Part shown: positions 1 through 64,000 of the stretch, piece after piece
Numbering within the stretch: the stretch's first letter is position 1
Layout: each line of letters begins with the position of its first letter
NCBI GenBank assembly: GCA_027623815.1
Contig: JAQBUV010000002.1
Coordinates: 16,633 to 80,632, forward strand
Reading direction: 5' to 3'
DNA: 64,000 bases
From: Chloroflexota bacterium
GTDB taxonomy: Bacteria > Chloroflexota > Dehalococcoidia > Lucifugimonadales > UBA3495
Translations under genes and position numbers: made by a program
Notes under the pieces: model-generated
Databases searched by the model: none
Told to the model about the DNA's origin: nothing
What the model saw: the letters and a program-made list of their open reading frames with translations, nothing else

Positions 1-1
1 C

Positions 2-472
2 GCCAAGAGCCAGCGAGATGGTGAGGAAAGCAGCGACTCCTGGGGTATTGTGCCGGACCTGGTGCTGATCGACGGCGGTAAGGGACATTTATCGGCGGCT
101 CTGGAGGTGTTCCTGGAGCTTGGCCTAGATGACGTTCCGCTGGCGTCGCTGGCCAAGGAAAACGAGTGGCTGTACGTGCCCCATACCCCAGAACCGATCA
201 TTCTGCCCCGTAAGTCCCAGTCCCTGTATCTGGTGCAGCGACTGCGGGATGAAGCCCACCGCTTTGCCATAACCTACCATCGCAACCTGCGCAGTAAAGG
301 CAGCCTGCGTTCCTCGATTGATATGGTTACTGGCATCGGCCCCAAGCGCAAACGTATGTTGCTGCGGCGATTTGGGTCGGTTCAGGCGATTAAAGAAGCT
401 CCATTGGATGAGATTGCCGCTGTTCCGGGGTTGACCCGCTCGCTGGCTCTACGGTTGAAGCAGACCCTGTAA
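2..472 (+). CDS. uvrC: Excinuclease ABC subunit C (UvrC), C-terminal fragment; the 5' end lies outside the window
   Basis: The frame is open from nt 2. It contains the 'PDLVLIDGGKGHL' motif and a C-terminal helix-hairpin-helix 'GIGPKRKRMLLRRFGSVQAIKEAPLDEIAAVPG' typical of UvrC. Confidence 0.85.
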   Translation, partial: AKSQRDGEESSDSWGIVPDLVLIDGGKGHLSAALEVFLELGLDDVPLASLAKENEWLYVPHTPEPIILPRKSQSLYLVQRLRDEAHRFAITYHRNLRSKGSLRSSIDMVTGIGPKRKRMLLRRFGSVQAIKEAPLDEIAAVPGLTRSLALRLKQTL

Positions 473-503
473 GTCTAGGTGATTTGGCCAGCCTGCGATT
501 GGG

Positions 504-531
504 GCGCACCGACGTGCGCTCTTACCTTCTT
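504..531 (+). terminator. Weak candidate terminator after uvrC
   Basis: A 6-bp hairpin GCGCAC-CGAC-GTGCGC (504-519) is followed by the pyrimidine-rich tail TCTTACCTTCTT. The U-tract is poor. Confidence 0.3.
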
Positions 532-578
532 GGGCCAGTCCCGACCAGATTCCGAGGTCCCCATGTAGATTCCGCCGG

Positions 579-610
579 GGCTTTTGTTGCGGCTTTTGTT
601 GCGGCTTTGG
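579..610. repeat. 12-bp tandem repeat, 2.7 copies (GGCTTTTGTTGC)
   Basis: Copies at 579-590 and 591-602 are identical. A partial third copy GGCTTTGG lies at 603-610. The repeat is about 90 nt upstream of the mgtE start. Confidence 0.9.
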
Positions 611-701
611 TATAGGAAGTATGCAATAACCAATTACCCCCCTGGAAAACCCGGAAACCAACGACCAGATCAGGCACCGACAAAACCTGCTGCAGGCCCT
701 G

Positions 702-2021
702 GTGCGGGAAACCCGGTATTTACTGGAGCGAGATGAGGTTGAGTCAGCGCTGAATTTCTTCCGTCAGATACACCCGGCAGACCAGGGTGACGTGCTGGTG
801 GAGATGGACGACCAGATCAGGCTGAAGATGTTGGCCGTCCTGTTACCGGATGAAACCGCGGAAATTATTGAACACATTGAACCGGAAGATGCGGTAGACG
901 TCTTTGAGGGAGTGGACGTTGCGACCTTGGCTCAAATTCTAGATGAGACCAGCCCGGACGTAGCCGCGGATATTCTGAATGACCTGGCGCCGGGCAGGTC
1001 ACGGGACATTCTGGAGGAGATGTCCGAGTCTGAGGACGTAGAATCTCTCTTGGAGCACGCCGACGATACTGCCGGCGGTTTGATGATTCCCGACTACCCG
1101 GTGGTCAAGGAGAACATTTCCGTGGCCAACGCCCTGGATATCCTTCGTTTGCTCGGCCCCGAAGCTGAAGACCTCAGCGCGGTGTTGGTGGTGGGCGATG
1201 AAGATAAGCTGGTGGGTACCCTGAGCATCACCCGCCTAGCCTTGGCCCGTCCCAGCACCTTGGTGGGAGACCTGATGCACCGAGACTTTATTTCAGTGGG
1301 TCCGGGCAACGACCAGGAAGAGTCGGCGCTGCTGATGCAACGGTACAACCTGAACCAACTTCCGGTAGTTGGTCCGGAAGGGCGACTGCTGGGTGTCATT
1401 CTGGCGGAAGACATGGTAGACGTTGTGGAGGAAGAAGCAACCGAGGACATGTACCGTATGGCCGGGGTGGCGGGTGAAAGATTATTCGGCCCCTTGCGGA
1501 ATTCCCTGCGGAGTCGGTTGCCCTGGCTATTCTTGAACCTGGCGACCACTTTTCTGGCGGCGGGCGTGGTCAGCATATTTGAATCTACCATCATTAAGGT
1601 GGTGGCGCTGGCCGTGTTTCTGCCCATAGTAGCCGGGCAGGGTGGTATTGGCGGAACGCAAACCGTCACTCTGGTAGTGCGAAGCATGGCCTTGGGAGAC
1701 CTGCCGCCTCAGGTCGGATTGCGCCTGCTGTCGCGGGAATTGTTGTTGGGGCTGATTAATGGCCTCCTGCTGGGAGTGGTGGTCGGGGCCATCGCCTTCA
1801 TTTGGAAGGGTGAGCCAGTTCTGGGACTAATCTTAGGGCTGGCAATGTTGGGCAACATGGTGATCGCCGCCCTGGCTGGCGCGGGTGTGCCCCTGTTATT
1901 GCGCCGCTTCAAGATTGACCCGGCGGTGTCTTCGGCGGTGTTCGTTACCACTTTCACTGACGTCCTGGGCTTTCTGCTATTCTTGGGCCTGGCGGCCATA
2001 TTTATTACCCTGCTGGTTTAA
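702..2021 (+). CDS. mgtE: Magnesium transporter MgtE
   Basis: 439 aa with a GTG start. It has an acidic N-terminal MgtE_N domain, tandem CBS region ('LVGTLSITRLA', 'LLGVILAEDMV') and a C-terminal 5-TM domain with 'PIVAGQGGIGGTQT' and 'TTFTDVLGFLLFLGLA'. Confidence 0.9.
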   Translation: MRETRYLLERDEVESALNFFRQIHPADQGDVLVEMDDQIRLKMLAVLLPDETAEIIEHIEPEDAVDVFEGVDVATLAQILDETSPDVAADILNDLAPGRSRDILEEMSESEDVESLLEHADDTAGGLMIPDYPVVKENISVANALDILRLLGPEAEDLSAVLVVGDEDKLVGTLSITRLALARPSTLVGDLMHRDFISVGPGNDQEESALLMQRYNLNQLPVVGPEGRLLGVILAEDMVDVVEEEATEDMYRMAGVAGERLFGPLRNSLRSRLPWLFLNLATTFLAAGVVSIFESTIIKVVALAVFLPIVAGQGGIGGTQTVTLVVRSMALGDLPPQVGLRLLSRELLLGLINGLLLGVVVGAIAFIWKGEPVLGLILGLAMLGNMVIAALAGAGVPLLLRRFKIDPAVSSAVFVTTFTDVLGFLLFLGLAAIFITLLV

Positions 2022-2058
2022 TGGGCCAATTGCAAAGTCCCAAGATGCGGCGGGTACT

Positions 2059-2126
2059 AACCTAACCCCTGCCCTCTCTCCTATTGGGACAGGGGTGGCC
2101 AACGGAGCAAGGTCGGGACGAAGGCC
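2059..2126. repeat. Intergenic hairpin-containing repeat, copy A (related to 28201-28271)
   Basis: It contains the CCCCTG...CAGGGG hairpin followed by GGGGTGGCCAACGGAGCAAGGTCGGGACGAAGGCC. That core aligns with GGGGTAGCCGAGCGGAGCAAGGTCGAGGTGAGGGCC at 28236-28271 at roughly 28 of 36 positions by eye. Confidence 0.55.
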
Positions 2127-2239
2127 AGCCGCACTATTGGAATTCCCTGATTCAGCGTCCGCCTTGATTACCCGCTCTTGATGGGGTTACTATATAAGTA
2201 AATGACCGACAAGCAAACGATAGGATACGAGTCCAGTAC

Positions 2240-2899
2240 ATGGTAAAGGTATCCATTACGCTACCCAATAATGCTCAGATAACCTTTGAATCGGAAGAGC
2301 CAGAAGTTATCCATGAGATAGTTGGAATGGTCCTCCGTGACCTGCCCCGCGAGCTGATGCAATCGTCGGTAGTGGTCAACGGCAACGGCGGGCATCATGT
2401 TGAGCCGCCCAATGGCACAACTCCCGCCGTAGTGGAGCAATCGCCGGAGCCGCTATCATCGGGTGAGCAGCCCGCCGCTGTAGATGTAGCCGTTTCCGTT
2501 GCTGGAAAGGTTAATCCAACTCCCAAGAAAGCCAAAGAGACAAGGGCAAAGCCCCCGGTCGCGACTGTTTCGGTGGCAACCCCACCGGTCGCTAATCCGT
2601 CTGCCAGTGCCGCTCAGGCTAGCTTTGCCGAGTTTTGCCGAACCAGCAATCCGCTGGGCGATATGCGGAGGGTGGTGGTGGCTGCAGAGGGCGCCCGTCG
2701 CTTCCTGGGCGCCGAAAGCGTCGATGCTAAGGGACTGGGTCACTTTTTTGACCTGGCTGGCTGGCCGCGTCCGCACAGCTTTGTCCAAACCCTGCGCAAC
2801 GCCGCCCGCAGCAAGTTCCGGTGGCTGGAACGGGTCCCGGGACGTTCCGGTTATTACACCGTCACTGAGATCGGGCGAACCACCGCTCTCGGCGGCTGA
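2240..2899 (+). CDS. Hypothetical protein (small N-terminal domain, Pro/Ala-rich linker, C-terminal globular domain)
   Basis: 219-aa ORF with an ATG start and normal composition outside the PA-rich linker. I recognise no family. Confidence 0.5.
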   Translation: MVKVSITLPNNAQITFESEEPEVIHEIVGMVLRDLPRELMQSSVVVNGNGGHHVEPPNGTTPAVVEQSPEPLSSGEQPAAVDVAVSVAGKVNPTPKKAKETRAKPPVATVSVATPPVANPSASAAQASFAEFCRTSNPLGDMRRVVVAAEGARRFLGAESVDAKGLGHFFDLAGWPRPHSFVQTLRNAARSKFRWLERVPGRSGYYTVTEIGRTTALGG

Positions 2900-3079
2900 A
2901 CCTCAGTCAATCCTTGCCAAACCCCCAGTTGCGGCTGACCTCCGCAGGTACTATCCTAGAGCAAACTCTCCAACGTGGGCATTTCCAACATTTGCCCATC
3001 AATCTACGGTTGCCGACGGCTGGCATTTCGCCGTCAGTGATCTACACCAAAGTTTGTAATAGGCAAGGAGGCTTGAGCC

Positions 3080-4492
3080 ATGAAAATGTATATCAGCGGT
3101 CAGTGGGTTAGTCGGCCAGAAGAAATACCGGTTCGTAACCCCTTCGATCAATCGATAGTTGACACGGTGCCTCGGGGAACTGCCGCCGATGTGGAGCAGG
3201 CCATCACCAGCGCGGCCCGAGGTGCTGTGGCAATGGGCAAGCTGCCCGGTTATGAACGATATATGATTTTGCGGCGAACCGCCGACTTGATGGCGGAGCG
3301 GGCCGAAGACCTGGCTCAGACCATCACTAGCGAGGAAGGCAAAGTAATCGCAGAGGGGCGTGGCGAAGTCCAGCGAGCCATTCAGACCATCACTCTTTCC
3401 TCGGAAGAAGCCAAGCGGCTGCACGGCGAGACGGTGCCTTTGGACGGCGCGCCCGGTGTAACCAGCCAGTTCGGTTTCACCATTCGAGTCCCGGTGGGAA
3501 TCGTCGCCGCCATCAGTCCCTTCAACTTCCCGCTGAACCTGGTCTGCCACAAGGTCGGCCCAGCCTTGGCTGGGGGCAACGCGGTGGTGTTGAAACCCGC
3601 TGGCGACACGCCGCTGTCGGCGCTGAAGCTCACTGAGATACTTCTGGAGGCTGGCTTGCCGGAAGAGGCAATTCAATGCGTCACTGGCCCCGGTTCGGAG
3701 ATTGGCGACGCCCTTACCGGCGATCCCCGAGTTCGCAAGATTACCTTCACCGGCAGCATGGAAGTGGGCGACCGCATCTGCCGCAACGCGGGAATCAAGA
3801 AGGTGACCATGGAGCTTGGCTCCAACAGCCCGCTGATTGTCATGTCCGACGCCGATATTGAGAAAGTGGCGGCGGCCACCGTTGCCAGCGGCTTTGCCAA
3901 CGCCGGTCAGGTGTGCATATCCACTCAGCGGGTGTTTGCCGAACGTAATATTTATGCTGATTTCCTGGATGCTATGGTTGCTCCCACACAGGCGTTTATG
4001 GCGGGCAACCCTATGGACGCGGCCACCAAAATGGGGCCGATGATTCGCGAGTCCGACGCGGCCCGGGTGCATGACTGGATTGTCGAGGCGGTGGGCCAGG
4101 GTGCGCGGGTAGTGGCGGGTGGCGATCGAGAAGGCACCCTGCATGCGCCGACGGTAATAGCCGACGTTAAGTCCGATATGCGAGTTTCTCGCGAGGAGTT
4201 GTTCGGCCCGGCGGTGGCGGTAAGTTCATTCAGTAACATTGACGAGGCCATCGCCATGGCCAACGATAGCCGCTTTGGACTATCGGCGGGCATCTTCACC
4301 CAGAACATTGACTGGGCTATGCGGTTTGCCAAAGAAGTGCAATCGGGCAATCTGCACATCAACTCCTCACCCCAATGGCGGGCCGACCTGATGCCCTACG
4401 GCGGGTTGAAGGACAGCGGCATGGGCAAGGAAGGCCCCGGCTATGCCATTGAGGAGATGACCGAGCTAAAGATGGTGGTGTTCCACCTGTAG
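3080..4492 (+). CDS. NAD(P)-dependent aldehyde dehydrogenase family protein
   Basis: 470 aa. The RBS AAGGAGG sits 7 nt upstream. ALDH hallmarks are present: 'FNFPLNL', 'VTMELGSNSPLIV' (catalytic Glu), 'FANAGQVCISTQRVF' (catalytic Cys) and 'EELFGPV/A'. Confidence 0.9.
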   Translation: MKMYISGQWVSRPEEIPVRNPFDQSIVDTVPRGTAADVEQAITSAARGAVAMGKLPGYERYMILRRTADLMAERAEDLAQTITSEEGKVIAEGRGEVQRAIQTITLSSEEAKRLHGETVPLDGAPGVTSQFGFTIRVPVGIVAAISPFNFPLNLVCHKVGPALAGGNAVVLKPAGDTPLSALKLTEILLEAGLPEEAIQCVTGPGSEIGDALTGDPRVRKITFTGSMEVGDRICRNAGIKKVTMELGSNSPLIVMSDADIEKVAAATVASGFANAGQVCISTQRVFAERNIYADFLDAMVAPTQAFMAGNPMDAATKMGPMIRESDAARVHDWIVEAVGQGARVVAGGDREGTLHAPTVIADVKSDMRVSREELFGPAVAVSSFSNIDEAIAMANDSRFGLSAGIFTQNIDWAMRFAKEVQSGNLHINSSPQWRADLMPYGGLKDSGMGKEGPGYAIEEMTELKMVVFHL

Positions 4493-4528
4493 TCGCAAAT
4501 CCAACCCGCGTCCACCTGGGCGGCTTTT

Positions 4529-4565
4529 AGGGGAACCCTTTGGTAACTGAGGGTTCCCCTATTTG
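4529..4565 (+). terminator. Rho-independent terminator after the aldehyde dehydrogenase
   Basis: An 11-bp perfect stem AGGGGAACCCT / AGGGTTCCCCT with a 10-nt loop is followed by ATTTGA. Confidence 0.65.
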
Positions 4566-4707
4566 ATACTGACAGGCTGGGCCAGGCGATGTAGGTTATA
4601 ATCTTCTTGGTAATCGACGAATCCCAACCCTGAACTGTTTCTTCTTGGCAAAGATTGCCTGGGGAATGGGCCTTTTAACAACACTGCGTAGGGGAACTAC
4701 TGTAATT

Positions 4708-5454
4708 ATGGAAGTTATAACCGAACCACCTCAGCGGATATTGGTGGTCACTCCCCATCCCGACGACGCCGAGGGCGGCTGCGGCGCGACGATGGCCAAG
4801 TGGATCAAGGAGTCGGGTACCGAGGCGGTGGTGTTGATGTGTACCAACGGCGATAAGGGCACCGCCGACCGGGAGATTGCCCCGGCTGAATTGGCCGTGA
4901 TACGGGAGCGGGAGCAGCGCGATGCCTCAAGAGTGCTGGGGGTTAAAGATGTGGTGTTCCTGGCCTACCCGGACGGCACCCTGGAGAATACTCAGAAGTT
5001 TCGAGGGCAGGTGGTGCGAGAAATCCGCCGCCATCGGCCTGACATAATCTTCTGTATCGACCCCTACCGTAGCATCAGCCACACCCATCGTGATCACCGG
5101 ATGAGCGGTCAGGTGGCCCTGGACGCCGCCTACTCCTACGCCTGGAGCCATCTGCATTTCCCCGGCCAGATTGAAGAAGAAGGATTACAGCCGCATATGG
5201 TCAAGGAGGCTTTCCTTTGGGGATCGGAAAGCCCGGATGTATTTGTCGATGTCGATGGCTACCTGGAAATGAAGGCCGACTCCCTGAGCGCTCATGCCAG
5301 CCAGATGACCAGGCGGACTCCCGAGGAACGCATCGAACGAATCAGGACTGGTACTGCCAATCAAGGAGAGAAGGTGGGCCTGGCCCACGCTGAGAGCTTC
5401 CGCCGCATTGAATTCGACCTGGGTTCTATGGCCTGGCTGTTCCTTAATTCGTAA
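4708..5454 (+). CDS. PIG-L/LmbE family N-acetylglucosaminyl deacetylase
   Basis: It carries 'VVTPHPDDAEGGCG' (the PIG-L zinc motif) and a downstream 'HRDH'. I chose the ATG at 4708 ('MEVITEPP'); the ORF-track start at 4645 is a TTG adding 21 unconserved-looking residues. Confidence 0.8.
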   Translation: MEVITEPPQRILVVTPHPDDAEGGCGATMAKWIKESGTEAVVLMCTNGDKGTADREIAPAELAVIREREQRDASRVLGVKDVVFLAYPDGTLENTQKFRGQVVREIRRHRPDIIFCIDPYRSISHTHRDHRMSGQVALDAAYSYAWSHLHFPGQIEEEGLQPHMVKEAFLWGSESPDVFVDVDGYLEMKADSLSAHASQMTRRTPEERIERIRTGTANQGEKVGLAHAESFRRIEFDLGSMAWLFLNS

Positions 5455-5463
5455 AATTAGTTC

Positions 5464-7005
5464 TCAAGCTTGCCGCTCTTTAACCGGTCTGGGAGCGCCG
5501 CCATCTGATTTTTGAGCCACTGGCGTTTGAAACCACAACCGCTCCGCGTCAGCGCCCAGCCTTTCCACGTTGAGCGTTATTCCAGCGGAGTTCAGCATTT
5601 TGCGGCAGACCACTACCCGCAAGTCGCTTTCCCGTAAGTCGGTATCCCCTAAGTTGCTCTCAATTGAGGGCTGGTCTGGCTGTTTCGTAAACTCCACCGA
5701 GATCGTCACAGACTGATGATCTGATGTTGCCCTCACCCGCAATTTTGCTGGACTTACGGTGTATGCCGTGGCGCAATCGACCAGGTGCCGAATGACGCTC
5801 TCTGCGATCTGAGAATCGATAGACATTTTCGGCAGTTTCGGGTCGCAGATGAATTTGACACCGCTTGCGGTCACCGCGCCGGATAGTTCCAGTTCTAGCA
5901 GCCGGAAAATTTCTTGGACACGGGTTTCCGGCTGGCTATCTACCTGGCATGAGAGATTCTGCTGGGTTGGCAGCACCAAATCCCTAATCGCCCGGTTCAG
6001 ACGATCGGCAGCCTGATTTATTGTTCTGAGAAACTCCTGCCGAACTTCTTCCGGCCAATCGCTACCTGGTTGGAGCAGAGAACAGGTGTAACCTTTGATT
6101 GAAGTCAGCGGCGAGTACAGAGCGTGAGCCAAGTCCACCATCGGCTCCGCATATTGGGTCGAGCCATCTGTGCGCGATTCCTGAGATCTGGCACCACCCT
6201 TAGTTTTCTGCTGTAGCTGGAAGGCTTGAAGCATGGTGAGTTGGTGGAGTCCGACGTTATAAACTGCCGGAGCGATCTGGTTGCCGACCTGGTGTAGCAG
6301 GTCCCGTTCCTTAGCGCTGAAGGGCCAACTTTTTCTGCGTAGCTCCAACGACCCGATGACGGCACCGTAGTGGCTGAGCGGTACAGTTAGTCTGGACAAT
6401 AAGTCGGTGCCGCCATTAAATTGCTCGGCGGATGCAGAATAGTTGATAGTTTGGAGGGTGTCAATACGATAATCGGGCTGGCCCGACGCTATCCATGACA
6501 GGAGAGCCTGGTCGAAACCAATTGCCTTGCCGAGGCAATCAGACAGTCGATTGAAGAGGTCTTCCAAGTTGTTTTCGATTGAGGTAACAATCCCGGCAAT
6601 CTCATCCACCAGGTTCATTTCTTGATCTTTTGACTGGACTCGTTGGCGCAGTTGAATGTTCTCCAAACGCACGGCCAGCATGTTTAAAAGGTCAATGACC
6701 AGCCGATTTTGTGGGGCGGTGAACCCGGTGGGAATAGGGGCGCGCACTAACACCGAACCCAGCGCACCATAATTGCCACGAATGGGAAATTCTAGTGTTG
6801 TGCTTGGTGAAACTTCACTCCTTGACGCAGATTTCCAAGAAAAAGCCACCCGGCCGGTAGATTCCTCGTGGTTCAGCAGTACCACAGTTAAAGCGTCCAG
6901 GGGCAGCAACAGTTTGACCTGCTCCAAAAAATGCGCGCAGGCGTCTTTGATTTCGTCGTCTAGCAGGTAGGATTGTGATGCTTGGACCATATTTGCGCTA
7001 AACAC
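5464..7005 (-). CDS. Cytoplasmic GAF-domain sensor histidine-kinase-like protein with a degenerate ATPase domain
   Basis: 513 aa with no TM segments. The H-box is 'DLAHALYSPLTSIKGY'. The position of the N-box reads 'HLVDCATAYT' (Asn replaced by Cys), and I cannot find G1 (DxGxG) or G2 (GxGLG) boxes in the C-terminal 100 aa. Confidence 0.7.
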   Translation of the reverse strand: MFSANMVQASQSYLLDDEIKDACAHFLEQVKLLLPLDALTVVLLNHEESTGRVAFSWKSASRSEVSPSTTLEFPIRGNYGALGSVLVRAPIPTGFTAPQNRLVIDLLNMLAVRLENIQLRQRVQSKDQEMNLVDEIAGIVTSIENNLEDLFNRLSDCLGKAIGFDQALLSWIASGQPDYRIDTLQTINYSASAEQFNGGTDLLSRLTVPLSHYGAVIGSLELRRKSWPFSAKERDLLHQVGNQIAPAVYNVGLHQLTMLQAFQLQQKTKGGARSQESRTDGSTQYAEPMVDLAHALYSPLTSIKGYTCSLLQPGSDWPEEVRQEFLRTINQAADRLNRAIRDLVLPTQQNLSCQVDSQPETRVQEIFRLLELELSGAVTASGVKFICDPKLPKMSIDSQIAESVIRHLVDCATAYTVSPAKLRVRATSDHQSVTISVEFTKQPDQPSIESNLGDTDLRESDLRVVVCRKMLNSAGITLNVERLGADAERLWFQTPVAQKSDGGAPRPVKERQA

Positions 7006-7072
7006 TTGTGTTTGGGTACTAAATAAATCGAATCAGGAATACTTTGATTAACACCGAAGCCCTTCAAAACAG

Positions 7073-7435
7073 CTAATCCTCGGTGGGAGCCATCTCTCGG
7101 TATACCTGGTCGGTTCTGGCGGCCATTATAAAGTCGTTTTGATGGAGGTTGCGGATCTTGTGAGTCCACCAGGTCACTCCCACCCGGCCCCACTCGGTGG
7201 TGATCTTAGGGTGGTGGTTTTCAGCTTCGGCTAGCAGACCGATAGCGTTGGTGAAGGCCATGGCTTGCTCAAAGTTTCGAAACTTGAAAGTCCGGTCCAG
7301 TTTGGGAATTTCCTGTTCAATTAACAATTCCCAATCGGGGATAGATGGCTTAAGCTGGGTGATTTCATGGTCGGTCACCTGGGGCGAATCCCGGCGGCAG
7401 GCGGTGCAATTCTGTTGGTGAAGCTGTTGTGTCAT
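7073..7435 (-). CDS. phhB: 4a-hydroxytetrahydrobiopterin dehydratase (PCD/DCoH)
   Basis: 120 aa. 'FKFRNFEQAMAFTNAIGLLAEAENHHPKITTEWGRVGVTWWTH' matches the PCD signature (HHP...W.TH). Confidence 0.85.
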   Translation of the reverse strand: MTQQLHQQNCTACRRDSPQVTDHEITQLKPSIPDWELLIEQEIPKLDRTFKFRNFEQAMAFTNAIGLLAEAENHHPKITTEWGRVGVTWWTHKIRNLHQNDFIMAARTDQVYREMAPTED

Positions 7436-7675
7436 GCCAGACCTCCCGTCGGCTGTCCTGCTGGGGCTATTTGGGCTGAGGTTATATCGATTGGATCAAA
7501 GATACATTCTAGCAAACAAAGGGTCATTGTGGGTATAGGCAGCGAATCTGATTGCTCAAGTTCTTGCTGGGCCACTGATGGGGCCAACACGCGTACTCCA
7601 TATATAGGGTTCACCAAAGCTGAGTATTGAAGGGTCGGCCCCAATAGGAGTATAGTCAGCGTAAACACGTCAGCA

Positions 7676-7707
7676 ATTGGGTAATTAGAAGATTGGGTAA
7701 TTAGAAG
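7676..7707. repeat. Perfect 16-bp tandem duplication (ATTGGGTAATTAGAAG x2) abutting the RBS of the downstream gene
   Basis: 7676-7691 is identical to 7692-7707. The repeat ends 11 nt before the ATG at 7719. Confidence 0.95.
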
Positions 7708-7718
7708 AAGGTGATGCC

Positions 7719-8549
7719 ATGATATTTGGTGCCATATCTAACTCTTGGAGACAACAGTTGGCCAACCAAGACTTAGCCGATCTGGTGAAACAGGCCCAAG
7801 AACAGGGCTCCGGGCACGTTGAGCTCAGGCAGACCTGCCTTGGTGCTTACGAACAAGGCGAGGGCAATGATTGGCGTCCTGTTTTGTCAAAGATGCAGAC
7901 CCTGGTAGACGGGTTTCCTCAGTTGACTTTTGACCTGGCGATGGCGATGCCGTGCCTCAGCCAGCAGATTGACCCCAAGGGCGCGTATTTTCAGTCGGCC
8001 CTGGAAGGGGCCAAGCTGGTGGGCGGCAGCAGCCCCCATCTGCGCACAGTTGACCCCAGCTCCTTTGACCAGATATGGGAGAAACCCGCCGATATACCAG
8101 AGACCGCCCTGGGGTTGGTTGAACTGACCCGGGAAGCGGCCAGCCAAGGCGTGATCCTTTCCATGGAAAACTCGGCTCAGCCCATTGGCAGCATGGCATT
8201 GTTGGTCAACGAAATTCGTTCGCGGCTGTCGGAAGCCGAGGGCAAATTTTTGGGCCTGTGTCCCGACCCAACCAACCAACTGCGACGTTTCCCCGACACT
8301 GATCCGATCGCGGAGTTGGATGCGTTGCCTCTGGACATGATCAAAATTGTCCACTTCAAGCAAGCGCGGGACGGTAAACCCCACCCGACGGTAGACACCG
8401 GCGATCTGGACTGTATCAGCATGCTCCACGTGCTGGAGAATAAGGGATATCAAGGGCAGGCAATCATGGAAATACCTTCCCACGAGGACGTGTTCGACAA
8501 CCTCTCGGCTAGCTTCGCCTACCTGGAAGCCGGGTCTCAGGGGAACTAG
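7719..8549 (+). CDS. Sugar phosphate isomerase/epimerase (xylose isomerase-like TIM barrel) family protein
   Basis: 276 aa. The pattern of 'VELR', 'LSMEN', 'IVHFKQ' and 'AIMEIP' resembles the metal-ligand strands of the AP_endonuc_2 TIM-barrel family. Confidence 0.6.
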   Translation: MIFGAISNSWRQQLANQDLADLVKQAQEQGSGHVELRQTCLGAYEQGEGNDWRPVLSKMQTLVDGFPQLTFDLAMAMPCLSQQIDPKGAYFQSALEGAKLVGGSSPHLRTVDPSSFDQIWEKPADIPETALGLVELTREAASQGVILSMENSAQPIGSMALLVNEIRSRLSEAEGKFLGLCPDPTNQLRRFPDTDPIAELDALPLDMIKIVHFKQARDGKPHPTVDTGDLDCISMLHVLENKGYQGQAIMEIPSHEDVFDNLSASFAYLEAGSQGN

Positions 8550-8630
8550 GTATCCGCGCCGCCGAAGCATAGTGTTACACTGAACGGCGGTTCGGCCAGC
8601 GGGAAACTTAGTTAACCAGGGAGATTGAAC

Positions 8631-8870
8631 ATGGCTTTGGGCACCAGAAACCTGGTTGAAGAGCACCAGAAATTGGGCCGGGCTTGGATTGATGCCGAGC
8701 AGGAGCGGATCAGTATTCTGCAAAAAATACTGCAAGACAATTTTGCCAAATGCACAATGGACTATCCAGAGGACTTGTTCCGCGAATATGAAGCGGCGTT
8801 GTCCGCAGCATCTCAGGCCAATCAGGCCTATTTCCGGTGGCTGGCCGAGCAAGGCATCCAGTCCCGATAA
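8631..8870 (+). CDS. Small hypothetical protein (helical, 79 aa)
   Basis: The ATG at 8631 has GGGAG 8-9 nt upstream, and the helical composition is balanced. It competes with an overlapping ORF at 8656-8898 that is Arg/Ser/Cys-rich and less protein-like. Confidence 0.4.
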   Translation: MALGTRNLVEEHQKLGRAWIDAEQERISILQKILQDNFAKCTMDYPEDLFREYEAALSAASQANQAYFRWLAEQGIQSR

Positions 8871-8894
8871 TTTGATCCCGTACGTTCGCACCCT

Positions 8895-10244
8895 ATGACT
8901 GACTACAGCAACTACACCGTTTCAATCCATTACGACAAAAGGCTCTACCGTCAGGACATAACTGGCTCGAAAGCTCACGTTCGGATGTTGTCCCAGCAGG
9001 GGATCATTTCTCCGGAAGATGCCGAACAAATTGTCCAGGGTTTGATTGCGGTTCAAGAGGAGATCGAATCGGGAAAATTTCCCTGGGATGCCTCGCTGGA
9101 AGACCTGCACATGAACATTGAGCGGCGGCTGGCCCAGCTAATTGGCCCCACCGCCGGTCGGCTTCACACCGGTCGCTCCCGCAATGACCAGATTGCGCTG
9201 GACCTGCGACTGTACACCAAGGAAGTTATCAAGGATACCCTGGCCAACCTGCGGGGAGTGCAACAGGCTCTGGTGGGACTGTGCGAGCAATACAGCAGCG
9301 TAATCATGCCTGGGTATACTCACTTGCAGCGGGCTCAGCCAGTGCTTTTCTCCCACCATCTGCTGGCCTACTTCCAGATGCTGCAACGCGATGTGGGCAG
9401 ATTCAGCGACTGCTATCGTCGGACCGATGTATTACCCCTGGGCAGTGGTGCGCTGGCCGGGGTGCCCTACCCCACCGACCGCGAGTTCGTCGCGCAACAA
9501 TTGGGGTTCAGTAAAGTCAGCGCCAACAGTATGGACGCTGTATCTGATCGGGATTTTGCTCTGGAGTTCCAATTCGCCGCCGCCACGTGCATGATGCACT
9601 TTTCCAGAATGTCAGAAGAGATTGTAATCTGGTCCAGCCGGGAGTTCGGCTTCATCAGGCTGGCCGACGAATTCACCACCGGCAGCAGCATCATGCCCCA
9701 AAAGCGGAACCCCGACTTTGCCGAGATTGCCCGGGGCAAGACCGGGCGCGTCTACGGTAATTTGATGGGCCTGCTCACGGTGCTGAAAGGTCTGCCCCTA
9801 ACCTATAACCGAGACCTTCAAGAAGACAAGGAAGGGTTCTTTGACACGGTTGATACGCTGTTGGCGACTCTGAAGGTATATCAGGGCATGCTGCCGGGTC
9901 TGACGCTGGATGTCGAACGGGTGAGCAGCCTGTCCGGGGAAAGCTATATGCTGGCGACCGACCTGGCCGATTATCTGGTGGGCCGGGGGGTGCCATTTAG
10001 GGAGGCGCACGGAGTGATGCGCGACTTGTGCCGCTACTGCGAGGAGAGAAGCACCGATTTGCAGTCAATCTCGTTGGATGAATACCGGAAGTTCTCCGCA
10101 TCATTTGAGCAGGACGTTTATCAGATCAGCGCGGCATCGTCGGTGGCCGCTAGAGACAACCCGGGCGGGACTGCGCCCAAGCGAGTGGCGGAAGGGCTGG
10201 AACAAGCCAAACAAATCCTCAGGGATAATACCGATGGCCTCTGA
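8895..10244 (+). CDS. argH: Argininosuccinate lyase
   Basis: 449 aa with 'HTGRSRNDQ', 'GYTHLQRAQP' and the fumarate-lyase signature 'GSSIMPQKRNPD'. Confidence 0.95.
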   Translation: MTDYSNYTVSIHYDKRLYRQDITGSKAHVRMLSQQGIISPEDAEQIVQGLIAVQEEIESGKFPWDASLEDLHMNIERRLAQLIGPTAGRLHTGRSRNDQIALDLRLYTKEVIKDTLANLRGVQQALVGLCEQYSSVIMPGYTHLQRAQPVLFSHHLLAYFQMLQRDVGRFSDCYRRTDVLPLGSGALAGVPYPTDREFVAQQLGFSKVSANSMDAVSDRDFALEFQFAAATCMMHFSRMSEEIVIWSSREFGFIRLADEFTTGSSIMPQKRNPDFAEIARGKTGRVYGNLMGLLTVLKGLPLTYNRDLQEDKEGFFDTVDTLLATLKVYQGMLPGLTLDVERVSSLSGESYMLATDLADYLVGRGVPFREAHGVMRDLCRYCEERSTDLQSISLDEYRKFSASFEQDVYQISAASSVAARDNPGGTAPKRVAEGLEQAKQILRDNTDGL

Positions 10245-10926
10245 GTCGCACATACAGATTGCGCCTTCGGTGCTGGCCGCCGACTTTGCCAGACTGGGCC
10301 AGCAGGTGAAAGACGCGACCGAAGCCGGGGCCGACCTGATTCATGTTGATATAATGGACGGTCGGTTCGTCCCCAACATTTCCTTTGGCGAAGTGGTGGT
10401 GGATGCGGTGCGCCGGTCGACTCACTTGCCGCTGAACATCCACTTGATGATTCAGGAGCCGGACCGTCTGTTGCCCAGTTTCATGAAAGCTGACAGCGAT
10501 CAGATCATTGTCCATGCCGAAGCCTGCGGTCATTTGCATCGCACCGTGTCCTACGTGAAGGAGGCCGGGAGGCAGATTGGAGTGGCCATCAACCCGGGCA
10601 CCCCCGTGTCGGCCATTGAAGAGGTGCTTCAGTTTCTCGACATAGTGCTGGTGATGACGGTGAATCCCGGATATGGCGGCCAATCTTTTATACCGGCGGC
10701 ATTGGACAAGATCAAGCGGTTGCGCCGGATTATTGAGGAGAATGCCTACGCGGCACAAATTGAAGTGGATGGCGGAATCAAAGCTGATCACACGGCGCAG
10801 GATTCAGTGCGCGCCGGATCAACTATTCTGGTGGCGGGAACAGCTATCTTCAACGTTCAAGAATCCGTGTCCCAGGCAATGACCCGGATGCGAACCAGCA
10901 TCCGGGGACTTAACGCCGGAGATTAA
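10234..10926 (+). CDS. rpe: Ribulose-phosphate 3-epimerase
   Basis: 'IAPSVLAADFARLGQQV', 'IHVDIMDGRFVPNISFG' and 'VMTVNPGYGGQSFIP' are all present. I chose the start at ATG 10234 (overlapping the argH stop by 11 nt) because the ORF-track extension back to 10078 lies inside argH. Confidence 0.9.
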   Translation: MASESHIQIAPSVLAADFARLGQQVKDATEAGADLIHVDIMDGRFVPNISFGEVVVDAVRRSTHLPLNIHLMIQEPDRLLPSFMKADSDQIIVHAEACGHLHRTVSYVKEAGRQIGVAINPGTPVSAIEEVLQFLDIVLVMTVNPGYGGQSFIPAALDKIKRLRRIIEENAYAAQIEVDGGIKADHTAQDSVRAGSTILVAGTAIFNVQESVSQAMTRMRTSIRGLNAGD

Positions 10927-11147
10927 CCAGCCGCCGCTCTAATCATCAAGGTACGTGCCTTGACCGCGCGGGGGGGCTTGTTCACGGTACGCAGGCAGCG
11001 GGTGCAAATCTTCACGCGCTGTACCTTGCCCTTGATCAGCAAAGTCTGTTTGTGGACGTTGGCCTTGAACCGAGTCTTGGTGTGGCGGTTGGAGTGGCTA
11101 ACGTTGTTGCCGGACATGCCGGCCTTTAAGCAAATGTCACATCGCAT
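10923..11147 (-). CDS. rpmB: 50S ribosomal protein L28 (bL28), Cys-containing form
   Basis: 'C.IC...GNNVSHSNRHTKTRF.ANV' is the bL28 core. It also has CxxC...CxxC (C3/C6, C48/C51). Confidence 0.85.
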   Translation of the reverse strand: MRCDICLKAGMSGNNVSHSNRHTKTRFKANVHKQTLLIKGKVQRVKICTRCLRTVNKPPRAVKARTLMIRAAAG

Positions 11148-11539
11148 AGCAATTAATCTCGTCGGGAAGTAATTCCAGGCTCATATTTTCGATACTCAGC
11201 CTAACATACAGCGTGGCTGGTGACAAGGATTATTTGGGACGGGTGTGCGTAACATGAACATTAGAAATGCGAAACCGATGGACAATAATGAATGGGCCAG
11301 GGTGAGAAAATCTCCTGGGCCTTCAGAAATTAACCTGGCACCATGCATTCCAAACCATGTGGCCGACTATTCGGGTAGTTGCTTGGCGACATCTCCGGTT
11401 ATTAGCTGTCCGCTTTGACCCACACTGGTATGTTTATTGCGTAAAGCGTTCGGACGTAGCATAATTCCCCTCGGTGCGGGAAAGATGGTTGCCTAGAACT
11501 ATCATCCGGGCCGAAGTTTTGCCAGGTAAGGGTGATTGA

Positions 11540-12121
11540 GTGGATTCCACGGGGCGGCCGAGCAAAGGGTTCATGGGTTATCTAGCCAAAATGAAGGGCG
11601 ATAGCCGGAGAATCATAGAAGATACGCCCTTTATCGAAAAACTGAAGAACTCTTCCTGGGCTTGGCTGGGTTCGTCGTTGGCCATCGGTTTGTGCGCTTA
11701 CTTATCGTCCAGGTTTTTTGAACCGTGGGATACTGCTTTGATTATTGGCTCCTTTGGGGCCTCCGCCGTTCTGGTGTACGGAGTCATCGACAGCCCTCTG
11801 TCTCAGCCGAAAAACCTAGTAGGGGGGCATATGCTCTCCGGTGTCATTGGGGTAGCTTGCTTTCTTTTGCTGGGCACCGGCTGGGCCGCTGCTGCACTGG
11901 CAGTTTCCTTTTCTATAGTCGCCATGATTCTCACGAACACGGTGCATCCGCCGGGAGGGGCCACCGCCCTGATTGCCATTATTGGCGGCGGCCAGGTACA
12001 TCAACTCGGTTTCTGGTATGTGTTGGCACCCGCTGGACTGGGTGCGGTGGTATTGCTGATTGTCGCGTTATTGGTTAATAATCTAGCTCGAGACCGGCGG
12101 TATCCCCAGTATTGGTTTTAA
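11540..12121 (+). CDS. HPP family membrane protein
   Basis: 193 aa with 4-5 TM segments and the eponymous 'NTVHPPGGATALI' motif. The start is a GTG. Confidence 0.8.
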   Translation: MDSTGRPSKGFMGYLAKMKGDSRRIIEDTPFIEKLKNSSWAWLGSSLAIGLCAYLSSRFFEPWDTALIIGSFGASAVLVYGVIDSPLSQPKNLVGGHMLSGVIGVACFLLLGTGWAAAALAVSFSIVAMILTNTVHPPGGATALIAIIGGGQVHQLGFWYVLAPAGLGAVVLLIVALLVNNLARDRRYPQYWF

Positions 12122-12140
12122 ATAGAATTACCTTGAGGAG

Positions 12141-13094
12141 ATGTTTATGCCAGCCCAAATTCCAACCGAAGAGGAAGTTCTCGGTTATTTCAAAAAACTG
12201 TCCAACTGGGGCAGGTGGGGCGACGATGATGAGTTGGGTACGCCCAATCTGATCACTCCAGAAAAGACCAAGCGCGCTCTGGCCACCGTGCAGGAAGGCG
12301 TTTCCGTTTCTCTGGCCCGGGACATTATGTGGGACGCCACCGTCGATGTTCCCAGCCCGCCGGTGCATTACATGGTGGAGAGCGGCGAAGGCTGGGCCAG
12401 CGGCGACAAAGTCACCAGCCGTCCCAACGCCGCCGCTACCGACTACATCGGCATGGTTTTTCATGGTTACGCCGTAACCCACGTCGACAGCCTGGCCCAT
12501 TTTTTCTGGGAAGGCAAAACCTACAACGGCAAACCAGCCCACCTGGTCTCCACCAACCTGGGCGCAACTGTTTGCTCGGTGGTGGCCGCCAAGAATGGCT
12601 TCATCAGCCGGGGCGTGCTGGTGGATGTGCCCATGATTCGCGGCGTAGAGTGGCTGGAGCGTGGTGAAGGTGTTACGCCGGAGGATATCCTGGCGGCAGA
12701 AGAACGCTGCGGCTTTAAGGTCGAGGAAGGCGATATTCTGCTGATTCGCACCGGGCAACTGCATCGGCGCAACGTCGAAGGCCCGGTGGACCGCGCCGCC
12801 GGTTCGACCGCTTGTCAGGCGGCCTGCCTGCCGCTATTTCATGAGCGGGGAATTGCGGTCATGGGTTCGGACACCGGCAATGATGTCAGCCCTGCCCAGT
12901 ATCCCAAGGTGATGCAGCCGATTCACCAGGTGGGTATCACCGCCATGGGCCTGTGGATTCTGGATAATGCCAACCTGGACGATGTGGCGGAGGCTTGCCG
13001 TGAGCGAAACCGCTGGCAGTTCATGGTGTCCATTGGGCCGCTACGACTGCACAACACCACCGGCTCTCCGGTGAACCCCATAGCGGTGTTCTAG
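12141..13094 (+). CDS. Putative cyclase / kynurenine-formamidase-like family protein
   Basis: 317 aa. 'FHGYAVTHVDSLAHFF' resembles the HxGTHxDxPxH metal motif of the cyclase family. The RBS is GAGGAG. Confidence 0.7.
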   Translation: MFMPAQIPTEEEVLGYFKKLSNWGRWGDDDELGTPNLITPEKTKRALATVQEGVSVSLARDIMWDATVDVPSPPVHYMVESGEGWASGDKVTSRPNAAATDYIGMVFHGYAVTHVDSLAHFFWEGKTYNGKPAHLVSTNLGATVCSVVAAKNGFISRGVLVDVPMIRGVEWLERGEGVTPEDILAAEERCGFKVEEGDILLIRTGQLHRRNVEGPVDRAAGSTACQAACLPLFHERGIAVMGSDTGNDVSPAQYPKVMQPIHQVGITAMGLWILDNANLDDVAEACRERNRWQFMVSIGPLRLHNTTGSPVNPIAVF

Positions 13095-13116
13095 CAGCAA
13101 CTTGCACTGAGTGAGC

Positions 13117-13629
13117 CTACCGGGGGTTCCAGTTCTTTACGAAATCACCAATAATCGGGAGATTGTAGCGCTGGCCCTGGTAGGCCTTGACCATCAGGAC
13201 GATCCAAATTATCAGGAATCCGACGCCAAAAAAGAACCAGACTAAAGCAGCCAGTAAACCCGCGATAATTCCACCGATAATGGGCAGGAAAGCCACCACC
13301 GCGAAGAATACGGAAAGCCCTATCCAGATAGCGCAAGTGGCTACGCCAAAGGCTATCGTCTGCTTGGCGTGGAAACGCACGTAATCGTCCTTCTCAACGA
13401 GTAAAAATATGATCCCGGTCACCCAGGTGAAAAGATAGCTCAGAGCCGCGGCAACGTTCGGGTCAATGCCTGACCCGGATTTGGCGGTTGGTGAGCCGGT
13501 TGCTGGCGTGATGGGGGTTAGCGGCGCTCCGCAGTGGACGCACATTACCGCGCCTTTGTTAATTATTTTGGCGCACTCTGGGCATAACCGCTCATTGTCG
13601 GCAAGATTTGGGTCGGGTTGTTCTGTCAT
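13117..13629 (-). CDS. Zinc-ribbon plus DUF4870-like membrane protein
   Basis: It has an N-terminal 'CPECAKIINKGAVMCVHCG' zinc ribbon, then 'AALSYLFTWVTGIIFLLVEKDDYVRFHAKQ' and 3-4 TM helices. Confidence 0.7.
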   Translation of the reverse strand: MTEQPDPNLADNERLCPECAKIINKGAVMCVHCGAPLTPITPATGSPTAKSGSGIDPNVAAALSYLFTWVTGIIFLLVEKDDYVRFHAKQTIAFGVATCAIWIGLSVFFAVVAFLPIIGGIIAGLLAALVWFFFGVGFLIIWIVLMVKAYQGQRYNLPIIGDFVKNWNPR

Positions 13630-13770
13630 TTGGCCCCCTTCTGTCAGACAATTATACGCTCATACCCTAATTTGCCGACCAGGTCAAAAGAATTAGAGGG
13701 TTGTGAGCGATTTCAGTGAGTCCATCTTTACGACGACCGGGGCAGTCTGATCAGGGGATTCATGATGCAA

Positions 13771-13818
13771 CGTTGTCTCTCTCGTTGTCTCTCTCGTTGT
13801 CTCTCTCGTTGTCTCTCT
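13771..13818. repeat. Perfect 12-bp x 4 minisatellite (CGTTGTCTCTCT)
   Basis: There are four identical head-to-tail units at 13771-82, 13783-94, 13795-806 and 13807-18. The array is intergenic. Confidence 0.97.
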
Positions 13819-13851
13819 ACCAAAGCATAGTTGAGGGCACACTGAAAATAA

Positions 13852-15270
13852 TTACCGCATTAATCTGGCCAGCCCTCGAATTATCCGCCCCGAAGTGCCG
13901 GTGAGCATCTGGCCCACTTTAATGTGCAGGGCGGCCTGTTGGCTGGCCATGGAGTAGGTGGGGTAGATGTGCAAAGAGTTGACCAGTTCGCCGATCTTCA
14001 TTCGCCGGTCCATTGCTAGAATCCATTCCTGAATCATCTCGCCGGCCCGACTATTGGCAATGGTGACACCCAGGATAGTGCCGTCGGGCCGGTGGACTAT
14101 TTTGATAAATCCGGCAGTGTCTCCTTCAGTAATCGCCCGGTCTACCCGCTCCATTGGCCAGCTACAGACCACTGCACCGTCTCCGTATTTCTCGGAAGCT
14201 TGAGCCTCGGTCAAACCCACGTGGGCGATTTCTGGGTCGGTGAAGGTGGCTGAGGGCACTCGATCCAGCACCGCCGTGGCCGCGCCGGGCAGCAGGGCGT
14301 TGCGCACCGCCATGAACCCCTGAAATCCGGCGTAATGGGTGAACTGATATCCGCCGGTGCAGTCTCCGGCGGCGTAGATGTGCCGCTGGCTGGTGCGCAG
14401 TTGATCGTTGACCGCTATTCCCCGACTGCTGTACTCGATACCTGCTTGCTCTAAGTCCAGACCATCAACCGTCGGACGGCGACCCACCGACAATAGCAAG
14501 GCATCGCCGGTTAACTCCTGCCCTCCGGCGACGATATGTATCTCCCCATCCTGCTTCCAGATGCGCTGCGCTCGCGAGTTCAGTCGAAACTCGACGCCGT
14601 CTTCGGCCATCTGCTGCTGTATCAGAGCAGAGACTTCGGGTTCTTCCTGGGGCAAAATGCGGGTGTCGTCTTCCAGTAGAGTGACTCCGGCGCCCAGGCG
14701 GCACAAAGCTTGGGCCAGTTCGCAGCCAATGGGGCCGCCACCGATCACCACCAAACGTTTGGGCAGAGATTCCAAGTCCCAGATGCTTTCGTAGGTCAGG
14801 TAATCGACCGAATCCAGGCCATCAATCGGCGGGATGAACGGGTGTGCGCCGGTGGCGATCAAAAATCGGTGGGCGGATAGACGCGCCTCGCCCACTGTAA
14901 TTGTGTGCGGGTCAACAAAACTGGCTTGCCCCAGATGAACGTCCACGCCTTCGGCACGTAGAGCATCCGGGGATTCGGGTTGATAGACCTGATCGACCAC
15001 TGAGCGCACGTGGTCCAACACGGCGCGAATGTCGATCACTGGCTCAGCCGGGCCGACCCCGTACCGGTTGGCGTGGCGCATGTCGTGGGCGACTTTGGCC
15101 GATTTGACCAGGGCCTTGCTGGGCACGCAGCCGGTCCAGGTGCAGTCACCGCCCAGCCGGTCTTTCTCCACCAGGGCGACTTTTTTGCCAAGCTGCACCG
15201 CGAATCCGGCGGCGGTCAACCCGGCGGAGCCCCCGCCGATGATAATCAGGTCGTAGTTCTGGTTCGCCAA
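13852..15270 (-). CDS. Pyridine nucleotide-disulfide oxidoreductase (dihydrolipoyl dehydrogenase / mercuric-reductase-like family)
   Basis: 472 aa with the FAD fold 'IIIGGGSAGLTAA', the redox-active disulfide 'GGDCTWTGCVPSK', the NAD fold 'VVIGGGPIGCELA' and a C-terminal dimerisation 'HIYPTYS'. Confidence 0.85.
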   Translation of the reverse strand: MANQNYDLIIIGGGSAGLTAAGFAVQLGKKVALVEKDRLGGDCTWTGCVPSKALVKSAKVAHDMRHANRYGVGPAEPVIDIRAVLDHVRSVVDQVYQPESPDALRAEGVDVHLGQASFVDPHTITVGEARLSAHRFLIATGAHPFIPPIDGLDSVDYLTYESIWDLESLPKRLVVIGGGPIGCELAQALCRLGAGVTLLEDDTRILPQEEPEVSALIQQQMAEDGVEFRLNSRAQRIWKQDGEIHIVAGGQELTGDALLLSVGRRPTVDGLDLEQAGIEYSSRGIAVNDQLRTSQRHIYAAGDCTGGYQFTHYAGFQGFMAVRNALLPGAATAVLDRVPSATFTDPEIAHVGLTEAQASEKYGDGAVVCSWPMERVDRAITEGDTAGFIKIVHRPDGTILGVTIANSRAGEMIQEWILAMDRRMKIGELVNSLHIYPTYSMASQQAALHIKVGQMLTGTSGRIIRGLARLMR

Positions 15271-15415
15271 ACTATGCTCTCCTGTCCTTGCGGGTAGTCT
15301 GCGCTTGTGCAGCGCATATCATTGTAGGTCGGTACGGCCAGATATTCTCAGTAGTATGATGTGCCGGAGATTAGCCAGGTGCTAATGTAGCTAGATATAC
15401 ACCACCCGGTGCCGT

Positions 15416-15424
15416 TGGTATAAT
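15416..15424 (+). promoter_or_regulatory. Candidate extended -10 promoter element (TGGTATAAT)
   Basis: TGnTATAAT lies 37 nt upstream of the ATG at 15461. I saw no clear -35. Confidence 0.35.
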
Positions 15425-15460
15425 CCCGCCAAGCAAATTACCGACAGGAGAACGTTCATC

Positions 15461-16360
15461 ATGCCTGAAGATTTGTCGAATATTCTTGAATCCACCGAAC
15501 CGGAACTGCTAGACGGCAACCAGGATCATACCGAAGGCCCGCTGTGGCATCGCGATGGCTACCTGACCTTTGTCAGCATTGCTCGCAGTCAGTTGGTGCG
15601 CTGGGACCCAGCAAAGAAGGTTTCCACCATTGCTCGGGAGGAGACCGGCGGCGGCAATGGCTGTACGCTTGATCGCCAGGGCAACCTGATCATGTGCGAA
15701 AGTGACCGTCGGTGTATCACCCGGATGGACGCCAGCGGCAAGGTGACCATCATCGCCGACCGCTGGCAGGGGAAGCGGTTCCACAAGCCCAACGATGTTA
15801 TCTGCCGTTCCGATGGCAGTATCTACTTCACCGATCCTTCCCTGCGCCTGGAGCCAGCGCTGCGGGAGATGGACGTTGCCGGAGTATACCGCATCGACCC
15901 GCAAGGACAGTTGCACCTGGCCACCGACCAGTGCGTCTACCCCAACGGGCTGGCCCTGTCGCCCGACGAGTCTATTTTGTACGTGGCCATCAGTAGGGCT
16001 GAGGAAGCCGACTTTGAGCGCGAGGCCAAGGGCGAGTTCTGCCCCAACCGCCGCCTGCTGGCCTTTGATGTCGCGCCAGATGGTTCATTGGGCGATAGCC
16101 GCGTTTTCATCGACATGGCTTCGGCTGAACCGGGCGTGCCCGACGGCATGAAGGTGGACACTGCTGGGCGCGTGTTCGCCAGTGGCTCCGGCGGTATCTG
16201 GGTCATTTCTCCCCAGGGAGAGAAGTTGGGGGTGATTAGAGTACCGGATGGCGCTCGCAACGTGGCCTTTGGCGGGACGGATATGCGCACTTTGTACATC
16301 ACCGGCGGGAATTCGCTGTACAGTCTGCGGGTAAAGACGCCGGGAATTGGGGCGTTCTAA
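15461..16360 (+). CDS. SMP-30/gluconolactonase/LRE family protein
   Basis: 299 aa with 'EGPLWH', 'PNDVICRSDGSIYFTDP', 'PNGLALSPDESILYVA' and 'PDGMKVDTAGRVF', the six-bladed propeller lactonase motifs. Confidence 0.85.
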   Translation: MPEDLSNILESTEPELLDGNQDHTEGPLWHRDGYLTFVSIARSQLVRWDPAKKVSTIAREETGGGNGCTLDRQGNLIMCESDRRCITRMDASGKVTIIADRWQGKRFHKPNDVICRSDGSIYFTDPSLRLEPALREMDVAGVYRIDPQGQLHLATDQCVYPNGLALSPDESILYVAISRAEEADFEREAKGEFCPNRRLLAFDVAPDGSLGDSRVFIDMASAEPGVPDGMKVDTAGRVFASGSGGIWVISPQGEKLGVIRVPDGARNVAFGGTDMRTLYITGGNSLYSLRVKTPGIGAF

Positions 16361-16383
16361 CCAATTCTAATCATGGAGGATCA

Positions 16384-16575
16384 ATGGAAGATTCTCCAGA
16401 ACCGCAGAAAGGGAGAAAGGATACCCACAAGTACATCGGCAAGTACATAGGAGTGGGAATCGCTTTAGGGGTGGCCTTTGGGGCGGCTGTTGACAACATT
16501 GGCCTTGGGATAGCCCTCGGCCTAGCAATTGGTGCGGCTTGGGGACAGAGGGCAAAGTCCAAGGGGGATGAGTAG
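16384..16575 (+). CDS. Small glycine-zipper membrane protein (63 aa)
   Basis: 'GVGIALGVAFGAAVDNIGLGIALGLAIGAAWG' gives GxxxG repeats. GGAGGA sits just upstream, but the spacing to the start is short. Confidence 0.4.
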   Translation: MEDSPEPQKGRKDTHKYIGKYIGVGIALGVAFGAAVDNIGLGIALGLAIGAAWGQRAKSKGDE

Positions 16576-16663
16576 TGCGACAACTGATCCACCGCCACTA
16601 TCGAATTGACCAGCGAACGTTTTACTGCAATAATCGCACCAGCCTAACGAGGAGGAATAAGCT

Positions 16664-17581
16664 ATGACTACAACTACTACTGTCGGCAGCGGTAAATATA
16701 CCTATGAGATGCACACCGACTGGGCCAAGCCACCCGCGGGTCAGGCGATGCCAGCGGCGGCGGTGTACGGCGATTCCCAAGACCATGTCTACTGCTTCAA
16801 TCGAAACCTGGACCATCCGGTTCAGATTTTTGACCGGGAAGGCAACTATCTGAACTCCTGGGGCGCGGGAATTTTCGCCTTTCCCCACGCCATCATCGTG
16901 GACAAGAACGACGATGTTTGGGTGGTGGAGCGCAACCACGGCCAGATCATGAAGTTCACCAAAGAGGGCAAGCTGCTCCAGACCATTGGCGAGAAGGGAT
17001 TCCGCTCGGATACCGGCGCCGACAACACCGACTTCGGCTCCAACGGCTGGTCGCTGGTGACCCACGGCGGCGACCCCTTCAACATGCCGGCGGGCATCGC
17101 GGTCAACGACGCTGGCGAGATTTTCATCGCCGACGGCTACGCCAACGCTAGGGTGCACAAGTTTGCGCCGGACGGCACGCTGATCAAGTCCTGGGGCGGC
17201 CCTGGCTCCGGCCCCGGACAATTCAACCTGCCTCATGGCTGCTGGATCGACCGGAAAGGGCGTCTGTTCATCGCCGACCGGGAGAACGACCGGGTGCAGG
17301 TCTTCGACCAGGAAGGCGCGCATCTGGCCACCTGGCCCAGCAAGCTGATTGGCCCGGCGGTGATCTACGTCGATGACGACGACATTGTCTACGTCGCTGA
17401 GCACAACGGGGGGCTGGTCAGCATCCTGACTCTGGAAGGGGAGATGCTGACCCAATGGGGTTCGCTGACCCACCGATCCTGCCACGGCATCTGGGTGGAC
17501 TCGCATAAAGACATCTACGTTGTGGAGCCTTACGAGGGCAGCACGGGCCGAACCGTGGTGAAGTTCGCCCACAAAGGCTAG
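16664..17581 (+). CDS. NHL-repeat beta-propeller protein (peptidyl-alpha-hydroxyglycine amidating-lyase-like)
   Basis: 305 aa with repeated NHL units, e.g. 'GQFNLPHGCWIDRKGRLFIADRENDRVQVFDQEG' and 'PAGIAVNDAGEIFIADGYANARVHKF'. The RBS is GAGGAGG. Confidence 0.75.
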   Translation: MTTTTTVGSGKYTYEMHTDWAKPPAGQAMPAAAVYGDSQDHVYCFNRNLDHPVQIFDREGNYLNSWGAGIFAFPHAIIVDKNDDVWVVERNHGQIMKFTKEGKLLQTIGEKGFRSDTGADNTDFGSNGWSLVTHGGDPFNMPAGIAVNDAGEIFIADGYANARVHKFAPDGTLIKSWGGPGSGPGQFNLPHGCWIDRKGRLFIADRENDRVQVFDQEGAHLATWPSKLIGPAVIYVDDDDIVYVAEHNGGLVSILTLEGEMLTQWGSLTHRSCHGIWVDSHKDIYVVEPYEGSTGRTVVKFAHKG

Positions 17582-17621
17582 ATTGCCTATTGCGCGCCAG
17601 CTATGGTTTTGGTATATTTAT

Positions 17622-17654
17622 GGAGCGGTGCCTGCGGGCACCGCTCCTCTTTGT
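17622..17654 (+). terminator. Rho-independent terminator after the NHL-repeat gene
   Basis: An 11-bp perfect stem GGAGCGGTGCC / GGCACCGCTCC with loop TGCG is followed by TCTTTGT. Confidence 0.75.
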
Positions 17655-17656
17655 GG

Positions 17657-17730
17657 GGGGCTGTAGCTCATTTGGGAGAGCGCCCCGATTACATCGGGGA
17701 GGATGAGGGCTTGGGCCACCAGGCTCTCGG
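17657..17730 (+). pseudogene. Degenerate tRNA-like sequence (intact Val-UAC-type anticodon arm, broken T-arm and acceptor 3' strand)
   Basis: The first 27 nt (GGGGCTGTAGCTCATTTGGGAGAGCGC) are identical to the 5' end of the adjacent tRNA-Ala. The anticodon arm CCCCG-ATTACAT-CGGGG is intact. The region that should be the T-arm reads GAGGGCTTGGGCCACCAGGCTCTC, which forms a 10-bp hairpin with a GCCA loop. No 3' strand complementary to GGGGCTG is present. Confidence 0.5.
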
Positions 17731-17745
17731 CAAAAAACAAATCGT

Positions 17746-17821
17746 GGGGCTGTAGCTCATTTGGGAGAGCGCTTCAATGGCATTGAAGAGGTAGAGGGTT
17801 CGATTCCCTCCAGCTCCACCA
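17746..17821 (+). tRNA. tRNA-Ala (anticodon GGC), CCA encoded
   Basis: A 76-nt cloverleaf folded by hand. The acceptor is GGGGCTG/CAGCTCC with the G3:U70 alanine identity pair, the D arm is GCTC/GAGC, the anticodon loop is ATGGCAT, the T arm is GAGGG-TTCGATT-CCCTC, and it ends in ACCA. Confidence 0.95.
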
Positions 17822-17862
17822 ACCCCTCTGAAATCTGCAGGGACCGTTTAGCCTACCTCCAT

Positions 17863-18618
17863 TTACTCAGCAATGCTATCCGAGTAGTAAAACATCGCGA
17901 TAAACAATGCCAGGAAGTTTGCTTCTACCGATGGATCAGGTAATTCCCCATGCATTACAGGGTTTCTGATACTATCTAGTCGTTCTTCCAACCTTAATTT
18001 GGTGTCTAGACTTCTTAGCCGCTTTGCCAAGTTTGCTTGGTTTCGGTACAGGTAGATAGTAAATGCCTGATTGATTCGGTTGACGCTTTTAGGTTTTCTC
18101 TGATTAATGCCTGCTTTGAGCCTTAGCTGTTTAGGTATGGGGCGTATTACGGTTCCATTCGCTGACAAATAACGTCCGTTCACTCGGCATAGAAACTCTA
18201 GCTGAGCCAAGAGGTACATGGCGGCCATTGCTCCTCCACCCGCCCTAACTTGGCTGAAGTCATCTCTGTCGGATGGCAAGGCAGAGCTAAATTCAAGATG
18301 AGCGATCAAGAGCAATGCGGCTTTTATGGGCTGCACCCGGCGTCCGTTGAATCCAGTTCCTTTTCCGCTGAACTCTCTGCCGAAGTTAAGAATGGACTGA
18401 CCAACATCGCCCGAGTCTGCAAAGCCGCCCATGTGACTGCATGACTCAATGATTAATTTTTCGGCTATATGAACTTTGAGACGAGACGATAGATCGGTAA
18501 AACTCCAAGCGTCGAATATGCGTGGGGTTTTACTATTCAGGAGTTCTTGGTGGCCTCTGGTTGGTTTTCCCCAGGAGTTTCTACACCACTCCTCAAAGGA
18601 ATCTATCTCGTAGCTCAT
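17863..18618 (-). CDS. Hypothetical 251-aa protein with a C-terminal HEPN-like Rx4H motif (candidate toxin/Abi-type effector)
   Basis: It has an ATG start and is low-GC relative to its surroundings. The C-terminus 'RLDSIRNPVMHGELPDPSVEANFLALFIAMFYY' fits R-x4-H followed by a hydrophobic helix. I recognise no other family. Confidence 0.55.
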   Translation of the reverse strand: MSYEIDSFEEWCRNSWGKPTRGHQELLNSKTPRIFDAWSFTDLSSRLKVHIAEKLIIESCSHMGGFADSGDVGQSILNFGREFSGKGTGFNGRRVQPIKAALLLIAHLEFSSALPSDRDDFSQVRAGGGAMAAMYLLAQLEFLCRVNGRYLSANGTVIRPIPKQLRLKAGINQRKPKSVNRINQAFTIYLYRNQANLAKRLRSLDTKLRLEERLDSIRNPVMHGELPDPSVEANFLALFIAMFYYSDSIAE

Positions 18619-18699
18619 AAGCCCACCGGCGTTGGCATCAAGGCGTCTCCAGTTTTCGCTTAATCAACGCCCTGGTTATCTGGTAGTCGGTCTCCAGGT

Positions 18700-18921
18700 T
18701 CAGCCAGAAGCGGGCGGGAAAAATTCCCTAGCCTCAACGCCGCCTTGTTGCTCCCATTCGCCGCGCGCGTCGGCCAAGTTGGCCTGCAACTCCTCGTCTT
18801 CTCTGGCCTCCAACCACTCAGTGAGGGCCTCGGCAATAATGTCCTTGGCGTGGCGGCCTTTTCGCGCCGCTTCCACTTTCAAGGCCGTGTATAGCGCCTC
18901 ATCTTCGAAGATGACGGTCAT
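18700..18921 (-). CDS. Ribbon-helix-helix (CopG/antitoxin-like) DNA-binding protein
   Basis: 'MTVIFEDEALYTALKVEAARKGRHAKDIIAEALTEWLEA' shows the beta-strand/helix/helix pattern, followed by an acidic tail. I chose the ATG at 18921; the ORF-track start at 18987 is a TTG. Confidence 0.7.
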   Translation of the reverse strand: MTVIFEDEALYTALKVEAARKGRHAKDIIAEALTEWLEAREDEELQANLADARGEWEQQGGVEAREFFPPASG

Positions 18922-18997
18922 GTGTTTGGACAAATAAACTCCTAAACGTGTAAGTCCATCATATCCGCTTGGTCGCTCCTTTGGCAATGACTGCGTG

Positions 18998-19038
18998 CGA
19001 CAATAAACAAAGCCCCTTGATGATAAGTCAGGGGGCTT
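18998..19038 (-). terminator. Candidate terminator after the LLM oxidoreductase gene
   Basis: On the minus strand there is a stem AAGCCCC / GGGGCTT (7 bp, 15-nt loop) followed by TGTTTATTG. Confidence 0.5.
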
Positions 19039-19065
19039 CTACGTCAATTGACTTGTCGTTGTTGG

Positions 19066-20151
19066 TTACTTCCGCAGTTGCGGGGCAACCTCCTCACCAT
19101 AGAGGCGAATGGAGTTCAGCACCTGCTGTTCGGTTAGCTGGCCGCCCACGTTGGGCTCCATAATCACGCCGGCCAGTCCTAACTCGCTAATCAGGTTCTT
19201 CAGCTTCTTGGCGACTGTGTCTGGGGAGCCGTAGGCCAGGCGGTCTTCCAGCAGTTCTTCGTAGGTTACGTTGGACAGACGCTCATACCGTTGTTGGCGT
19301 TCCTCAGAGGCAGTCGTTCCCGCCGCCCCCGCTGATGCGGCAAAGTTCTCGGCCAGACGCTGGTAAGAGCGCACGGTACTCGCCCTGGGTTCCTCAATTC
19401 CTTGCTGGTCGGTCTCCCCAACGTAGATCGGCACCCGCAGATAGGCATCGCCTTTATTTTCGTGCCCGAAATCCTTCAGCGCTTGCCGGTAAGACTCCAT
19501 GTTTTTGGCGACTTCAGGGATATCAAACCCGCGCAGTCCGCTGACCACCGAATAGCCTAATTGGCCAACCATCGGGAAGGTGTCCGAGGTGGTGGCGGCG
19601 ATGCGGATGGGCGGGTGCGGCTTCTGGTAAGGTCGCGGCATCACGCACAGGTTGTCGAAGGAGTAATACTTGCCTTCGTAGGTCAGCCGGTCATTGTTCC
19701 AAGCCTGGGTGATAATCTCCAGGTTCTCCTGGAATCGCTCCCTGCTTTCGGCGTAGGGTATGCCGTAGCCGATGTATGACCTGGGAAAGCCGCTGCGACC
19801 TACGCCGAAGTCCAAACGGCCCTGGCTGATCTGGTCAACGGTGGCGGCTTCTTCGGCCAGCCGGATGGGGTGGCACAGAGGCAGCACGCTGACGCCGGTG
19901 CCAATGCGGATGCGCTTGGTGCGGGCGGCGATGGCGCTGGCCCACACCAGCGGCACCGATACTACCGACGGTATGCCAGCGCCCATTGGGTCGGTGGGTG
20001 TGCGGTGCATCGCGAAATGCCGCTCGGCCAGCCAGACTCCGTCCAAGCCACGTTCTTCTGCCGTTTCGGCGATTGTGAAGGCCTCTTGGAAGGCTTCCTC
20101 TTGAGTCCTTCCCTGTCGAAAGTCGCATTCCATGACTAGACCGACGTGCAT
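19066..20151 (-). CDS. LLM-class (luciferase-like) flavin/F420-dependent oxidoreductase
   Basis: 361 aa. The N-terminus 'MHVGLVMEC...ERGLDGVWLAERHF' and TIM-barrel LLM features are present. The RBS is AGGAGG with 6-nt spacing. Confidence 0.85.
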   Translation of the reverse strand: MHVGLVMECDFRQGRTQEEAFQEAFTIAETAEERGLDGVWLAERHFAMHRTPTDPMGAGIPSVVSVPLVWASAIAARTKRIRIGTGVSVLPLCHPIRLAEEAATVDQISQGRLDFGVGRSGFPRSYIGYGIPYAESRERFQENLEIITQAWNNDRLTYEGKYYSFDNLCVMPRPYQKPHPPIRIAATTSDTFPMVGQLGYSVVSGLRGFDIPEVAKNMESYRQALKDFGHENKGDAYLRVPIYVGETDQQGIEEPRASTVRSYQRLAENFAASAGAAGTTASEERQQRYERLSNVTYEELLEDRLAYGSPDTVAKKLKNLISELGLAGVIMEPNVGGQLTEQQVLNSIRLYGEEVAPQLRK

Positions 20152-20174
20152 GTTTTGCCTCCTGCTATTCTCAT

Positions 20175-20200
20175 GGGAACGAATGCTGGGAACGAATGCT
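20175..20200. repeat. Perfect 13-bp tandem duplication (GGGAACGAATGCT x2) in the 5' leader of the LLM gene
   Basis: 20175-20187 is identical to 20188-20200. The repeat lies 24-49 nt upstream of the minus-strand start at 20151. Confidence 0.95.
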
Positions 20201-20242
20201 GATTTACTTGCCCACTTCTCAAATGCGGGCTGCTCAACTCAG

Positions 20243-20440
20243 CTAGCCCGTGTAAGTGTTGGGGCTGGCCAGAAACTTGGTGCGGCAGTCCATACTACAA
20301 AAATAGTACCACTGGCCGTTGTGGAAGCTGCGAGTGCCCATGTTGGGGTCTACTTCAGCAGCCCCGTGCGCCGTCTGGCCCGTAGAGGCCCGCGCTCCTG
20401 ATTCGTCAATGTCTTTGCCGCATACCGGGTCTTTGGGCAT
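20243..20440 (-). CDS. YHS (TRASH-like) metal-binding domain protein
   Basis: 65 aa. 'DPVCGKDI' ... 'YYFCSMDCRTKF' is the YHS-domain Cys pattern. Confidence 0.8.
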   Translation of the reverse strand: MPKDPVCGKDIDESGARASTGQTAHGAAEVDPNMGTRSFHNGQWYYFCSMDCRTKFLASPNTYTG

Positions 20441-20481
20441 GTAAAAATCTCCTGCTGGTCTAAGCTAAATAGTTATATATA

Positions 20482-21657
20482 TCAAGCGACCGGAATCTGA
20501 TCCATACCCAGCCAGACTTTGCCGGGCTGGTCGATCAAAGCCTTGGAAATCCGGGCGCGGTGCTCGAAGCTGGTGCCTAGTCGCATCGTCCAAGCCGTCA
20601 CCCGTCGATACCACAAGTGCAGGTCAAACTCCATCATAAAGCCCATGCCGCCGTGGAGCACCTGACTTGAGCGCACTGCCGCCTGGCATTTGTCGTTGCA
20701 GAAAGCCTTGGCCTGGGAAACTTCGATACTGGCCGGGAGACCCTCGTCCATCTTCCACAGGGCTTCGTAGGTCAATAATTGCGCCCCATCGACCCAGATG
20801 GTCATGTCGGCGCACATGTGCTGCACCGACTGGAACGCCCCGATGGGACGACCGAAGGCGACCCGGTTTTTGGCGTACTCAATGGCCATTTCAATGTCTT
20901 TGCGAGCCGCTCCGACCATTTGGGCGCACAATAAAACGGTGGCCCGGTCTAGCATGGCCTGCGCTACAGTCCAACCCTGGTTCAGTTCGCCGACCAGGTT
21001 GGCTTTGGGGACTCGCACCTGGTTAAATTCGACCTTGCTCTGCTTGTCCTTGGCCAAGGTCACCAGAGGGGTGTGCGAAATTCCCGGCGTGTTGGTGTTA
21101 ACCAGGAACATGGAAATGCCCTGGTTGTCTGCTGACGCCGGAGCGGTGCGACAGGCCACCAGGCATTTTTCGGCGACGTTAAAGTTGTCCACGAACATCT
21201 TGGTGCCGGTGATGACGTAGTGGTCGCCATCGGCCACGGCTTGAGCCTGTACCGCTTCGGGCAACAGTCGAGGGTCTTGCTCCTGAAATGCCCAGGTCAT
21301 GATTAAGCTGCCCTGGCTGACTCTGGGTAGCACTTCCTGGCGCTGCTCCTCGGTGCCGTCACTGGCGATGGTCAATGCCGGAACGACGGTGCTGTGGAAG
21401 GGCACTGGAGCGATGGAGCGTCCCACCTCTTCCAGGATCAGTGCCAGGTAAGTCAGTGGCAAGCCCTGGCCGTCGTAGGCCTCAGGGATAGACATCCCGA
21501 ACCAACCCAGTTGGGCCATCTTGTTCCACAGTTCCGGCGGGTAGCCCTGGTCGTCCTTTTCCATGTCCCGGGCCAACCGGGGAGGGGACTCGGCCTCAAG
21601 AAATTCTCGGGCCAAGTTTTTCACCATCTGTTCTTCTTCGCTGGGTAGTACGTCCAT
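20482..21657 (-). CDS. Acyl-CoA dehydrogenase family protein
   Basis: 391 aa with an N-terminal helical domain, a middle beta-domain 'AFQEQD...TGTKMFV' and a C-terminal 'YAKNRVAFGRPIGAFQSVQHMCADM'. Confidence 0.9.
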   Translation of the reverse strand: MDVLPSEEEQMVKNLAREFLEAESPPRLARDMEKDDQGYPPELWNKMAQLGWFGMSIPEAYDGQGLPLTYLALILEEVGRSIAPVPFHSTVVPALTIASDGTEEQRQEVLPRVSQGSLIMTWAFQEQDPRLLPEAVQAQAVADGDHYVITGTKMFVDNFNVAEKCLVACRTAPASADNQGISMFLVNTNTPGISHTPLVTLAKDKQSKVEFNQVRVPKANLVGELNQGWTVAQAMLDRATVLLCAQMVGAARKDIEMAIEYAKNRVAFGRPIGAFQSVQHMCADMTIWVDGAQLLTYEALWKMDEGLPASIEVSQAKAFCNDKCQAAVRSSQVLHGGMGFMMEFDLHLWYRRVTAWTMRLGTSFEHRARISKALIDQPGKVWLGMDQIPVA

Positions 21658-21699
21658 AATGCTGATTAACCTGCGACGATTTTTTTGTTATCTTGAATA

Positions 21700-22902
21700 T
21701 TAACCCCGGGGCATGCCCAACCCGCGACGGGCGACCTGGTCGCGCATCACCTGGGCGCTGCCATGATTGATGCCTGATTGGAAGGCGCCCATCAGGTTGT
21801 GGGCGAATACGCCGCCTTCAATGTTGTCTTCGGAACTGCTCAACAACTGGCCGTAGGCACCCAGTATCTGAGCGATGGTCTCGGTGGTTTTAACGCCATG
21901 CTCGGGTGCCCAGACCTTCTCAGCTGACCCTTCGTAAGTGAAGGTGCCGCCCCGCTCAACCAGCGACATGCTGCGCATGGTCATCAAACGGCAGACCTGG
22001 GCTTCGATCCAAAGCTCAGCCAGTCGGTCACGCACCGCCGGGTCTTGGGAAGGGCCATAGCCGCCCATATCGTTTTCTTTGACCCAGTTGATAATGTCTT
22101 CGTCGCGCTGCACCGATAGGAGATACCGGCTGGCCCCTACCCGGTCTAGGTTAAGGCCCAACGCGCCCACATACCAGCCGGTGTTTTCCTCGCCCAGCAT
22201 ACATGAAGCAGGTATGTGAACGTCTTCAAAAAAGACCTCGTTGGTGCGACGGTCGCCATAGGTGGTGCGGCGGGGGGCCGGTGGGTCGTTCTGGATCGTC
22301 CACAGGGGCCGCACCGTGATCCCTGGCGTTTCCATTGGCACTAGGAAAATGGAGATGCCCTTGTGTCGGGGAGCCTCCGGGTCGGTGCGGGCCATCAAGT
22401 ATATGTGGCTGCCGCTGTGAGCGCGGGTGGTGTACATTTTCTGGCCGTTAATGACGAACTCGTCGCCGTCACGGACCGCGCGGCATTGGAGACCGGCCAG
22501 GTCAGCACCGGCTTGTGGTTCGGTGAAACCCAGGGCAAAGGAAATCTCGCCCCGAATCAGTCCCGGCAGGAAGTATTTCTTTTGCTCTTCGGTGCCTGCT
22601 GCCAGAATCGCCGGTGCGCCGCTGCCCGCGCCGCCGACTTCGACGCCAACACGGCCAAACTCTTCCTCGACGATATACTGGTCGATGCGGCTGCCGCCCT
22701 GCCCGCCGTACTCTTTCGGCCAGCTAATACCGATCCAGCCCCTATCGGCTACTTTCTGGTACATCTCGCGGGTTTTAGGGCCTCGGCTACGCACCCCAGA
22801 TTCTTCAACCTCGGCTAGAATCTCTGGGGTCACGTATTCTGCAATGAATTGACGCACTTCCTCCCGAAGGGTTTGTTGTTCTGGCGTGTACGCAAAATCC
22901 AT
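21700..22902 (-). CDS. Acyl-CoA dehydrogenase family protein
   Basis: 400 aa with 'GFTEPQAGADLAGLQCRAVRDGDEFVINGQKMYTT' and a typical ACAD N-terminus 'MDFAYTPEQQTLREEVRQF'. Confidence 0.9.
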   Translation of the reverse strand: MDFAYTPEQQTLREEVRQFIAEYVTPEILAEVEESGVRSRGPKTREMYQKVADRGWIGISWPKEYGGQGGSRIDQYIVEEEFGRVGVEVGGAGSGAPAILAAGTEEQKKYFLPGLIRGEISFALGFTEPQAGADLAGLQCRAVRDGDEFVINGQKMYTTRAHSGSHIYLMARTDPEAPRHKGISIFLVPMETPGITVRPLWTIQNDPPAPRRTTYGDRRTNEVFFEDVHIPASCMLGEENTGWYVGALGLNLDRVGASRYLLSVQRDEDIINWVKENDMGGYGPSQDPAVRDRLAELWIEAQVCRLMTMRSMSLVERGGTFTYEGSAEKVWAPEHGVKTTETIAQILGAYGQLLSSSEDNIEGGVFAHNLMGAFQSGINHGSAQVMRDQVARRGLGMPRG

Positions 22903-23192
22903 AAAAGGCCTCTCTTTATCGTCAGGTAGGCTACCCGGAAAATTTTGCCGGCAAACTCTGATAGTAAACTTTGGTAGGAACCTACGTGCTTGACTGATAT
23001 GCTTCGGTAGCTGCGGCCATTATAGTACGTCTGCCCCTGAGTGTCACCAGATAGCGTCTAAAGACCAGGGTTAGTCCCGTTTACCGTGTTTGACACTCGA
23101 TGCGCCTCAAATCATAATACCAAACATCTGATTTGGGTAACCTTTGTTTCTGAATTCCTACCTAACCAGCTTATGTATTTAGAGGTGAAAAG

Positions 23193-24293
23193 ATGCCAAC
23201 GAAGTACCAAGACTGGGAATTGACCTCCGCCGAGCAGAAGAAGTTTGGCGATTGGATGGCCAGAATTATGACCGGTCACACCGGCACCACCGACGTCCGC
23301 AACGAGCACGTCAACTGGACGCCACCGGCCAAGCCGCTTACCGAGTCTGTCGTCGGCCTCTTCACCACCGGGGGAGTCCATTTGAAAAGTGACACCCCAT
23401 TCGACGTGATTAGCGCGCACGGCGACTGGACTTTCCGGACGATTCCTGGTGATGTTGACACCTCCTCGGACTTGACCATTACCCACACCCACTACAACCA
23501 CGTTGACGCCGACCGGGATGTTAACTGCATGTTCCCCCTGGACCGGCTGCGGGAACTCAAACAACAAGGCGTGATTGGCGACGTAGCTCCCAACGCCTAC
23601 ACCATCATGGGGTTCAATCCAGACCCGGCCAAACTGATCGAGGAGACCGCTCCCGAAGTGGCCCGACGGTTCAAGGCCGACGGCGTTGATCTGGTGTTTA
23701 TGACCTGTGGTTGACCCGTCTGTCACCGGTCTGTAGGACTGGTACAAAACCAGATTGAAGGGGCGGGCGTCACCACCGTTTCCATGTCGGTGCAGCCGCA
23801 CATCACCGCTACCGTCGGTGTGCCTCGGGGGATTTTCCTGCGCTACCCGGCGGGCAACCAGGTGGGCGAGGCGGGCAAGCCGATACAGCAGCGGGCCATC
23901 CTGACCGCCGCATTGGAGTCGGCTTATAGTATCGAGTCTCCGGGTACGGTGATCGAACTTCCCTTCCGCTGGCGCAGGTTTCCCACTGAAGAAGAGCCAG
24001 TTTTCCAGGGCAAGTCCAGCGGGCCGCGACACCGGCAGGCCGAAGTAATCGGTGAGACTCTGGACACGATGGTGCGACAGGCTCGGGAGTATAAATCCTG
24101 GCTGGAAGGGCGGCGTTCCCAGGAAGAGGCCAGCGCCACTCCGATACTTGGATTATCCGGGGCTTTGCGCGCTCAAGTGGAGCGAGTTGACCAGTTGATC
24201 GAGGTTCTGGACACCAGCACGCTGGACCAGTACCGGGAGGTAGTGAACTCCATCGCCACCCTGGAACTGCGGGCCAGCGGCAAGTTTGTGTAG
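23193..24293 (+). CDS. Glycine/sarcosine/betaine/D-proline reductase selenoprotein-B (GrdB/PrdB) family protein with an in-frame UGA (selenocysteine) at 23712-23714
   Basis: ORFs 23193-23714 and 23784-24293 are in the same frame, and no other stop lies between 23715 and 23783. The read-through context is 'VFMTCG-U-PVCHRS' (UxxC). 'HYNHVDADRDVNCMFPLDRLRELKQQGVIGDV' resembles the GrdB-family 'D.N...P.D.LREL..EG.IG' block. Confidence 0.7.
23725..23743 (+). promoter_or_regulatory. Candidate bacterial SECIS hairpin
   Basis: A 7-bp stem ACCGGTC / GACTGGT (one G.U pair) with loop TGTAG starts 10 nt after the UGA. Confidence 0.4.
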
Positions 24294-24328
24294 TTTTTTC
24301 TATAAGTCGGTAAGTTGGATCGGTCCAG

Positions 24329-24565
24329 ATGTACTTCGAACTGGTAAGCCGAATCACCAACGTCGAAACCATTGCCATTGGAAGCTCAATTTATGAAATA
24401 GCCAGGCTACGACGGTTGTACGGGAGGGGACGTTGGAGAAAGCAAAAGGGCGTAGCGACTGTACGATTCGCCGATGGCACATTGTGTGAGGCTGAGATAC
24501 ACTGGTATGAAGCCCACGGTATTGGCCGGAAGGAAATTAAGCTGAAGCGCATTATCAGAGTGTAG
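24329..24565 (+). CDS. Small basic protein of unknown function (78 aa), first gene of a coupled pair
   Basis: It is Arg/Lys-rich ('RLRRLYGRGRWRKQKG', 'HWYEAHGIGRKEIKLKR'). Its stop lies 2 nt before the next ATG. Confidence 0.6.
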   Translation: MYFELVSRITNVETIAIGSSIYEIARLRRLYGRGRWRKQKGVATVRFADGTLCEAEIHWYEAHGIGRKEIKLKRIIRV

Positions 24566-24567
24566 CG

Positions 24568-24807
24568 ATGTCTCAAGCCAGTTCAACGCAGAAATCTCAC
24601 TACGTCGTTTGTGTTATGAACGACGACTATCCAGTATCTATTGAATTGAGAAAGATATATAGAAGTGTGCCAGATTCCGAGGCGAGTGGGCAGAGCTTAA
24701 TCCGCGTGGTTGACGAGTCGGGGGAAGATTATCTGTATCCAGCAGACTATTTCGTCCCGATCAAATTGCCTAAAGCTGCCGAAAAAGCCTTCTCGGTTTC
24801 AAACTAA
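24568..24807 (+). CDS. Small acidic protein of unknown function (79 aa), second gene of a coupled pair
   Basis: 'YVVCVMNDDYPVSIELRKIY...IRVVDESGEDYLYPADYF' is Asp/Glu-rich. Its ATG lies 2 nt after the upstream stop. Confidence 0.6.
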   Translation: MSQASSTQKSHYVVCVMNDDYPVSIELRKIYRSVPDSEASGQSLIRVVDESGEDYLYPADYFVPIKLPKAAEKAFSVSN

Positions 24808-24852
24808 GCAAGACTGAGCCAGTCTAAGTATGATGGGTACCTCGGCCCGGAT

Positions 24853-26220
24853 ATGAACCGCTCCATTTTAATCTTGCCTGCCAATGACCTGGGCCTCTTC
24901 ACCGACCTGTATGAGCTGACCATGGCCCAGGCCTTCTACCAACAAGGCATGTTCGCCCCGGCCACCTTCAGCCTCTTCGCCCGCCAGTACCCGCCCAACC
25001 GGGCCTATCTGGTCGCCGCCGGGCTGGACGACGTGCTGGCCTATCTGGAAAATTTCCACTTTAGCCCGGACAACCTGGACTACCTGCGCTCCACCGGCAT
25101 CTTCGACGGCAACTTCTTGGAATACCTGAAAGACCTGAGGTTCACCGGCAGCGTCCGGGCCATACCCGAAGGCCGCTTGTTCTTCGCCAACGAGCCAGTG
25201 CTGGAAGTGACTGCCCCTATAATTGAGGCGCAAATCGCCGAGACCTTTATCATCAATCAGGTCAACTTCCAGTCGCTGCTGACCACCAAAGCCGCTCGCT
25301 GTGTGTTTGCCGCCCAAGGCCGCCCCCTGGCGGACTTCGCGGCTCGACGCACCCACGGCATTGACGCCGCCTTGAAAATGGCCCGCTGTGGCTATATCGC
25401 CGGCTTCCAGTCCACCAGCAATGTACTGGCCTCGCAGCGGTACGGTATCCCGCCCTCTGGCACTATGGCCCACTCCCTCATTTCCAGCTTCGTTTCTGAG
25501 ATCGACGCCTTTCGCGCTTACGCTGAGTCGTTTCCCGACCGGGCGGTCTTGCTACTGGATACCTACGATACCATCCAGGGGGCCTACCACGCCGCAGTCG
25601 TGGCCAGGGAAATGAAAGCCGCCGGGCACAAGTTGGTTGCGGTACGTTTGGACTCTGGCGACTTCGCTGATTTGAGCCAGCGGGTGCGCCGGATATTGGA
25701 TGAGGCTAATCTGGGCTACGTGAAGATAGTCGCCAGTGGCGGGTTGGATGAGTACGAGATAGAGAGGCTGGTACAGGCCCAAGCGCCCATCGACAGCTTT
25801 GGGGTGGGCACCAAGGTTGGGGTATCCGCAGACGCTCCCTGGTCTGATATGGCGTACAAGCTGGTGGCTTACAATGGGCGTTCAGTGATGAAGCTGAGCG
25901 CGGACAAGGCGTCGATGCCCGGACCCAAGCAGGTAATGCGCCTTTTAGACACAAATGGTAAATTTTCGCGGGACATCATCGCCCAAAGCGACGAAAGTTT
26001 GCCCGGAGCAGAACCGCTGCTTCAGTCCGTGATGTCAAATGGTCAGCCCACCGCTCCCAGTCCTACTTTGGACGAAATACGCAATACGTTGGCCAATGAC
26101 CTCCAGCGTCTGGACGATCAACACAAAGGTCTTTACAATCCACCACACTATCCGGTTGGTATTAGCGGCCAGCTGGAGCAACTTGCGCGGCAAGTCCGCT
26201 CAAACATCGAAGAATCTTAA
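24853..26220 (+). CDS. pncB: Nicotinate phosphoribosyltransferase
   Basis: 455 aa with 'TDLYELTMAQAFY', 'GTMAHSLI' and 'VRLDSGD' NAPRTase motifs. Confidence 0.9.
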   Translation: MNRSILILPANDLGLFTDLYELTMAQAFYQQGMFAPATFSLFARQYPPNRAYLVAAGLDDVLAYLENFHFSPDNLDYLRSTGIFDGNFLEYLKDLRFTGSVRAIPEGRLFFANEPVLEVTAPIIEAQIAETFIINQVNFQSLLTTKAARCVFAAQGRPLADFAARRTHGIDAALKMARCGYIAGFQSTSNVLASQRYGIPPSGTMAHSLISSFVSEIDAFRAYAESFPDRAVLLLDTYDTIQGAYHAAVVAREMKAAGHKLVAVRLDSGDFADLSQRVRRILDEANLGYVKIVASGGLDEYEIERLVQAQAPIDSFGVGTKVGVSADAPWSDMAYKLVAYNGRSVMKLSADKASMPGPKQVMRLLDTNGKFSRDIIAQSDESLPGAEPLLQSVMSNGQPTAPSPTLDEIRNTLANDLQRLDDQHKGLYNPPHYPVGISGQLEQLARQVRSNIEES

Positions 26221-26258
26221 GACGAAGAATCTTGAGTCTGCGCCGCCGAATGGGTCAG

Positions 26259-26292
26259 CCCACCCACAGCCGGGGTCCCGGTTGTGGGTGGG
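26259..26292 (+). other. Long GC-rich stem-loop between pncB and the ETF gene
   Basis: CCCACCCACAGCCGGGG-T-CCCGGTTGTGGGTGGG forms a near-perfect hairpin of about 15 bp. There is no U-tract, and it ends 26 nt before the ETF start. Confidence 0.4.
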
Positions 26293-26317
26293 CAAAGTAG
26301 GAGAGGTTAGGTCAAGA

Positions 26318-28159
26318 ATGAAGATTGCGGTATGTGTTAAATACGTTCCGGTAGTCGCCCGCCTGAAATTCGACTACGAGAACAAGACCATCATCCGGGA
26401 GGGCGTGCCTTCGGAAATTAATCCCTTCGACCTGTTGGGACTGGTGCGGGCGGTGCAAATGAAGTCCTCCCCAGGCGATCAGGTAGTGGTAGTGTCAATG
26501 GGGCCGCCGCAAGCCAAGGAAGGTCTGGTGCAGTGTTTGGCCCTGGGCGCTGACCGGGCCGTTTTGCTGACCGACCGCGCGCTGGCTGGCTCCGACACGC
26601 TGGCTACTGCCCGTGCGTTGGCGCTGGCCCTGGAAAAGGAAAACCCTGACCTGATAATCTGTGGCCGCAACAGCGCCGACGCCGAGACCGGCCAGGTGGG
26701 GCCAGAACTGGCCGAACTAATGGGCCTGCCTCATATTAGCCAGGTGCGGAAGCTTGATTACCAGCCCGAAAGCAATAGCATCATTGCGGAACGGTCTACC
26801 GACGAGGGACACCAGGTAATTCAATGTTCTCTGCCGGCGGTGCTCTGCGTTACCGAAGGAATCGCCCCGGAACTATTCCCCAACCGGGAGGAAATGGCGG
26901 CAGCCCAGGAGAAACCAATTGAGGAATTAAGCTGCGCCGACCTGTCGCCGGACGTGTCGATTTTTGGGGCATCCGGCTCGCCAACCTGGGTTGAGGCCAT
27001 ACGTTTGGTCGAGCCCAATCGTCTGGCCGAGGTAATCACCGATGCCGACCCCCAAACCGCCGCGCGTCAGGTGGCCGACCAGGTGAGGCAGCGTCTTCAG
27101 GCCCTTGCCGCTGACCAGGGAGGCACGGCAACGGTAGACAATACCATCAGGTATCCGTATGTTCGTGGACAGAGCATATGGGTGGTGGCCGAGACGGCCG
27201 GGTCGGAACTGAGACAGGTGACCCTGGAGATGCTGGGCAAGGCCCGGGAGTTGACTGCGTCCACCAGTAGCGAAGTGGTAGCGGTCTTGATCGGCTCTAG
27301 CGACCAGAATCTAATCAACATCCTCACTGCTCACGGCGCGGATCTGGTGTTGACCTTGGACAACTCCATCCTCGGCCCAATATGCGGTCGTGGCGTCGCT
27401 CAGGCTCTGTCTGACGCGATCGACATTGCAAGGCCATACGCGGTGTTTTTCGCCGCCACCGCCGATGGTCGAGACCTGGCTTCACGCATCGCAGCCCGGC
27501 TGAAGCTGGGACTGACTGGCGACGCCATTGACCTGGAGATCAATGCGCAAGGGCAATTGGTGCAGCTCAAACCCGCCCTGGGCGGCAACGTCATTGCGCC
27601 CATCCTGTCGAAGACCCTGCCCAATCTGGTGACGCTGCGGCCAGGATTGCTAACGCCCATTGTTGCCGACAACTCGGTTGAGGCTCTGGTCGAGGCAATC
27701 CCAGTTCCCGACTTCAGCGGCTCTGACATTACGTTGCTGTCAACGCACCAGGTTGATGATCTGGGAGCCATTGCTCTAACCCAGGCCCAGGTGGTATTGG
27801 GTGTGGGCATGGGCATCGGCGGGCCGGAAAGCCTGCTTGAACTCCAGTCGCTGGCCCAGTCCATCGGCGCAACGCTGGCCACCACCCGTAACGTGGTTCA
27901 CGCTGGGTGGCTGCCCCACCAGGTTCAAGTGGGCATCAGCGGGCGCACCATCGCGCCGAAAGTTTACATTGCCGTGGGGATTCGGGGAGCGTTCAATCAC
28001 ACCGTTGGGATTCAGAAGGCCGGGGTGATTCTGACCATCAACCAGAACCAGCGGGCACCCATCTTCAAGGCCGCCGACTACGGCATTGTCGGAGACTGGA
28101 AGGAATTTTTGCCGCCCCTGATTGAGGCGCTGCGGCCGGTGTTGGCGGCTCAGCATTAG
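26318..28159 (+). CDS. Fused electron transfer flavoprotein, beta-subunit domain followed by alpha-subunit domain (EtfB-EtfA fusion)
   Basis: 613 aa from ATG 26318 (RBS GGAGAGG). The N-terminal half 'MKIAVCVKYVPV...INPFDL...ADLIICGRNSADAETGQVGP' is ETF-beta. The C-terminal half 'IWVVAE...' through 'GASGSPTW'-type linker to 'GISGRTIAPKVYIAVGIRGAFNHTVG...AD.GIVGD' is ETF-alpha with the FAD-binding signature. The ORF-track start at 26039 overlaps pncB. Confidence 0.85.
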   Translation: MKIAVCVKYVPVVARLKFDYENKTIIREGVPSEINPFDLLGLVRAVQMKSSPGDQVVVVSMGPPQAKEGLVQCLALGADRAVLLTDRALAGSDTLATARALALALEKENPDLIICGRNSADAETGQVGPELAELMGLPHISQVRKLDYQPESNSIIAERSTDEGHQVIQCSLPAVLCVTEGIAPELFPNREEMAAAQEKPIEELSCADLSPDVSIFGASGSPTWVEAIRLVEPNRLAEVITDADPQTAARQVADQVRQRLQALAADQGGTATVDNTIRYPYVRGQSIWVVAETAGSELRQVTLEMLGKARELTASTSSEVVAVLIGSSDQNLINILTAHGADLVLTLDNSILGPICGRGVAQALSDAIDIARPYAVFFAATADGRDLASRIAARLKLGLTGDAIDLEINAQGQLVQLKPALGGNVIAPILSKTLPNLVTLRPGLLTPIVADNSVEALVEAIPVPDFSGSDITLLSTHQVDDLGAIALTQAQVVLGVGMGIGGPESLLELQSLAQSIGATLATTRNVVHAGWLPHQVQVGISGRTIAPKVYIAVGIRGAFNHTVGIQKAGVILTINQNQRAPIFKAADYGIVGDWKEFLPPLIEALRPVLAAQH

Positions 28160-28200
28160 CTAACAATTCTGCCTTAGTAGTATGCGCTGTTTCCGACGCT

Positions 28201-28271
28201 ACCCCCTCACCCCCGGCCCCTCTCCCTCAGGGAGAGGGGTAGCCGAGCGGAGCAAGGTCGAGGTGAGGGCC
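28201..28271. repeat. Intergenic nested-hairpin repeat, copy B (CCCTCACCCC family)
   Basis: The inner perfect 10-bp hairpin is CCCCTCTCCC-TCA-GGGAGAGGGG and the outer arms are CCCTCACC (28204-11) / GGTGAGGG (28262-69). The 3' core is related to 2091-2126, and the CCCTCACCCC arm also occurs at 33517-33527. Confidence 0.6.
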
Positions 28272-28311
28272 ATCCATGCAATTAGAAGTCCCGGACTTTC
28301 GACAGTCAAGC

Positions 28312-28340
28312 TTGACAGTAAAGCAGGCCCTTAGTAGTAT
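28312..28340 (+). promoter_or_regulatory. Candidate sigma-70-type promoter for the S-box operon
   Basis: TTGACA (28312-17), a 17-nt spacer, then TAGTAT (28335-40). It lies about 35 nt upstream of the riboswitch P1. Confidence 0.4.
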
Positions 28341-28374
28341 TAACCAAGGTTAACAGCTGAATAAGGATCTGGAT

Positions 28375-28494
28375 CCCTTATCCAGAACGGCGGAGGGAGC
28401 GGCCCTATGATGCCAGGCAACCGGCCTAGCTGTCGGCTAGACAGCGGGACACGGTGCCAAATCCGACGTCCCCATTGGGGGCGAGAGATGAGGG
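28375..28494 (+). promoter_or_regulatory. SAM-I (S-box) riboswitch aptamer
   Basis: The sequence is CCCTTATC-CAGAAC-GGCGGAGGGAGCGGCCCTATGATGCC-AGGCAACC...GGTGCCAAATCC...GAGAGATGAGGG. The conserved S-box blocks (TTATC..AGA..GGCGGAGGGA..GGCCC.ATGA..GGCAACC..GGTGC.AA.TCC..AGATGAG) and the P1 pairing CCCTTATC/GATGAGGG are all present. Confidence 0.9.
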
Positions 28495-28523
28495 AGCTTA
28501 AGTAATATCGATTAATAACTGAG

Positions 28524-28550
28524 CTTCTCTAATTTGGGAAGTTTTTTTTT
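28524..28550 (+). terminator. Weak candidate riboswitch terminator (expression platform)
   Basis: CTTCTC-TAATTT-GGGAAG (6 bp including one G.U) is followed by T9 (28542-28550). The stem is weak, so the mechanism is uncertain. Confidence 0.35.
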
Positions 28551-28570
28551 GGGCATTTTTGCCAAGGTGA

Positions 28571-29614
28571 GTGGGGTTGGCTGAGATTAGACCGATACTG
28601 TGGGATAACGGTGTGCTGAAACTGTTGGACCAGACCCGTCTACCCCTAGAGCAAATAACAATTGAGATTCGTGACTACCGGGCGGCCACCAACGCCATTC
28701 GGGACATGCAGGTGCGGGGCGCTCCGGCCATCGGCGTCACGGCGGCCTACGCCGTAGCGATGGCCGCCCGCGAAGTTCAGGCAGTCGACCAGGCCGAGTT
28801 CATGGCCCGACTTACAGCAGCCGGTGCTCAAATAGAGGCGGCCCGACCCACCGCGGTGAATCTACGCTGGGCAGTCCAGCGGATGCTTCAGGTAGCTGAA
28901 TCGGTGCCCGACTTGAACCATATGGCCGATACGTTGCTGGCTGAGGCCCAACGTATCCAAGAAGAGGATGAAGCGATAAACCGGCGGATGGGAGATTTGG
29001 GCAAAGACCTGATTCCTGAGGGTGGCTCGGTCTTGACTCACTGCAATGCCGGCGCGCTGGCGACAGCCGCTTTTGGTACTGCGGTTGGAGTGATTCGCGC
29101 TAGCTGGGAAGCGGGCCGACGGTTTGAGGTCTTTAACACCGAGACTCGTCCGTTCTTGCAGGGCGCGCGACTAACCGCCTGGGAGTTTCAGCAATTGGGT
29201 ATCCCATCAACCCTTATTGTTGACTCGGCGGCGGGTATGCTGATGCGGCAGGGTCGTATTGGCTGTGTGATTACTGGGGCCGACCGCATCGCCGCCAACG
29301 GGGATACCGCCAACAAAATCGGCACTTACTCGCTGGCGGTGCTGGCCAAGGAGAACGGGATACCCTTCTACGTGGCCGCTCCCATCAGCACTGTCGATCT
29401 CAGTCTGGCCAGTGGGGACGAGATACAGATTGAAGAAAGACCGTCGGAAGAGGTTACCCATTTCCAGGGGAAACCCACCGCTCCGGTGGGGGTCGAGGCC
29501 CTGAACCCAGCCTTTGATGTGACTCCCCAGCGGTACATTGAGGCGATTGTCACTGAGAACGGCGTCTGCCGCTCCCCATATTTGGAAAGCCTTAAGCTGG
29601 CGGCAAGCGCCTGA
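28571..29614 (+). CDS. mtnA: S-methyl-5-thioribose-1-phosphate isomerase
   Basis: 347 aa with 'LLDQTRLP', 'MQVRGAPAIGV', 'THCNAGALAT' and 'VITGADRIAANGDTANKIGTY'. The start is either GTG 28571 or TTG 28577. Confidence 0.9.
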   Translation: MGLAEIRPILWDNGVLKLLDQTRLPLEQITIEIRDYRAATNAIRDMQVRGAPAIGVTAAYAVAMAAREVQAVDQAEFMARLTAAGAQIEAARPTAVNLRWAVQRMLQVAESVPDLNHMADTLLAEAQRIQEEDEAINRRMGDLGKDLIPEGGSVLTHCNAGALATAAFGTAVGVIRASWEAGRRFEVFNTETRPFLQGARLTAWEFQQLGIPSTLIVDSAAGMLMRQGRIGCVITGADRIAANGDTANKIGTYSLAVLAKENGIPFYVAAPISTVDLSLASGDEIQIEERPSEEVTHFQGKPTAPVGVEALNPAFDVTPQRYIEAIVTENGVCRSPYLESLKLAASA

Positions 29615-29634
29615 ATATAATGGCTAAATCTTAA

Positions 29635-30504
29635 ATGAACCGACGAGAAGCAAATACAGCAATAATCGGCGGCAGCGGCCTCTACGAAATTGAGGGGCTG
29701 GAGAACGTTGATTTCATTGAAATTGACACTCCCTTCGGTAAGCCCAGCGATGCGATTGTGCTGGGTACGTTGGAGGGAGAGCCGGTGGCATTTTTGCCGC
29801 GTCACGGTCGGGGGCACCGTATCAATCCCTCGCACATTCCGGTGCGGGCCAATATCTACGCTCTGAAAACCCTGGGCGTGCAGCGCATCATCTCGGTGAG
29901 CGCGGTAGGAAGCCTCAAGGAAGAATTTGCCCCCCTAGATTTGGTCGTGCCTAACCAGCTTATCGACCGCACTCGCCAGCGGGCCAACAGCTTCTTCGAC
30001 GAGGGCATGGTGGTGCATATCGGGTTTGCTGAGCCGTTTTGCAGCGATGCCAGTCACGCCATTTATCAGTCTGCCCAGGAGATGAGTTTGACTGCCCATC
30101 ACGGCGGCACTATGGTGGTGATGGAAGGCCCGGCATTTTCCACCAAGGCTGAGTCGTTCATGTACCGGGCTTGGGGCGCTGACATCATCGGTATGACCGC
30201 GCTTCCTGAAGCCAAGCTGGCCCGGGAAGCCGAAATGTGCTACGCCACCATGGCCTGGATCACCGACTACGACTGCTGGCATGAGTCTAACGAGACCGTC
30301 ACCGTCGAGATGGTGGTGCAAAATTTAATGAAGAATGTGGCCAACTCCAAAGAGATGATTCGGCGGGTGATTGCCAAGCTGGGCCAGGAACGAAATTGCC
30401 CCTGTGCAAATGCCTTGCAGGACGCCATCATTACCCGCCCTCAGGGAATCCCCGAAGAGATCAAACACAAGCTGGCGCCGATAGTCGGGCGCTACATGAG
30501 CTAA
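29635..30504 (+). CDS. mtnP: S-methyl-5'-thioadenosine phosphorylase
   Basis: 289 aa with 'AIIGGSGLY', 'FLPRHGRGHRINPSHIPVRANIYALK' and 'GMTALPEAKLAREAEMCYA'. Confidence 0.9.
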   Translation: MNRREANTAIIGGSGLYEIEGLENVDFIEIDTPFGKPSDAIVLGTLEGEPVAFLPRHGRGHRINPSHIPVRANIYALKTLGVQRIISVSAVGSLKEEFAPLDLVVPNQLIDRTRQRANSFFDEGMVVHIGFAEPFCSDASHAIYQSAQEMSLTAHHGGTMVVMEGPAFSTKAESFMYRAWGADIIGMTALPEAKLAREAEMCYATMAWITDYDCWHESNETVTVEMVVQNLMKNVANSKEMIRRVIAKLGQERNCPCANALQDAIITRPQGIPEEIKHKLAPIVGRYMS

Positions 30505-30519
30505 ACTGGAGGTATCAAG

Positions 30520-30879
30520 ATGCCCAGGCAACAACCTGGTGAACCATATTACCGTGTCGATTCCAATGAGGCCCAATCCATGCTGGAGTCGGACCCCGAG
30601 AACACCGTGGTGGTCGATGTCCGCCGCGATGACGAGTGGGTTACCGGACACGCCACCGGCGCGATCCATATTCCCGTCGATGATCTGACCGACCGCATTG
30701 GTGAGGTGCCCCAGGACAAGAAGGTGCTGTTCATCTGCGCCGCGGGTGTCCGTAGTGGGTTGGCCTGCGAGGTGGCCGCCTCGATGGGCTTTCAGTCGGA
30801 GAACCTCTACAACATTGAGGACGGCACGCCCTACTGGATCGCGGGCAAACATCCCACATCTTACGGAAACGATCCGTAA
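30520..30879 (+). CDS. Rhodanese-like domain protein
   Basis: 119 aa with 'VVVDVRRDDEWVTGH' and the active-site loop 'FICAAGVRS'. Confidence 0.8.
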   Translation: MPRQQPGEPYYRVDSNEAQSMLESDPENTVVVDVRRDDEWVTGHATGAIHIPVDDLTDRIGEVPQDKKVLFICAAGVRSGLACEVAASMGFQSENLYNIEDGTPYWIAGKHPTSYGNDP

Positions 30880-30910
30880 AAATCCTTTTGCTACCCAAAA
30901 CTTAAGTTGA

Positions 30911-32206
<1,296 letters not shown>

Positions 32207-32230
32207 ACCCGGCCAATCAGGAGGAAGACA

Positions 32231-33439
32231 TTGCCATTACTTTTCAATGAATCACCAAAGTATCTGCTGACTTCCGAGTCGGTAACCGAAGGCCACCCGG
32301 ATAAGCTGTGCGACCAGATTTCCGATGCGATATTGGACACTGTGTTGCGTGCTGACCCCATGGGCCGGGTGGCCTGTGAGACCGCCACTACCAACGGTCT
32401 GGTGGTGGTTATGGGTGAGATTACCACCGACACCTACGTTGACGTTCCATCCATCGTCAGAGAGACCCTGCGCAATGCTGGGTACACCAACTCCGACTAC
32501 GGAATTGACGCCAAGAGCTGCGGGGTAAGTGTCTCCATTCAGGAACAGTCGCTGGACATCAGCGCCGGTGTCACCGTGGCCCTGGAATCTCGTGGAGCGG
32601 GCGGCGGCGAAGACCTTGACTCAACCGGCGCGGGCGACCAGGGGATGATGGTAGGATTTGCCTGCAATGAGACCCCGGAGTTGATGCCGCTCACTGTCAG
32701 CCTGTCTCATCGGCTGGTGAAGCAGTTGGCGTTGGTGCGTAAAGAGGGAATTCTGCCCTATCTGCGTCCCGACGGCAAGTCTCAGGTGACCGTGGAGTAC
32801 AAGCACGGCGTGCCTTACCGGGTGGACACCGTGGTCATCAGCGCACAGCACGACCCGGATGTCAGCAACGAGCGTATTGAGCGGGACATCAAAGAGCATG
32901 TCATCAACAAGATCATCCCCGCTGATTTGCTTGATGCTCAGACCAAGTACCTGATCAACCCCAGCGGTCGGTTTGTAATCGGCGGGCCTGCCGGGGACAC
33001 CGGCCTGACCGGGCGCAAGATTCTGGTGGATACCTACGGAGGCATTGCCCGTCACGGCGGCGGAGCCTTCTCCGGCAAAGACCCCACCAAGGTTGACCGC
33101 TCCGGCGCTTATGCCGCTCGTTACGTGGCCAAGAACCTGGTGGCTGCTGGCCTCGCCGACCGGGCCGAACTGATTGTGTCCTACGCCATCGGCGTGGCTC
33201 ATCCGATCTCGGTGTCGGTGGAGACCTTCGACACCAACCATGTGCCCAACCAGAAGATTGATGAACTGGTGGCGAAGCATTTCGACCTGCGCCCGGCGGC
33301 CATCATCCGCAACCTGAACCTGAGACGGCCCATCTATCAGCAGACCGCCGTCTATGGTCACTTTGGCCGGGAAGACCTGAATCTGCCCTGGGAGCAGACC
33401 GATAAAGCGGATATCCTGAGAAAAGAAGCTGGGCTTTAG
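32231..33439 (+). CDS. metK: S-adenosylmethionine synthase
   Basis: 402 aa with a TTG start and RBS AGGAGGA. Motifs present are '[23 protein letters not shown]', '[12 protein letters not shown]' and '[16 protein letters not shown]'. Confidence 0.95.
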
Positions 33440-33515
33440 CGGTCAAATATCAGACTAACCATGTGGATTTCAACTCAGATCTAGTTTAGAAAATTTATTA
33501 AGCCGGTTGGCTTAT

Positions 33516-33575
33516 ACCCTCACCCCTGGCCTATGATTACCAATGGGCCGTAAAATAGGGGTGAGGGTTTCTTTT
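33516..33575 (+). terminator. Terminator after metK built from a CCCTCACCCC-type palindrome
   Basis: A 12-bp stem ACCCTCACCCCT / AGGGGTGAGGGT with a 29-nt loop is followed by TTCTTTT. Confidence 0.65.
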
Positions 33576-33585
33576 AGGAGTTTTC

Positions 33586-35007
33586 ATGACGACCGATGTG
33601 ATCAAATTTGGTACTGATGGCTGGCGAGCGATCATTGCCCAGGACTTTACCTTTGCCAACGTGGCTCGTTGTTCTCAAGGGCTGGTGGACTATCTGAGAG
33701 AGCGAGGCACCGTTGATCAGGGACTGGTGGTGGGCTACGACACCAGATTTCTGTCCAAGGAGTTCGCCGATACCGTCGCTGGCGTTTGCGCTGGAAACGG
33801 CATCAAGGTGTACCTCTCGACAAAGGCAGCTCCGACGCCGGTGATCAGCTTCAATGTGCTGCACCTTGGCGCGGCGGGCGCGGCCATTATTACCGCCAGC
33901 CATAATCCTGGCATCTGGAACGGGTTTAAGTTCAAGCCCGAGTACGCCGGCAGCGCCACTCAAGAGATCACCGACCGGCTGGAAGCGAAAATAGCCAGCG
34001 TCGCCGAGGTCAAGTCGATGCCGTTGGATCTGGGCAGAGCGCAAAAACTGGTGCTGGATATCGACCCATCGCCACCCTATATGACGAGAATCGCTGAGTT
34101 GATCGACTTGCCGTCGATCAAGAATGCCGGACTTAACATAATAGTTGATGCAATGTTTGGCGCGGGTGCTGGCTACATTCCCGCATTGCTGGCCGGAGGG
34201 AAGTCCACTGTCGAAGAGATGAATGGCTACCGCAACCCGGCGTTCCCGGGCATGGAACAGCCGGAGCCAATTGCCCATAACTTGACCAACCTCGCCCAGA
34301 AGGTTAGAGACGAACGCGCGTCGGTGGGCGTGGCTTTGGATGGCGACGCCGACCGCCTCGGCATAATGGACGAGAAGGGGAACTTTGTCAGTACCCTGGA
34401 AGTGTTCTCATTGCTGGCGCTCTACCTGCTGGAAGGCAAAGGCCAGCGGGGCGATCTGGTAAAAGGGGTTACCGCCTCCATGATGCTGAACAAACTGGGG
34501 GAAAAATACAACGTCGGCGTCCACGATATGCGAGTCGGCTTCAAGTACATCGGCCCTAAATTCTCTGAAGTGGACGCCCTGCTCGGGGGCGAGGAAAGCG
34601 GTGGTTACGCTTTCCGTGGGCACATCCCAGAGCGGGACGGTGTTTTGAGCGGGCTGTATATCCTGGAGTACATGGCCAAAGCCGGCCAGACCCCCTCCCA
34701 GTTGGTGGAGCACCTCTTTTCGCAGGTTGGCCCTCATTACTACCAACGACGCGACGCTACCTTCAATCCTGAGCAAAGAGAGCAAATTCAGCAGCGTCTT
34801 CGCAGCGCCGCAGACTTGGCCGATCTGGCCGGAACCCCGATACGTAGTTCTGACGAAATTGATGGCCGCCGTCTGTTGTTTGACGACGCTTGGCTGGCCT
34901 CCCGATTTTCCGGCACCGAGCCGTTGTTGCGGATCTATTGCGAGGCGGAAAGCAGGGAAAGAGTCACCCAATTACTGGATGCCGCTGCCGAATACTTGGG
35001 AGTCTAG
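33586..35007 (+). CDS. Phosphoglucomutase/phosphomannomutase family protein
   Basis: 473 aa with the active-site 'ITASHNPGIWNGFK', the metal loop 'GVALDGDADRLG' and the sugar loop 'GGEESGG'. Confidence 0.85.
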   Translation: MTTDVIKFGTDGWRAIIAQDFTFANVARCSQGLVDYLRERGTVDQGLVVGYDTRFLSKEFADTVAGVCAGNGIKVYLSTKAAPTPVISFNVLHLGAAGAAIITASHNPGIWNGFKFKPEYAGSATQEITDRLEAKIASVAEVKSMPLDLGRAQKLVLDIDPSPPYMTRIAELIDLPSIKNAGLNIIVDAMFGAGAGYIPALLAGGKSTVEEMNGYRNPAFPGMEQPEPIAHNLTNLAQKVRDERASVGVALDGDADRLGIMDEKGNFVSTLEVFSLLALYLLEGKGQRGDLVKGVTASMMLNKLGEKYNVGVHDMRVGFKYIGPKFSEVDALLGGEESGGYAFRGHIPERDGVLSGLYILEYMAKAGQTPSQLVEHLFSQVGPHYYQRRDATFNPEQREQIQQRLRSAADLADLAGTPIRSSDEIDGRRLLFDDAWLASRFSGTEPLLRIYCEAESRERVTQLLDAAAEYLGV

Positions 35008-35043
35008 GAAATTTGCTGGCTATCGGGGGCATATTGGGATCAT

Positions 35044-35072
35044 GGGCGGGTTTTGAACCCGCCCTTATTTTT
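35044..35072 (+). terminator. Rho-independent terminator after the phosphoglucomutase gene
   Basis: GGGCGGGTT-TTG-AACCCGCCC (9-bp perfect stem) is followed by TTATTTTT. Confidence 0.85.
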
Positions 35073-35212
35073 AGCGGCTCTGCGCGGTTCTTACATCGTT
35101 CTTTAATACCTGGCATCCAAAGTAATGTAAACAAATGCGCTTATCGTTAGCCATGAATCCTGGGTGGGCGTAGTTTAAGATCAAGAGAGATTAACATTCG
35201 GGAGCGCATAGG

Positions 35213-36133
35213 ATGTCCTTCGCTAGAAATATTTCTGACACTCTTCGAGAGACCAACTTGCTCCGTAGCATGCTGGTCCCGGCGCTGGTTGCTGGAACTG
35301 CCATTGCCATTGCCTTTCTGGGCGCAATCCTGATTGGCCGAGAAAACGACATCGACGGCGTCAACGGCTTCGTCGAATTCCTGTCGGGCAACTCCAGTTC
35401 CTTTCTGGGAGGACTGGTCGGAGCTTCATTTTTGTTCGCATTTACCGCCGGGTTGGCCTCAGCGGTGAACCCATGCGGATTCGCCATGCTCCCCGCGTAT
35501 CTGGGCCTCTATTTGGGCACCAACGAAGAGGGCGCCCAAGCCCCCAGTCAGGCCAGGCTGTTGGGTAGGGCGCTGTTGATTGGCGGTGCAGTTACCGCTG
35601 GCTTCATAGTGCTGTTTGGAGTGGTGGGTGCCGCCATTGGTCTGGGAGCATCCTTTATCGCTCAGGTGCTGCCCTGGGTCGGCTTGGCCGTCGGGATTTT
35701 GCTGGCGGTGGCTGGGGCCTGGATCATTGGTGGAGGCAAGCTGTACACGGGCCTGGCGGCGCGGGCCGCGTCTCACATCGGTGAACCCACCCAGATTGGG
35801 ATCAAGGGATACTTCCTGTTTGGCATCAGCTACGGGACTGCCTCGCTCAGTTGCACCCTGCCCATTTTTCTGGCAGTCTTGGGGGTGAACATCGCCGGAG
35901 TCAGTCTCCTGAACTCGGTTGGCCAGTTCTTCCTTTACGCCCTGGGCATGGGGTTGGTGATTATGGTGCTGACCATAGGGATGGCTTTCTTCAAGGGGGC
36001 GATGGTGACTGCGTTGCGTAAGGCCTTGCCGTACATTCAGCCCATTGGCGCGGCGTTGATGGTTATTGCTGGGATCTACATCATATTCTACTGGCTGACC
36101 CTGGGCGGGCTGCTGCCAGCCTTTGGTTTGTAG
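35213..36133 (+). CDS. Cytochrome c biogenesis CcdA/DsbD-type thiol-disulfide transporter membrane protein
   Basis: 306 aa, polytopic. It has 'NPCGFAMLPAYL' and a second 'SCTLPIF' Cys motif typical of the DsbD_2/CcdA family. Confidence 0.75.
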   Translation: MSFARNISDTLRETNLLRSMLVPALVAGTAIAIAFLGAILIGRENDIDGVNGFVEFLSGNSSSFLGGLVGASFLFAFTAGLASAVNPCGFAMLPAYLGLYLGTNEEGAQAPSQARLLGRALLIGGAVTAGFIVLFGVVGAAIGLGASFIAQVLPWVGLAVGILLAVAGAWIIGGGKLYTGLAARAASHIGEPTQIGIKGYFLFGISYGTASLSCTLPIFLAVLGVNIAGVSLLNSVGQFFLYALGMGLVIMVLTIGMAFFKGAMVTALRKALPYIQPIGAALMVIAGIYIIFYWLTLGGLLPAFGL

Positions 36134-36185
36134 GGATGGCAATCTAGTCGAACAGTGAATAACTTGCGACACAACCTAAAATACC

Positions 36186-36217
36186 AGAAAGGTGGGGACG
36201 ACAATCCCCACCTTTCT
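36186..36217. terminator. Bidirectional terminator between the convergent ccdA-like gene and rpsI
   Basis: A 13-bp perfect stem AGAAAGGTGGGGA / TCCCCACCTTTCT has loop CGACAA. T-containing tails are present on both strands. Confidence 0.75.
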
Positions 36218-36242
36218 TCGTTGCGATGCTTGAAAAGTTTGG

Positions 36243-36653
36243 CTACCGCTTGGTGTACTGAGGTGCCCGGCGCGCCCGCTTGAGGCCGTATTTCTTGCTC
36301 TCTTTGATGCGAGAATCCCTGGTCATCAAGCCGTGACGCCGTAACGTGACTTTCAAGTCCTGGTCGAAGACCACCAGGGCGCGGGCAATACCGTGCCGGA
36401 TGGCTTCGGCCTGGGCGTTGACGCCGCCGCCGGTGACTTTGGCCACCACGCGAAATCTGTTGACGGTATCGGTAACCAGGAAGGCATGGTTAAGAATCAC
36501 CTGCCAGGGCTCCCAGTTGAAATACTCATCAGAGGGCTTGCCGTTAACGAGCATCGGGCCCGGGTCATCAGCGTAGAGCCTAACTCTGGCGATAGCGCAC
36601 TTGCGCTTGCCGGTGCCGTAATGATAATGCTGTTGAGTTTCCGCCTGTACCAA
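36243..36653 (-). CDS. rpsI: 30S ribosomal protein S9 (uS9)
   Basis: 'GTGKRKCAIARV', 'GGGVNAQAEAIRHGIARAL' and a C-terminal 'KKYGLKRARRAPQYTKR'. Confidence 0.95.
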   Translation of the reverse strand: MVQAETQQHYHYGTGKRKCAIARVRLYADDPGPMLVNGKPSDEYFNWEPWQVILNHAFLVTDTVNRFRVVAKVTGGGVNAQAEAIRHGIARALVVFDQDLKVTLRRHGLMTRDSRIKESKKYGLKRARRAPQYTKR

Positions 36654-36661
36654 GTTAATAC

Positions 36662-37108
36662 CTACCCTTCTTGCTGTTCAGTATCTGGTCGTACTTGCGC
36701 TTCATGAGGATGGTTGTCGCCAGCGTATACTTTTAACCTACTCATCATCTGTCGGCCCTGGTGGTTACGGGGAAGCATCCCCTTGACCGCCAACTGGATC
36801 ACCCGCTCTGGATGCTGTGCCAGCATGTCACGCAATATTATAGTCTTTAGATTGCCGACGTAGCCGCTGTGCCGGTAGTACATCTTCTGTAGCAGTTTCC
36901 GACCGGTGACGCGCACTTTGTCGGCATTGAGCACTACCACGTGGTCACCGGTGATCACGTGGGGCGTAAAAGTCGGCTTGTCCTTACCCTGCAGTATCAC
37001 CGCGATATCTCGGGAAACCCGTCCCAAGGTCTTTCCGGTGGCGTCAATAACTCGCCAGTTATCGGTCACCTCGCCGGGCTTGGGGAAATAGGTGCTAGTC
37101 CGTTTCAT
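36662..37108 (-). CDS. rplM: 50S ribosomal protein L13 (uL13)
   Basis: '[33 protein letters not shown]' and '[12 protein letters not shown]'. Confidence 0.95.
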
Positions 37109-37934
37109 CTGTCGCCTTAACCTTGTCCCAAAAATCGGTGTATGTCACTTTCATCAGGCACAGCCCACGGGCTGGCAGGGAAGGCCATGCCAGACCTTCG
37201 GGCAGTTTGTTATCCAATATGTCTTTTACGATGCTGGTTGGCCATTTGCCTTTGCCAACTTCTACCAGAATGGCGTTGGCCCGCCGTATCTGATGCTTCA
37301 GGAAGCCCGTGGCCTCACAATCAATGATTATTGTCTCGTGTTCCCTGCGTACGTCCCAGCGCATAACCTGGCGCACCGCACTTTTTTCGATTGGATGGCT
37401 CAACGCCAACGGTCGGAAGTCATGGACTCCCACCAGGTGTTGGGCCGCCTGGGACATTACATCTGTATTTAGCTCATCCCTAATCCAGTGCTGTGCGTAC
37501 CTGCCCAAGGGAGACGGCCACGTTCGATTCAAAATGCTATACCGATAAATTCGGCTGGCGGCGTTCTTCCGTGAGTGGAAGTCTGACGTGACTTCATAAG
37601 CTGCCTGTACCTTTATATCAGGAGGTAGGTAATAATTCAATGCCCTGGGGAAATTACCTACCGCATAGCTGGCCTGAGTGAGAAAGTCAACGACTTGGCC
37701 AAAGGCGTGCGCGCCAGAGTCGGTGCGGCTGGCCCCGCGAATCCTGATCTGTTCTCTAGTAAAGGCAGTTAACGCTTGTTCAATTGCTCCTTGTATCGTC
37801 GGTTGGTCCACCTGAACTTGGAACCCCGCGTATTGAGTTCCATCATATTCGATGATCAAGGCCAGCCTGCGTACTGGCTGACCTTGTGCTTCTACGCTGA
37901 AAGCCTCAGATGGTCTATGTCCGGTCTCTTCCAA
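37095..37934 (-). CDS. truA: tRNA pseudouridine(38-40) synthase TruA
   Basis: '[14 protein letters not shown]' and the catalytic '[15 protein letters not shown]'. It overlaps rplM by 14 nt. Confidence 0.9.
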
Positions 37935-37967
37935 ATTAAAGCCAAGTCTTCAAGACGGCGGGTTGGC

Positions 37968-38324
37968 CTACGCTACTAATTCAATAACCGCCATCTCCGC
38001 CCCGTCACCTTGACGGCGACCTAGCTTGGTGATACGCGTGTACCCCCCAGGGCGTTCGGCAAACCTTAACGACAAGTCGTCGAAGACCTTCTTGACCACT
38101 TTCTTGTTGGGTATCTGACTCAGAGCCAGCCTGCGATGATGCAGGGTGCCTTTTTTGCCATGAGTTATCAGCTTCTCGGCCACTATCCTGGTTTCTTTGG
38201 CCTTGGCCAGGGTGGTGGTGATCCGCTCGTGGTTAACTAACTCTACCGTGAGGCCCCGGAGCAGCGCTTTACGCTGGTCTTTCTTCCGGCTTAAATTCCT
38301 ACCGGTTACATGATGTGACGCCAT
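37968..38324 (-). CDS. rplQ: 50S ribosomal protein L17 (bL17)
   Basis: 'LSRKKDQRKALLRGLTVELVNHERITTTLAKAKE' and 'RPGGYTRITKLGRRQGD'. Confidence 0.95.
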   Translation of the reverse strand: MASHHVTGRNLSRKKDQRKALLRGLTVELVNHERITTTLAKAKETRIVAEKLITHGKKGTLHHRRLALSQIPNKKVVKKVFDDLSLRFAERPGGYTRITKLGRRQGDGAEMAVIELVA

Positions 38325-38326
38325 AA

Positions 38327-39448
38327 CTAAACGGATTCCTCCTCATCCTGATCCAGGTCGAGACCGTCATCAGCCCCGACCAGGTCACGAAGATCCTCAG
38401 ACAGGTCGGATATTCCCATTGGAGATAGCGGCTCAGTGGGGAAAAGGTCACTGTCGCCAAGATCGTCGGAATCCTTGGGGTAGCTAGTGATGCCGCGCTC
38501 AGTAAGTTTCTCTCTCAATTCTTCCAGTGACTTATCACCAAAATTCCGTATCTTGAGCAGATCATCGTCGGACATTTCCAGGACTTCACCGACCTTGGTG
38601 ATATGGGCGCGTTTCAAGCAGTTCAGAGTCCTAGAGGAGAGGTCCAACCGCTCAATGGGCGTCTGGTAAATCTCTGGGGAAACGGTCAGAGTTATCCGGG
38701 GTTCGCCTGGCTCCACGGTGCGGTTCAGATTACTGAACAGGAAGAAGTGGTTAACCAGGCCATCGGCGGCTTCCCGCACAGCGTCAACTGGCGTTATTGT
38801 GCCGTCGGTCCAAATCTCCATCACCAGACGTTCGTAGTCAGTAACCTGGCCGACACGGGTGCGCTCGATATTATAGTTGACCTTGCGCACCGGGCTGAAA
38901 ATAGCATCCACTGGTAACACCCCAACCGGCAGTCCGGTGTCACCTTCGGATTGCACCGCCGGCTGATAACCCACGCCGTGTTCCACGTTGAACTCAATGG
39001 ACAGGCTGGAGTCTGCAGAGTCCAGGGTCGCCAGATGCAATTCAGGATTAACAATCTCAAAATCGGCTGAGGTGGAAATATCTCCGGCGCAAACGCGACC
39101 TTCACCGCTCACCTCCAGGCGCATCTTGCCGGTACGCTCGGATTCAGAGTGGATACGAATTCTCTTGATGTTCATCAAGAGGTCAATAACCTCCTCTTTC
39201 ACTCCGGTGACGGCGGTGTACTCATGTACAACGTTGTAGATTTTCACCCAAGTAATCGCAGCCCCCCTGATGGAGCTCAGGAGAATTCGACGTAGCGGGT
39301 TGCCAATGGTGATGCCATAACCCCTGGGCAGGGGTTCAATGGCAATCTTCCCGTAGGTATCTCCGCCTTCGAGAATTCTGATTTCTGGTTTTAACGACTC
39401 GGAGGCCGATTCAACCGTACCCGGAGAAAGGATATAAGTGTCTAACAT
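38327..39448 (-). CDS. rpoA: DNA-directed RNA polymerase subunit alpha (with ~45-aa acidic C-terminal tail)
   Basis: 'GKIAIEPLPRGYGITIGNPLRRILLSS' and the alpha-CTD 'LDLSSRTLNCLKRAHITKVGEVL'. It is 373 aa and ends in 'DGLDLDQDEEESV'. Confidence 0.95.
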   Translation of the reverse strand: MLDTYILSPGTVESASESLKPEIRILEGGDTYGKIAIEPLPRGYGITIGNPLRRILLSSIRGAAITWVKIYNVVHEYTAVTGVKEEVIDLLMNIKRIRIHSESERTGKMRLEVSGEGRVCAGDISTSADFEIVNPELHLATLDSADSSLSIEFNVEHGVGYQPAVQSEGDTGLPVGVLPVDAIFSPVRKVNYNIERTRVGQVTDYERLVMEIWTDGTITPVDAVREAADGLVNHFFLFSNLNRTVEPGEPRITLTVSPEIYQTPIERLDLSSRTLNCLKRAHITKVGEVLEMSDDDLLKIRNFGDKSLEELREKLTERGITSYPKDSDDLGDSDLFPTEPLSPMGISDLSEDLRDLVGADDGLDLDQDEEESV

Positions 39449-39456
39449 TAAGCCTG

Positions 39457-40083
39457 CTACCTCGAATAAAACTCTACTATCAGGCGGGAATCAATTGTCT
39501 TTCGCAAGTCCTCGTCGGCTGGCAATGTGGCTACCTGGCCACTCATCTCATCCATATTGAGAGACAACCACGACGGGATAGGCCGCTTGGGGATTCCGTC
39601 AGTCCGCTCCTTATAGAAGTCGGTCTGCTTGTCTGACTCTTTCCAGGATACAACATCTCCCACCCGCACCAAATAGGAGGGAATGTCGGTCTTTACGTTG
39701 TTAATTCGGAAGTGGCCGTGGTTCACGAATTGCCGGGCCTGTTTGCGAGAGTCCGCGAAACCCAGCATGTAGACCACGTTGTCCAAGCGGCGTTCCAGGA
39801 TGCGCAACAAATTGAGACCTGACATGCCCGGCGCATCAAAGGCTTTGTCCATATAAGTTCGGAACTGGCCTTCCATCACTCCAAACATCTGGCGGGCCTT
39901 TTGCTTCTCTCTCAGATGCAAGCCGTAGTCGGTGGCCCGGCGGCGGCGCGCCGAGGGATCACCAGGCGGTGAGTGGCGACGCTCAACTGCGCAACGTGGA
40001 GTGAAACAGCGGTCGCCCTTCAAGAACAGTTTTTCGCCAGCCCGCCGACATTGCCGACAGGACGGTCCCGTATACCTACCCAT
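39457..40083 (-). CDS. rpsD: 30S ribosomal protein S4 (uS4), zinc-type N-terminus
   Basis: I chose the start at ATG 40083 ('MGRYTGPSCRQCRRAGEKLFLKGDRCFTPRC'). The longer ORF-track start would overlap rpsK. Confidence 0.9.
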   Translation of the reverse strand: MGRYTGPSCRQCRRAGEKLFLKGDRCFTPRCAVERRHSPPGDPSARRRRATDYGLHLREKQKARQMFGVMEGQFRTYMDKAFDAPGMSGLNLLRILERRLDNVVYMLGFADSRKQARQFVNHGHFRINNVKTDIPSYLVRVGDVVSWKESDKQTDFYKERTDGIPKRPIPSWLSLNMDEMSGQVATLPADEDLRKTIDSRLIVEFYSR

Positions 40084-40094
40084 ATACTCTTCCC

Positions 40095-40478
40095 TTAAAC
40101 CCTTCTTCGTTTTGGTGGCCGGCACCCGTTATGGGGTATCGGCGTAACGTCTCGAATGCTAGTAACGTTCAACCCAGCGCCCTGTAGCGAGCGGATAGCC
40201 GCTTCTCTACCGGCTCCAGGCCCTTTGATGTACACGTCAATCTGGCGTAATCCCATTTCCATGCCCCGGCGGGCGGCTTGTTCGGCGGCTCTTTGGGCCG
40301 CGAAGGCAGTGCCTTTTCGGGAACCCTTGAAACCATTAACCCCGGCACTGGACGACGCGATCACGTTGCCGTCAGAATCGGTGATGCTGATCAGCGTATT
40401 GTTGAATGTAGAGTAGATATACGCCCGCCCCTGGGGAACAACGCGACGTTCTCTACGACGAGCTCTAGGTCTGGGCAT
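40095..40478 (-). CDS. rpsK: 30S ribosomal protein S11 (uS11)
   Basis: '[20 protein letters not shown]' and '[41 protein letters not shown]'. Confidence 0.95.
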
Positions 40479-40481
40479 GAT

Positions 40482-40874
40482 TTACTTCTTGCCTCCTGTG
40501 CGGCGGCCTCGGCCTGCTACGGTGCGCCGGGGCCCTTTGCGAGTGCGAGAGTTGGTACGAGTTCTTTGCCCGTGAACCGGCAGACCTCTCCGGTGCCGTA
40601 GGCCCCGATATGAGCCGATGTCGATGAGACGGCGAATATTCTGGTTTACATCCCGCCGCAGATCGCCTTCAATCATATAATCCCGGTCTATGATTTCCCG
40701 AAGACGGTCAACTTCATCTTCGCTAAGTTCGTTCATCCGGGGCGGCATCACCGTGTCCAGATCGGCTTTAGTCAATATTTCCGCCGCAATTTTCGCCCCG
40801 ACGCCGTAGATGCTGCGGAGGGCTACGTGGGCCCGTTTTCGGTCGGGGACATCTACCCCAGCAATTCGAACCAT
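40482..40874 (-). CDS. rpsM: 30S ribosomal protein S13 (uS13)
   Basis: '[26 protein letters not shown]' and '[21 protein letters not shown]'. Confidence 0.95.
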
Positions 40875-40896
40875 TGCCAGACTCCTTTTCTAAGTA

Positions 40897-41010
40897 TTAG
40901 CCTTGCCGTTGAGCGTGACGGGCAGTGGGGCAGATTATTCTGATCACGCCCTTTCGCTTGATGACACGACAACTGTTGCATCTTGGTTTGACCGATGCGC
41001 TTACTTTCAT
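40897..41010 (-). CDS. rpmJ: 50S ribosomal protein L36 (bL36), zinc form; absent from the ORF track because it is below the size cutoff
   Basis: Hand translation of the minus strand gives [37 protein letters not shown] (37 aa). It has the CxxC...C...H pattern and the canonical position between infA and rpsM. Confidence 0.9.
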
Positions 41011-41058
41011 GGTTATTTCTCCTGGAAACTACTTGGGCCGGTATTGATTCTACCGGAA

Positions 41059-41277
41059 TTACTTGAACCGGTAGGTTATTCGGCCTCGGGTCAGGTCATA
41101 GGGCGAGAGTTCCACCAGCACCCGATCTCCTGGCAAAACCCGTATGAAGTGCATTCTGATTTTGCCGGAAACGTGGGCCAAGACCTGATGGTCGTTGGGG
41201 AGTTCCACCCGGAACATGCCATTGGGCAAGGCCTCAGTTACTTTTGCCTCGACCTCGATGGCTTCTTTTTTCGCCAT
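41059..41277 (-). CDS. infA: Translation initiation factor IF-1
   Basis: '[65 protein letters not shown]'. Confidence 0.95.
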
Positions 41278-41349
41278 ATTTCTCTCTGCCTCTACCCTGA
41301 CTATTATGGATCAAAGTTGATCGCGACGGCTGATCGCGATGGTTGATCG

Positions 41350-42156
41350 TTAGGAATGGACGGTTAGAATTTTTGGACCGTCTTCGGTGATGGCAATAGT
41401 GTGCTCAAAGTGAGCGGAAAGACTACCGTCTTCAGTCACGACCGTCCAATGGTCGTCAAGAATACGAGTATGCCAATCCCCAATGTTCAACATTGGCTCA
41501 ATGGCGATGCACATGCCAAGACGGAGTAACTGTCCTTTGCCTGCCTGCCCGTAATTGGGAACTTGCGGGTCTTCGTGCAGAAAGCGTCCAACCCCATGCC
41601 CAACAAACTCACGTACGACACCGTACCCGTGGGCCTCGGCGTAAGTTTGCACCGCCGCGCCAATGTCCCCAATCCGATTGCCTGGTTGGGCTGCCTTGAT
41701 TCCTTCTTCCAGACTTATCCTGGTCGCGTCCATCAAATCGGTGGCTGCTTGGGTGACCTCACCCACCCCCACCGAAACGGCAGCGTCGCCGATAAAGCCG
41801 TCTATGGTGGCGCCCACATCCATCTTAATTATATCGCCTTCGCGCAAAATGCGCTTGCCTGGTATCCCATGAACGATCTCTTCGTTCACCGAGGCGCAGA
41901 TGCTGGCTGGGAAGCCCCGATACCCCTTAAAGGTGGGCTTGGCCCCGCAACGGGTAATCTCTTTATAGGCGATATTGTCCAGGTCCCGAGTGGTCATCCC
42001 TGGTTCGACCGAGCACTTCAGCAAGGTCAATGCTGAACCGACAATTGCGCCAGCCTTGGCCATTGCCTCCAGTTCTTGGGGCGACTTGATGGTTACGCCA
42101 CCGTTATATGTAGACGGCGAGTTTGAAGCCGTCTTGGTACTGCGAGTTCGATTCAC
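41350..42156 (-). CDS. map: Type I methionine aminopeptidase
   Basis: 'FKGYRGFPASICASVNEEIVHGIP', 'DVGATIDGFIGDAA', 'VREFVGHGVG' and 'AIEPML'. The N-terminal ~20 aa may be extension, so the start is uncertain. Confidence 0.9.
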   Translation of the reverse strand: MNRTRSTKTASNSPSTYNGGVTIKSPQELEAMAKAGAIVGSALTLLKCSVEPGMTTRDLDNIAYKEITRCGAKPTFKGYRGFPASICASVNEEIVHGIPGKRILREGDIIKMDVGATIDGFIGDAAVSVGVGEVTQAATDLMDATRISLEEGIKAAQPGNRIGDIGAAVQTYAEAHGYGVVREFVGHGVGRFLHEDPQVPNYGQAGKGQLLRLGMCIAIEPMLNIGDWHTRILDDHWTVVTEDGSLSAHFEHTIAITEDGPKILTVHS

Positions 42157-42203
42157 CTGGTTATTCTACTCCTGTTTGGCGCGGTTGGGAACCTGGCATC
42201 AGT

Positions 42204-42452
42204 TTACATGAGGTCGTCAATAACGACCCCAATCCCACCAGAGTCCCTTATTTTCTGTAGCTCCACCTCCTGCAATTTGGTTGGCTTTTTGCAGGGCTGC
42301 TTGAACTCAATCCCCATCATCCGGCCACGGTAGCAGCAGAGGATGTCTGGAGTCCCTCGTTGTTGCATCGCAGACCCCACCACCTTGAACACATAAGCGC
42401 CGGACTCTCTCAGGTACTCAATAGCTCTGCGCTGTAAAGTTGATTCTCTCAT
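42204..42452 (-). CDS. VRR-NUC domain nuclease (PD-(D/E)xK superfamily), 82 aa
   Basis: 'ESGAYVFKVVG...RGTPDILCCYRGRMMGIEFKQ' gives G-x-PD ... E-x-K spacing typical of stand-alone VRR-NUC proteins. Its start overlaps the upstream stop (ATGA). Confidence 0.7.
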   Translation of the reverse strand: MRESTLQRRAIEYLRESGAYVFKVVGSAMQQRGTPDILCCYRGRMMGIEFKQPCKKPTKLQEVELQKIRDSGGIGVVIDDLM

Positions 42453-42730
42453 TTGCTAGTGATGTTATCGCAGTGCCATTGCGATATCCGCCATGAATCC
42501 GCCTTCAGCATATCAGGAATAAATGTCTTAGCCAAGCAGAGCATATAACTCTTCTCTGCAATGCTCTTGGATTGATTGATCTGAGTGTCTCCGTGATTGA
42601 CTCCGAAAAACCATCCGATCCCAATCCCGATTACCAACAACAGTATGTGCGGCCAATTACTTTGGTGACGATGCCAGAAATTACTCATGATTCTCTCACC
42701 AGTGCCACCACTTTTTTTCGGCTTCGGCAA
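42449..42730 (-). CDS. Small single-pass membrane protein, unknown function
   Basis: 93-aa ORF (or 79 aa from the ATG at 42688). It has one TM helix 'WPHILLLVIGIGIGWFFGV' and is translationally coupled to the VRR-NUC gene. Confidence 0.5.
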   Translation of the reverse strand: MPKPKKSGGTGERIMSNFWHRHQSNWPHILLLVIGIGIGWFFGVNHGDTQINQSKSIAEKSYMLCLAKTFIPDMLKADSWRISQWHCDNITSK

Positions 42731-42744
42731 ACTATCTCTATACT

Positions 42745-43416
42745 TCAGTTTACATCAACCGGCAACTGGCCCAATGCTGAGAGCACCCGATGGTTTACAT
42801 CCTCAACACTGCCAATGCCAGGTACTTCAATCAGCAAACCCCGCTGGCGATAATAGTCGAGGAGCGGGAATGTTTCGGTCTGATAAACCTGGAGCCGCTG
42901 CTCTACCGCCTCCGGGCGGTCATCGTCCCGTTGATAGAGTTCTCCCCCACAATTGGAGCATTTGCCGTCGCCGCCCTGGGTCTCAGACAAAGTATGCGGC
43001 GCCTGACACTCCCGGCAAGTGTATCGTCCGCCCAGCCGATGAAGCAGTTCCGCTTCATCTACGTTGATGAAAACCACCCAGTCCAACCTACGAGAGCGTT
43101 CTGCCAGTGTATTATCCAGCGCCACCGCTTGATCGACCGTTCTGGGAAAGCCGTCAAGTAGGAACCCCTCCTGGGTGGAAACCCCCAATACTTTGTCCAG
43201 GATAATGCCAATGGTGATTTCATCTGGCACCAACAGACCTTGATGGATGTACGAGGCGGCCTGCTGGCCTAACCCTGTCCGCTCCCTCAAATGGTACCGG
43301 AACAAGTCTCCTGAGCTGATGTGGGGAACTTTAAGTTGTTCTTTTAGAAGTTGTGCCTGAGTCCCTTTACCCGCTCCGGGAGGGCCCATCAGCACCAGTC
43401 GTAATGATGAATTCAC
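42745..43416 (-). CDS. adk: Adenylate kinase (zinc-lid type)
   Basis: The P-loop is 'LMGPPGAGKGTQAQLL' and the lid is 'CRECQAPH...CSNCGGELYQRDDD'. Confidence 0.95.
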   Translation of the reverse strand: MNSSLRLVLMGPPGAGKGTQAQLLKEQLKVPHISSGDLFRYHLRERTGLGQQAASYIHQGLLVPDEITIGIILDKVLGVSTQEGFLLDGFPRTVDQAVALDNTLAERSRRLDWVVFINVDEAELLHRLGGRYTCRECQAPHTLSETQGGDGKCSNCGGELYQRDDDRPEAVEQRLQVYQTETFPLLDYYRQRGLLIEVPGIGSVEDVNHRVLSALGQLPVDVN

Positions 43417-43419
43417 TGA

Positions 43420-44748
43420 CTATCTTAAGAAACCTTCATAATTTCGCATTAACAATTGGGCCTCTAACTGCCGCAGGGTGTCCAGACCCACGCCCACCAT
43501 AATCAGCAAGCTGGTGCTGCTCAGTGAGACCGCCTGCACGTTGGTTATCAGCGAGGCCAAATAGGGCACGATTGCCACGAATCCCAGGAACAGCGCCCCA
43601 CCCATTGTGATACGGACGATTACCCGGTTCAAATAGTCTTGGGTAGGTTTGCCGGGTCTTATGCCAAGAACAAAGCCGCCATTGCGCTGCAAGTTTTCGG
43701 CCAGTTGTTGTTGATTGAACACCACCAGGGTATAAAAGAAGGTGAAGATCACCACCAGTATGAACACTAGCACCCAATAGAACGGCGCGGTTGGGGTGAA
43801 TAAGTCAGCGAAGAAAGTGGCTATGTTTCCCACTATGCCGCTGCTGGTGGCGAAGTAAGTCGCCATCGCGCCGGGTAATATCACAATTGAGAAGGCAAAT
43901 ATCAGAGGAATCATTCCCGCTGAGTTAATTCGCAAAGGGATATAAGTAGACCCGCTCTGGCGATACATCCTGCCGCTTCGGAATACGCTCCGCCCGTACT
44001 GCACTGGTATTCGCCGGGCCGCTTCATTGAACAATACGATCAACGCGATAATCACAACTCCGATGATTACAAAGAAGCCAATGCCCAGCAGGTTGTCGCG
44101 GTCGACAAACCCCTGAGTTACCAGGGATGGGAATCCTACCACGATACCGGCGAAAATAATTAGTGATATTCCGTTTCCAATGCCGCGCTCGGTGATGAGT
44201 TCTCCCAACCAGACCAGGAACATAGTACCGGCGGTCATGGAGACGATCGCCGCCAGGGTGGGCAGCAGCGCGGTTCCAGTAAAACCTACTTCGGTCAATA
44301 CGTTGCTCTGCTGAAGCAGCACCAATTGCGCTACCGCCTGAGAAATTGCGATTGGCACCGTCAGCCAGTGAACCATGCGGTTCATTTTGACCCGACCGCC
44401 TTCGCCTTCACGGGACAGGGCCTGGAGTTGAGGAATTACTGGGGTTAGCAACTGAATGACGATTGAGGCGGTGATATAAGGAAATACGCCCAAGGCGACG
44501 ATGCTCATTCTGCTGAGCGCGCCACCGCTGAAGAGATCCAGAAATCCGAGCAGTTGATTGCCCCGGAACAGGTTATCCAGTTGCACCTGGTCAATCCCAG
44601 GGATAGGGATGTGGGCGACAAACCGGTACAGAACCAGAATACCCAGGGTAAATAGAATTTTGGCACGCAGGTCTGGCAGGCTGAAGGCGTCAATCGCCGC
44701 CTGGATCAGACTGGGCCATCGGGTCCCCTGAGCTTCGGTAGAAACCAT
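43420..44748 (-). CDS. secY: Preprotein translocase subunit SecY
   Basis: 442 aa with 10 TM segments. It has 'FSGGALSRMSIVALGVFPYITASIVIQLL' and 'GGFVLGIRPGKPT'. Confidence 0.95.
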   Translation of the reverse strand: MVSTEAQGTRWPSLIQAAIDAFSLPDLRAKILFTLGILVLYRFVAHIPIPGIDQVQLDNLFRGNQLLGFLDLFSGGALSRMSIVALGVFPYITASIVIQLLTPVIPQLQALSREGEGGRVKMNRMVHWLTVPIAISQAVAQLVLLQQSNVLTEVGFTGTALLPTLAAIVSMTAGTMFLVWLGELITERGIGNGISLIIFAGIVVGFPSLVTQGFVDRDNLLGIGFFVIIGVVIIALIVLFNEAARRIPVQYGRSVFRSGRMYRQSGSTYIPLRINSAGMIPLIFAFSIVILPGAMATYFATSSGIVGNIATFFADLFTPTAPFYWVLVFILVVIFTFFYTLVVFNQQQLAENLQRNGGFVLGIRPGKPTQDYLNRVIVRITMGGALFLGFVAIVPYLASLITNVQAVSLSSTSLLIMVGVGLDTLRQLEAQLLMRNYEGFLR

Positions 44749-44754
44749 ACTGTG

Positions 44755-45198
44755 CTAGATTTCCTCCACGGTGCCGCCGGCAGCCTCAATCTTCTGCCGG
44801 GCCGATTGGGTAAACTTATGGGCAACCACTGTGACGGCTTTGGTCAATTCACCGTCTCCCAGTATCTTTACCGGCATACCCTTGTCCCGTAGAATACCTC
44901 GCTCTTGCAATAGTTCTAGCGAGACTCGCTCACCAGTGTTGAATTGCTCTAGACTCTCCAGCATCACCAGGGCGTAATAAGCCTTGAATTTGTTGGTGAA
45001 GCCTCGCTTCATGGGCAGGCCCTTGATCATGCGTAACTGACCGCCCTCAAAGCCCCTTATTGTGCTTCGACCCGAGCGGGAGTTCTGTCCCTTGGTTCCA
45101 CGACCACCGGTGGTGCCTCCGCCCGCTGCGTTGCCGCGACCGATGCGCATTCTAGCTTTTCTGGCCCCTTTTGGGGGCTGAAGCTGATGTTCTCTCAT
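44755..45198 (-). CDS. rplO: 50S ribosomal protein L15 (uL15)
   Basis: 'GRGNAAGGGTTGGRGTKGQNSRSG' and 'FEGGQLRMIKGLPMKRGF'. Confidence 0.95.
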   Translation of the reverse strand: MREHQLQPPKGARKARMRIGRGNAAGGGTTGGRGTKGQNSRSGRSTIRGFEGGQLRMIKGLPMKRGFTNKFKAYYALVMLESLEQFNTGERVSLELLQERGILRDKGMPVKILGDGELTKAVTVVAHKFTQSARQKIEAAGGTVEEI

Positions 45199-45294
45199 AT
45201 TACTTGGTGCCTCTAGAAAATATTTTAATGGTTTACGCTGCGCGGCTCTAGGGGTTTGAGGTGCTGAAATTTTACGTGTTTAAAAAGCTTAGGA

Positions 45295-45323
45295 AATCTA
45301 AATTATTTCAGTGTCCTGCTCAA
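45295..45323 (-). promoter_or_regulatory. Speculative internal promoter in the rpmD-rplO spacer
   Basis: On the minus strand: TTGAGC (45323-45318), a 17-nt spacer, then TAGATT (45300-45295), within an AT-rich spacer. Confidence 0.25.
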
Positions 45324-45464
45324 TCTAACTGGCGGAAAATAAGGCCGCTGTGTTAAGGGCAGATAATCGTCGCTGGATCAATCACGGACACGGGCTTGGC
45401 CCACTTTCCTATCATAAGGGCTAGGGCTAGCTTCTGCGTTTCGACTTGACCCGGTCGTCGACTA

Positions 45465-45653
45465 CTATGCCTCAGCGATTTCCTCTACCGACAGCAGGTG
45501 CTGAACTTTGTTTACCATACCCCTTATCGTCGGAGTATCACCGTGAGTTACAGTATGGTTTAGCCGCTTTAGTCCCAAGGCTAGAATGACTTTTTCCTGG
45601 TTTTGAGGCCGACCAATACAGCTTTTGGTCCATGTAATCTTGAGTTGAGCCAT
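45465..45653 (-). CDS. rpmD: 50S ribosomal protein L30 (uL30)
   Basis: 'MAQLKITWTKSCIGRPQNQEKVILALGLKRLNHTVTHGDTPTIRGMVNKVQHLL'. The ATG at 45653 has AAGGTG 5 nt upstream. Confidence 0.9.
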   Translation of the reverse strand: MAQLKITWTKSCIGRPQNQEKVILALGLKRLNHTVTHGDTPTIRGMVNKVQHLLSVEEIAEA

Positions 45654-45688
45654 AAACGCACCTTTGAATCGCAATCCTGGGAATCCAA

Positions 45689-46234
45689 TTATGGGGTCGA
45701 GGCTACTGCTGGCGTAGGTGATCTGCCCAGACGGCGGGCAATTTCTACCTCTGGGTCGCGCAACTGGCGCAAGGCTTCTAATGTAGCGGCCGCGATGTTG
45801 ATCGGGTTGCGTGAGCCTAGAGACTTGCCCACGACGTCCCGGACTCCACCCAGTTCAAGAATGGCGCGCATTGTTCCGGCGGCGATAATACCGGTGCCAA
45901 CTCTGGCAGGTTTAATCACAACAATAGAAGCGCCAACTTTCATGGTAATCTCGTGGGGAATACTGCTGCCCTTCAGCGGGATTTTCACCATGCCACGACG
46001 GGCGATAGCATTGCCTTTCCGTACGGCATCGGGAATGACCAGGGATTTGCCCATGCCCGCTCCCACATTGCCTTCGCCGTCTCCCACCACTACCAGAGCG
46101 TTAAAGCGCAGCCGACGGCCGCCTTTGACTACTTTGGCGATACGGCGGGTAAACACCACTCGCTCAGTAAATTTGGAGGCTTCTTCGTCCCGAAACCGGC
46201 CTCCTCGGGGTCTGCTACTTTGCTGATAAACCAT
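45689..46234 (-). CDS. rpsE: 30S ribosomal protein S5 (uS5)
   Basis: 'RRIAKVVKGGRRLRFNALVVVGDGEGNVGAGMGK' and 'GTGIIAAGTMRAILELGGVRDV'. Confidence 0.95.
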   Translation of the reverse strand: MVYQQSSRPRGGRFRDEEASKFTERVVFTRRIAKVVKGGRRLRFNALVVVGDGEGNVGAGMGKSLVIPDAVRKGNAIARRGMVKIPLKGSSIPHEITMKVGASIVVIKPARVGTGIIAAGTMRAILELGGVRDVVGKSLGSRNPINIAAATLEALRQLRDPEVEIARRLGRSPTPAVASTP

Positions 46235-46590
46235 TAGAACTTTAGCCCTCCTTCTCTGGCGGCTTCGGCGAGGGCCTTCACCCTACCGTGGTATTTATAT
46301 CCACCCCGGTCAAACACCACCTGAGTAATTCCCTGGGCCAAGGCTCGTTCCGCCACCAGTTTACCCACCACCGCAGATACGCCGGTTTTGGTCAGGGCTG
46401 ATTTCTCCGCCTCTAGGCTGGAGGCAGCGGCCAATGTGCGCCCCTGGGAGTCATCAATCACTTGGGCGTAGATCGCCTTCAGGCTGCGGAATACGCAGAG
46501 CCTAGGCTGTTCTGGATTGCCCCTGACCTTTTTGCGAACTCTAAGGTGTCGAACAATCCTGAGATGTCGTGAATTTTTATCCTTTGGCAT
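46234..46590 (-). CDS. rplR: 50S ribosomal protein L18 (uL18)
   Basis: '[18 protein letters not shown]' and '[27 protein letters not shown]'. Confidence 0.95.
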
Positions 46591-46622
46591 TCCGGTATGT
46601 ACCTTATCTTCTTAAACTAATA

Positions 46623-47213
46623 CTAAGCTTTGCGGGCCGCAGACTTGCCGGGCTTGTAGCGGAGCACTTCGCCTGCGTACCTGATACCCTTTTCTTTATA
46701 GACATTGGGCCGGCGCACCTTCCTGATCTGAGCCGCCTGAGCCCCTACCTTTTGTTTGTCAATGCCACTAACGTGAACCCGGTTGTTGCCTTCAACACGC
46801 AGGGTCACTCCCTCTAAAGGCGGAATCCCAACGGTATGGCTGTAACCTACGCTGAGAGTTATCCCATCTCCGGTCTGTTGTACCCGATATCCCACACCCA
46901 TCAACTCCATCGTCTTGTTGTAACCGTCGGTGACTCCGGTGATAGCGTTAGCAATCAGGCTGCGAGTCAGTCCGTGCAAAGAACGGTGGAATTTGCGGTC
47001 GGACATCCTTTCCACCAGGATCTGACCATCCGCGAGCCGGACTTTAACTTCAGGATGATAGGTTTGGGTTAACGTGCCCTTCGGCCCTTTTACCGTCACG
47101 CCGTTCCAGAGGATCTGAACCTCAACCCCTGACGGAACTGGTATCGGTTTTCGGCCCACTCTGGATTGGGTGCGTTCGGCTAAATCTTCCCGTACGAATG
47201 CGCTACCAGACAT
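46623..47213 (-). CDS. rplF: 50S ribosomal protein L6 (uL6)
   Basis: 'SRVGRKPIPVPSGVEV' and 'GVGYRV'. I chose the ATG at 47213 because the ORF-track start at 47234 is a TTG with no spaced RBS. The start remains uncertain. Confidence 0.85.
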   Translation of the reverse strand: MSGSAFVREDLAERTQSRVGRKPIPVPSGVEVQILWNGVTVKGPKGTLTQTYHPEVKVRLADGQILVERMSDRKFHRSLHGLTRSLIANAITGVTDGYNKTMELMGVGYRVQQTGDGITLSVGYSHTVGIPPLEGVTLRVEGNNRVHVSGIDKQKVGAQAAQIRKVRRPNVYKEKGIRYAGEVLRYKPGKSAARKA

Positions 47214-47601
47214 AACAGAGTAACTCTCCTCCAACTCCGGTGCGCCATGCCTGGTGACCGGTCATTACTCCCCGCGAAGTAGAGACAATCGCGGTCCCGA
47301 TTCCTCCATAGATGCGGGGTATCTCGCCCTTTCCTACGTATACTCGCAATCCTGGCTTGCTGACCCGTTTCAGACCGCGAATGGCTGACTCCCGTCCCGT
47401 GCGATATGACATATGCAAGCGCAGATTGGGATATGCTTGGCCACGAGGTATATCAAAGTCACGAATATAGCCCTGGTCCTTCAAAAGCTGGGCAATAGAA
47501 AGCTTCAGCTTTGAATGCGGCACCAGAACCGAATCGTGGCGGGCTTGTATCCCGTTGCGAATCCTGGTCAACATATCTGCTACTGGGTCGGTGACTGGCA
47601 T
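47203..47601 (-). CDS. rpsH: 30S ribosomal protein S8 (uS8)
   Basis: 'DPVADMLTRIRNGIQARH' and 'GGIGTAIVSTSRGVMT'. Confidence 0.95.
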   Translation of the reverse strand: MPVTDPVADMLTRIRNGIQARHDSVLVPHSKLKLSIAQLLKDQGYIRDFDIPRGQAYPNLRLHMSYRTGRESAIRGLKRVSKPGLRVYVGKGEIPRIYGGIGTAIVSTSRGVMTGHQAWRTGVGGELLCYVW

Positions 47602-47638
47602 CCTAACTCCTGCTCTGCTCGAGCGGTTCTAAAATCTG

Positions 47639-47824
47639 CTACCAACTGGCTTTGCGTACGCCGGGCAATTCTCCGTTCAACGCCAGTTGCCTGAAGCATA
47701 TTCGGCAAAGCCCGGTATACCGATTATAGGCCCGGGGCCGACCGCACCGGTTGCACCGGTTGTAGGCTCGGCTTGGGTACTTTGGCTCTTTGAGCCACCG
47801 TTGGATCATCGACGTTTTGGCCAA
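47639..47824 (-). CDS. rpsZ: 30S ribosomal protein S14 type Z (zinc form, 61 aa)
   Basis: '[38 protein letters not shown]'. Confidence 0.95.
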
Positions 47825-47838
47825 AGGTCCTGTCCTCC

Positions 47839-48726
47839 TTAACTCTGCCGAACAAAAGGCATACCGAACAGCTCTAGCAGGCGGGTGGCCTCGGCATCGT
47901 TCTCGGCGCTAGTAGCAATTGTCACCTGCAATCCGCGAATCCGATCGATATCGTTGTATTCGATCTCTGGAAAAATAATCTGCTCACGTATGCCAATCGA
48001 GAAATTGCCGCGCCCATCGAATCCACGGCGGGGTAGTCCCCGAAAGTCACGGATACGAGGCAAGGCTGTATTTATCAAACGGTCTAAAAAGTGATACATG
48101 CGTGCGCCGCGCAAGGTGACCGATGTGCCGATTGGGTTGCCCTCGCGCAGTTTGAAATTGGCTATGGACTTTCTGGCGCGGGTAATAATCGGCTTCTGGC
48201 CGGTAACGATAGTCAGGTCATTGGTGGCGGCTTCCATCGCCCGTCCATTGGTCAACGCTTCACCCAACCCAATATTCAACACAATCTTTTGAACGCGAGG
48301 CACTCGCATCAAATTGACGAAACTAAACTCGGTCATCATAGCGGGCACAATTTCGCTGCGGTACGTGTCCAACAGACGCGGCTTCGGAGTAGCTCTCTGA
48401 GCTGCGGTTATCTCTGCTACCGCACCTGAACCTCGACGAGCACGCGGTGCGGCCGCTCTCTGCCGCTGCGGAGTTGGCTCGGCGGGTGTTTCTTCCTGCC
48501 CAGTAGCTTCTTCGGCGGGCTGCTGTTCGGTTGGTTCTGCCTGACCCTCGGGTGTCTCGGTTACATCGGCGACGGCTCGACGAGCGCGCGGCGCCCTCTG
48601 CCTTCGAGGGGCAGTTTCAGCGACTGGTTGTTCCTGCCCAGCGGTTTCCTGGATAACTTCCTGGGCGGGCTGTTCTTCGGTGCTTCCTGCTTGACCCTCA
48701 GTTGGGTCACTGGCTGACGTCATCAA
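47839..48726 (-). CDS. rplE: 50S ribosomal protein L5 (uL5) with a ~115-aa acidic/Pro-rich N-terminal extension
   Basis: The core starts at '[42 protein letters not shown]'. The ORF stays open 5' of it up to an ATG that overlaps the rplX stop by 20 nt, and the extension contains an internal repeat. Confidence 0.85.
48436..48711. repeat. Imperfect tandem duplication (~138-150 bp unit) inside the rplE 5' extension
   Basis: TTCCTGCCCAG recurs at 48493 and 48631 (138-nt offset). At the protein level '[37 protein letters not shown]' parallels '[39 protein letters not shown]'. Confidence 0.8.
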
Positions 48727-49030
48727 TCACTTCCTTGCACTTGGGACAGGCTCTCACCCTGGAGCCGTCTTCCAGCTTCATAGTGTTGGGCCTGGTTGGT
48801 CGGCTGCACTTGTTGCAAATTAGCATTACGTTGGAGATATGAACGGGCGCTTCCTGCTGTATTCTACCCGACTGACGAACACCAGGACGCGCCTTGATGT
48901 GCCGGGTTATCATATTGACACCCTCAACAACTACCCGGTTTTCGTCAACCAACTGCCGGTCTACACGGCCAGTCTTGCCCTTCTCTTTGCCAGCGATCAC
49001 CAGCACATTATCGTTGCGGCGTATTTTCAC
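48707..49030 (-). CDS. rplX: 50S ribosomal protein L24 (uL24) with a four-Cys C-terminal hairpin
   Basis: 'KIRRNDNVLVIAGKEKGKTGRV' (KOW) and 'EAPVHISNVMLI', then 'CNKC...CPKC'. Confidence 0.95.
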   Translation of the reverse strand: MKIRRNDNVLVIAGKEKGKTGRVDRQLVDENRVVVEGVNMITRHIKARPGVRQSGRIQQEAPVHISNVMLICNKCSRPTRPNTMKLEDGSRVRACPKCKEVIDDVSQ

Positions 49031-49398
49031 TAGACCACCTCTGGGGCCAGAGAAACGATACGCATAAACCCTTTTTCCCGCAACTCACGGGCCACCGGGC
49101 CAAATATGCGCGTGCCTCTGGGCAGCAGGTTGTCCTGAATGATAACCGCCGCATTGTCGTCAAACTTAATGTAGGTGCCGTCGGGCCTCAGTAGTCCTTG
49201 AGCCTGGCGTACAACTACTGCCTTGACTATTGAACCTTTTCTGACTGGGGAGTTTGGCGCCGCCTCTCGTACATTGCAGACTATGATGTCGCCGACCTGA
49301 GCGAACTTCCGCTGGCTGGAACCGGGAATGTTAATCAGCCGGATACGCTTGGCCCCGCTGTTGTCGGCCACATTTAGCCGAGTAAAAGTCTGGATCAT
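49030..49398 (-). CDS. rplN: 50S ribosomal protein L14 (uL14)
   Basis: '[22 protein letters not shown]' and 'RFDDNAAV'-type '[10 protein letters not shown]'. Confidence 0.95.
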
Positions 49399-49790
49399 TC
49401 TTCGGTATCCTCGTCTTCGTCACCGTCATCCACCTCGACGCCCTCAGACGTGGCGTTCAGAGGAGCCTCTGCCAACGCCTCGCCGGTCATCACCGGGGTG
49501 ATCTCGGTTTCCAATTCAATGGGGCTTACGTCGGCCAACTGCTTATTCTGGAGGATCTCCAACAACCGCCAGTGCTTGGTTTTGGAAATGGGACGGGTTT
49601 CTTCAATACGTACCGTATCACCTATTTTGCATTGGCTCTCTGGGTCATGCACGTACATTCGGGCTACCCTACGCATCTGCTTACTGTAAAGAGTATGGCG
49701 TTGCTTCCATACCATTTCGACCACTGCGGTCTTGTCCATTTTGGTCCGCACTACCGAGCCAATCCGGACTTTGCGCATTTCTTTAGCCAT
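49395..49790 (-). CDS. rpsQ: 30S ribosomal protein S17 (uS17) with an acidic C-terminal extension
   Basis: '[41 protein letters not shown]' and '[17 protein letters not shown]'. About 45 extra residues follow, ending in '[11 protein letters not shown]'. Confidence 0.9.
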
Positions 49791-49792
49791 AA

Positions 49793-49990
49793 CTAGTTCT
49801 CTACCTGCCCTCTTTCCTGAATTACGGTCAACAAGCGGGCGATGCTCCTACGAGTCCTCTTGGGTTGGTTCGTGTCGGTGAGTTGGTTAGTAGCTGCCCG
49901 AAAGCGCAGGCCCATCAACTCTTTGTAGGAACTCTCCAACTCTTCTTGCAATTGCTGATTGCTCAGGTCTCTTATCTCGTGGATCTGCAT
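49793..49990 (-). CDS. rpmC: 50S ribosomal protein L29 (uL29)
   Basis: 'IRDLSNQQLQEELESSYKELMGLRFRAATNQL'. Confidence 0.9.
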   Translation of the reverse strand: MQIHEIRDLSNQQLQEELESSYKELMGLRFRAATNQLTDTNQPKRTRRSIARLLTVIQERGQVEN

Positions 49991-49999
49991 AATCTACCT

Positions 50000-50440
50000 C
50001 TACCCCGTTCCCCCGCTGGTCAGCGCTGCCACCCGGTCCCGCTGGACGGCCTTGGTAGGAATTGGCAACTTGTGGGAGGCCAATCTCAAGGCGGCATACG
50101 CCTGCTCAGCTGGCACGCCGCCCACTTCAAACAGAATGCGTCCGGGCTTGACCACCGCCACCCAGTGGTCGTTGGCAGCTTTTCCGCCTCCCATGCGGAC
50201 TTCAGCCGGCTTCTTGCTAATTGGTTTGTCGGGGAATACCCGAATCCAAACCTGCCCACCCCTCTGGAGATGGCGGGTAATGGCGATACGAGCGGACTCA
50301 ATCTGACGGGCTGAAATCCAATCGCAGGCCATCGCCTTTAAACCGAATTCGCCGAAATCCACGGTGCTGCCGGTGGTCGCCGTGCCCTTGCGCCGGCCGC
50401 GGCCCATCTTTCGGTACTTGGTTCGCTTTGGTTGTAACAT
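50000..50440 (-). CDS. rplP: 50S ribosomal protein L16 (uL16)
   Basis: '[19 protein letters not shown]' and '[25 protein letters not shown]'. Confidence 0.95.
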
Positions 50441-50452
50441 GGGATTGTCCTT

Positions 50453-51208
50453 CTAAGGTAGATCGTCGGCGACAATGTCGTCGACATAGGTGCCGGTCTC
50501 CAGTTCTTCTTCGCCGCCTTGCACCCGAACTTCAATGGTATCCATTTCTTCCACTGCTTCAGGCGGCGGAGGTAGTATCTCGCCCTTGTAAATCCAGACC
50601 TTGATGCCGATGCGCCCCATCGCGGTACCGGCTTCGGCCAACGCGTAATCGATGTCTGCCCTCAGGGTGTGCAAAGGCACGCGACCCAGCATCAGCTTTT
50701 CAGTACGGGCTATTTCCGCGCCGGAAAGACGCCCCTTGGCAATGATCTTGATCCCCTGCGCTCCGGCTTGCATTGCTCGCTGTCCCGCTTGGCGCATGGC
50801 CCGGCGGTAAGCTACCCGACGTTGTAACTGGTCGGCGATGCTGCGGCCCACCAAGAAGGGGTCAAGCTCGGGCTGTTCAATTTCAATAATGTTAAGCTGC
50901 ACCCGACGGGCGGTGATCGATTCCAGTTTGGTGCGAAGTTGCTTGACTCGCTCGCCATCTCGCCCAATCAAAATGCCGGGGCGGGCGGAATGGATATTAA
51001 TAACGCTATCCTGAGCGCCCCGGTCAATCTCGACCTTGGCGATTCCGGCATCGGCAAAGCCGTTGTACTCGTCGTAGACGCACTTGCGCAATTTCAAGTC
51101 TTCCGTGACGAAGTTCCGGTAGCCGCTGGCGTTGTTTGCGTACCAATGAGTCTTCCAGTCCTTGATTATTCCCAGACGGAACCCTAAGGGATGGGTTTTG
51201 TGACCCAT
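50453..51208 (-). CDS. rpsC: 30S ribosomal protein S3 (uS3)
   Basis: 'MGHKTHPLGFRLGIIKDW' and the KH domain 'IHSARPGILIGRDGERVKQL'. Confidence 0.95.
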   Translation of the reverse strand: MGHKTHPLGFRLGIIKDWKTHWYANNASGYRNFVTEDLKLRKCVYDEYNGFADAGIAKVEIDRGAQDSVINIHSARPGILIGRDGERVKQLRTKLESITARRVQLNIIEIEQPELDPFLVGRSIADQLQRRVAYRRAMRQAGQRAMQAGAQGIKIIAKGRLSGAEIARTEKLMLGRVPLHTLRADIDYALAEAGTAMGRIGIKVWIYKGEILPPPPEAVEEMDTIEVRVQGGEEELETGTYVDDIVADDLP

Positions 51209-51211
51209 AGA

Positions 51212-51559
51212 CTACAACTCCTGTCTTGCTTCGTCCACCACCACGGTGATGTGGCTGGAGCGTTTGGTTATCCGGCCAATGCGTCCCCTGGCTCGAGGTC
51301 GGAACCGTTTGAGCGGCTTGGACTGATCGGCGGTGATCCGCACTATTCGAAGACTATCTCGATCCATCAGCATGTTGTTCTCGGCGTTGGCCGCCGCCGA
51401 TTTCACTACGTTGGCGACAACCTTGGCCCAAGGGGAGGTCAGCAGGCTTAGAGTGTCCATGGCGGCACTCACATCACGGCCTCGTACCAGGTCAAGAATT
51501 GGTTTTAAACGTTTGGGTGATGCGCCGACTTGCTTGGCGACCGCCTGAACTGCTGGCAT
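51212..51559 (-). CDS. rplV: 50S ribosomal protein L22 (uL22)
   Basis: 'SPKRLKPILDLVRGRDV' and 'KRFRPRARGRIGRITKRSSHITVVV'. Confidence 0.95.
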   Translation of the reverse strand: MPAVQAVAKQVGASPKRLKPILDLVRGRDVSAAMDTLSLLTSPWAKVVANVVKSAAANAENNMLMDRDSLRIVRITADQSKPLKRFRPRARGRIGRITKRSSHITVVVDEARQEL

Positions 51560-51563
51560 CGCT

Positions 51564-51851
51564 CTACCTCACTACTCGGCTGGTGCGCTCTGAACGAGAC
51601 ACATGCCCACGGAAGGTTCTGGTGGGTGCAAATTCCCCCAAGCGATGACCGACCATGTTTTCGCTAACGAACACCGGTATATGACGGCGCCCGTCATGAA
51701 CGCCCATGGTCAGCCCCACCATGTCGGGCATAATCATAGAGGCGCGAGACCAAGTGCGAATCACGGTTTGAACGCCGGCACGCTGGGCTGCTTCCACTTT
51801 TTTCATTAATTTTGCTTGGACGTATGGGCCTTTTTTGATCGATCTGGACAT
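51564..51851 (-). CDS. rpsS: 30S ribosomal protein S19 (uS19)
   Basis: '[11 protein letters not shown]' and '[38 protein letters not shown]'. Confidence 0.95.
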
Positions 51852-51856
51852 ATGGA

Positions 51857-52687
51857 CTACTTTCTTCTTCCGCGAACTATAAAGTTTCGGGAAACCTTCT
51901 TTTTGCTTCTGGTCTTGTGGCCCAAGGTAGGCTTTCCGGTGGGCGACTTGGGCCCGGTCATCCCGATGGGCGACCGGCCTTCACCGCCGCCGTGAGGATG
52001 GTCTACTGGGTTTTTGGCTACGCCTCTGACTTGAGGGCGGCGGCCCAGGTGCCGGGTGCGTCCTGCTTTGCCCAAGCTTTCGTTCTTATGGTCTTGGTTG
52101 GAAAGCTGGCCAATGCTGGCTCGGCAGTTCAATAGTATGCGCCGCATCTCGCCCGAAGGCAAGCGAATTAGCACATGCTCGCCCTCCCGCGACAATACCT
52201 GGGCGGAAGACCCCGCGCTGCGTACCATCTGTCCACCGCGATCCGGGGTCAACTCCACGTTGTGGACCACCGTTCCAGTTGGTATGTTTTTCAACTGAAG
52301 GGAGTTTCCAGGTTTGATTTCCGCTTCGGGGCCTGCCTGAACCCAGTCATCCACCGACAAACCGATGGGAGCCAGAATATAGCTCTTCTCGCCGTCGGCG
52401 TAGAAAATCAAGGCAATTCGAGTAGTCCGGTTAGGGTCGTACTCAATAGAAACAACTCGACCGGGCACCCCTTCCTTGCGCCGTTTGAAGTCAACCATGC
52501 GGTACATCCGGCGAGGGCCGCCACCGCGACTCCGTGTCGTTATTCTGCCACGGTTATTCCTGCCAGCGTGCTTGGTCAGCGGGGCTAGCAGAGACTCCTC
52601 CGGCTTGGTGCGGGTAATCTCTTCAAAGGAAGGACGAACCGCGTTGCGGGTACCTGGCGTAATCGGTCTTAATTTCTTTAGTGGCAT
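51857..52687 (-). CDS. rplB: 50S ribosomal protein L2 (uL2)
   Basis: '[16 protein letters not shown]', '[14 protein letters not shown]' and '[19 protein letters not shown]'. Confidence 0.95.
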
Positions 52688-52704
52688 AGTAACGTTCCCT
52701 TAAT

Positions 52705-52989
52705 CTACAGCCCTTCGACGAGATTGATTCGGTCTCCCGACTTGAGCGTAACCACCGCTTTCTTAATATCTGGCCTTTTCTTGATACGCGTGCCGTACCG
52801 CTTTCGTTTGCCGTGCAGCATGGTAATGTTGACGTCCAGAACCGTCACATTAAAGTTCTTCTCCACTGCCTCTTTAACCTGCACTTTGTTGGCGGCAGGA
52901 GCAACCTGGAAGGTGTACCTGCCAGATTCTTGAAGCAGTGTGCTTTTCTCGGTGATGGTTGGTTTAAGGAGCACTTGGTATATGTTCAT
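52705..52989 (-). CDS. rplW: 50S ribosomal protein L23 (uL23)
   Basis: 'LLKPTITEKSTLL' and 'YTFQVAPAANKVQVKEAVEKNFNVTVLDVN'. Confidence 0.95.
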   Translation of the reverse strand: MNIYQVLLKPTITEKSTLLQESGRYTFQVAPAANKVQVKEAVEKNFNVTVLDVNITMLHGKRKRYGTRIKKRPDIKKAVVTLKSGDRINLVEGL

Positions 52990-53747
52990 TACTCAGCTGC
53001 CCCTTCGCTTTCAGTACTGGTGGTAGCCCGGGGTCTGCGTCGTGGAGCTGGAGCTTCGGCCACCTCCACCGGAGCCTGCGGTACTACGTTGGCCCAGGGA
53101 CGATGCGATGGCCCTCGGTTGACCCGACCCGTCCAAATCTCCTCTGCTTGCCTGACTGCATCCACTGTCATTATCAGAGTCTCGCGTCGCAGCAGATCGT
53201 TAGCGTTCAGCAGATTGATCGGCATGGTCCAGATGCCCTTGATGTTGTGGGCCGCCAGCACCAGATTGGCGTCGGGCCCGTTGGTAACCACCAACGCCGA
53301 ACTGGAGATGCCCAGATTCTTCAGCAGGCTGACCATTGACCTGGTCTTGCCATCCAGAGTGTCCATGCTATCGACGCAAATCAAATTGCCCCGACGAGCT
53401 TTCTCAGAAAGAACGCACCTGACCGCTTGGCGACGCAGTTGCTTGGGGAGCAATTTGCGGTAGTCGCGGGGATGCGGTCCAAAAACCACGCCGCCGTGAC
53501 GCCATTGGGGTGAGCGGGTGCTACCCTGGCGAGCGCGCCCGGTGTGCTTCTGTATCCAGGGTTTGCGACCGCCGCCGGACACTTCAGCGCGGGTCTTGGT
53601 GGAATGGGTGCCCTGACGCTTATTACCCTGATATATCACTACTACCTGGTGAACCAAGCTCTGGTTCATGGGCGCGTTAAAGACCTCATCGTTCAATTGG
53701 ATGGTGTCTATTGTTTCTCCGTTTTGATTCTTAACTGGGACTTCCAT
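52989..53747 (-). CDS. rplD: 50S ribosomal protein L4 (uL4) with a C-terminal extension
   Basis: 'RQGTHSTKTRAEVSGGGRKPWIQKHTGRARQGSTRSPQWRHGGVVFGP'. About 45 extra Pro/Ala/Arg-rich C-terminal residues follow. Confidence 0.95.
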   Translation of the reverse strand: MEVPVKNQNGETIDTIQLNDEVFNAPMNQSLVHQVVVIYQGNKRQGTHSTKTRAEVSGGGRKPWIQKHTGRARQGSTRSPQWRHGGVVFGPHPRDYRKLLPKQLRRQAVRCVLSEKARRGNLICVDSMDTLDGKTRSMVSLLKNLGISSSALVVTNGPDANLVLAAHNIKGIWTMPINLLNANDLLRRETLIMTVDAVRQAEEIWTGRVNRGPSHRPWANVVPQAPVEVAEAPAPRRRPRATTSTESEGAAE

Positions 53748-53764
53748 AATTTCTCAGAAGGCTC

Positions 53765-54397
53765 CTAACTGCCTGCAGCCACTTTACGAGTTTTTCTAAC
53801 AGTTAGCAGACCGTTGGGCCCGCCGGGCACTGCGCCTTTGACTACCAGCAAATTACGTTCAAGGTCAACCTGCACCACTTCCAAATTCTTGACGGTGATG
53901 CGGACATCTCCCATGTGGCCGGCCATTTTCATTCCCTTGAACACACGGCCGGGAGTGGTGCCGCCGCCAATGGATCCTGGTGCGCGCATTCGGTCGGATT
54001 GACCGTGGGTGCGGTCGCCGCCATGGAAGCCGTGTCGTTTTATAACTCCGGAAAAACCTCTGCCCTTGGAGTTGCCGATGACGTCCACCAATTCGCCCGG
54101 CGTAAAAATATCGACGTTTATTTGCTGGCCAACTTCCAGTTCGCTGCTGTTTTCAGATTTGACTTCCCGCAAAAAGCGGACCATCTTGCTGTTTTTTAGA
54201 TGACCAGCGCGAGGTTTGTTCAATTTTTTGACTTCGTCGAAGCCAATCTGAACCGCTTCATAACCGTCGGTTTCTTTAGTCCTGATTTGGGTGACGAAGC
54301 AGGGGCCAGCTTGGATGACCGTCACCGGCACCACATTCCCGCCCTCTTCGTAGATCTGGGTCATGCCAATTTTCTTACCTAGAAAAGCCCGAAGCAT
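53765..54397 (-). CDS. rplC: 50S ribosomal protein L3 (uL3)
   Basis: '[27 protein letters not shown]' and '[16 protein letters not shown]'. Confidence 0.95.
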
Positions 54398-54410
54398 TGA
54401 TTACCCCTAA

Positions 54411-54722
54411 CTATAGCTTGATCGAAATATCGACCCCGGCGGGCAAGTTCAGCCGCGTCAGAGAGTCGATGGTCTTGGAGGTAGGTTCCAGGATATCCAC
54501 CAACCGCTTGTGGGTCCTGATCTCAAAATGTTCTCGAGAGTCTTTGTCCACGTGAGGGCCACGAATCACGCAAAAACGCCGGATGTGAGTCGGCAAAGGC
54601 ACCGGGCCAGCAATTCTCGCACCGGTACGTTCTGCTGTTTCCACAATCTGCTCGGTAGATGTGTCCAGTATTTTATGATCGAAGGCCTTGAGGATGATCC
54701 TAACTTTCTGTTTGGTTACCAT
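54411..54722 (-). CDS. rpsJ: 30S ribosomal protein S10 (uS10)
   Basis: '[15 protein letters not shown]' and '[39 protein letters not shown]'. Confidence 0.95.
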
Positions 54723-54758
54723 ATTTTTTAATTCTTACCGACACTAAACTTTAGAACA

Positions 54759-56843
54759 CTAAACTTTCTGGATGATCGTCTTCAGGACGCTTTCGGATAC
54801 CGGCTCGTAATGCTTGAACTCCATGGTGTAGGTGGCCCGGCCACTGCTCAAGGAGCGTATTGCCGTAGTATACGAGAATGTTTCTCCCAAAGGAATCGTT
54901 GCTCGGATCGTCTGCAGGTTGTTTTCACCCTCGATATTCCGTATATGGGCGCGCCTGGTTCCCAGGTCACCTATGATTTCCCCCATGAACTCACCGGGGG
55001 TCACCACTTCCATTTCCACAATAGGTTCAAGGAGTACCGGCCTAGCTTTGCCCGCGGCTAACCGTATGGCTAGGGCGCCCGCGGCACGGAAGGCCATCTC
55101 TGAGGAATCTACGTCGTGGTAGCTACCGTCGACCAGCGTGATTTTCAGGTCTACCAGAGGATACCCCCCCAAAGGCCCGTTGTCTAGGGCTTGACGAACT
55201 CCATGTTCTATGGCGGGGATAAATTCTCTGGGGATTTTGCCGCCGACCACTCCGTTCACGAAGACGATACCGGTACCGCGATCTGTGGGCTCAATCTCCA
55301 GCCAGACGTGGCCAAACTGACCGTGCCCGCCGGTCTGACGCACATACCGCCCCTCGCTGCGGACTGAACGGGTGAATGTCTCTCGATAAGAAACCTTGGG
55401 CGCGCCAACCTGGGCTCCAACTTTGAACTCCCGGCGGATTCGGTCAACCAGCACTTCCAAGTGCAATTCTCCCATGCCGGATATAACCGTTTGGCCGGTT
55501 TCGTCGTTGAATCGGACGTGAAAAGTCGGATCCTCGTCCGCCAGCTTGTGTAACGCTTCGGACAAGTGATCCTGGTCTACCCGGGTGTCTGGCTCAATTG
55601 CCACCGACACCACTGGTTCGGGGAAAGTAGGCGGTTCCAGTATCACCGGTTGGAAATCGGTGCAAATAGTGTCTCCGGTAAAGGTATCTTTCAGCCCAAC
55701 GGCGGCGCAGATTTGTCCGGCGCCAATTTCTGCTAGCTCTTCGCGGCGGTTGGCGTGCATCAGCAGCAAACGTCCTAGTCGCTCACGTTTGCCTTTGGTG
55801 GTATTGGTTACGGTCGACCCGGCCTTGATTTGACCGGAATATATCCTCATGAAGACAAGTCGACCGACAAACGGGTCGGTGACGACTTTAAAGGCCAATG
55901 CGGAGAAGGGTTCCTTGATGTCGGGGATACGCTCTACTGCCTCCCCGCTCTTGGCGTCAACCGCCGCCATCGGCGGGACGTCCTCTGGAGAAGGGAGGTA
56001 CCAGACGATGGCGTCCAGCAGGGGATGGACACCCTTGCCCTTGAGGGCGGTGCCGCAAAGGACTGGAACCAAATTCTTATGAATTGTGGCCTGCCGTAAG
56101 GCTTGGCGCAAGTCGTCTTCCCCGATCTCCTCGCCTTCTAGATATCGCATCAGCAAGTTTTCGTCAGTCTCTACGATCTTCTCAATCATCGCCTGCCGGT
56201 ACGTCTGATATTGTTCCTGATACTCAGCAGGGACCGGGCATTCTTCGGGGGTTTCCAAAGTTGGATCACTACCCGGAGTCAGGCCGTATATAATAGCCTT
56301 GCCCCCAATCAAGTCAATAACGCCCTTGAAGCTATCTTCCTCTCCAATTGGGAGTTGGACCGCCACTGCATTGGCATTGAGCCGTCGCTTCATTGACTCA
56401 ATGGTGCGGTAGTAACTGGCACCTACTCGGTCCATCTTGTTGACAAAGGCAATTCGGGGCACTTTGTAGGTGTCGGCCTGGCGCCACACGGTTTCAGACT
56501 GGGGCTGAACCCCAGCGACCGAGTCGAACACTACTACGCCGCCGTCTAGCACTCGTAGACTGCGCTCGACTTCAGCGGTAAAGTCCACGTGCCCCGGCGT
56601 GTCGATGATGTTGATCCGATGGTCATTCCAATAGGTGGTGGTGGCTGCGGCGGTAATGGTAATGCCCCGTTCTTTCTCTTGAGGCATCCAGTCCATTGCC
56701 GTAGTGCCGTCGTCAATGCCACCAACCTTGCGAATAATCCCGGTCAAAAACAAAACACGTTCGGTAACTGTGGTCTTGCCCGCATCAATGTGAGCAATGA
56801 ACCCAATGTTGCGGATTTTACTTATTGGTACTTCTGATTGCAT
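54759..56843 (-). CDS. fusA: Elongation factor G
   Basis: 694 aa with '[22 protein letters not shown]', '[12 protein letters not shown]' and 'NKMDR', plus the domain IV/V sequences. Confidence 0.95.
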
Positions 56844-56951
56844 GCTTCCCTAATTTGCCTCTTGCGGTACTATCTGGCCTACTTATCTATAGGTTTCTAT
56901 ATGATTTCTATAGGTTGTCGAATTGGTTTTCTTACCGGCGATCCGGTCTAC

Positions 56952-57422
56952 CTACCGGCGATAGTGAACAAATGCCCGGTTGGCATCAGCCATGCGGTGC
57001 AATTCTTCCCGGCGTCTGACCGCCGACCCCTCTCCACGGGAGGCCTCTAAAAATTCATTGGCTAGGCTGCGTCGCATTGGGGTTCCCTTCCTGCCTCGAG
57101 CCCCGCGAATTATCCAGCGCATGCCCAAGGCTTCACTGCGGTTGGGGCGCAGTTCGGTAGGAACCTGGTAAGTCGCACCGCCGATCCGGCGTGGCTTGAC
57201 CTCGACAATTGGCGTGGCATTCTTGATCGCCAGTTCAAATATCTCCATAGGGTCACGCCGCGACTCTTCTCGGATAATTTCCAGGGCTTTATACACAAAC
57301 CGCTGGGCCGTGGATTTTTTTCCTTTGAGCATCACCCGGTTTATGAACCTGGCTAATAGCAGGTTGTTGTAATGGGGGTCCGGCTCTATTATCCTGGGTT
57401 CAGCACGCCTTCTTCTGGACAT
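56952..57422 (-). CDS. rpsG: 30S ribosomal protein S7 (uS7)
   Basis: 'DPHYNNLLLARFINRVMLKGKKSTAQ' and 'VEVKPRRIGGATYQVP'. Confidence 0.95.
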   Translation of the reverse strand: MSRRRRAEPRIIEPDPHYNNLLLARFINRVMLKGKKSTAQRFVYKALEIIREESRRDPMEIFELAIKNATPIVEVKPRRIGGATYQVPTELRPNRSEALGMRWIIRGARGRKGTPMRRSLANEFLEASRGEGSAVRRREELHRMADANRAFVHYRR

Positions 57423-57507
57423 AGATCAATTACACCTTAAAATACGGAATCCGCTCAAGAGGAACCCCGAGGTAGGGAATGCCCGCTAGTGTTAGAGGTG
57501 GATCAGC

Positions 57508-57921
57508 TTATTTGGGCTTGACGGCCCCGTACTTGCTGCGACCGCGCCGACGGTCCCGAACGCCTTCAGCATCCAACGCGCCGCGGACTACGTGGTAGCG
57601 TACACCAGGCAGGTCTTTCACTCGACCGCCGCGCATCAAAACTACCGAGTGCTCCTGGAGGTTGTGGCCTTCGCCGCCAATGTAGGCATTAACTTCAACA
57701 CCGTTGGTCAGTCGTACCCGGCAGATCTTCCGTAGCGCTGAGTTGGGTTTCTTGGGAGTCATGGTACGTACTTGAATGCAAACTCCACGGCGTTGCGGGC
57801 AACCGGGACCCCACTTCACGCGGTTGCGCAAAGAATTCTGCACCCAATGCAAGGCTGGGGCTTTGGTACCTTTTTTAGCGGGGCTACGCCCCTTCCTGAC
57901 TAGCTGATTTACCGTAGGCAT
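57508..57921 (-). CDS. rpsL: 30S ribosomal protein S12 (uS12)
   Basis: I chose the start at ATG 57921 ('[12 protein letters not shown]...'), and '[37 protein letters not shown]' follows. The ORF-track extension to 58074 covers promoter DNA. Confidence 0.95.
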
Positions 57922-57967
57922 AAAACTACCTTTTAATTCATTAGTCGCCACATAGATGAGCAGAGTA

Positions 57968-57996
57968 ACTCTATCAAGTTGTGGTAGCCATGTCAA
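57968..57996 (-). promoter_or_regulatory. Candidate promoter of the str/ribosomal supercluster
   Basis: On the minus strand: TTGACA (57996-57991), a 17-nt spacer, then TAGAGT (57973-57968). This is about 45 nt upstream of the rpsL ATG. Confidence 0.45.
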
Positions 57997-57999
57997 CGA

Positions 58000-58029
58000 T
58001 TGACACCCGCGCATTTGCTCAACTAAAAT
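58000..58029 (+). promoter_or_regulatory. Candidate promoter of the TPP-riboswitch operon
   Basis: TTGACA (58000-05), an 18-nt spacer, then TAAAAT (58024-29). It is back-to-back with the rpsL -35 box (TGTCAA-CGA-TTGACA). Confidence 0.45.
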
Positions 58030-58073
58030 GGGGTAACGTAACAATATAAGTAACTTGAAAAGGAACTTGGGCA

Positions 58074-58168
58074 CGTAGGGGAGCTTGGTTGAGCCAGGCT
58101 GAGAGGGTGGCCGATATGCCGCCGACCCTTGCGAACCTGAACTGGGTAATGCCAGCGTAGGGAAGCGG
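58074..58168 (+). promoter_or_regulatory. TPP (THI-box) riboswitch
   Basis: The sequence is GGGGAGC...GGCTGAGAGGG...ACCCTTGCGAACCTGAACTGGGTAATGCCAGCGTAGGGAAG. The conserved CTGAGA, ACCCTT.GAACCTGA and GGGTAATGCCAGCGTAGGGAA blocks are present. Confidence 0.9.
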
Positions 58169-58194
58169 CGCTTGATAATAATGGTCTAGTATGA

Positions 58195-58233
58195 AAGGCC
58201 GCCGACTGGTATTTGTTGGCGGCCTTTTCTTTT
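58195..58233 (+). terminator. Intrinsic terminator forming the TPP riboswitch expression platform
   Basis: A 9-bp perfect stem AAGGCCGCC / GGCGGCCTT with a 14-nt loop is followed by TTCTTTT. It lies between the aptamer and the first ATG. Confidence 0.75.
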
Positions 58234-58257
58234 ACCCGATGGAGTGAGCACCATATT

Positions 58258-59076
58258 ATGTCTCAGAGGGCAGTGACAACACCAAAAATTGAGTTGTCAT
58301 CAATATATAAGGCTTTTAACCTGGGTGGTCGGCGGGAAGCGGTTTTGGCCGGGGTGGACATCATTGCCAATGCTGGCGAATTCGTCAGTATCATCGGCCC
58401 TAGCGGCTGTGGCAAAAGCACCCTGCTCAACATCATCGCCGGGTTGGACGATGCCGATGCAGGGATAGTGCAAATGGACGGCGATCCCTCCAGTATGCGG
58501 TTGGGCAGCATTGGCTACATGCAACAGAAGGACTTGTTGATGCCCTGGCGGTCGGTGCTGGACAATACCGTGCTGGGGTTGGAGTTGCACGGACTATCCA
58601 AAAAACAGGCCCGTCTACGAGCATTGGACTTGGTGGAAACTTTCGGGCTGAAAGGATTCGAGAAACAGTATCCCTTAGCGCTGTCGGGGGGCATGCGCCA
58701 GCGGGCGGCCTTCTTACGCACCATGCTGCTGGACCAGGATGTAATTCTGCTGGATGAACCCTTCGGGGCGCTGGATGCCCTGACCCGGGTGCAGATGCAG
58801 GAGTGGCTGCTGGAACTTTGGGAGTCGATGAAAAAGACGATCATCTTGATCACCCACGATGTTGACGAAGCGATCCTGTTGTCGGACCGGGTGTACGTGC
58901 TGACGGCACGACCGGGCCGGGTCAAGATGGTTCTGAACATTGAATTGCCTAGGCCCAGAGACTATAAGTCGGTTACCACCAGAGAGTTCACGGAGCTTAA
59001 ATCTATTTTGCTGACCACATTGCACGAAGAGAATTCGATGCCGGCTTGGGGCAAATTGGAAGAGACAAACAAGTGA
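58258..59076 (+). CDS. thiZ: ABC transporter ATP-binding protein (nitrate/sulfonate/taurine-type; thiamine-pyrimidine uptake by context)
   Basis: Walker A is 'GPSGCGKST', the signature is 'LSGGMRQR' and Walker B is 'ILLDEPFGALD'. I chose ATG 58258 because the ORF-track TTG at 58213 lies inside the terminator stem. Confidence 0.85.
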   Translation: MSQRAVTTPKIELSSIYKAFNLGGRREAVLAGVDIIANAGEFVSIIGPSGCGKSTLLNIIAGLDDADAGIVQMDGDPSSMRLGSIGYMQQKDLLMPWRSVLDNTVLGLELHGLSKKQARLRALDLVETFGLKGFEKQYPLALSGGMRQRAAFLRTMLLDQDVILLDEPFGALDALTRVQMQEWLLELWESMKKTIILITHDVDEAILLSDRVYVLTARPGRVKMVLNIELPRPRDYKSVTTREFTELKSILLTTLHEENSMPAWGKLEETNK

Positions 59077-59978
59077 GACAGCGCTCCTCACCGGTGACCA
59101 TTGACCGACCAGGGGACATGGCTGGAGGCCAATCTTCAGGGTTAGATCCCGCCGACGGGAGTTCGTCGCGGGGGCAGGCCAGAGGTATTGGCCGTTACCT
59201 AGTGTCTTTAAAACGGTGGGCGGCTCCCCTGCTAATACTTATCGCTTTGTTAGGGTCTTGGGAACTTTGGACTCAACTAGGTGATGTTCCCAAATGGCAG
59301 TTGCCTGCGCCTTCAACCATAGCGCAAGAATTAGTGGAGAGTCGCGGCCTTCTTTGGCAGCACACCCAAGTAACCCTGCTGGAAGTAGCCCTGGGTTTCG
59401 TGGCGGCGCTGATTGTTGGCCTGTCCCTGGCCAGCGGTATCGCCTACTCGCGAATACTGGAACGCTCGGTCTACCCAATAATTATCGCCTCTCAGACCAT
59501 CCCTATTATCGCAATTGCGCCCTTGTTGCTGATCTGGGTGGGTTACGGGCTTACGCCCAAAATAATTGTGGTGGCCTTGATCGGCTTTTTCCCCATATCG
59601 GTGAACACCGTGGACGGTCTCCGCTCGGTGGATCCGGACATGGCCAACATGATGCGCACATTGGGAGCCTCCCGGTGGCAAATTTTCACCAAGCTTCAGG
59701 TGCCTTCGTCGCTGCCGCGGATGTTCTCGGGGATAAAAATAGGCATCACATTCAGTGTGATTGGGGCGGTTATCGGTGAGTGGGTGGGAGCCAGCGAGGG
59801 CCTGGGCTACTTGATGACCTACTCGCAGCCCTTGTTTCTAACCGCCCGGGTATTCGCCGCCATCGTGGTATTGTCGGCGATGGGTATCATGCTGTTTGTG
59901 CTGGCGACGTTGGTAGAGCGTTTGATGCTTCCCTGGTATCACACCGAAAAGCGCGCCAGAAGTATGGAGCGCATATAG
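59073..59978 (+). CDS. thiX: ABC transporter permease (BPD_transp_1 family; thiamine-pyrimidine uptake by context)
   Basis: It has 6 TM helices and the EAA-like loop 'MRTLGASRWQIFTKLQVPSSLP'. The start is uncertain: GTG 59073 overlaps the thiZ stop, and ATG 59118 is an alternative. Confidence 0.8.
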   Translation: MRQRSSPVTIDRPGDMAGGQSSGLDPADGSSSRGQARGIGRYLVSLKRWAAPLLILIALLGSWELWTQLGDVPKWQLPAPSTIAQELVESRGLLWQHTQVTLLEVALGFVAALIVGLSLASGIAYSRILERSVYPIIIASQTIPIIAIAPLLLIWVGYGLTPKIIVVALIGFFPISVNTVDGLRSVDPDMANMMRTLGASRWQIFTKLQVPSSLPRMFSGIKIGITFSVIGAVIGEWVGASEGLGYLMTYSQPLFLTARVFAAIVVLSAMGIMLFVLATLVERLMLPWYHTEKRARSMERI

Positions 59979-60164
59979 AGCCTTAAATTAAGTATATGCC
60001 TGGTTACCTTGTTCTCTATTGCGTCATATAAGGGTGTGGACACGACGCAGGCACTCCCTGGGCAAAGTCATAGGTCTTGCCCCAATTAGGGAATGTAATG
60101 CCCCCAACAAACAGAAGTGGTATTAGATGCAAGTAGTACTGTTATATAAGGAGGGTTGGTAGGA

Positions 60165-61193
60165 ATGAAGAATCCTGTCCAAAAATTGTTCGTTTTAATC
60201 CTGGGTCTGTTACTGGTGGCCTGTTCCGCGGTCGCCACAAGACCTGCGGCTGAACCCAATGTTGTGCCCGCGCCCGTGCCGCTGACCAAAGTGTCGGTGG
60301 CCCTGGACTGGTTTCCCTGGTCCAACCACGCCGGACTCTACGTAGCTAGGGAACGGGGTTATTTTGCTGAAGAGGGCTTGGAGGTGGAGATATTCACTCC
60401 GGGTGACCCTTCAACGGTATTGCAGACGGTGGCATCGGGTCGGGACGACTTTGGTATCAGCTATCAGACTGATTTGCTGATCGCCAGGCAACAGGACGTG
60501 CCGGTGGTCTCGGTGATGGCCCTGGTGCAGCATCCCCTCAACTCGGTGATGGCTTTAGAATCCTCCGGAATCTCGACGCCAGCCGACCTGGCGGGCAAAA
60601 AAATCGGGTCGCCGGCAATACCCTCCGACGAACTTCTCCTGAGCACCATGTTGAAAAGCGAAGGAAAGACCATAGCAGATATAGAACTGATTAACGTAGG
60701 ATTTAGTCTGGTGCCCGCCCTGATTAGCGGAGAGGTCGATGCCATTATCGGCGCATACTGGGTCCATGAGTCTATCTCGGCGGTGAATCAGGGCTTTCCA
60801 GTCAACATAATGCGTTTGGAAGAGCATGGTGTTCCCGACTTCTACGAGCTGGTCATGGTGGCCAATGAGGACATGATCGCTGAGAACCCAGACCTGATTC
60901 AACGTTTCGTTCGTGGCGTTAGGCGGGGTTATCAGGACGCCATCGACGACCCCCGGGGAGCGGTGCAACTGCTGAAGGATGTGCGCCCTGAAGTTGACCT
61001 GACCATTGAAAATCCTGGTGTAGACCTGCTGGCCCCGCTTTGGGAGCCCGATGGCGGGCAGGGGTTTGGCTGGCAAGAGGAAGCTCGCTGGGTCGACTAC
61101 GCCCAGTGGATGGAAGAGAGCGGACTGCTGGACGGCGGGTTAGATGCCACAGCCGCGTTTGACAACAGCTTCGTGGCCAATGCCGCCAGATAG
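60165..61193 (+). CDS. thiY: NMT1/THI5-like ABC substrate-binding lipoprotein (thiamine pyrimidine precursor binding by context)
   Basis: There is a lipobox 'LLLVAC' after a signal peptide, then 'VALDWFPWSNHAGLYVARERGYF' (NMT1/THI5-like). The RBS AAGGAGGG sits 9 nt upstream of ATG 60165. Confidence 0.8.
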   Translation: MKNPVQKLFVLILGLLLVACSAVATRPAAEPNVVPAPVPLTKVSVALDWFPWSNHAGLYVARERGYFAEEGLEVEIFTPGDPSTVLQTVASGRDDFGISYQTDLLIARQQDVPVVSVMALVQHPLNSVMALESSGISTPADLAGKKIGSPAIPSDELLLSTMLKSEGKTIADIELINVGFSLVPALISGEVDAIIGAYWVHESISAVNQGFPVNIMRLEEHGVPDFYELVMVANEDMIAENPDLIQRFVRGVRRGYQDAIDDPRGAVQLLKDVRPEVDLTIENPGVDLLAPLWEPDGGQGFGWQEEARWVDYAQWMEESGLLDGGLDATAAFDNSFVANAAR

Positions 61194-61268
61194 TCCCAGT
61201 TTTGGTCGGTTGGGTGCTATACTGTCATCTGGCCAAATTTTGGACTTTTAAGGGGCGGTTAAACGCAG

Positions 61269-61628
61269 ATGCCACTTTATTTCTTGCTAGGTACCCTTAC
61301 CGAAACTGGACAACGGATGATGTATAACAATGCGGATTTGATGATTGAGTCCATCAGAGATTGTAAAGCTGACGATGCACAAATCCTGGGTCAGTACGCG
61401 GTATTGGGCATGTATGACTACGTAATGATGGTGGAAGCCGACGATAATGAGGCGGTAGGCCGGTTGGCGTTGGAAATTGGCGTAACGGCCGGGCTGCACA
61501 CGGAAACTCTGCCAGCCATGGCCATTGGTGACATGGTTGATAATGAACCTGGCGAGGGTGAGTTGGGAGCCGCGGCCGCCGATACACCTGGCAGAGAAGA
61601 TTGGCGGCTACCCAGGGGTAACCCTTAA
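61269..61628 (+). CDS. GYD domain-containing protein
   Basis: 119 aa. 'YFLLGTLTETGQ' ... 'LGMYDYVMMVEADDNEAVGRLALEIGVTAGLHTETLPAM' matches the GYD-family pattern. Confidence 0.7.
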   Translation: MPLYFLLGTLTETGQRMMYNNADLMIESIRDCKADDAQILGQYAVLGMYDYVMMVEADDNEAVGRLALEIGVTAGLHTETLPAMAIGDMVDNEPGEGELGAAAADTPGREDWRLPRGNP

Positions 61629-61644
61629 TTTCTAGCTAGATAAT

Positions 61645-62307
61645 ATGGCCTTAAGCGACGAACTGCGGGAAAGTGTATCCAGCATCTGGGAGCAGGTGGT
61701 AACTCATCCCTTTGTATTGGAGTTGGGCGATGGCACTTTGTCTCAGGATGCCTTCACGACCTACTTTGACCAGGACTACCTGTTCCTCAAAGATTGGAAA
61801 ATTCTGCTGAGCCTGGCTACCGCCAAGTCGGCCGACTTTGACGCGGCCCGCCAGCTTGTCGAGTTTCTGCATCTGGGGCTAGGCGGGGAAGAAGGGCTGT
61901 TCCAACAGGCTTTTCGGGAACGGGGGCTGTCCCGGCAGGATGTGACCAATCTGGATTATCTGCCCACCACGCTGCACTACAGTGGGTACTTGCGCCGCCG
62001 TGCCTATGAAGGAAGCTTTATTGAAGTAATTGCCACCCTTCTGGCGGTGGAGTGGCCTTACCTGGACTGGGCGCAGCGGCTGGATGCGGCGGGCAAGCAC
62101 CCGGACAACCGCTACTACCAGACGTGGATTGACATTCACACCAGCGACGGCATGAGCGGCTTTGTCAACTGGATGCGCCAGACTGTAGATGCGGCACAGG
62201 TTTCCGCCGCTGAGCGGGCCGAACTTCAGACTATATTCCGCGACGTGCTGCGCTACGAGTTGCTCTTCTTTGAAATGGCCTACAGAGGTGAAGCATGGCC
62301 TCAGTAG
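61645..62307 (+). CDS. tenA: Thiaminase II / aminopyrimidine aminohydrolase (TenA family)
   Basis: 220 aa. 'HPFVLELGDGTLSQDAFTTYFDQDYLFL' and 'WPYLDW...' show the TenA/PqqC-like helical fold pattern. Thiamine operon context supports the call. Confidence 0.8.
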   Translation: MALSDELRESVSSIWEQVVTHPFVLELGDGTLSQDAFTTYFDQDYLFLKDWKILLSLATAKSADFDAARQLVEFLHLGLGGEEGLFQQAFRERGLSRQDVTNLDYLPTTLHYSGYLRRRAYEGSFIEVIATLLAVEWPYLDWAQRLDAAGKHPDNRYYQTWIDIHTSDGMSGFVNWMRQTVDAAQVSAAERAELQTIFRDVLRYELLFFEMAYRGEAWPQ

Positions 62308-63104
62308 GCGGCAGGAAAGTGCCATCGGCCCTGACCATTGCCGGGTCTGATTCCGGCGGCGGCGCGGGCATTCAGGCCGACCTCAAGACCTTCGCGGCCC
62401 TGGGGGTCTACGGCACCTCGGCCCTGACCGCCATCACCGCCCAGAACACCGTCGCGGTTACGGCGGTGCACGAGATACCTGCCGATATTATCGCCGCCCA
62501 GATCCAGGCGGTCATCAGCGACATCGGCGCCGACGCGGTCAAGACCGGCATGCTGTCCAGCATCGCCATTGTCGAAGTGGTCGCCCAGGAACTGCGGCGG
62601 CACCGGGTCGAGCGGCTGGTGGTTGACCCGGTGATGGTCGCCAAGAGTGGCGACTCGCTGCTGAGGGAAGAGGCGGTGGAGGCCCTGCGCACCCAGCTAT
62701 TACCGCTGGCATTGGTGGTGACGCCCAACATACCCGAGGCGGAAGTGCTCACCGGAATGACCATCGCTTCTCATCAGGACATGCGCCGTGCTGCCGAGCA
62801 GATTGTGGGCATGGGTGCGCGAGGCGTGGTGGTCAAGGGCGGTCACCTGGATGGCCCAGCCACCGACCTGTTCTACGACGGCTCCCGCTTTCAGGAGTTC
62901 ACCGCCCCCCGCATTGATACGGTCAACACCCACGGCACCGGCTGCACTTTCGCCTCGGCGGTGGCGGCCGGGCTGGCCCAAAACATGAGCGTCATAGATG
63001 CTGTGGCTCAGGCCAAAGAGTACGTCACCGAGGCCATCCGCTGCTCTTTTCCCATCGGCCAGGGCCACGGCCCCCTGAACCATTTTTATAAGTTGTGGGA
63101 CTGA
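62295..63104 (+). CDS. thiD: Hydroxymethylpyrimidine/phosphomethylpyrimidine kinase
   Basis: 'LTIAGSDSGGGAGIQADLKTF', 'VVDPVMVAKSGD' and 'NTHGTGCTFASAVAAGLA'. Confidence 0.95.
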   Translation: MASVGGRKVPSALTIAGSDSGGGAGIQADLKTFAALGVYGTSALTAITAQNTVAVTAVHEIPADIIAAQIQAVISDIGADAVKTGMLSSIAIVEVVAQELRRHRVERLVVDPVMVAKSGDSLLREEAVEALRTQLLPLALVVTPNIPEAEVLTGMTIASHQDMRRAAEQIVGMGARGVVVKGGHLDGPATDLFYDGSRFQEFTAPRIDTVNTHGTGCTFASAVAAGLAQNMSVIDAVAQAKEYVTEAIRCSFPIGQGHGPLNHFYKLWD

Positions 63105-63107
63105 GAT

Positions 63108-63998
63108 TTAGGGAACAGCGGCAACCGGAGCCGCTCCAAAGCCGCTGATAATCTCCCACGCTCCTACTCCTCCGAAAATCAGCGTAACCACCAGCGCCAT
63201 TGCCACCGACAGGCACCGCACCGGGTGCTCCTCCAGCCCGAACCAATTTCCAACAACGCCCAGCCCCACCGCCGCCGCCCGCAATGGCCGCACCAGCAGC
63301 GCCGCCAGCACAAACCCGTAAAATAAGAACGATGTAGAAAATGTGGTCCAGAACAGCAGGCCCAGCCAGGGCTGCTCACCTTTGAACTGCCAGGCGTCCC
63401 AGAACTCCAGTATCTGGGGCCACAAGGCCAGCGGCAATACCAGGTAAATCACCCCCGATAGCACAAAGTCTAGCACTAGCAGTCCCACCAATTTGGGGAC
63501 TCTGGCGGTGGCCCCTTTTTCTAGCACCCACCTTGTTTCCCACAGTGACACTCCATCCGCGAAGACGTTGAAGGCGACAAAGGTCAACACCCAGGGGTTG
63601 GCTTGAATCGCCCGCCAGAAGGCCCAGCCAGCCTCGTTGAAAATGATGCTGGCAACCAGCAGCACGATTAACGAGGAGACCAAAGCTTTCCAGGGGCTGA
63701 TCGGTATGCGGATGATGCCGATGCCGCTGCCGATGGCGCCGATGCCGCCGAAGATGGCGCCGCCGATGCCGCCGAGGATGCCGACGCCGAGGATGCCGAA
63801 GATGCCGCCGAGGATGCCGCCGAGGATGCCGCCGCCCACGGCTTCTTTAACCGAAAAGTCGGAGTCTCGGAATGCCGGGATCGAAATTAACCCCAACAGA
63901 GCTAGAACACCGGTTAAGCCAAGGGCCACGGCCAAAGTCCGGGTTGTATCAGTGCTGCCGGTTCCATTGAGGACGACTATCTGCTGGGTTGCTGCCAC
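63108..63998 (-). CDS. Polytopic membrane protein with a glycine-zipper-rich N-terminal region; possibly 5'-truncated by the window end
   Basis: The ORF reaches within 2 nt of the window end (apparent GTG). It has 'GGGILGGILGGIFGILGVGILGGIGGAIFGGIGAIGSGIGI' followed by several TM helices. Confidence 0.6.
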   Translation of the reverse strand: MAATQQIVVLNGTGSTDTTRTLAVALGLTGVLALLGLISIPAFRDSDFSVKEAVGGGILGGILGGIFGILGVGILGGIGGAIFGGIGAIGSGIGIIRIPISPWKALVSSLIVLLVASIIFNEAGWAFWRAIQANPWVLTFVAFNVFADGVSLWETRWVLEKGATARVPKLVGLLVLDFVLSGVIYLVLPLALWPQILEFWDAWQFKGEQPWLGLLFWTTFSTSFLFYGFVLAALLVRPLRAAAVGLGVVGNWFGLEEHPVRCLSVAMALVVTLIFGGVGAWEIISGFGAAPVAAVP

Positions 63999-64000
63999 AA

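What the first reader, a model, noticed from the sequence alone, without database searches (positions are those of the whole stretch)
17863..18921. Low-GC islet beside tRNA-Ala encodes an RHH protein plus a 251-aa protein with an HEPN-like Rx4H motif, a candidate undescribed toxin/defence pair
Two co-directional minus-strand genes sit between tRNA-Ala and the terminator of the LLM gene.

- The upstream 73-aa product ('MTVIFEDEALYTALKVEAARKGRHAKDIIAEALTEWLEA' plus an acidic tail) has the classic ribbon-helix-helix antitoxin/repressor layout.
- The downstream 251-aa product matches nothing I recognise except its C-terminus 'RLDSIRNPVMHGELPD' followed by a hydrophobic helix. That fits the Rx4-6H catalytic signature of HEPN RNases, in the usual position about 30 aa from the C-terminus.
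- Composition is foreign. My hand count gives 49 G+C in 120 nt (17881-18000), against 41 in 60 nt in the neighbouring gene (17281-17340).

Known HEPN toxins usually pair with MNT nucleotidyltransferases, and RHH antitoxins usually pair with PIN/ParE/RelE-type toxins. An RHH plus large HEPN-like protein would be an unusual architecture. No integrase or other mobility gene accompanies it.
Basis: partly seen in the sequence, partly recalled or inferred. Interest (0 to 1): 0.72.

Follow-up and report, generated by a model that had tools for sequence, protein, structure and literature searches.

The report
Solitary HEPN-like RNase gene cassette
The 251-aa gene is a lone, recently acquired member of an unnamed protein family carrying the sequence motifs of HEPN RNA-cutting enzymes, while the small neighbouring gene is not its partner but the leftover antidote of a different toxin gene that this strain has deleted.

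Summary
The sequence observation holds: both ORFs, the tRNA-Ala, the RNPVMH motif and the hand GC counts are correct. The interpretation as a toxin/antitoxin pair does not hold.

**The RHH gene**
- It is host-like in composition (59% GC).
- It is conserved at 72-100% identity in more than 300 Dehalococcoidia/SAR202 protein clusters.
- In a 99%-identical sister strain and in a distant relative it is followed 2 nt later by a ParE-family toxin (Pfam 45-48 bits).
- This window has lost that toxin, and most of a HigA-like gene, in a ~480-bp deletion.

**The 251-aa gene**
- It lies on an 832-bp, 47.8%-GC segment. The sister strain has 24 nt in its place.
- Its family is rare: about 114 clusters in 1.8 billion proteins, and 3 of 185,579 species genomes. 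No Pfam, NCBIfam, PADLOC or PHROG model matches the window protein; only two distant members of the family give weak, sub-threshold Pfam hits to HEPN_Apea.
- No RHH gene, and no other conserved neighbour, accompanies any homologue.
- Two HEPN signatures are conserved: Ex3[KR] in 65/66 members and R[NDH]x3H-G in 63/66. Foldseek found no solved HEPN fold.
- The family recurs at the 3' ends of tRNA-Ala, tRNA-Ile and 16S rRNA genes. In two lineages it is the only conserved or called gene in a ~1.0-1.4-kb unit bounded by 29-30-nt repeats of a tRNA 3' end, with no integrase.

Best reading: a solitary HEPN-type RNase of a conflict or defence system, carried on a small mobile cassette.

The parts
17863..18618 (-). 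251-aa gene of an unnamed family with a C-terminal HEPN-like region; all-alpha, solitary
   Evidence: ORF. 54 close homologues at 43-65% identity and 114 clusters at E<=1e-3 in 1.84 billion representatives. No Pfam, NCBIfam, PADLOC or PHROG hit. AF2 model pLDDT 89, pTM 0.90.
17950..17967 (-). R218-N-P-V-M-H223, the Rx4H motif, followed by invariant G224
   Evidence: Translation. R218, H223 and G224 are invariant in 66 members and R[NDH]x3H is present in 63/66. The motif lies at the end of helix 210-222 and is followed by helix 229-250.
18184..18198 (-). E141-F-L-C-R145, the Ex3[KR] motif (second HEPN signature)
   Evidence: Translation. E is present in 65/66 and K/R at +4 in 66/66. The motif is defined in PMC3710099.
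17822..18653 (.). 832-bp low-GC segment holding the 251-aa gene; absent from 99%-identical sister strains, which have 24 nt here. It abuts the 3' end of tRNA-Ala.
   Evidence: blastn of L034-L036 against the window; L034 sequence; 47.8% GC against a window mean of 55.9%.
17746..17821 (+). tRNA-Ala(GGC), convergent with the 251-aa gene; its 3' end forms one boundary of the inserted segment
   Evidence: ARAGORN; Rfam tRNA 63.5 bits.
18700..18933 (-). RHH gene (77 aa from TTG; 73 aa from ATG 18921). Orphaned antitoxin of an RHH-ParE module, with its last residues altered by the deletion (PPASG instead of HDLKTGPAQ).
   Evidence: Translation. More than 300 homologues at 72-100% identity, 77-81 aa. 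A ParE_toxin ORF starts 2 nt after its stop in L034 and L038.
18638..18715 (-). Remnant of the C-terminus of a HigA-type HTH antitoxin gene (ARFWLNLETDYQITRALIKRKLETP*). Its 5' edge is the junction of the ~480-bp deletion that removed parE and the rest of higA.
   Evidence: Translation. 84% nt identity between window 18654-18715 and L034 5696-5757, and the first homology block ends at window 18719. L034 reading frame. The HTH_3 hit is weak, E=0.021.
18958..19047 (-). Two sigma-70-like promoter matches upstream of the RHH gene. None lies between the RHH and the 251-aa gene, so in this strain the 251-aa gene may be read from the RHH promoter (inference).
   Evidence: Consensus scan: 2 sites found against a mean of 1.0 in shuffles, so this is weak evidence.

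Best explanation
The 251-aa gene is a solitary, horizontally acquired gene of a small unnamed family centred on Dehalococcoidia.

**Protein (inferred).** Its C-terminal half carries the two active-site signatures of HEPN ribonucleases: Ex3R in one helix, and R-N-x3-H-G at the end of the penultimate helix. By analogy with characterised HEPN enzymes it would form a homodimer with a composite R/H site and cut RNA without metal, leaving 2',3'-cyclic phosphate ends. The ~115-residue N-terminal helical region, rather than a separate antitoxin, would hold activity in check until a trigger arrives. ApeA, AbiV and other one-protein HEPN defence or abortive-infection systems work this way.

**Location (shown).** The gene sits on an 832-bp low-GC segment that abuts the 3' end of tRNA-Ala and is missing from 99%-identical sister strains. 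Across the family the gene recurs as the only conserved or called gene of ~1-kb, integrase-less units at the 3' ends of tRNA-Ala, tRNA-Ile and 16S rRNA genes. Some of these units are bounded by 29-30-nt repeats of the tRNA end. It therefore behaves as a mobile cassette, presumably moved in trans.

**The RHH gene (shown).** It is unrelated to the 251-aa gene. It is the antitoxin of a conserved RHH-ParE module whose toxin was deleted in this strain. The adjacency is an accident of two rearrangements, although the 251-aa gene may now be transcribed from the RHH promoter.

**Shown:** family membership, motif conservation, strain polymorphism, lack of a partner, RHH-ParE pairing, association with stable-RNA genes. 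**Inferred:** HEPN fold, RNase activity, dimerisation, defence role, mode of mobility.
For: **HEPN-like motifs**
- Only R218, H223 and G224 are invariant, and E141, G155 and R213 are >=90% conserved, over 66 members down to 16% identity.
- Ex3[KR] occurs in 65/66 and R[NDH]x3H in 63/66.
[quoted passage not shown] The AF2 secondary structure matches: helix 120-146, an insert with a beta hairpin, helix 196-222, helix 229-250.
- Pfam HEPN_Apea is the only family hit by more than one member (2/66, best E 0.0011; P0124 residues 117-233).

**Solitary gene**
- Neighbours differ in every locus: SNase, MarR, hisB and unknown genes.
- tblastn with the RHH protein finds nothing beside any homologue.

**Acquired and mobile**
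- GC is 46.8% against about 60% in the flanking genes.
- The sister strains L034-36 have 24 nt in place of the 832 bp.
- An 855-bp core is 89-91% identical next to tRNA-Ile (L014) and next to tRNA-Ala (L015, L001), while the upstream 200 nt are unrelated.
- 29-nt repeats of the tRNA-Ile 3' end bound a 1035/1036-bp one-gene unit in L014 and L017.
- 30-nt tRNA-end repeats bound a 1397-bp unit in the distant member L042.
- Homologues lie beside a 16S 3' end in L010, L020, L024, L025 and L026.

**Conflict-system context of distant members**
- L039: RNA ligase, Tpt1 (PTS_2-RNA) and an AAA ATPase on the same strand.
- L032: AAA_15/21 ATPase and a serine recombinase.
- L043: an island rich in toxin-antitoxin genes.

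**RHH-ParE**
- ParE_toxin scores 44.8 and 47.6 bits (cut-off 23) for the ORF starting 2 nt after the RHH stop in L034 and L038.
Against: - Foldseek gave no significant match and no convincing HEPN match. This holds for the full-length model (pLDDT 89) and the C-terminal model against PDB, and for the full-length model against BFVD. HepT/MntA and Csx1 appear only at E~5, probability 0.12.
- Profile searches of PDB sequences found no HEPN protein.
- The HEPN_Apea hits are below Pfam's cut-off and within the range of single spurious hits seen in the same scans.
- No PADLOC model matches, and no homologue occurs in IMG/VR, INPHARED or PLSDB. A defence role therefore rests on context in distant members only.
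- In the window itself no repeat of the tRNA end flanks the segment. Whether this strain gained the segment or the sister strain lost it is not settled.
- No toxicity, RNase or phage data exist.
Confidence: 0.6

Rival explanations
1. First reader's model. The RHH protein and the 251-aa protein form a cognate type II toxin-antitoxin or defence pair, with the RHH antitoxin binding and neutralising a HEPN toxin.
For: The two genes are co-directional and 81 nt apart, and no promoter-like site lies between them. RHH proteins are common antitoxins. The 251-aa protein carries HEPN motifs.
Against: - No homologue of the 251-aa gene has an RHH gene beside it.
- The RHH family is about 100 times more common than the 251-aa family and pairs with ParE in L034 and L038.
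- The intergenic 81 nt is a HigA gene remnant.
- The two genes differ in GC by 12 points and in GC3 by 22 points.
- A 99%-identical strain has RHH-ParE and no 251-aa gene.
Confidence: 0.04
2. The protein is not a HEPN RNase. It is an all-alpha protein of another fold and function, such as a ligand-binding or regulatory protein, in which the conserved R, H, G and E residues serve a different chemistry.
For: Three Foldseek searches with high-confidence models gave no significant match. No curated HEPN profile reaches its threshold.
Against: Two independent HEPN signatures occur together, with the right spacing, the right helix positions and the polar residue after R, and they are conserved across the whole family. 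HEPN families are known to be too divergent for routine fold or sequence matching (PMC3710099). One distant member is embedded among RNA-repair genes.
Confidence: 0.22
3. The gene is a housekeeping factor for processing or quality control of the adjacent stable RNAs (tRNA-Ala, tRNA-Ile, 16S rRNA), which would explain its position.
For: It lies next to stable-RNA genes in at least 10 of about 17 loci that have flanks. HEPN domains such as Las1 and the KEN domain do act in RNA processing (PMC3710099).
Against: - It is present in only 3 of 185,579 species genomes.
- It is present or absent between 99%-identical strains.
- Its composition is foreign.
- It is convergent with the RNA genes, not co-transcribed.
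- The same cassette sits next to different tRNAs.
- Several loci have no RNA gene nearby: L004, L007, L013, L019, L021, L022.
Confidence: 0.04
4. The protein itself moves the cassette, as a new kind of site-specific recombinase or homing nuclease aimed at the 3' ends of tRNA and rRNA genes.
For: It is the only conserved or called gene in units bounded by 29-30-nt tRNA-end repeats in two deeply diverged lineages. No integrase lies in or next to these units.
Against: No Tyr or Ser is invariant, or even >=90% conserved, among 66 members. There is no similarity to any recombinase or nuclease profile or structure. Long tRNA-end repeats are the mark of tyrosine integrases acting on attP x attB sites, and such an integrase can act in trans, as it does for integrase-less CIMEs.
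Confidence: 0.05

Closest known systems
ApeA (Pfam HEPN_Apea, PF18739), a single-protein anti-phage HEPN tRNA anticodon nuclease
   Same: One protein with no antitoxin. It has a C-terminal HEPN-type motif region and an N-terminal region without known homology. HEPN_Apea is the only Pfam family touched by more than one member of this family. ApeA is held inactive until a ligand binds a pocket between its N-terminal and HEPN domains (bioRxiv 10.64898/2026.01.26.701840). That is the kind of control proposed here.
   Different: ApeA is about 580 aa, with N-terminal, Mid and split-HEPN domains, and forms decamers. This protein is 251 aa. It gives no PF18739 hit itself, and the two member hits are below the cut-off. 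No PADLOC model, ApeA or other, gave a consistent hit.
Other one-gene HEPN abortive-infection proteins (AbiV, AbiD/AbiF, AbiJ, AbiU2) as grouped in PMC3710099
   Same: Small stand-alone proteins with Rx4-6H, patchy distribution and location on mobile DNA.
   Different: No sequence-profile match to any of their Pfam or PADLOC models. No phage phenotype is known. The hosts are uncultured Dehalococcoidia.
HepT-MntA (HEPN-MNT) and RnlA-RnlB type II toxin-antitoxin systems
   Same: HEPN RNase toxin chemistry. A minimal HepT also carries Rx4H about 30 residues from its C-terminus.
   Different: Those toxins have an adjacent cognate antitoxin (MNT or RnlB). No MNT gene or other conserved neighbour occurs here. 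Foldseek places HepT only at E~5.
ParD/RHH-ParE (RelE/ParE superfamily) type II toxin-antitoxin modules, the family of the RHH gene
   Same: An RHH antitoxin gene is followed within 2 nt by a ParE_toxin gene in L034 and L038.
   Different: In the window the toxin is deleted and the RHH C-terminus is altered, so the RHH gene is an orphan.
Integrase-less att-flanked elements (CIMEs) and integron gene cassettes
   Same: Very small units with one cargo gene and no recombinase, bounded by recombination-site repeats. PMC3710099 lists an 'integron cassette HEPN' family. CIMEs are catalogued in PMC6323972.
   Different: The repeats here are tRNA 3' ends, not attC sites. No integron integrase or ICE has been identified. 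In the window itself no flanking repeat is detectable.

Membership tests
HEPN superfamily (as defined in PMC3710099) | Conserved Rx4-6H motif | tested here: met
   R218 and H223 are invariant in 66 members. The spacing is 4 in 65 members and 5 in one.
HEPN superfamily (as defined in PMC3710099) | Polar residue (N, D or H) immediately after the conserved R | tested here: met
   N in 33, H in 22 and D in 8 of 66 members; definition.
HEPN superfamily (as defined in PMC3710099) | Second conserved acidic residue upstream, typically within an Ex3[KR] motif | tested here: met
   E141 is present in 65/66 (D in one). K/R at +4 is present in 66/66.
HEPN superfamily (as defined in PMC3710099) | [quoted passage not shown] | tested here: met
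   AF2 secondary structure: helix 210-222 ends at H223, a loop follows, then helix 229-250. Helix 120-146 holds Ex3R. The insert 147-195 contains a beta hairpin. This rests on a predicted structure, not a solved one.
HEPN superfamily (as defined in PMC3710099) | Four-helix up-down bundle superposable on solved HEPN structures, with R/H and the acidic residue juxtaposed | tested here: inconclusive
   Foldseek against PDB with the full-length and the 117-251 models gave no match at E<=0.001. HepT and Csx1 appear only at E~5. The truncated model may have cut off helix 1.
HEPN superfamily (as defined in PMC3710099) | Metal-independent RNase activity that depends on R and H | not testable with these tools
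   Needs biochemistry.
ApeA / Pfam HEPN_Apea (PF18739) | Score above the Pfam gathering threshold (24.4 bits) | tested here: not met
   No hit for the window protein or the family consensus. 2/66 members hit below the threshold, best E 0.0011; P0124 scores 15.5 bits.
ApeA / Pfam HEPN_Apea (PF18739) | [quoted passage not shown] | tested here: not met
   Family members are about 200-340 aa. The ApeA architecture is taken from the preprint.
   0 of about 20 homologue loci have an RHH homologue or any conserved small upstream gene. The RHH gene occurs without the 251-aa gene in L034-L038.
HEPN-MNT toxin-antitoxin system | Adjacent minimal nucleotidyltransferase (MNT) gene | tested here: not met
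   No such gene lies in the window next to the ORF or in the homologue loci with Pfam-annotated neighbours.
RHH-ParE (ParDE-like) toxin-antitoxin system, for the RHH gene | ParE/RelE-family toxin gene immediately downstream of the RHH gene | tested here: met
   Met in relatives: L034 5249-5512 and L038 5249-5512 score 44.8 and 47.6 bits for PF05016, cut-off 23. In the window the toxin is deleted.
tRNA-targeted integrated element without integrase (CIME-like cassette) | Unit bounded by direct repeats of the tRNA 3' end | tested here: inconclusive
   Met in L014 and L017 (29 nt, 100% and 97%), in L042 (30 nt, 100%), and in L001 for the neighbouring insert (17 nt). Not met in the window, where the best local match equals the shuffle mean.
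tRNA-targeted integrated element without integrase (CIME-like cassette) | Presence/absence polymorphism at the same site, and the same unit at different target genes | tested here: met
   Window and L033 are filled; L034-36 are empty. An 855-bp core is 89-91% identical at tRNA-Ile and tRNA-Ala.
tRNA-targeted integrated element without integrase (CIME-like cassette) | Mobilisation by an integrase acting in trans (excision and integration observed) | not testable with these tools
   No complete genomes of the hosts are available.

The most novel reading that the evidence does not exclude
The family marks a previously undescribed class of one-gene, integrase-less mini-cassettes. They are inserted site-specifically at the 3' ends of tRNA and 16S rRNA genes, and some are bounded by >=29-nt repeats of the tRNA end.

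Their placement is convergent with stable-RNA genes, and in L010 antisense inside the 16S-to-tRNA-Ile spacer. On this reading, that placement is itself the control device. Read-through antisense transcription from the very strong stable-RNA promoters would keep the antitoxin-less HEPN RNase silent while the cell grows. It would release the RNase when stable-RNA synthesis collapses, for example under phage shut-off or starvation.
Probability: 0.1. Interest if true: 0.8.

Novelty: new variant of a known kind. Interest (0 to 1): 0.5.

Why it matters
- If the protein is an active RNase, it adds a new, compact (250 aa), partner-less family to the HEPN defence and conflict repertoire. It comes from a phylum (Chloroflexota/Dehalococcoidia) whose immune systems are almost unstudied.
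- The recurrent position is a pattern I did not find described for HEPN genes. The gene is the only conserved or called one in ~1-kb integrase-less units at tRNA and 16S rRNA 3' ends, in two deeply diverged branches of the family. This raises testable questions about who moves such units and how an antitoxin-less toxin is kept silent.
- The locus is also a clean cautionary example. An RHH gene next to a toxin-like gene looked like a toxin-antitoxin pair, but comparison with a 99%-identical strain shows two unrelated rearrangements: loss of ParE and gain of the cassette.

Tried and rejected
**Profile and sequence searches**
- Pfam, NCBIfam, PADLOC and PHROG scans of the window protein gave nothing.
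- The same libraries run on 66 members, and Pfam on family consensus sequences, gave only two sub-threshold HEPN_Apea hits among scattered single noise hits.
- PDB sequence searches with the protein, with two family profiles and with P0124 found no HEPN protein. The hits were mS47 at E 0.02 and SRA1 at E 1.2, judged spurious.

**Structure searches**
- Foldseek with the full-length model against PDB and BFVD, and with the C-terminal domain model against PDB, gave nothing significant.

**Other collections**
- Searches for relatives in IMG/VR, PLSDB plasmids and INPHARED phages found none.

**Repeats and remnants**
- I looked for an att-like repeat of the tRNA-Ala 3' end upstream of the gene in the window, and for degenerate repeats in L015 and L001. 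Scores equalled the shuffles.
- I looked for T-arm remnants near homologues that lack RNA-gene neighbours. None were found, apart from the informative L042 case.

**Ideas considered and dropped**
- The protein as a tyrosine or serine recombinase. Dropped because there is no conserved nucleophile.
- The 12-nt repeat ATAAACAATGCC (17900 and 19003) as an element boundary. Dropped as a chance match lying inside the ORF.
- A profile-profile comparison against a curated HEPN alignment.
Full report
**1. What is at the coordinates**

On the minus strand there is a 251-aa ORF (17863..18618). Eighty-one nt upstream lies a small ORF ending at 18700, which is 73 aa from ATG 18921, 77 aa from TTG 18933 and 95 aa from TTG 18987. 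tRNA-Ala(GGC) lies at 17746..17821 on the plus strand, 41 nt from the stop of the 251-aa ORF and convergent with it.

- The 251-aa ORF is 46.8% GC (GC3 48%), the lowest 756-bp window in the 64 kb.
- The small ORF is 59.0% GC (GC3 70.5%).
- The flanking LLM gene is 60.1% and the NHL-repeat gene 60.9%.

**2. The small ORF is an RHH antitoxin that belongs to a different toxin**

Profile hits are weak but all of RHH type: 56B_RHH E 1.2e-4, RH3_dom, FitA-like, and Arc-like PHROGs. The protein has more than 300 homologues at 72-100% identity, 77-81 aa long, in Dehalococcoidia, SAR202 and other Chloroflexi assemblies, some on Mb-size contigs.

L033 is a public copy of this same locus (99.9% identical). 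It calls the 77-aa form followed by the 251-aa gene.

Contigs L034-L037 come from strains 98.5-99.2% identical over the LLM and acyl-CoA dehydrogenase genes, and they tell the story.
- The RHH gene (81 aa) is followed 2 nt later by an 87-aa ORF that scores 44.8 bits on Pfam ParE_toxin, cut-off 23.
- Next comes a HigA-like HTH reading frame, then 24 nt, then tRNA-Ala.
- The same RHH-ParE pair is present in a much more distant genome, L038. There the RHH is 84% identical, ParE scores 47.6 bits, and the gene caller had missed it.

In the window, homology to L034 stops at 18719 and resumes at 18715 after skipping 480 bp of L034. That deletion removed parE and the 5' part of the higA-like gene. It changed the last residues of the RHH protein, and it left a 25-codon HigA tail at 18638..18715. 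The RHH gene is therefore an orphaned ParE antitoxin.

**3. The 251-aa gene is a separate, recent difference between strains**

L034 5696-5757 matches window 18715-18654 (84%), and L034 5782-5811 matches the tRNA-Ala 3' end exactly. Between these matches L034 has 24 nt where the window has 832 bp, 17822..18653.

I found no repeat of the tRNA end at the other edge of this segment. Insertion here and deletion in the sister strain therefore cannot be told apart formally. The foreign composition favours gain.

**4. The family**
- The protein has 54 close relatives (43-65% identity), all unnamed. Those that carry an organism name come from Chloroflexota.
- An exhaustive profile search of 1.84 billion cluster representatives finds only 114 proteins at E<=1e-3.
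- Only 3 of 185,579 species genomes carry it, all Dehalococcoidia MAGs.
- None of 2.9 million viral contigs carries it, nor any plasmid or phage record.
- No Pfam, NCBIfam, PADLOC or PHROG model matches.

**5. Is it HEPN?**

Across 66 members, down to 16% identity with the window protein, the only invariant residues are R218, H223 and G224. E141, G155 and R213 are at least 90% conserved. R[NDH]x3H is present in 63/66 and E-x3-[KR] in 65/66.

PMC3710099 defines the HEPN domain by these features:
- Rx4-6H;
- a polar N, D or H after the R;
- a second acidic residue, typically in an Ex3[KR] motif in an earlier helix;
- the motif at the end of helix 3, running into the loop to helix 4;
- a variable insert between helices 2 and 3.

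The AlphaFold model (pLDDT 89, pTM 0.90) is all-alpha. Ex3R lies in helix 120-146. A beta-hairpin-containing insert follows. The Rx4H lies at the end of helix 210-222, and a final helix spans 229-250. HEPN_Apea is the only Pfam family hit by more than one member (2/66, best E 0.0011), but these hits are below threshold and close to noise.

Foldseek of the full model and of a separately predicted 117-251 domain (pLDDT 89) gave no significant PDB match. HepT/MntA and Csx1 appear only at E~5. My truncation may have removed helix 1.

I put the HEPN assignment at about 0.7. All sequence-level criteria are met, and fold confirmation is missing.

**6. No partner**

Neighbours of close homologues differ from locus to locus: SNase, MarR, histidine-biosynthesis genes and unknown genes, often convergent. 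tblastn with the RHH protein finds nothing near any homologue. The gene is solitary in its own subfamily.

Distant members sit in conflict-type surroundings.
- L039 has an RNA ligase, an RNA 2'-phosphotransferase (Tpt1) and an AAA ATPase directly upstream on the same strand, and ThiF downstream. Linkage to RNA-repair genes fits an RNA-cutting enzyme.
- L032 has an AAA_15/21 ATPase and a large serine recombinase.
- L043 is an island rich in toxin-antitoxin genes.

**7. An unexpected regularity: stable-RNA gene 3' ends**

| Neighbour | Loci | Arrangement |
|---|---|---|
| tRNA-Ala(GGC) | window, L015 | gene convergent with the tRNA, 41 nt and 64 nt away |
| tRNA-Ile(GAT) | L014, L017 | gene convergent with the tRNA, 64 nt away |
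| 16S rRNA 3' end | L010, L020, L024, L025, L026 | gene 83-192 nt away |
| 16S rRNA 3' end | L018, L029 | contig runs into the 16S 3' flank or end |

- In L010 the gene lies antisense between the 16S 3' end and tRNA-Ile.
- In L001 the gene is followed after 67 nt by a 17-nt copy of the tRNA-Ala 3' end. The intact tRNA lies 2.8 kb further on, so a second insert has pushed the two apart.
- An 855-bp core, running from -50 to the tRNA boundary, is 89-91% identical between the tRNA-Ile and tRNA-Ala loci. The 200 nt upstream are unrelated.
- In L014 and L017 a 1035/1036-bp unit containing only this gene is bounded by a 29-nt repeat of the tRNA-Ile 3' end, 100% and 97% identical. The repeat continues in degenerate form into the anticodon arm.
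- In L042, a member only about 17% identical to the window protein, the 1427-nt contig begins and ends with the same 30 nt. These are the T-arm, acceptor end and CCA of a tRNA. They enclose a 1397-bp unit in which this gene is the only one called. A 79-aa ORF just upstream (97-336) looks spurious but was not tested.
- About 7 of 17 loci with flanks have no RNA gene nearby.

My rough estimate assumes that about 3% of genes lie tail-to-tail within 200 nt of a stable-RNA gene. Three or four independent contexts out of ten or eleven then correspond to P of about 1e-3 to 3e-4 (inference, not a tool result).

Long tRNA-end repeats are the classical footprint of integrase-mediated attP x attB recombination (established knowledge). 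Yet the units carry no integrase, and the protein has no conserved Tyr or Ser. These look like cassettes moved in trans, comparable to CIMEs or integron cassettes, or else like repeatedly reduced islands. I could not decide between the two.

**8. How it most likely works**

- Shown: a conserved, intact, compositionally foreign gene that is polymorphic between strains and has no partner, with HEPN active-site motifs.
- Inferred: a homodimeric, metal-independent RNase with a composite R/H site. Its N-terminal helical region gates activity, as in the single-protein HEPN defence nuclease ApeA, which is switched on by a ligand bound between its N-terminal and HEPN domains. The role would be abortive infection or defence, or selfish stabilisation of the cassette.
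- In this strain the only promoter-like sites are upstream of the RHH gene. The gene may therefore be transcribed from the autoregulated promoter of the former toxin-antitoxin module. That would be accidental regulatory coupling, not a toxin-antitoxin relationship.

**9. Comparison and novelty**

The family works like stand-alone HEPN Abi or defence proteins such as ApeA and AbiV. It is not a member of any described family:
- the PF18739 threshold and the ApeA architecture are not met;
- there is no MNT or RnlB-type partner;
- no PADLOC model matches.

It is best filed as a new family (a new variant) within the HEPN kind, pending structural or biochemical confirmation. The RHH-ParE module is ordinary. 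The RHH + HEPN architecture that made the finding attractive does not exist as a system. What remains of interest is the new HEPN-like family and its cassette-like association with tRNA and 16S 3' ends.

**Verdict**
- Observation: largely correct.
- Pair interpretation: refuted.
- HEPN-like reading: supported by sequence but not yet by fold.
- Interest: 0.5.

Noticed in passing
window 17657-17727 (+): A tRNA-like element lies 19 nt upstream of tRNA-Ala. Its first 27 nt are identical to the tRNA-Ala 5' end. Its anticodon arm differs by paired changes and would read TAC (Val). Its T arm and acceptor are degenerate. Rfam tRNA scores 27.3 bits (cut-off 29) and ARAGORN does not call it. It is probably a tRNA pseudogene, and this repeat is probably why the sister-strain contigs end inside tRNA-Ala.
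   Followed up: partly
window 18638-18715 (-); L034 5516-5773: Remnant of a HigA-type HTH antitoxin gene between the RHH gene and the 251-aa gene. In the sister strain the frame is longer but has no ATG, GTG or TTG start before its last 34 codons, so it may already be a pseudogene there.
   Followed up: partly
window 18700-18933 (-); L034, L038: The RHH antitoxin of the RHH-ParE module is unusually conserved for a toxin-antitoxin component: more than 300 clusters at 72-100% identity across Dehalococcoidia and SAR202. In L038 the gene caller missed the ParE gene.
   Followed up: partly
L039 527-7636: A distant family member (P0084) lies in a same-strand block: RNA ligase, DUF6939, Tpt1 RNA 2'-phosphotransferase, AAA ATPase, the HEPN-like gene, a 309-aa unknown, ThiF. 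This looks like an RNA-damage/repair conflict system.
   Followed up: no
L014 2124-2153; L017, L015, L001 equivalent: A 20-nt perfect palindrome (GAAGAATAGGCCTATTCTTC) ends 2 nt before the ATG of the gene in L014 and is partly conserved in the related cassettes. It could be an operator or a hairpin that masks the ribosome-binding site. It is absent from the window copy.
   Followed up: no
L012/L023/L024 and L025: The homologues next to 16S rRNA in these loci match only from residue 48-52 onward (products 216-224 aa). They are either N-terminally shortened variants or decaying copies.
   Followed up: no
L014 1758-1786: A third, different tRNA 3'-end-like sequence (T arm plus acceptor end, 72% to the tRNA-Ile repeat) lies 140 nt beyond the cassette's outer repeat. 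This suggests a tandem array of integration scars.
   Followed up: no
window 28375-28494 (+) and 58067-58181 (+): A SAM riboswitch (80.4 bits) and a TPP riboswitch (61.1 bits) elsewhere in the window.
   Followed up: no
L007 8798-12073: In this locus the homologue lies about 2 kb from an IS3-type transposase (HTH_Tnp_1 and rve), an HTH_17 excisionase-like gene and a large serine recombinase. This is a mobile-element neighbourhood without any RNA gene.
   Followed up: no

Follow-up and report, generated by a model that had tools for sequence, protein, structure and literature searches.

A 535-nt insert of phage origin with an 11-nt target duplication between adk and map in the ribosomal gene cluster of a Chloroflexota bacterium

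Gene order at the adk-map junction

The window, by which we mean the whole 64,000-nt stretch of DNA analysed here, comes from a metagenome-assembled genome (MAG) of 2.76 Mb in 154 contigs that is 94% complete. Its minus strand carries, in this order, secY (43420-44748), adk (42745-43416), an ORF of 93 or 79 aa, an ORF of 82 aa, map (41350-42156), infA, rpmJ and rpsM, the placement of rpmJ being taken from the gene calls of matching assemblies. Both adk (Pfam ADK, E 2.1e-48) and map (Pfam Peptidase_M24, E 2e-49) are intact. The first of the two ORFs between them encodes a putative membrane protein and extends over 42449-42730 with a TTG start (93 aa) or over 42449-42688 with an ATG start (79 aa), and the second, which encodes a predicted nuclease of 82 aa, lies at 42204-42452 on the same strand and overlaps the first by ATGA. 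A sequence-only reading of this DNA had reported two extra same-strand genes at this position, and the ORFs are as it described them. Its figures are also exact, namely gaps of 14 and 47 nt flanking the pair with the TTG start (the ATG start widens the first gap to 56 nt) and G+C counts of 53 in 120 nt at 42481-42600 against 36 in 60 nt in adk at 42901-42960. Over 42375-42750 the G+C fraction is 0.44-0.46, compared with about 0.54 nearby, and the insert defined below has 48.0% G+C against 56.0% for the genome. As that reading had also noted, no terminator-like site was found within the insert, and the region 41900-43000 gave no match to Rfam families. Co-transcription with the ribosomal genes is plausible.

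A promoter-like element, TTCCCA-17-TAGAAT, is located at 42163-42191 on the minus strand, just upstream of the map GTG, and is untouched by the insertion. The motif GGTTYCCAAG...GAGTAGAATA upstream of map is kept in at least eight genomes of the family. Since the insert lies upstream of this conserved promoter-like motif, the site is likely a boundary between transcription units and not the seamless interior of an operon. Neither gene is broken, because the additional DNA follows the stop codon of adk and precedes the promoter-like element of map. The site marks an insertion-tolerant position in the ribosomal cluster.

Target duplication and strain-level polymorphism

The two ORFs are carried on an insert of 535 nt, bordered by an exact 11-nt direct repeat of the host word ATGTAAACTGA with a spacing of 546 nt. 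The left copy (42745-42755, minus strand) contains the last adk codons and the TGA stop, and the right copy (42199-42209, minus strand) gives the nuclease ORF its last codon, ATG, and its stop, TAA. In the 2.76-Mb genome this word occurs only in the two border copies. Contigs from other runs (L055-L059), with Adk 98-99% identical to that of the window, have an empty site, ...GTTGATGTAAACTGATGCCAGGTTCCC..., with a single copy of the 11-mer. Against the window, the flanks of these empty-site strains have 99.3% and 98.4% identity, and their two alignments share an overlap of exactly 11 nt. The site is also empty in a genome of the same genus (G001), which aligns without a gap and has one copy of the 11-mer. 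A contig from the same genus can be aligned collinearly with 23.5 kb of the window at 82-86% identity; its homology breaks at 42755 and resumes at 42202.

The gene adk was found in 23 relatives, the same-genus genome included, and in each of them map comes directly after it at a spacing of roughly 50-200 nt. The nuclease was found in none of 40 relatives, a set made up of one genome sharing the genus, 23 sharing the family and 16 sharing the order, and any member of the nuclease family is present in only 3 of the 401 genomes of the class. On the other side of the comparison, four more assemblies carry the filled allele (0-4 mismatches in 6249 nt), and this shows that the insert did not arise in assembly; the assemblies with the insert are close to clonal and could rest on shared source data or a single project. 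Every assembly with an identical Adk carries the insert. Strains only about 1% apart differ in whether they carry the insert, which suggests that the insertion is very recent.

The insert has no terminal inverted repeats, recombinase or transposase, and no second copy of it was found in the genome. Transposases of the DDE_Tnp_1 type are present elsewhere in the genome, and the insert has no ends matching them. A Ku gene (PF02735) was not found in the 94%-complete genome, which weakens end joining as a route of capture. To our knowledge, no known mechanism yields an 11-nt duplication around a fragment that lacks both terminal inverted repeats and a recombinase. A literature search for target duplications around captured phage DNA returned eukaryotic cases only.

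The flanks themselves carry a possible trace of recombination. In map, the tract 42040-41440 has 33 mismatches in 600 nt (5.5%) against the empty-site strains, and 5 of the 33 change an amino acid. On the adk side there are 10 mismatches in the first 521 nt, and farther out the divergence is 0.3-0.6%. This cluster of mismatches around the insert looks like a homologous-recombination tract spanning the site, and one of the two alleles, filled or empty, may derive from a lineage some 5% away. The pattern suggests transfer of either the insert or the empty state between lineages by recombination, and the original event may therefore predate the 1% divergence of the flanks. Compared with the outgroup G001, the divergent map tract gave a split of 15:12:6, which does not indicate the direction of import.

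Phage origin of both genes and a shortened nuclease

The 82-aa ORF matched the Pfam model Hjc (PF01870; E 9.9e-7) with 29.1 bits against a cut-off of 21.1 bits, and this was the sole Pfam model above its curated cut-off. Its score with Pfam VRR_NUC (PF08774) was 13.5 bits (E 0.074), below the cut-off of 23.8 bits, and with the NCBIfam Hjc equivalog NF040854 it was 15 bits against a cut-off of 70 bits. The ORF also matched phrog_93, annotated 'endonuclease', with E 1.7e-20. When a profile of the ten-member family was compared with solved structures, 4QBO (1.2e-5) and 4QBN (2e-4) came ahead of Hjc structures (about 6e-3). An AlphaFold2 model of the protein (pLDDT 87) superposed best on 4QBN (TM 0.68), followed by Hjc and RecU resolvases. 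The residues E3, D36, E49 and K51 are invariant across the ten family members, and PD (P35-D36) and ExK (E49-x-K51) align with those of 4QBO and 4QBN. Profile and model together indicate that the 82-aa ORF is a small PD-(D/E)xK nuclease of the VRR-Nuc/Hjc resolvase kind, with a predicted Holliday-junction-resolvase fold.

The end of the protein differs from that of all its relatives. The modelled elements are H5-16, E20-22, E37-41, E44-50, H59-70 and E74-78, with an extra short helix, H28-31, in the linker between strands 1 and 2. The model stops after strand 4, and the final helix of 17 of 17 relatives, of 4QBN and of 4QBO is missing. All 17 relatives extend C-terminally by 6-17 residues (consensus x-M-x-D/E-L/V-x-x-L-L...), while the protein of the window ends in ...VIDDLM*, with ATG TAA coming from the duplicated host word. 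DNA homology to phage nuclease genes spans 42457-42213 and ends 4 nt short of the 11-mer. Because the stop codon is supplied by the duplicated host 11-mer, the last helix of the VRR-Nuc/Hjc fold is missing. As read from these alignments, the nuclease gene is shortened at its 3' end at the junction, and the predicted protein retains its catalytic residues and lacks a structural helix.

Stand-alone VRR-Nuc proteins of bacteria and phages have been described, including stNUC (4QBO), saNUC (4QBN) and psNUC (4QBL) (Pennell et al. 2014, PMC4103454). The solved members are dimers that cut four-way junctions, with activity known for psNUC and stNUC (PMC4103454). The nuclease of the window resembles them in its size class of about 90 aa, in the E...PD...ExK pattern, in an E-x3-Q signature on helix 1 and in having phage-borne relatives located in DNA replication and recombination modules. 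Unlike them, it stands alone in a chromosome and not in a phage, and it falls below the Pfam VRR_NUC cut-off. It shares its fold and the catalytic D, E and K with archaeal Hjc (PF01870; 1HH1, 4TKD, 2WCZ), whereas Hjc has 120-145 aa against 82 aa here. In the alignment, the invariant Q7 of this nuclease family stands opposite the first acidic residue of Hjc, as in VRR-Nuc. The predicted nuclease adds a shortened member to the phage VRR-Nuc/Hjc resolvase kind, and no new category is needed.

Close relatives of the nuclease form ten clusters among 5.8 billion proteins, at 50-75% identity. JGI metagenomes gave 12 loci, 7 of which have 56-72% identity, and an Anaerolineales MAG gave one locus, whose nuclease is 59% identical; a scan of the nuclease alignment against viral contigs gave no relative. 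More distant copies, with the annotations resolvase, VRR-Nuc or endonuclease, occur in 460 phage records of GenBank. Wherever context was available, the gene lies in a phage-like replication module, and it is never found between adk and map in relatives. Its neighbours are a UvrD-type helicase one to a few genes upstream, a SNF2 helicase, an N6/N4 methyltransferase, ThyX, DUF5131, GtrA/GtrB-like genes and small overlapping ORFs. Its place near the helicase gene is conserved in phages, as for a core gene. The contig L027, with a 72%-identical nuclease, carries genes for a PHROG primase-polymerase, a helicase and a thymidylate synthase as well as GtrB-like conversion genes.

The membrane ORF is a predicted single-pass protein with the hydrophobic stretch ILLLVIGIGIGWFFGV. 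It matched nothing in Pfam or NCBIfam, and a word-based search returned only itself. An exhaustive HMMER search over 1.84 billion representatives gave a single relative, P0012, of 89 aa and 59% identity (E 1.7e-20). In the alignment P0012 begins opposite the ATG at 42688, indicating that the 79-aa form is the real one. In the comparison with P0012, two Cys in the C-terminal part are invariant, and the C-terminus of the window's protein is about 10 residues shorter. The AlphaFold2 model, built from two sequences, reached pLDDT 67.6 and was too poor for a fold search. P0012 is encoded on a 1.7-kb contig (L040) whose other genes have 60-87% protein identity to their syntenic counterparts on L027. 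Since L040 is syntenic with the nuclease-bearing L027, both ORFs come from one phage family. On L040 the membrane gene is located between an HTH gene and the helicase gene, a slot that holds a different 29-aa ORF on L027. A scan of the membrane-protein alignment against metagenome contigs gave no match, L040 included. A homologue of the membrane gene was next to a homologue of the nuclease gene in 0 of 19 phage-like loci, and the pair as a unit was found at no second site in any collection searched. Neither other DNA of this phage family nor spacer-like matches to it were found in the host genome.

Homology assigns both genes a foreign, phage origin; the sequence-only reading had called their composition foreign and small VRR-NUC genes typically phage- or plasmid-borne. 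Its label VRR-NUC holds in so far as the protein is of the PD-(D/E)xK VRR-Nuc/Hjc kind with 4QBO and 4QBN as best matches, but not at the level of the Pfam VRR_NUC cut-off; the missing C-terminal helix was beyond what it could see. The PD...ExK residues, whose conservation it had put forward as a check, are invariant in the ten members. The comparison of adk-map junctions that it had suggested gave 23 of 23 relatives without the insert and revealed the 11-nt target duplication. An ancient lineage-specific operon member, the possibility it had set against its own view, is contradicted by the absence of the nuclease from the 40 relatives and its family's scarcity in the class (3 of 401 genomes).

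Both ORFs are intact in the window and in three of the four other assemblies. In the fourth, GCA_002816715.1 (L036), codon 45 of the membrane ORF is changed from GAG to TAG, one of only 2 differences in 6249 nt. This TAG allele could be an assembly error. An SD-like GGTGA precedes the membrane gene. The left end of the insert comprises 56 nt (42689-42744, minus strand), in which a frame is open for 19 codons from the border, SIEIVCRSRKKVVALVRES*, and its TGA overlaps the ATG of the membrane gene. This frame may be the tail of a cut upstream phage gene. Its RSRK is matched in position by an RSRK at the C-terminal end of the L040 gene upstream of P0012, a similarity that is not significant (14% of shuffles reach the score).

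Origin and meaning of the insert

We consider it reasonably probable that the insert is a 535-nt fragment of phage DNA captured very recently at the stop codon of adk, now carried along as a passenger and probably transcribed by read-through. A fragment from a phage of this bacterial group would have inserted at the adk stop, with the 11-nt host stretch ATGTAAACTGA duplicated at its borders. It would contain, tentatively, the last ~19 codons of one phage gene, then the membrane gene and the first 81 codons of the nuclease gene, whose frame would enter the duplicated host 11-mer and so gain codon 82 and a stop. The route we prefer is a staggered break, its nicks about one helical turn apart over the last 11 nt of adk, that was filled in after a linear fragment had joined. 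The insert would probably be transcribed passively as the 3' tail of the secY-adk message. We take the insert to be a passenger, neutral or slightly deleterious, whose decay has begun, and not to serve the host. Because the assemblies that carry it are almost clonal, they offer no real test of selection. As an observation that points away from capture followed by decay, all four catalytic residues are kept, and the ATGA coupling together with the SD-like GGTGA would allow expression.

Three known kinds of element were compared with the insert and rejected. Insertion sequences (IS) and MITEs with target duplications of 9-12 bp exist, for example in the IS4 family, and the short duplication found here is of comparable length; the insert has no terminal inverted repeats, transposase or second copy, and it consists of two phage genes with cut ends. 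A free-standing homing endonuclease gene does not fit a site that is filled only in this strain group and that has a target duplication, although a divergent tract does exist. As for a known anti-phage defence or toxin-antitoxin system, PADLOC defence models assigned neither protein to a family at E up to 0.1, and the membrane protein has no Pfam or NCBIfam match.

Rare insertions of foreign genes into the otherwise conserved ribosomal gene cluster have been reported, with mechanisms using very short or no homology discussed as rare routes (Brandis 2021, PMC8046335). The insert described here is like those cases in placing foreign genes within this cluster. Those cases, in Gammaproteobacteria and Bacilli, are old, fixed events whose junctions have been lost, whereas here the difference is at strain level and both junctions and the empty site are preserved. 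The locus offers a rare natural view of the entry of foreign DNA into the most conserved bacterial gene cluster, with filled site, empty site and exact junctions at hand. An 11-nt duplication that bears no mobile-element signature also has a bearing on how phage DNA fragments become fixed in chromosomes. For the biology of the host the meaning is minor; a new system is unsupported, and the nuclease comes from a well-known phage family.

An unlikely alternative to fragment capture is a temperate-phage remnant, in which a Campbell-type crossover at an 11-nt identity with the 3' end of adk was followed by a deletion that left 535 nt by the right attachment site. The exact 11-nt border repeats do look like attL and attR cores, related contigs carry the GtrB-like conversion genes typical of temperate phages, and the closest homologue, P0002, also ends in ...ATG TAA, so that ATGTAA could be native phage sequence. 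This history needs an att core in or at the end of the nuclease gene and a nuclease natively of 82 aa, but the C-terminal helix is present in 17 of 17 relatives and in the solved VRR-Nuc proteins. In relatives, moreover, the nuclease gene is directly followed by overlapping small genes and not by an integrase or att region. The 535 nt hold neither a recombinase nor an integrase remnant, and the genome has no other DNA of this phage family.

It is similarly unlikely that the insert is a working acquired cassette, in which read-through from the ribosomal operon yields the membrane protein, alone or together with the short nuclease, to the benefit of the host (for example by superinfection exclusion against related phages) or of the cassette itself (by addiction). 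This is close to the domesticated or selfish cassette with a role in addiction, defence or repair that had been offered on first reading, a suggestion that the present results do not bear out. Open frames, intact catalytic residues, translational coupling and the lack of a terminator are in keeping with function, as are the conservation of the membrane protein in a tiny family (59% identity, two invariant Cys) and the presence of the insert in all assemblies with identical Adk. A working cassette is harder to reconcile with polymorphism among strains whose flanks are about 99% identical, with a nonsense allele in the membrane ORF, with a nuclease that is short of a structural helix and with the lack of any PADLOC match. 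The two genes, in addition, are neighbours in no sampled phage and the pair occurs nowhere else, while the fragment seems to break off within a gene at either end, as a random piece would.

The insert also contains an exact inner 11-nt repeat, TGAGAGAATCA, that bounds the membrane ORF to the base. Copy A (42688-42698, minus strand) has as its last base the A of the membrane gene ATG; copy B (42441-42451, minus strand) begins with the three bases of the TGA stop of that gene and covers the last two bases of nuclease codon 1 and codons 2-4. Deletion of one 247-nt unit would give GTG AGA GAA TCA ACT..., a GTG-started nuclease gene like that of L030, and this arithmetic would suggest a nested insertion with the same stagger. 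A direct repeat of at least 11 nt, however, occurs in 10.5% of random 535-nt windows of the genome and in 2.8% of shuffles, and the former figure makes the inner repeat statistically weak. We regard as very unlikely that the two 11-nt duplications are footprints of an undescribed cut-and-fill process pasting gene-sized phage DNA that has no terminal inverted repeats. If there were such a process, an integrase or transposase acting on non-cognate DNA would be an example, and the unit would be a minimal mobile gene cassette that also spreads between strains by recombination in the flanks.

More improbable still is the specific history in which an undescribed mechanism, with 11-nt duplications as its trace, moved a minimal mobile gene cassette and acted twice, first bringing the membrane gene into the 5' end of the nuclease gene and then the pair into the chromosome. 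Its appeal lies in the two exact direct repeats, the outer one being a proven target duplication, in the inner repeat that bounds the membrane ORF and whose 247-nt removal restores an L030-like nuclease, and in the raised divergence around the insert, as after co-conversion. The frequency of such repeats by chance speaks against it, as do the missing terminal inverted repeats and recombinase and the lack of a second site for the unit in any collection searched; on L040 the membrane gene sits in its variable slot with no clear flanking repeats.

An assembly chimera, in which phage reads were misjoined into the ribosomal contig, can practically be set aside even for a MAG of 154 contigs, as the same junctions recur in five assemblies that came from different pipelines (two from NCBI, one each from ENA and Logan, and the window) and an exact 11-nt host duplication is a biological signature and not that of an assembler.

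Divergence around the insert and along the syntenic stretch

When the window was compared with close relatives that lack the insert (the empty-site strains), background divergence was 0.3–0.6%, whereas it was higher beside the insert. Within map, 33 mismatches in 600 nt were found at 41440-42040, most of them synonymous, and the 3' part of adk (42760-43266) held 10 mismatches in 521 nt. This raised divergence in map and the 3' part of adk looks like a recombination tract across the insertion site. Polarisation of the tract by the outgroup gave 15:12:6, which did not resolve its direction.

Farther along the adk side, the non-coding spacer between rpmD and rplO (45226-45468) is ~241 nt long in the window compared with ~121 nt in the same-genus genome G001. 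Since this spacer could not be aligned with that of G001 and contains 4 of the 21 adk-side mismatches to the close empty-site strains, it is a fast-evolving non-coding stretch. The remaining indels were determined over a 23.5-kb syntenic stretch between the window and contig C426 of G001. Near 46615 (46607-46623), G001 is longer by ~170 nt, and at 35009-35212 and 28169-28305 the window is longer by ~100 nt each; all of these other indels are well short of the 546-nt insert.

A promoter-like motif upstream of map

A promoter-like motif lies upstream of map on the minus strand (42163-42191). In a comparison that took in the loci L004-L013 downstream of adk, the motif is kept before map in at least eight genomes of the family. 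Its sequence, GGTTYCCAAG-N-GAGTAGAATA, comprises a -35 element TTCCCA and a -10 element TAGAAT separated by a 17-nt spacer. Because the motif is conserved and its -10 element ends only 6 nt before the GTG of map, map may have its own promoter and its message may be leaderless or near-leaderless. The motif also includes AGGAG, 12 nt from the map start, a distance judged too great for a usual Shine-Dalgarno site.

Repeats and a nonsense allele in the membrane-protein gene

The ORF for the 79-aa membrane protein (42449-42688) is flanked by an exact 11-nt direct repeat, TGAGAGAATCA, at 42688-42698 (copy A) and 42441-42451 (copy B). The final base of copy A is the A of the ORF's ATG, while copy B opens with its TGA. 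This inner repeat is equal in length to the outer target duplication, and could reflect either a nested insertion or chance; 2.8% of the shuffled sequences held such a direct repeat, as did 10.5% of the windows taken from the genome. In another assembly of the same strain (GCA_002816715.1, MUCJ01000033.1), codon 45 of the ORF is changed from GAG to TAG (position 2897, window 42556), which is one of only two differences across 6249 nt and is seen in this one assembly.

In L040, a phage-like contig carrying a homologue of the membrane-protein gene, the gene ends with ATG AAT AAA TAA and is followed at once by the helicase start ATG AAT AGG (1410-1440), so that the 7-nt word ATGAATA is directly repeated where the two genes meet. 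In L040 and the window alike, the 3' end of the membrane-protein gene looks partly copied from the start of the next gene.

The phage-like contigs

L040 and six other metagenome contigs (L027, L028, L031, L033, L041 and L043) are one family of phage-like elements, with a G+C content of 49–63%. They have in common a module of a primase-polymerase, small ORFs, a UvrD-type helicase and a VRR-Nuc/Hjc nuclease; in L027 the module also includes ThyX. L027 and L028 have a divergent arm as well, which holds genes for TMEM260-like and GtrA/GtrB-like glycosyltransferases. Small-gene content varies in the slot between the HTH gene and the helicase, which is occupied by the membrane-protein gene in L040 and by a 29-aa Cys-rich ORF in L027.
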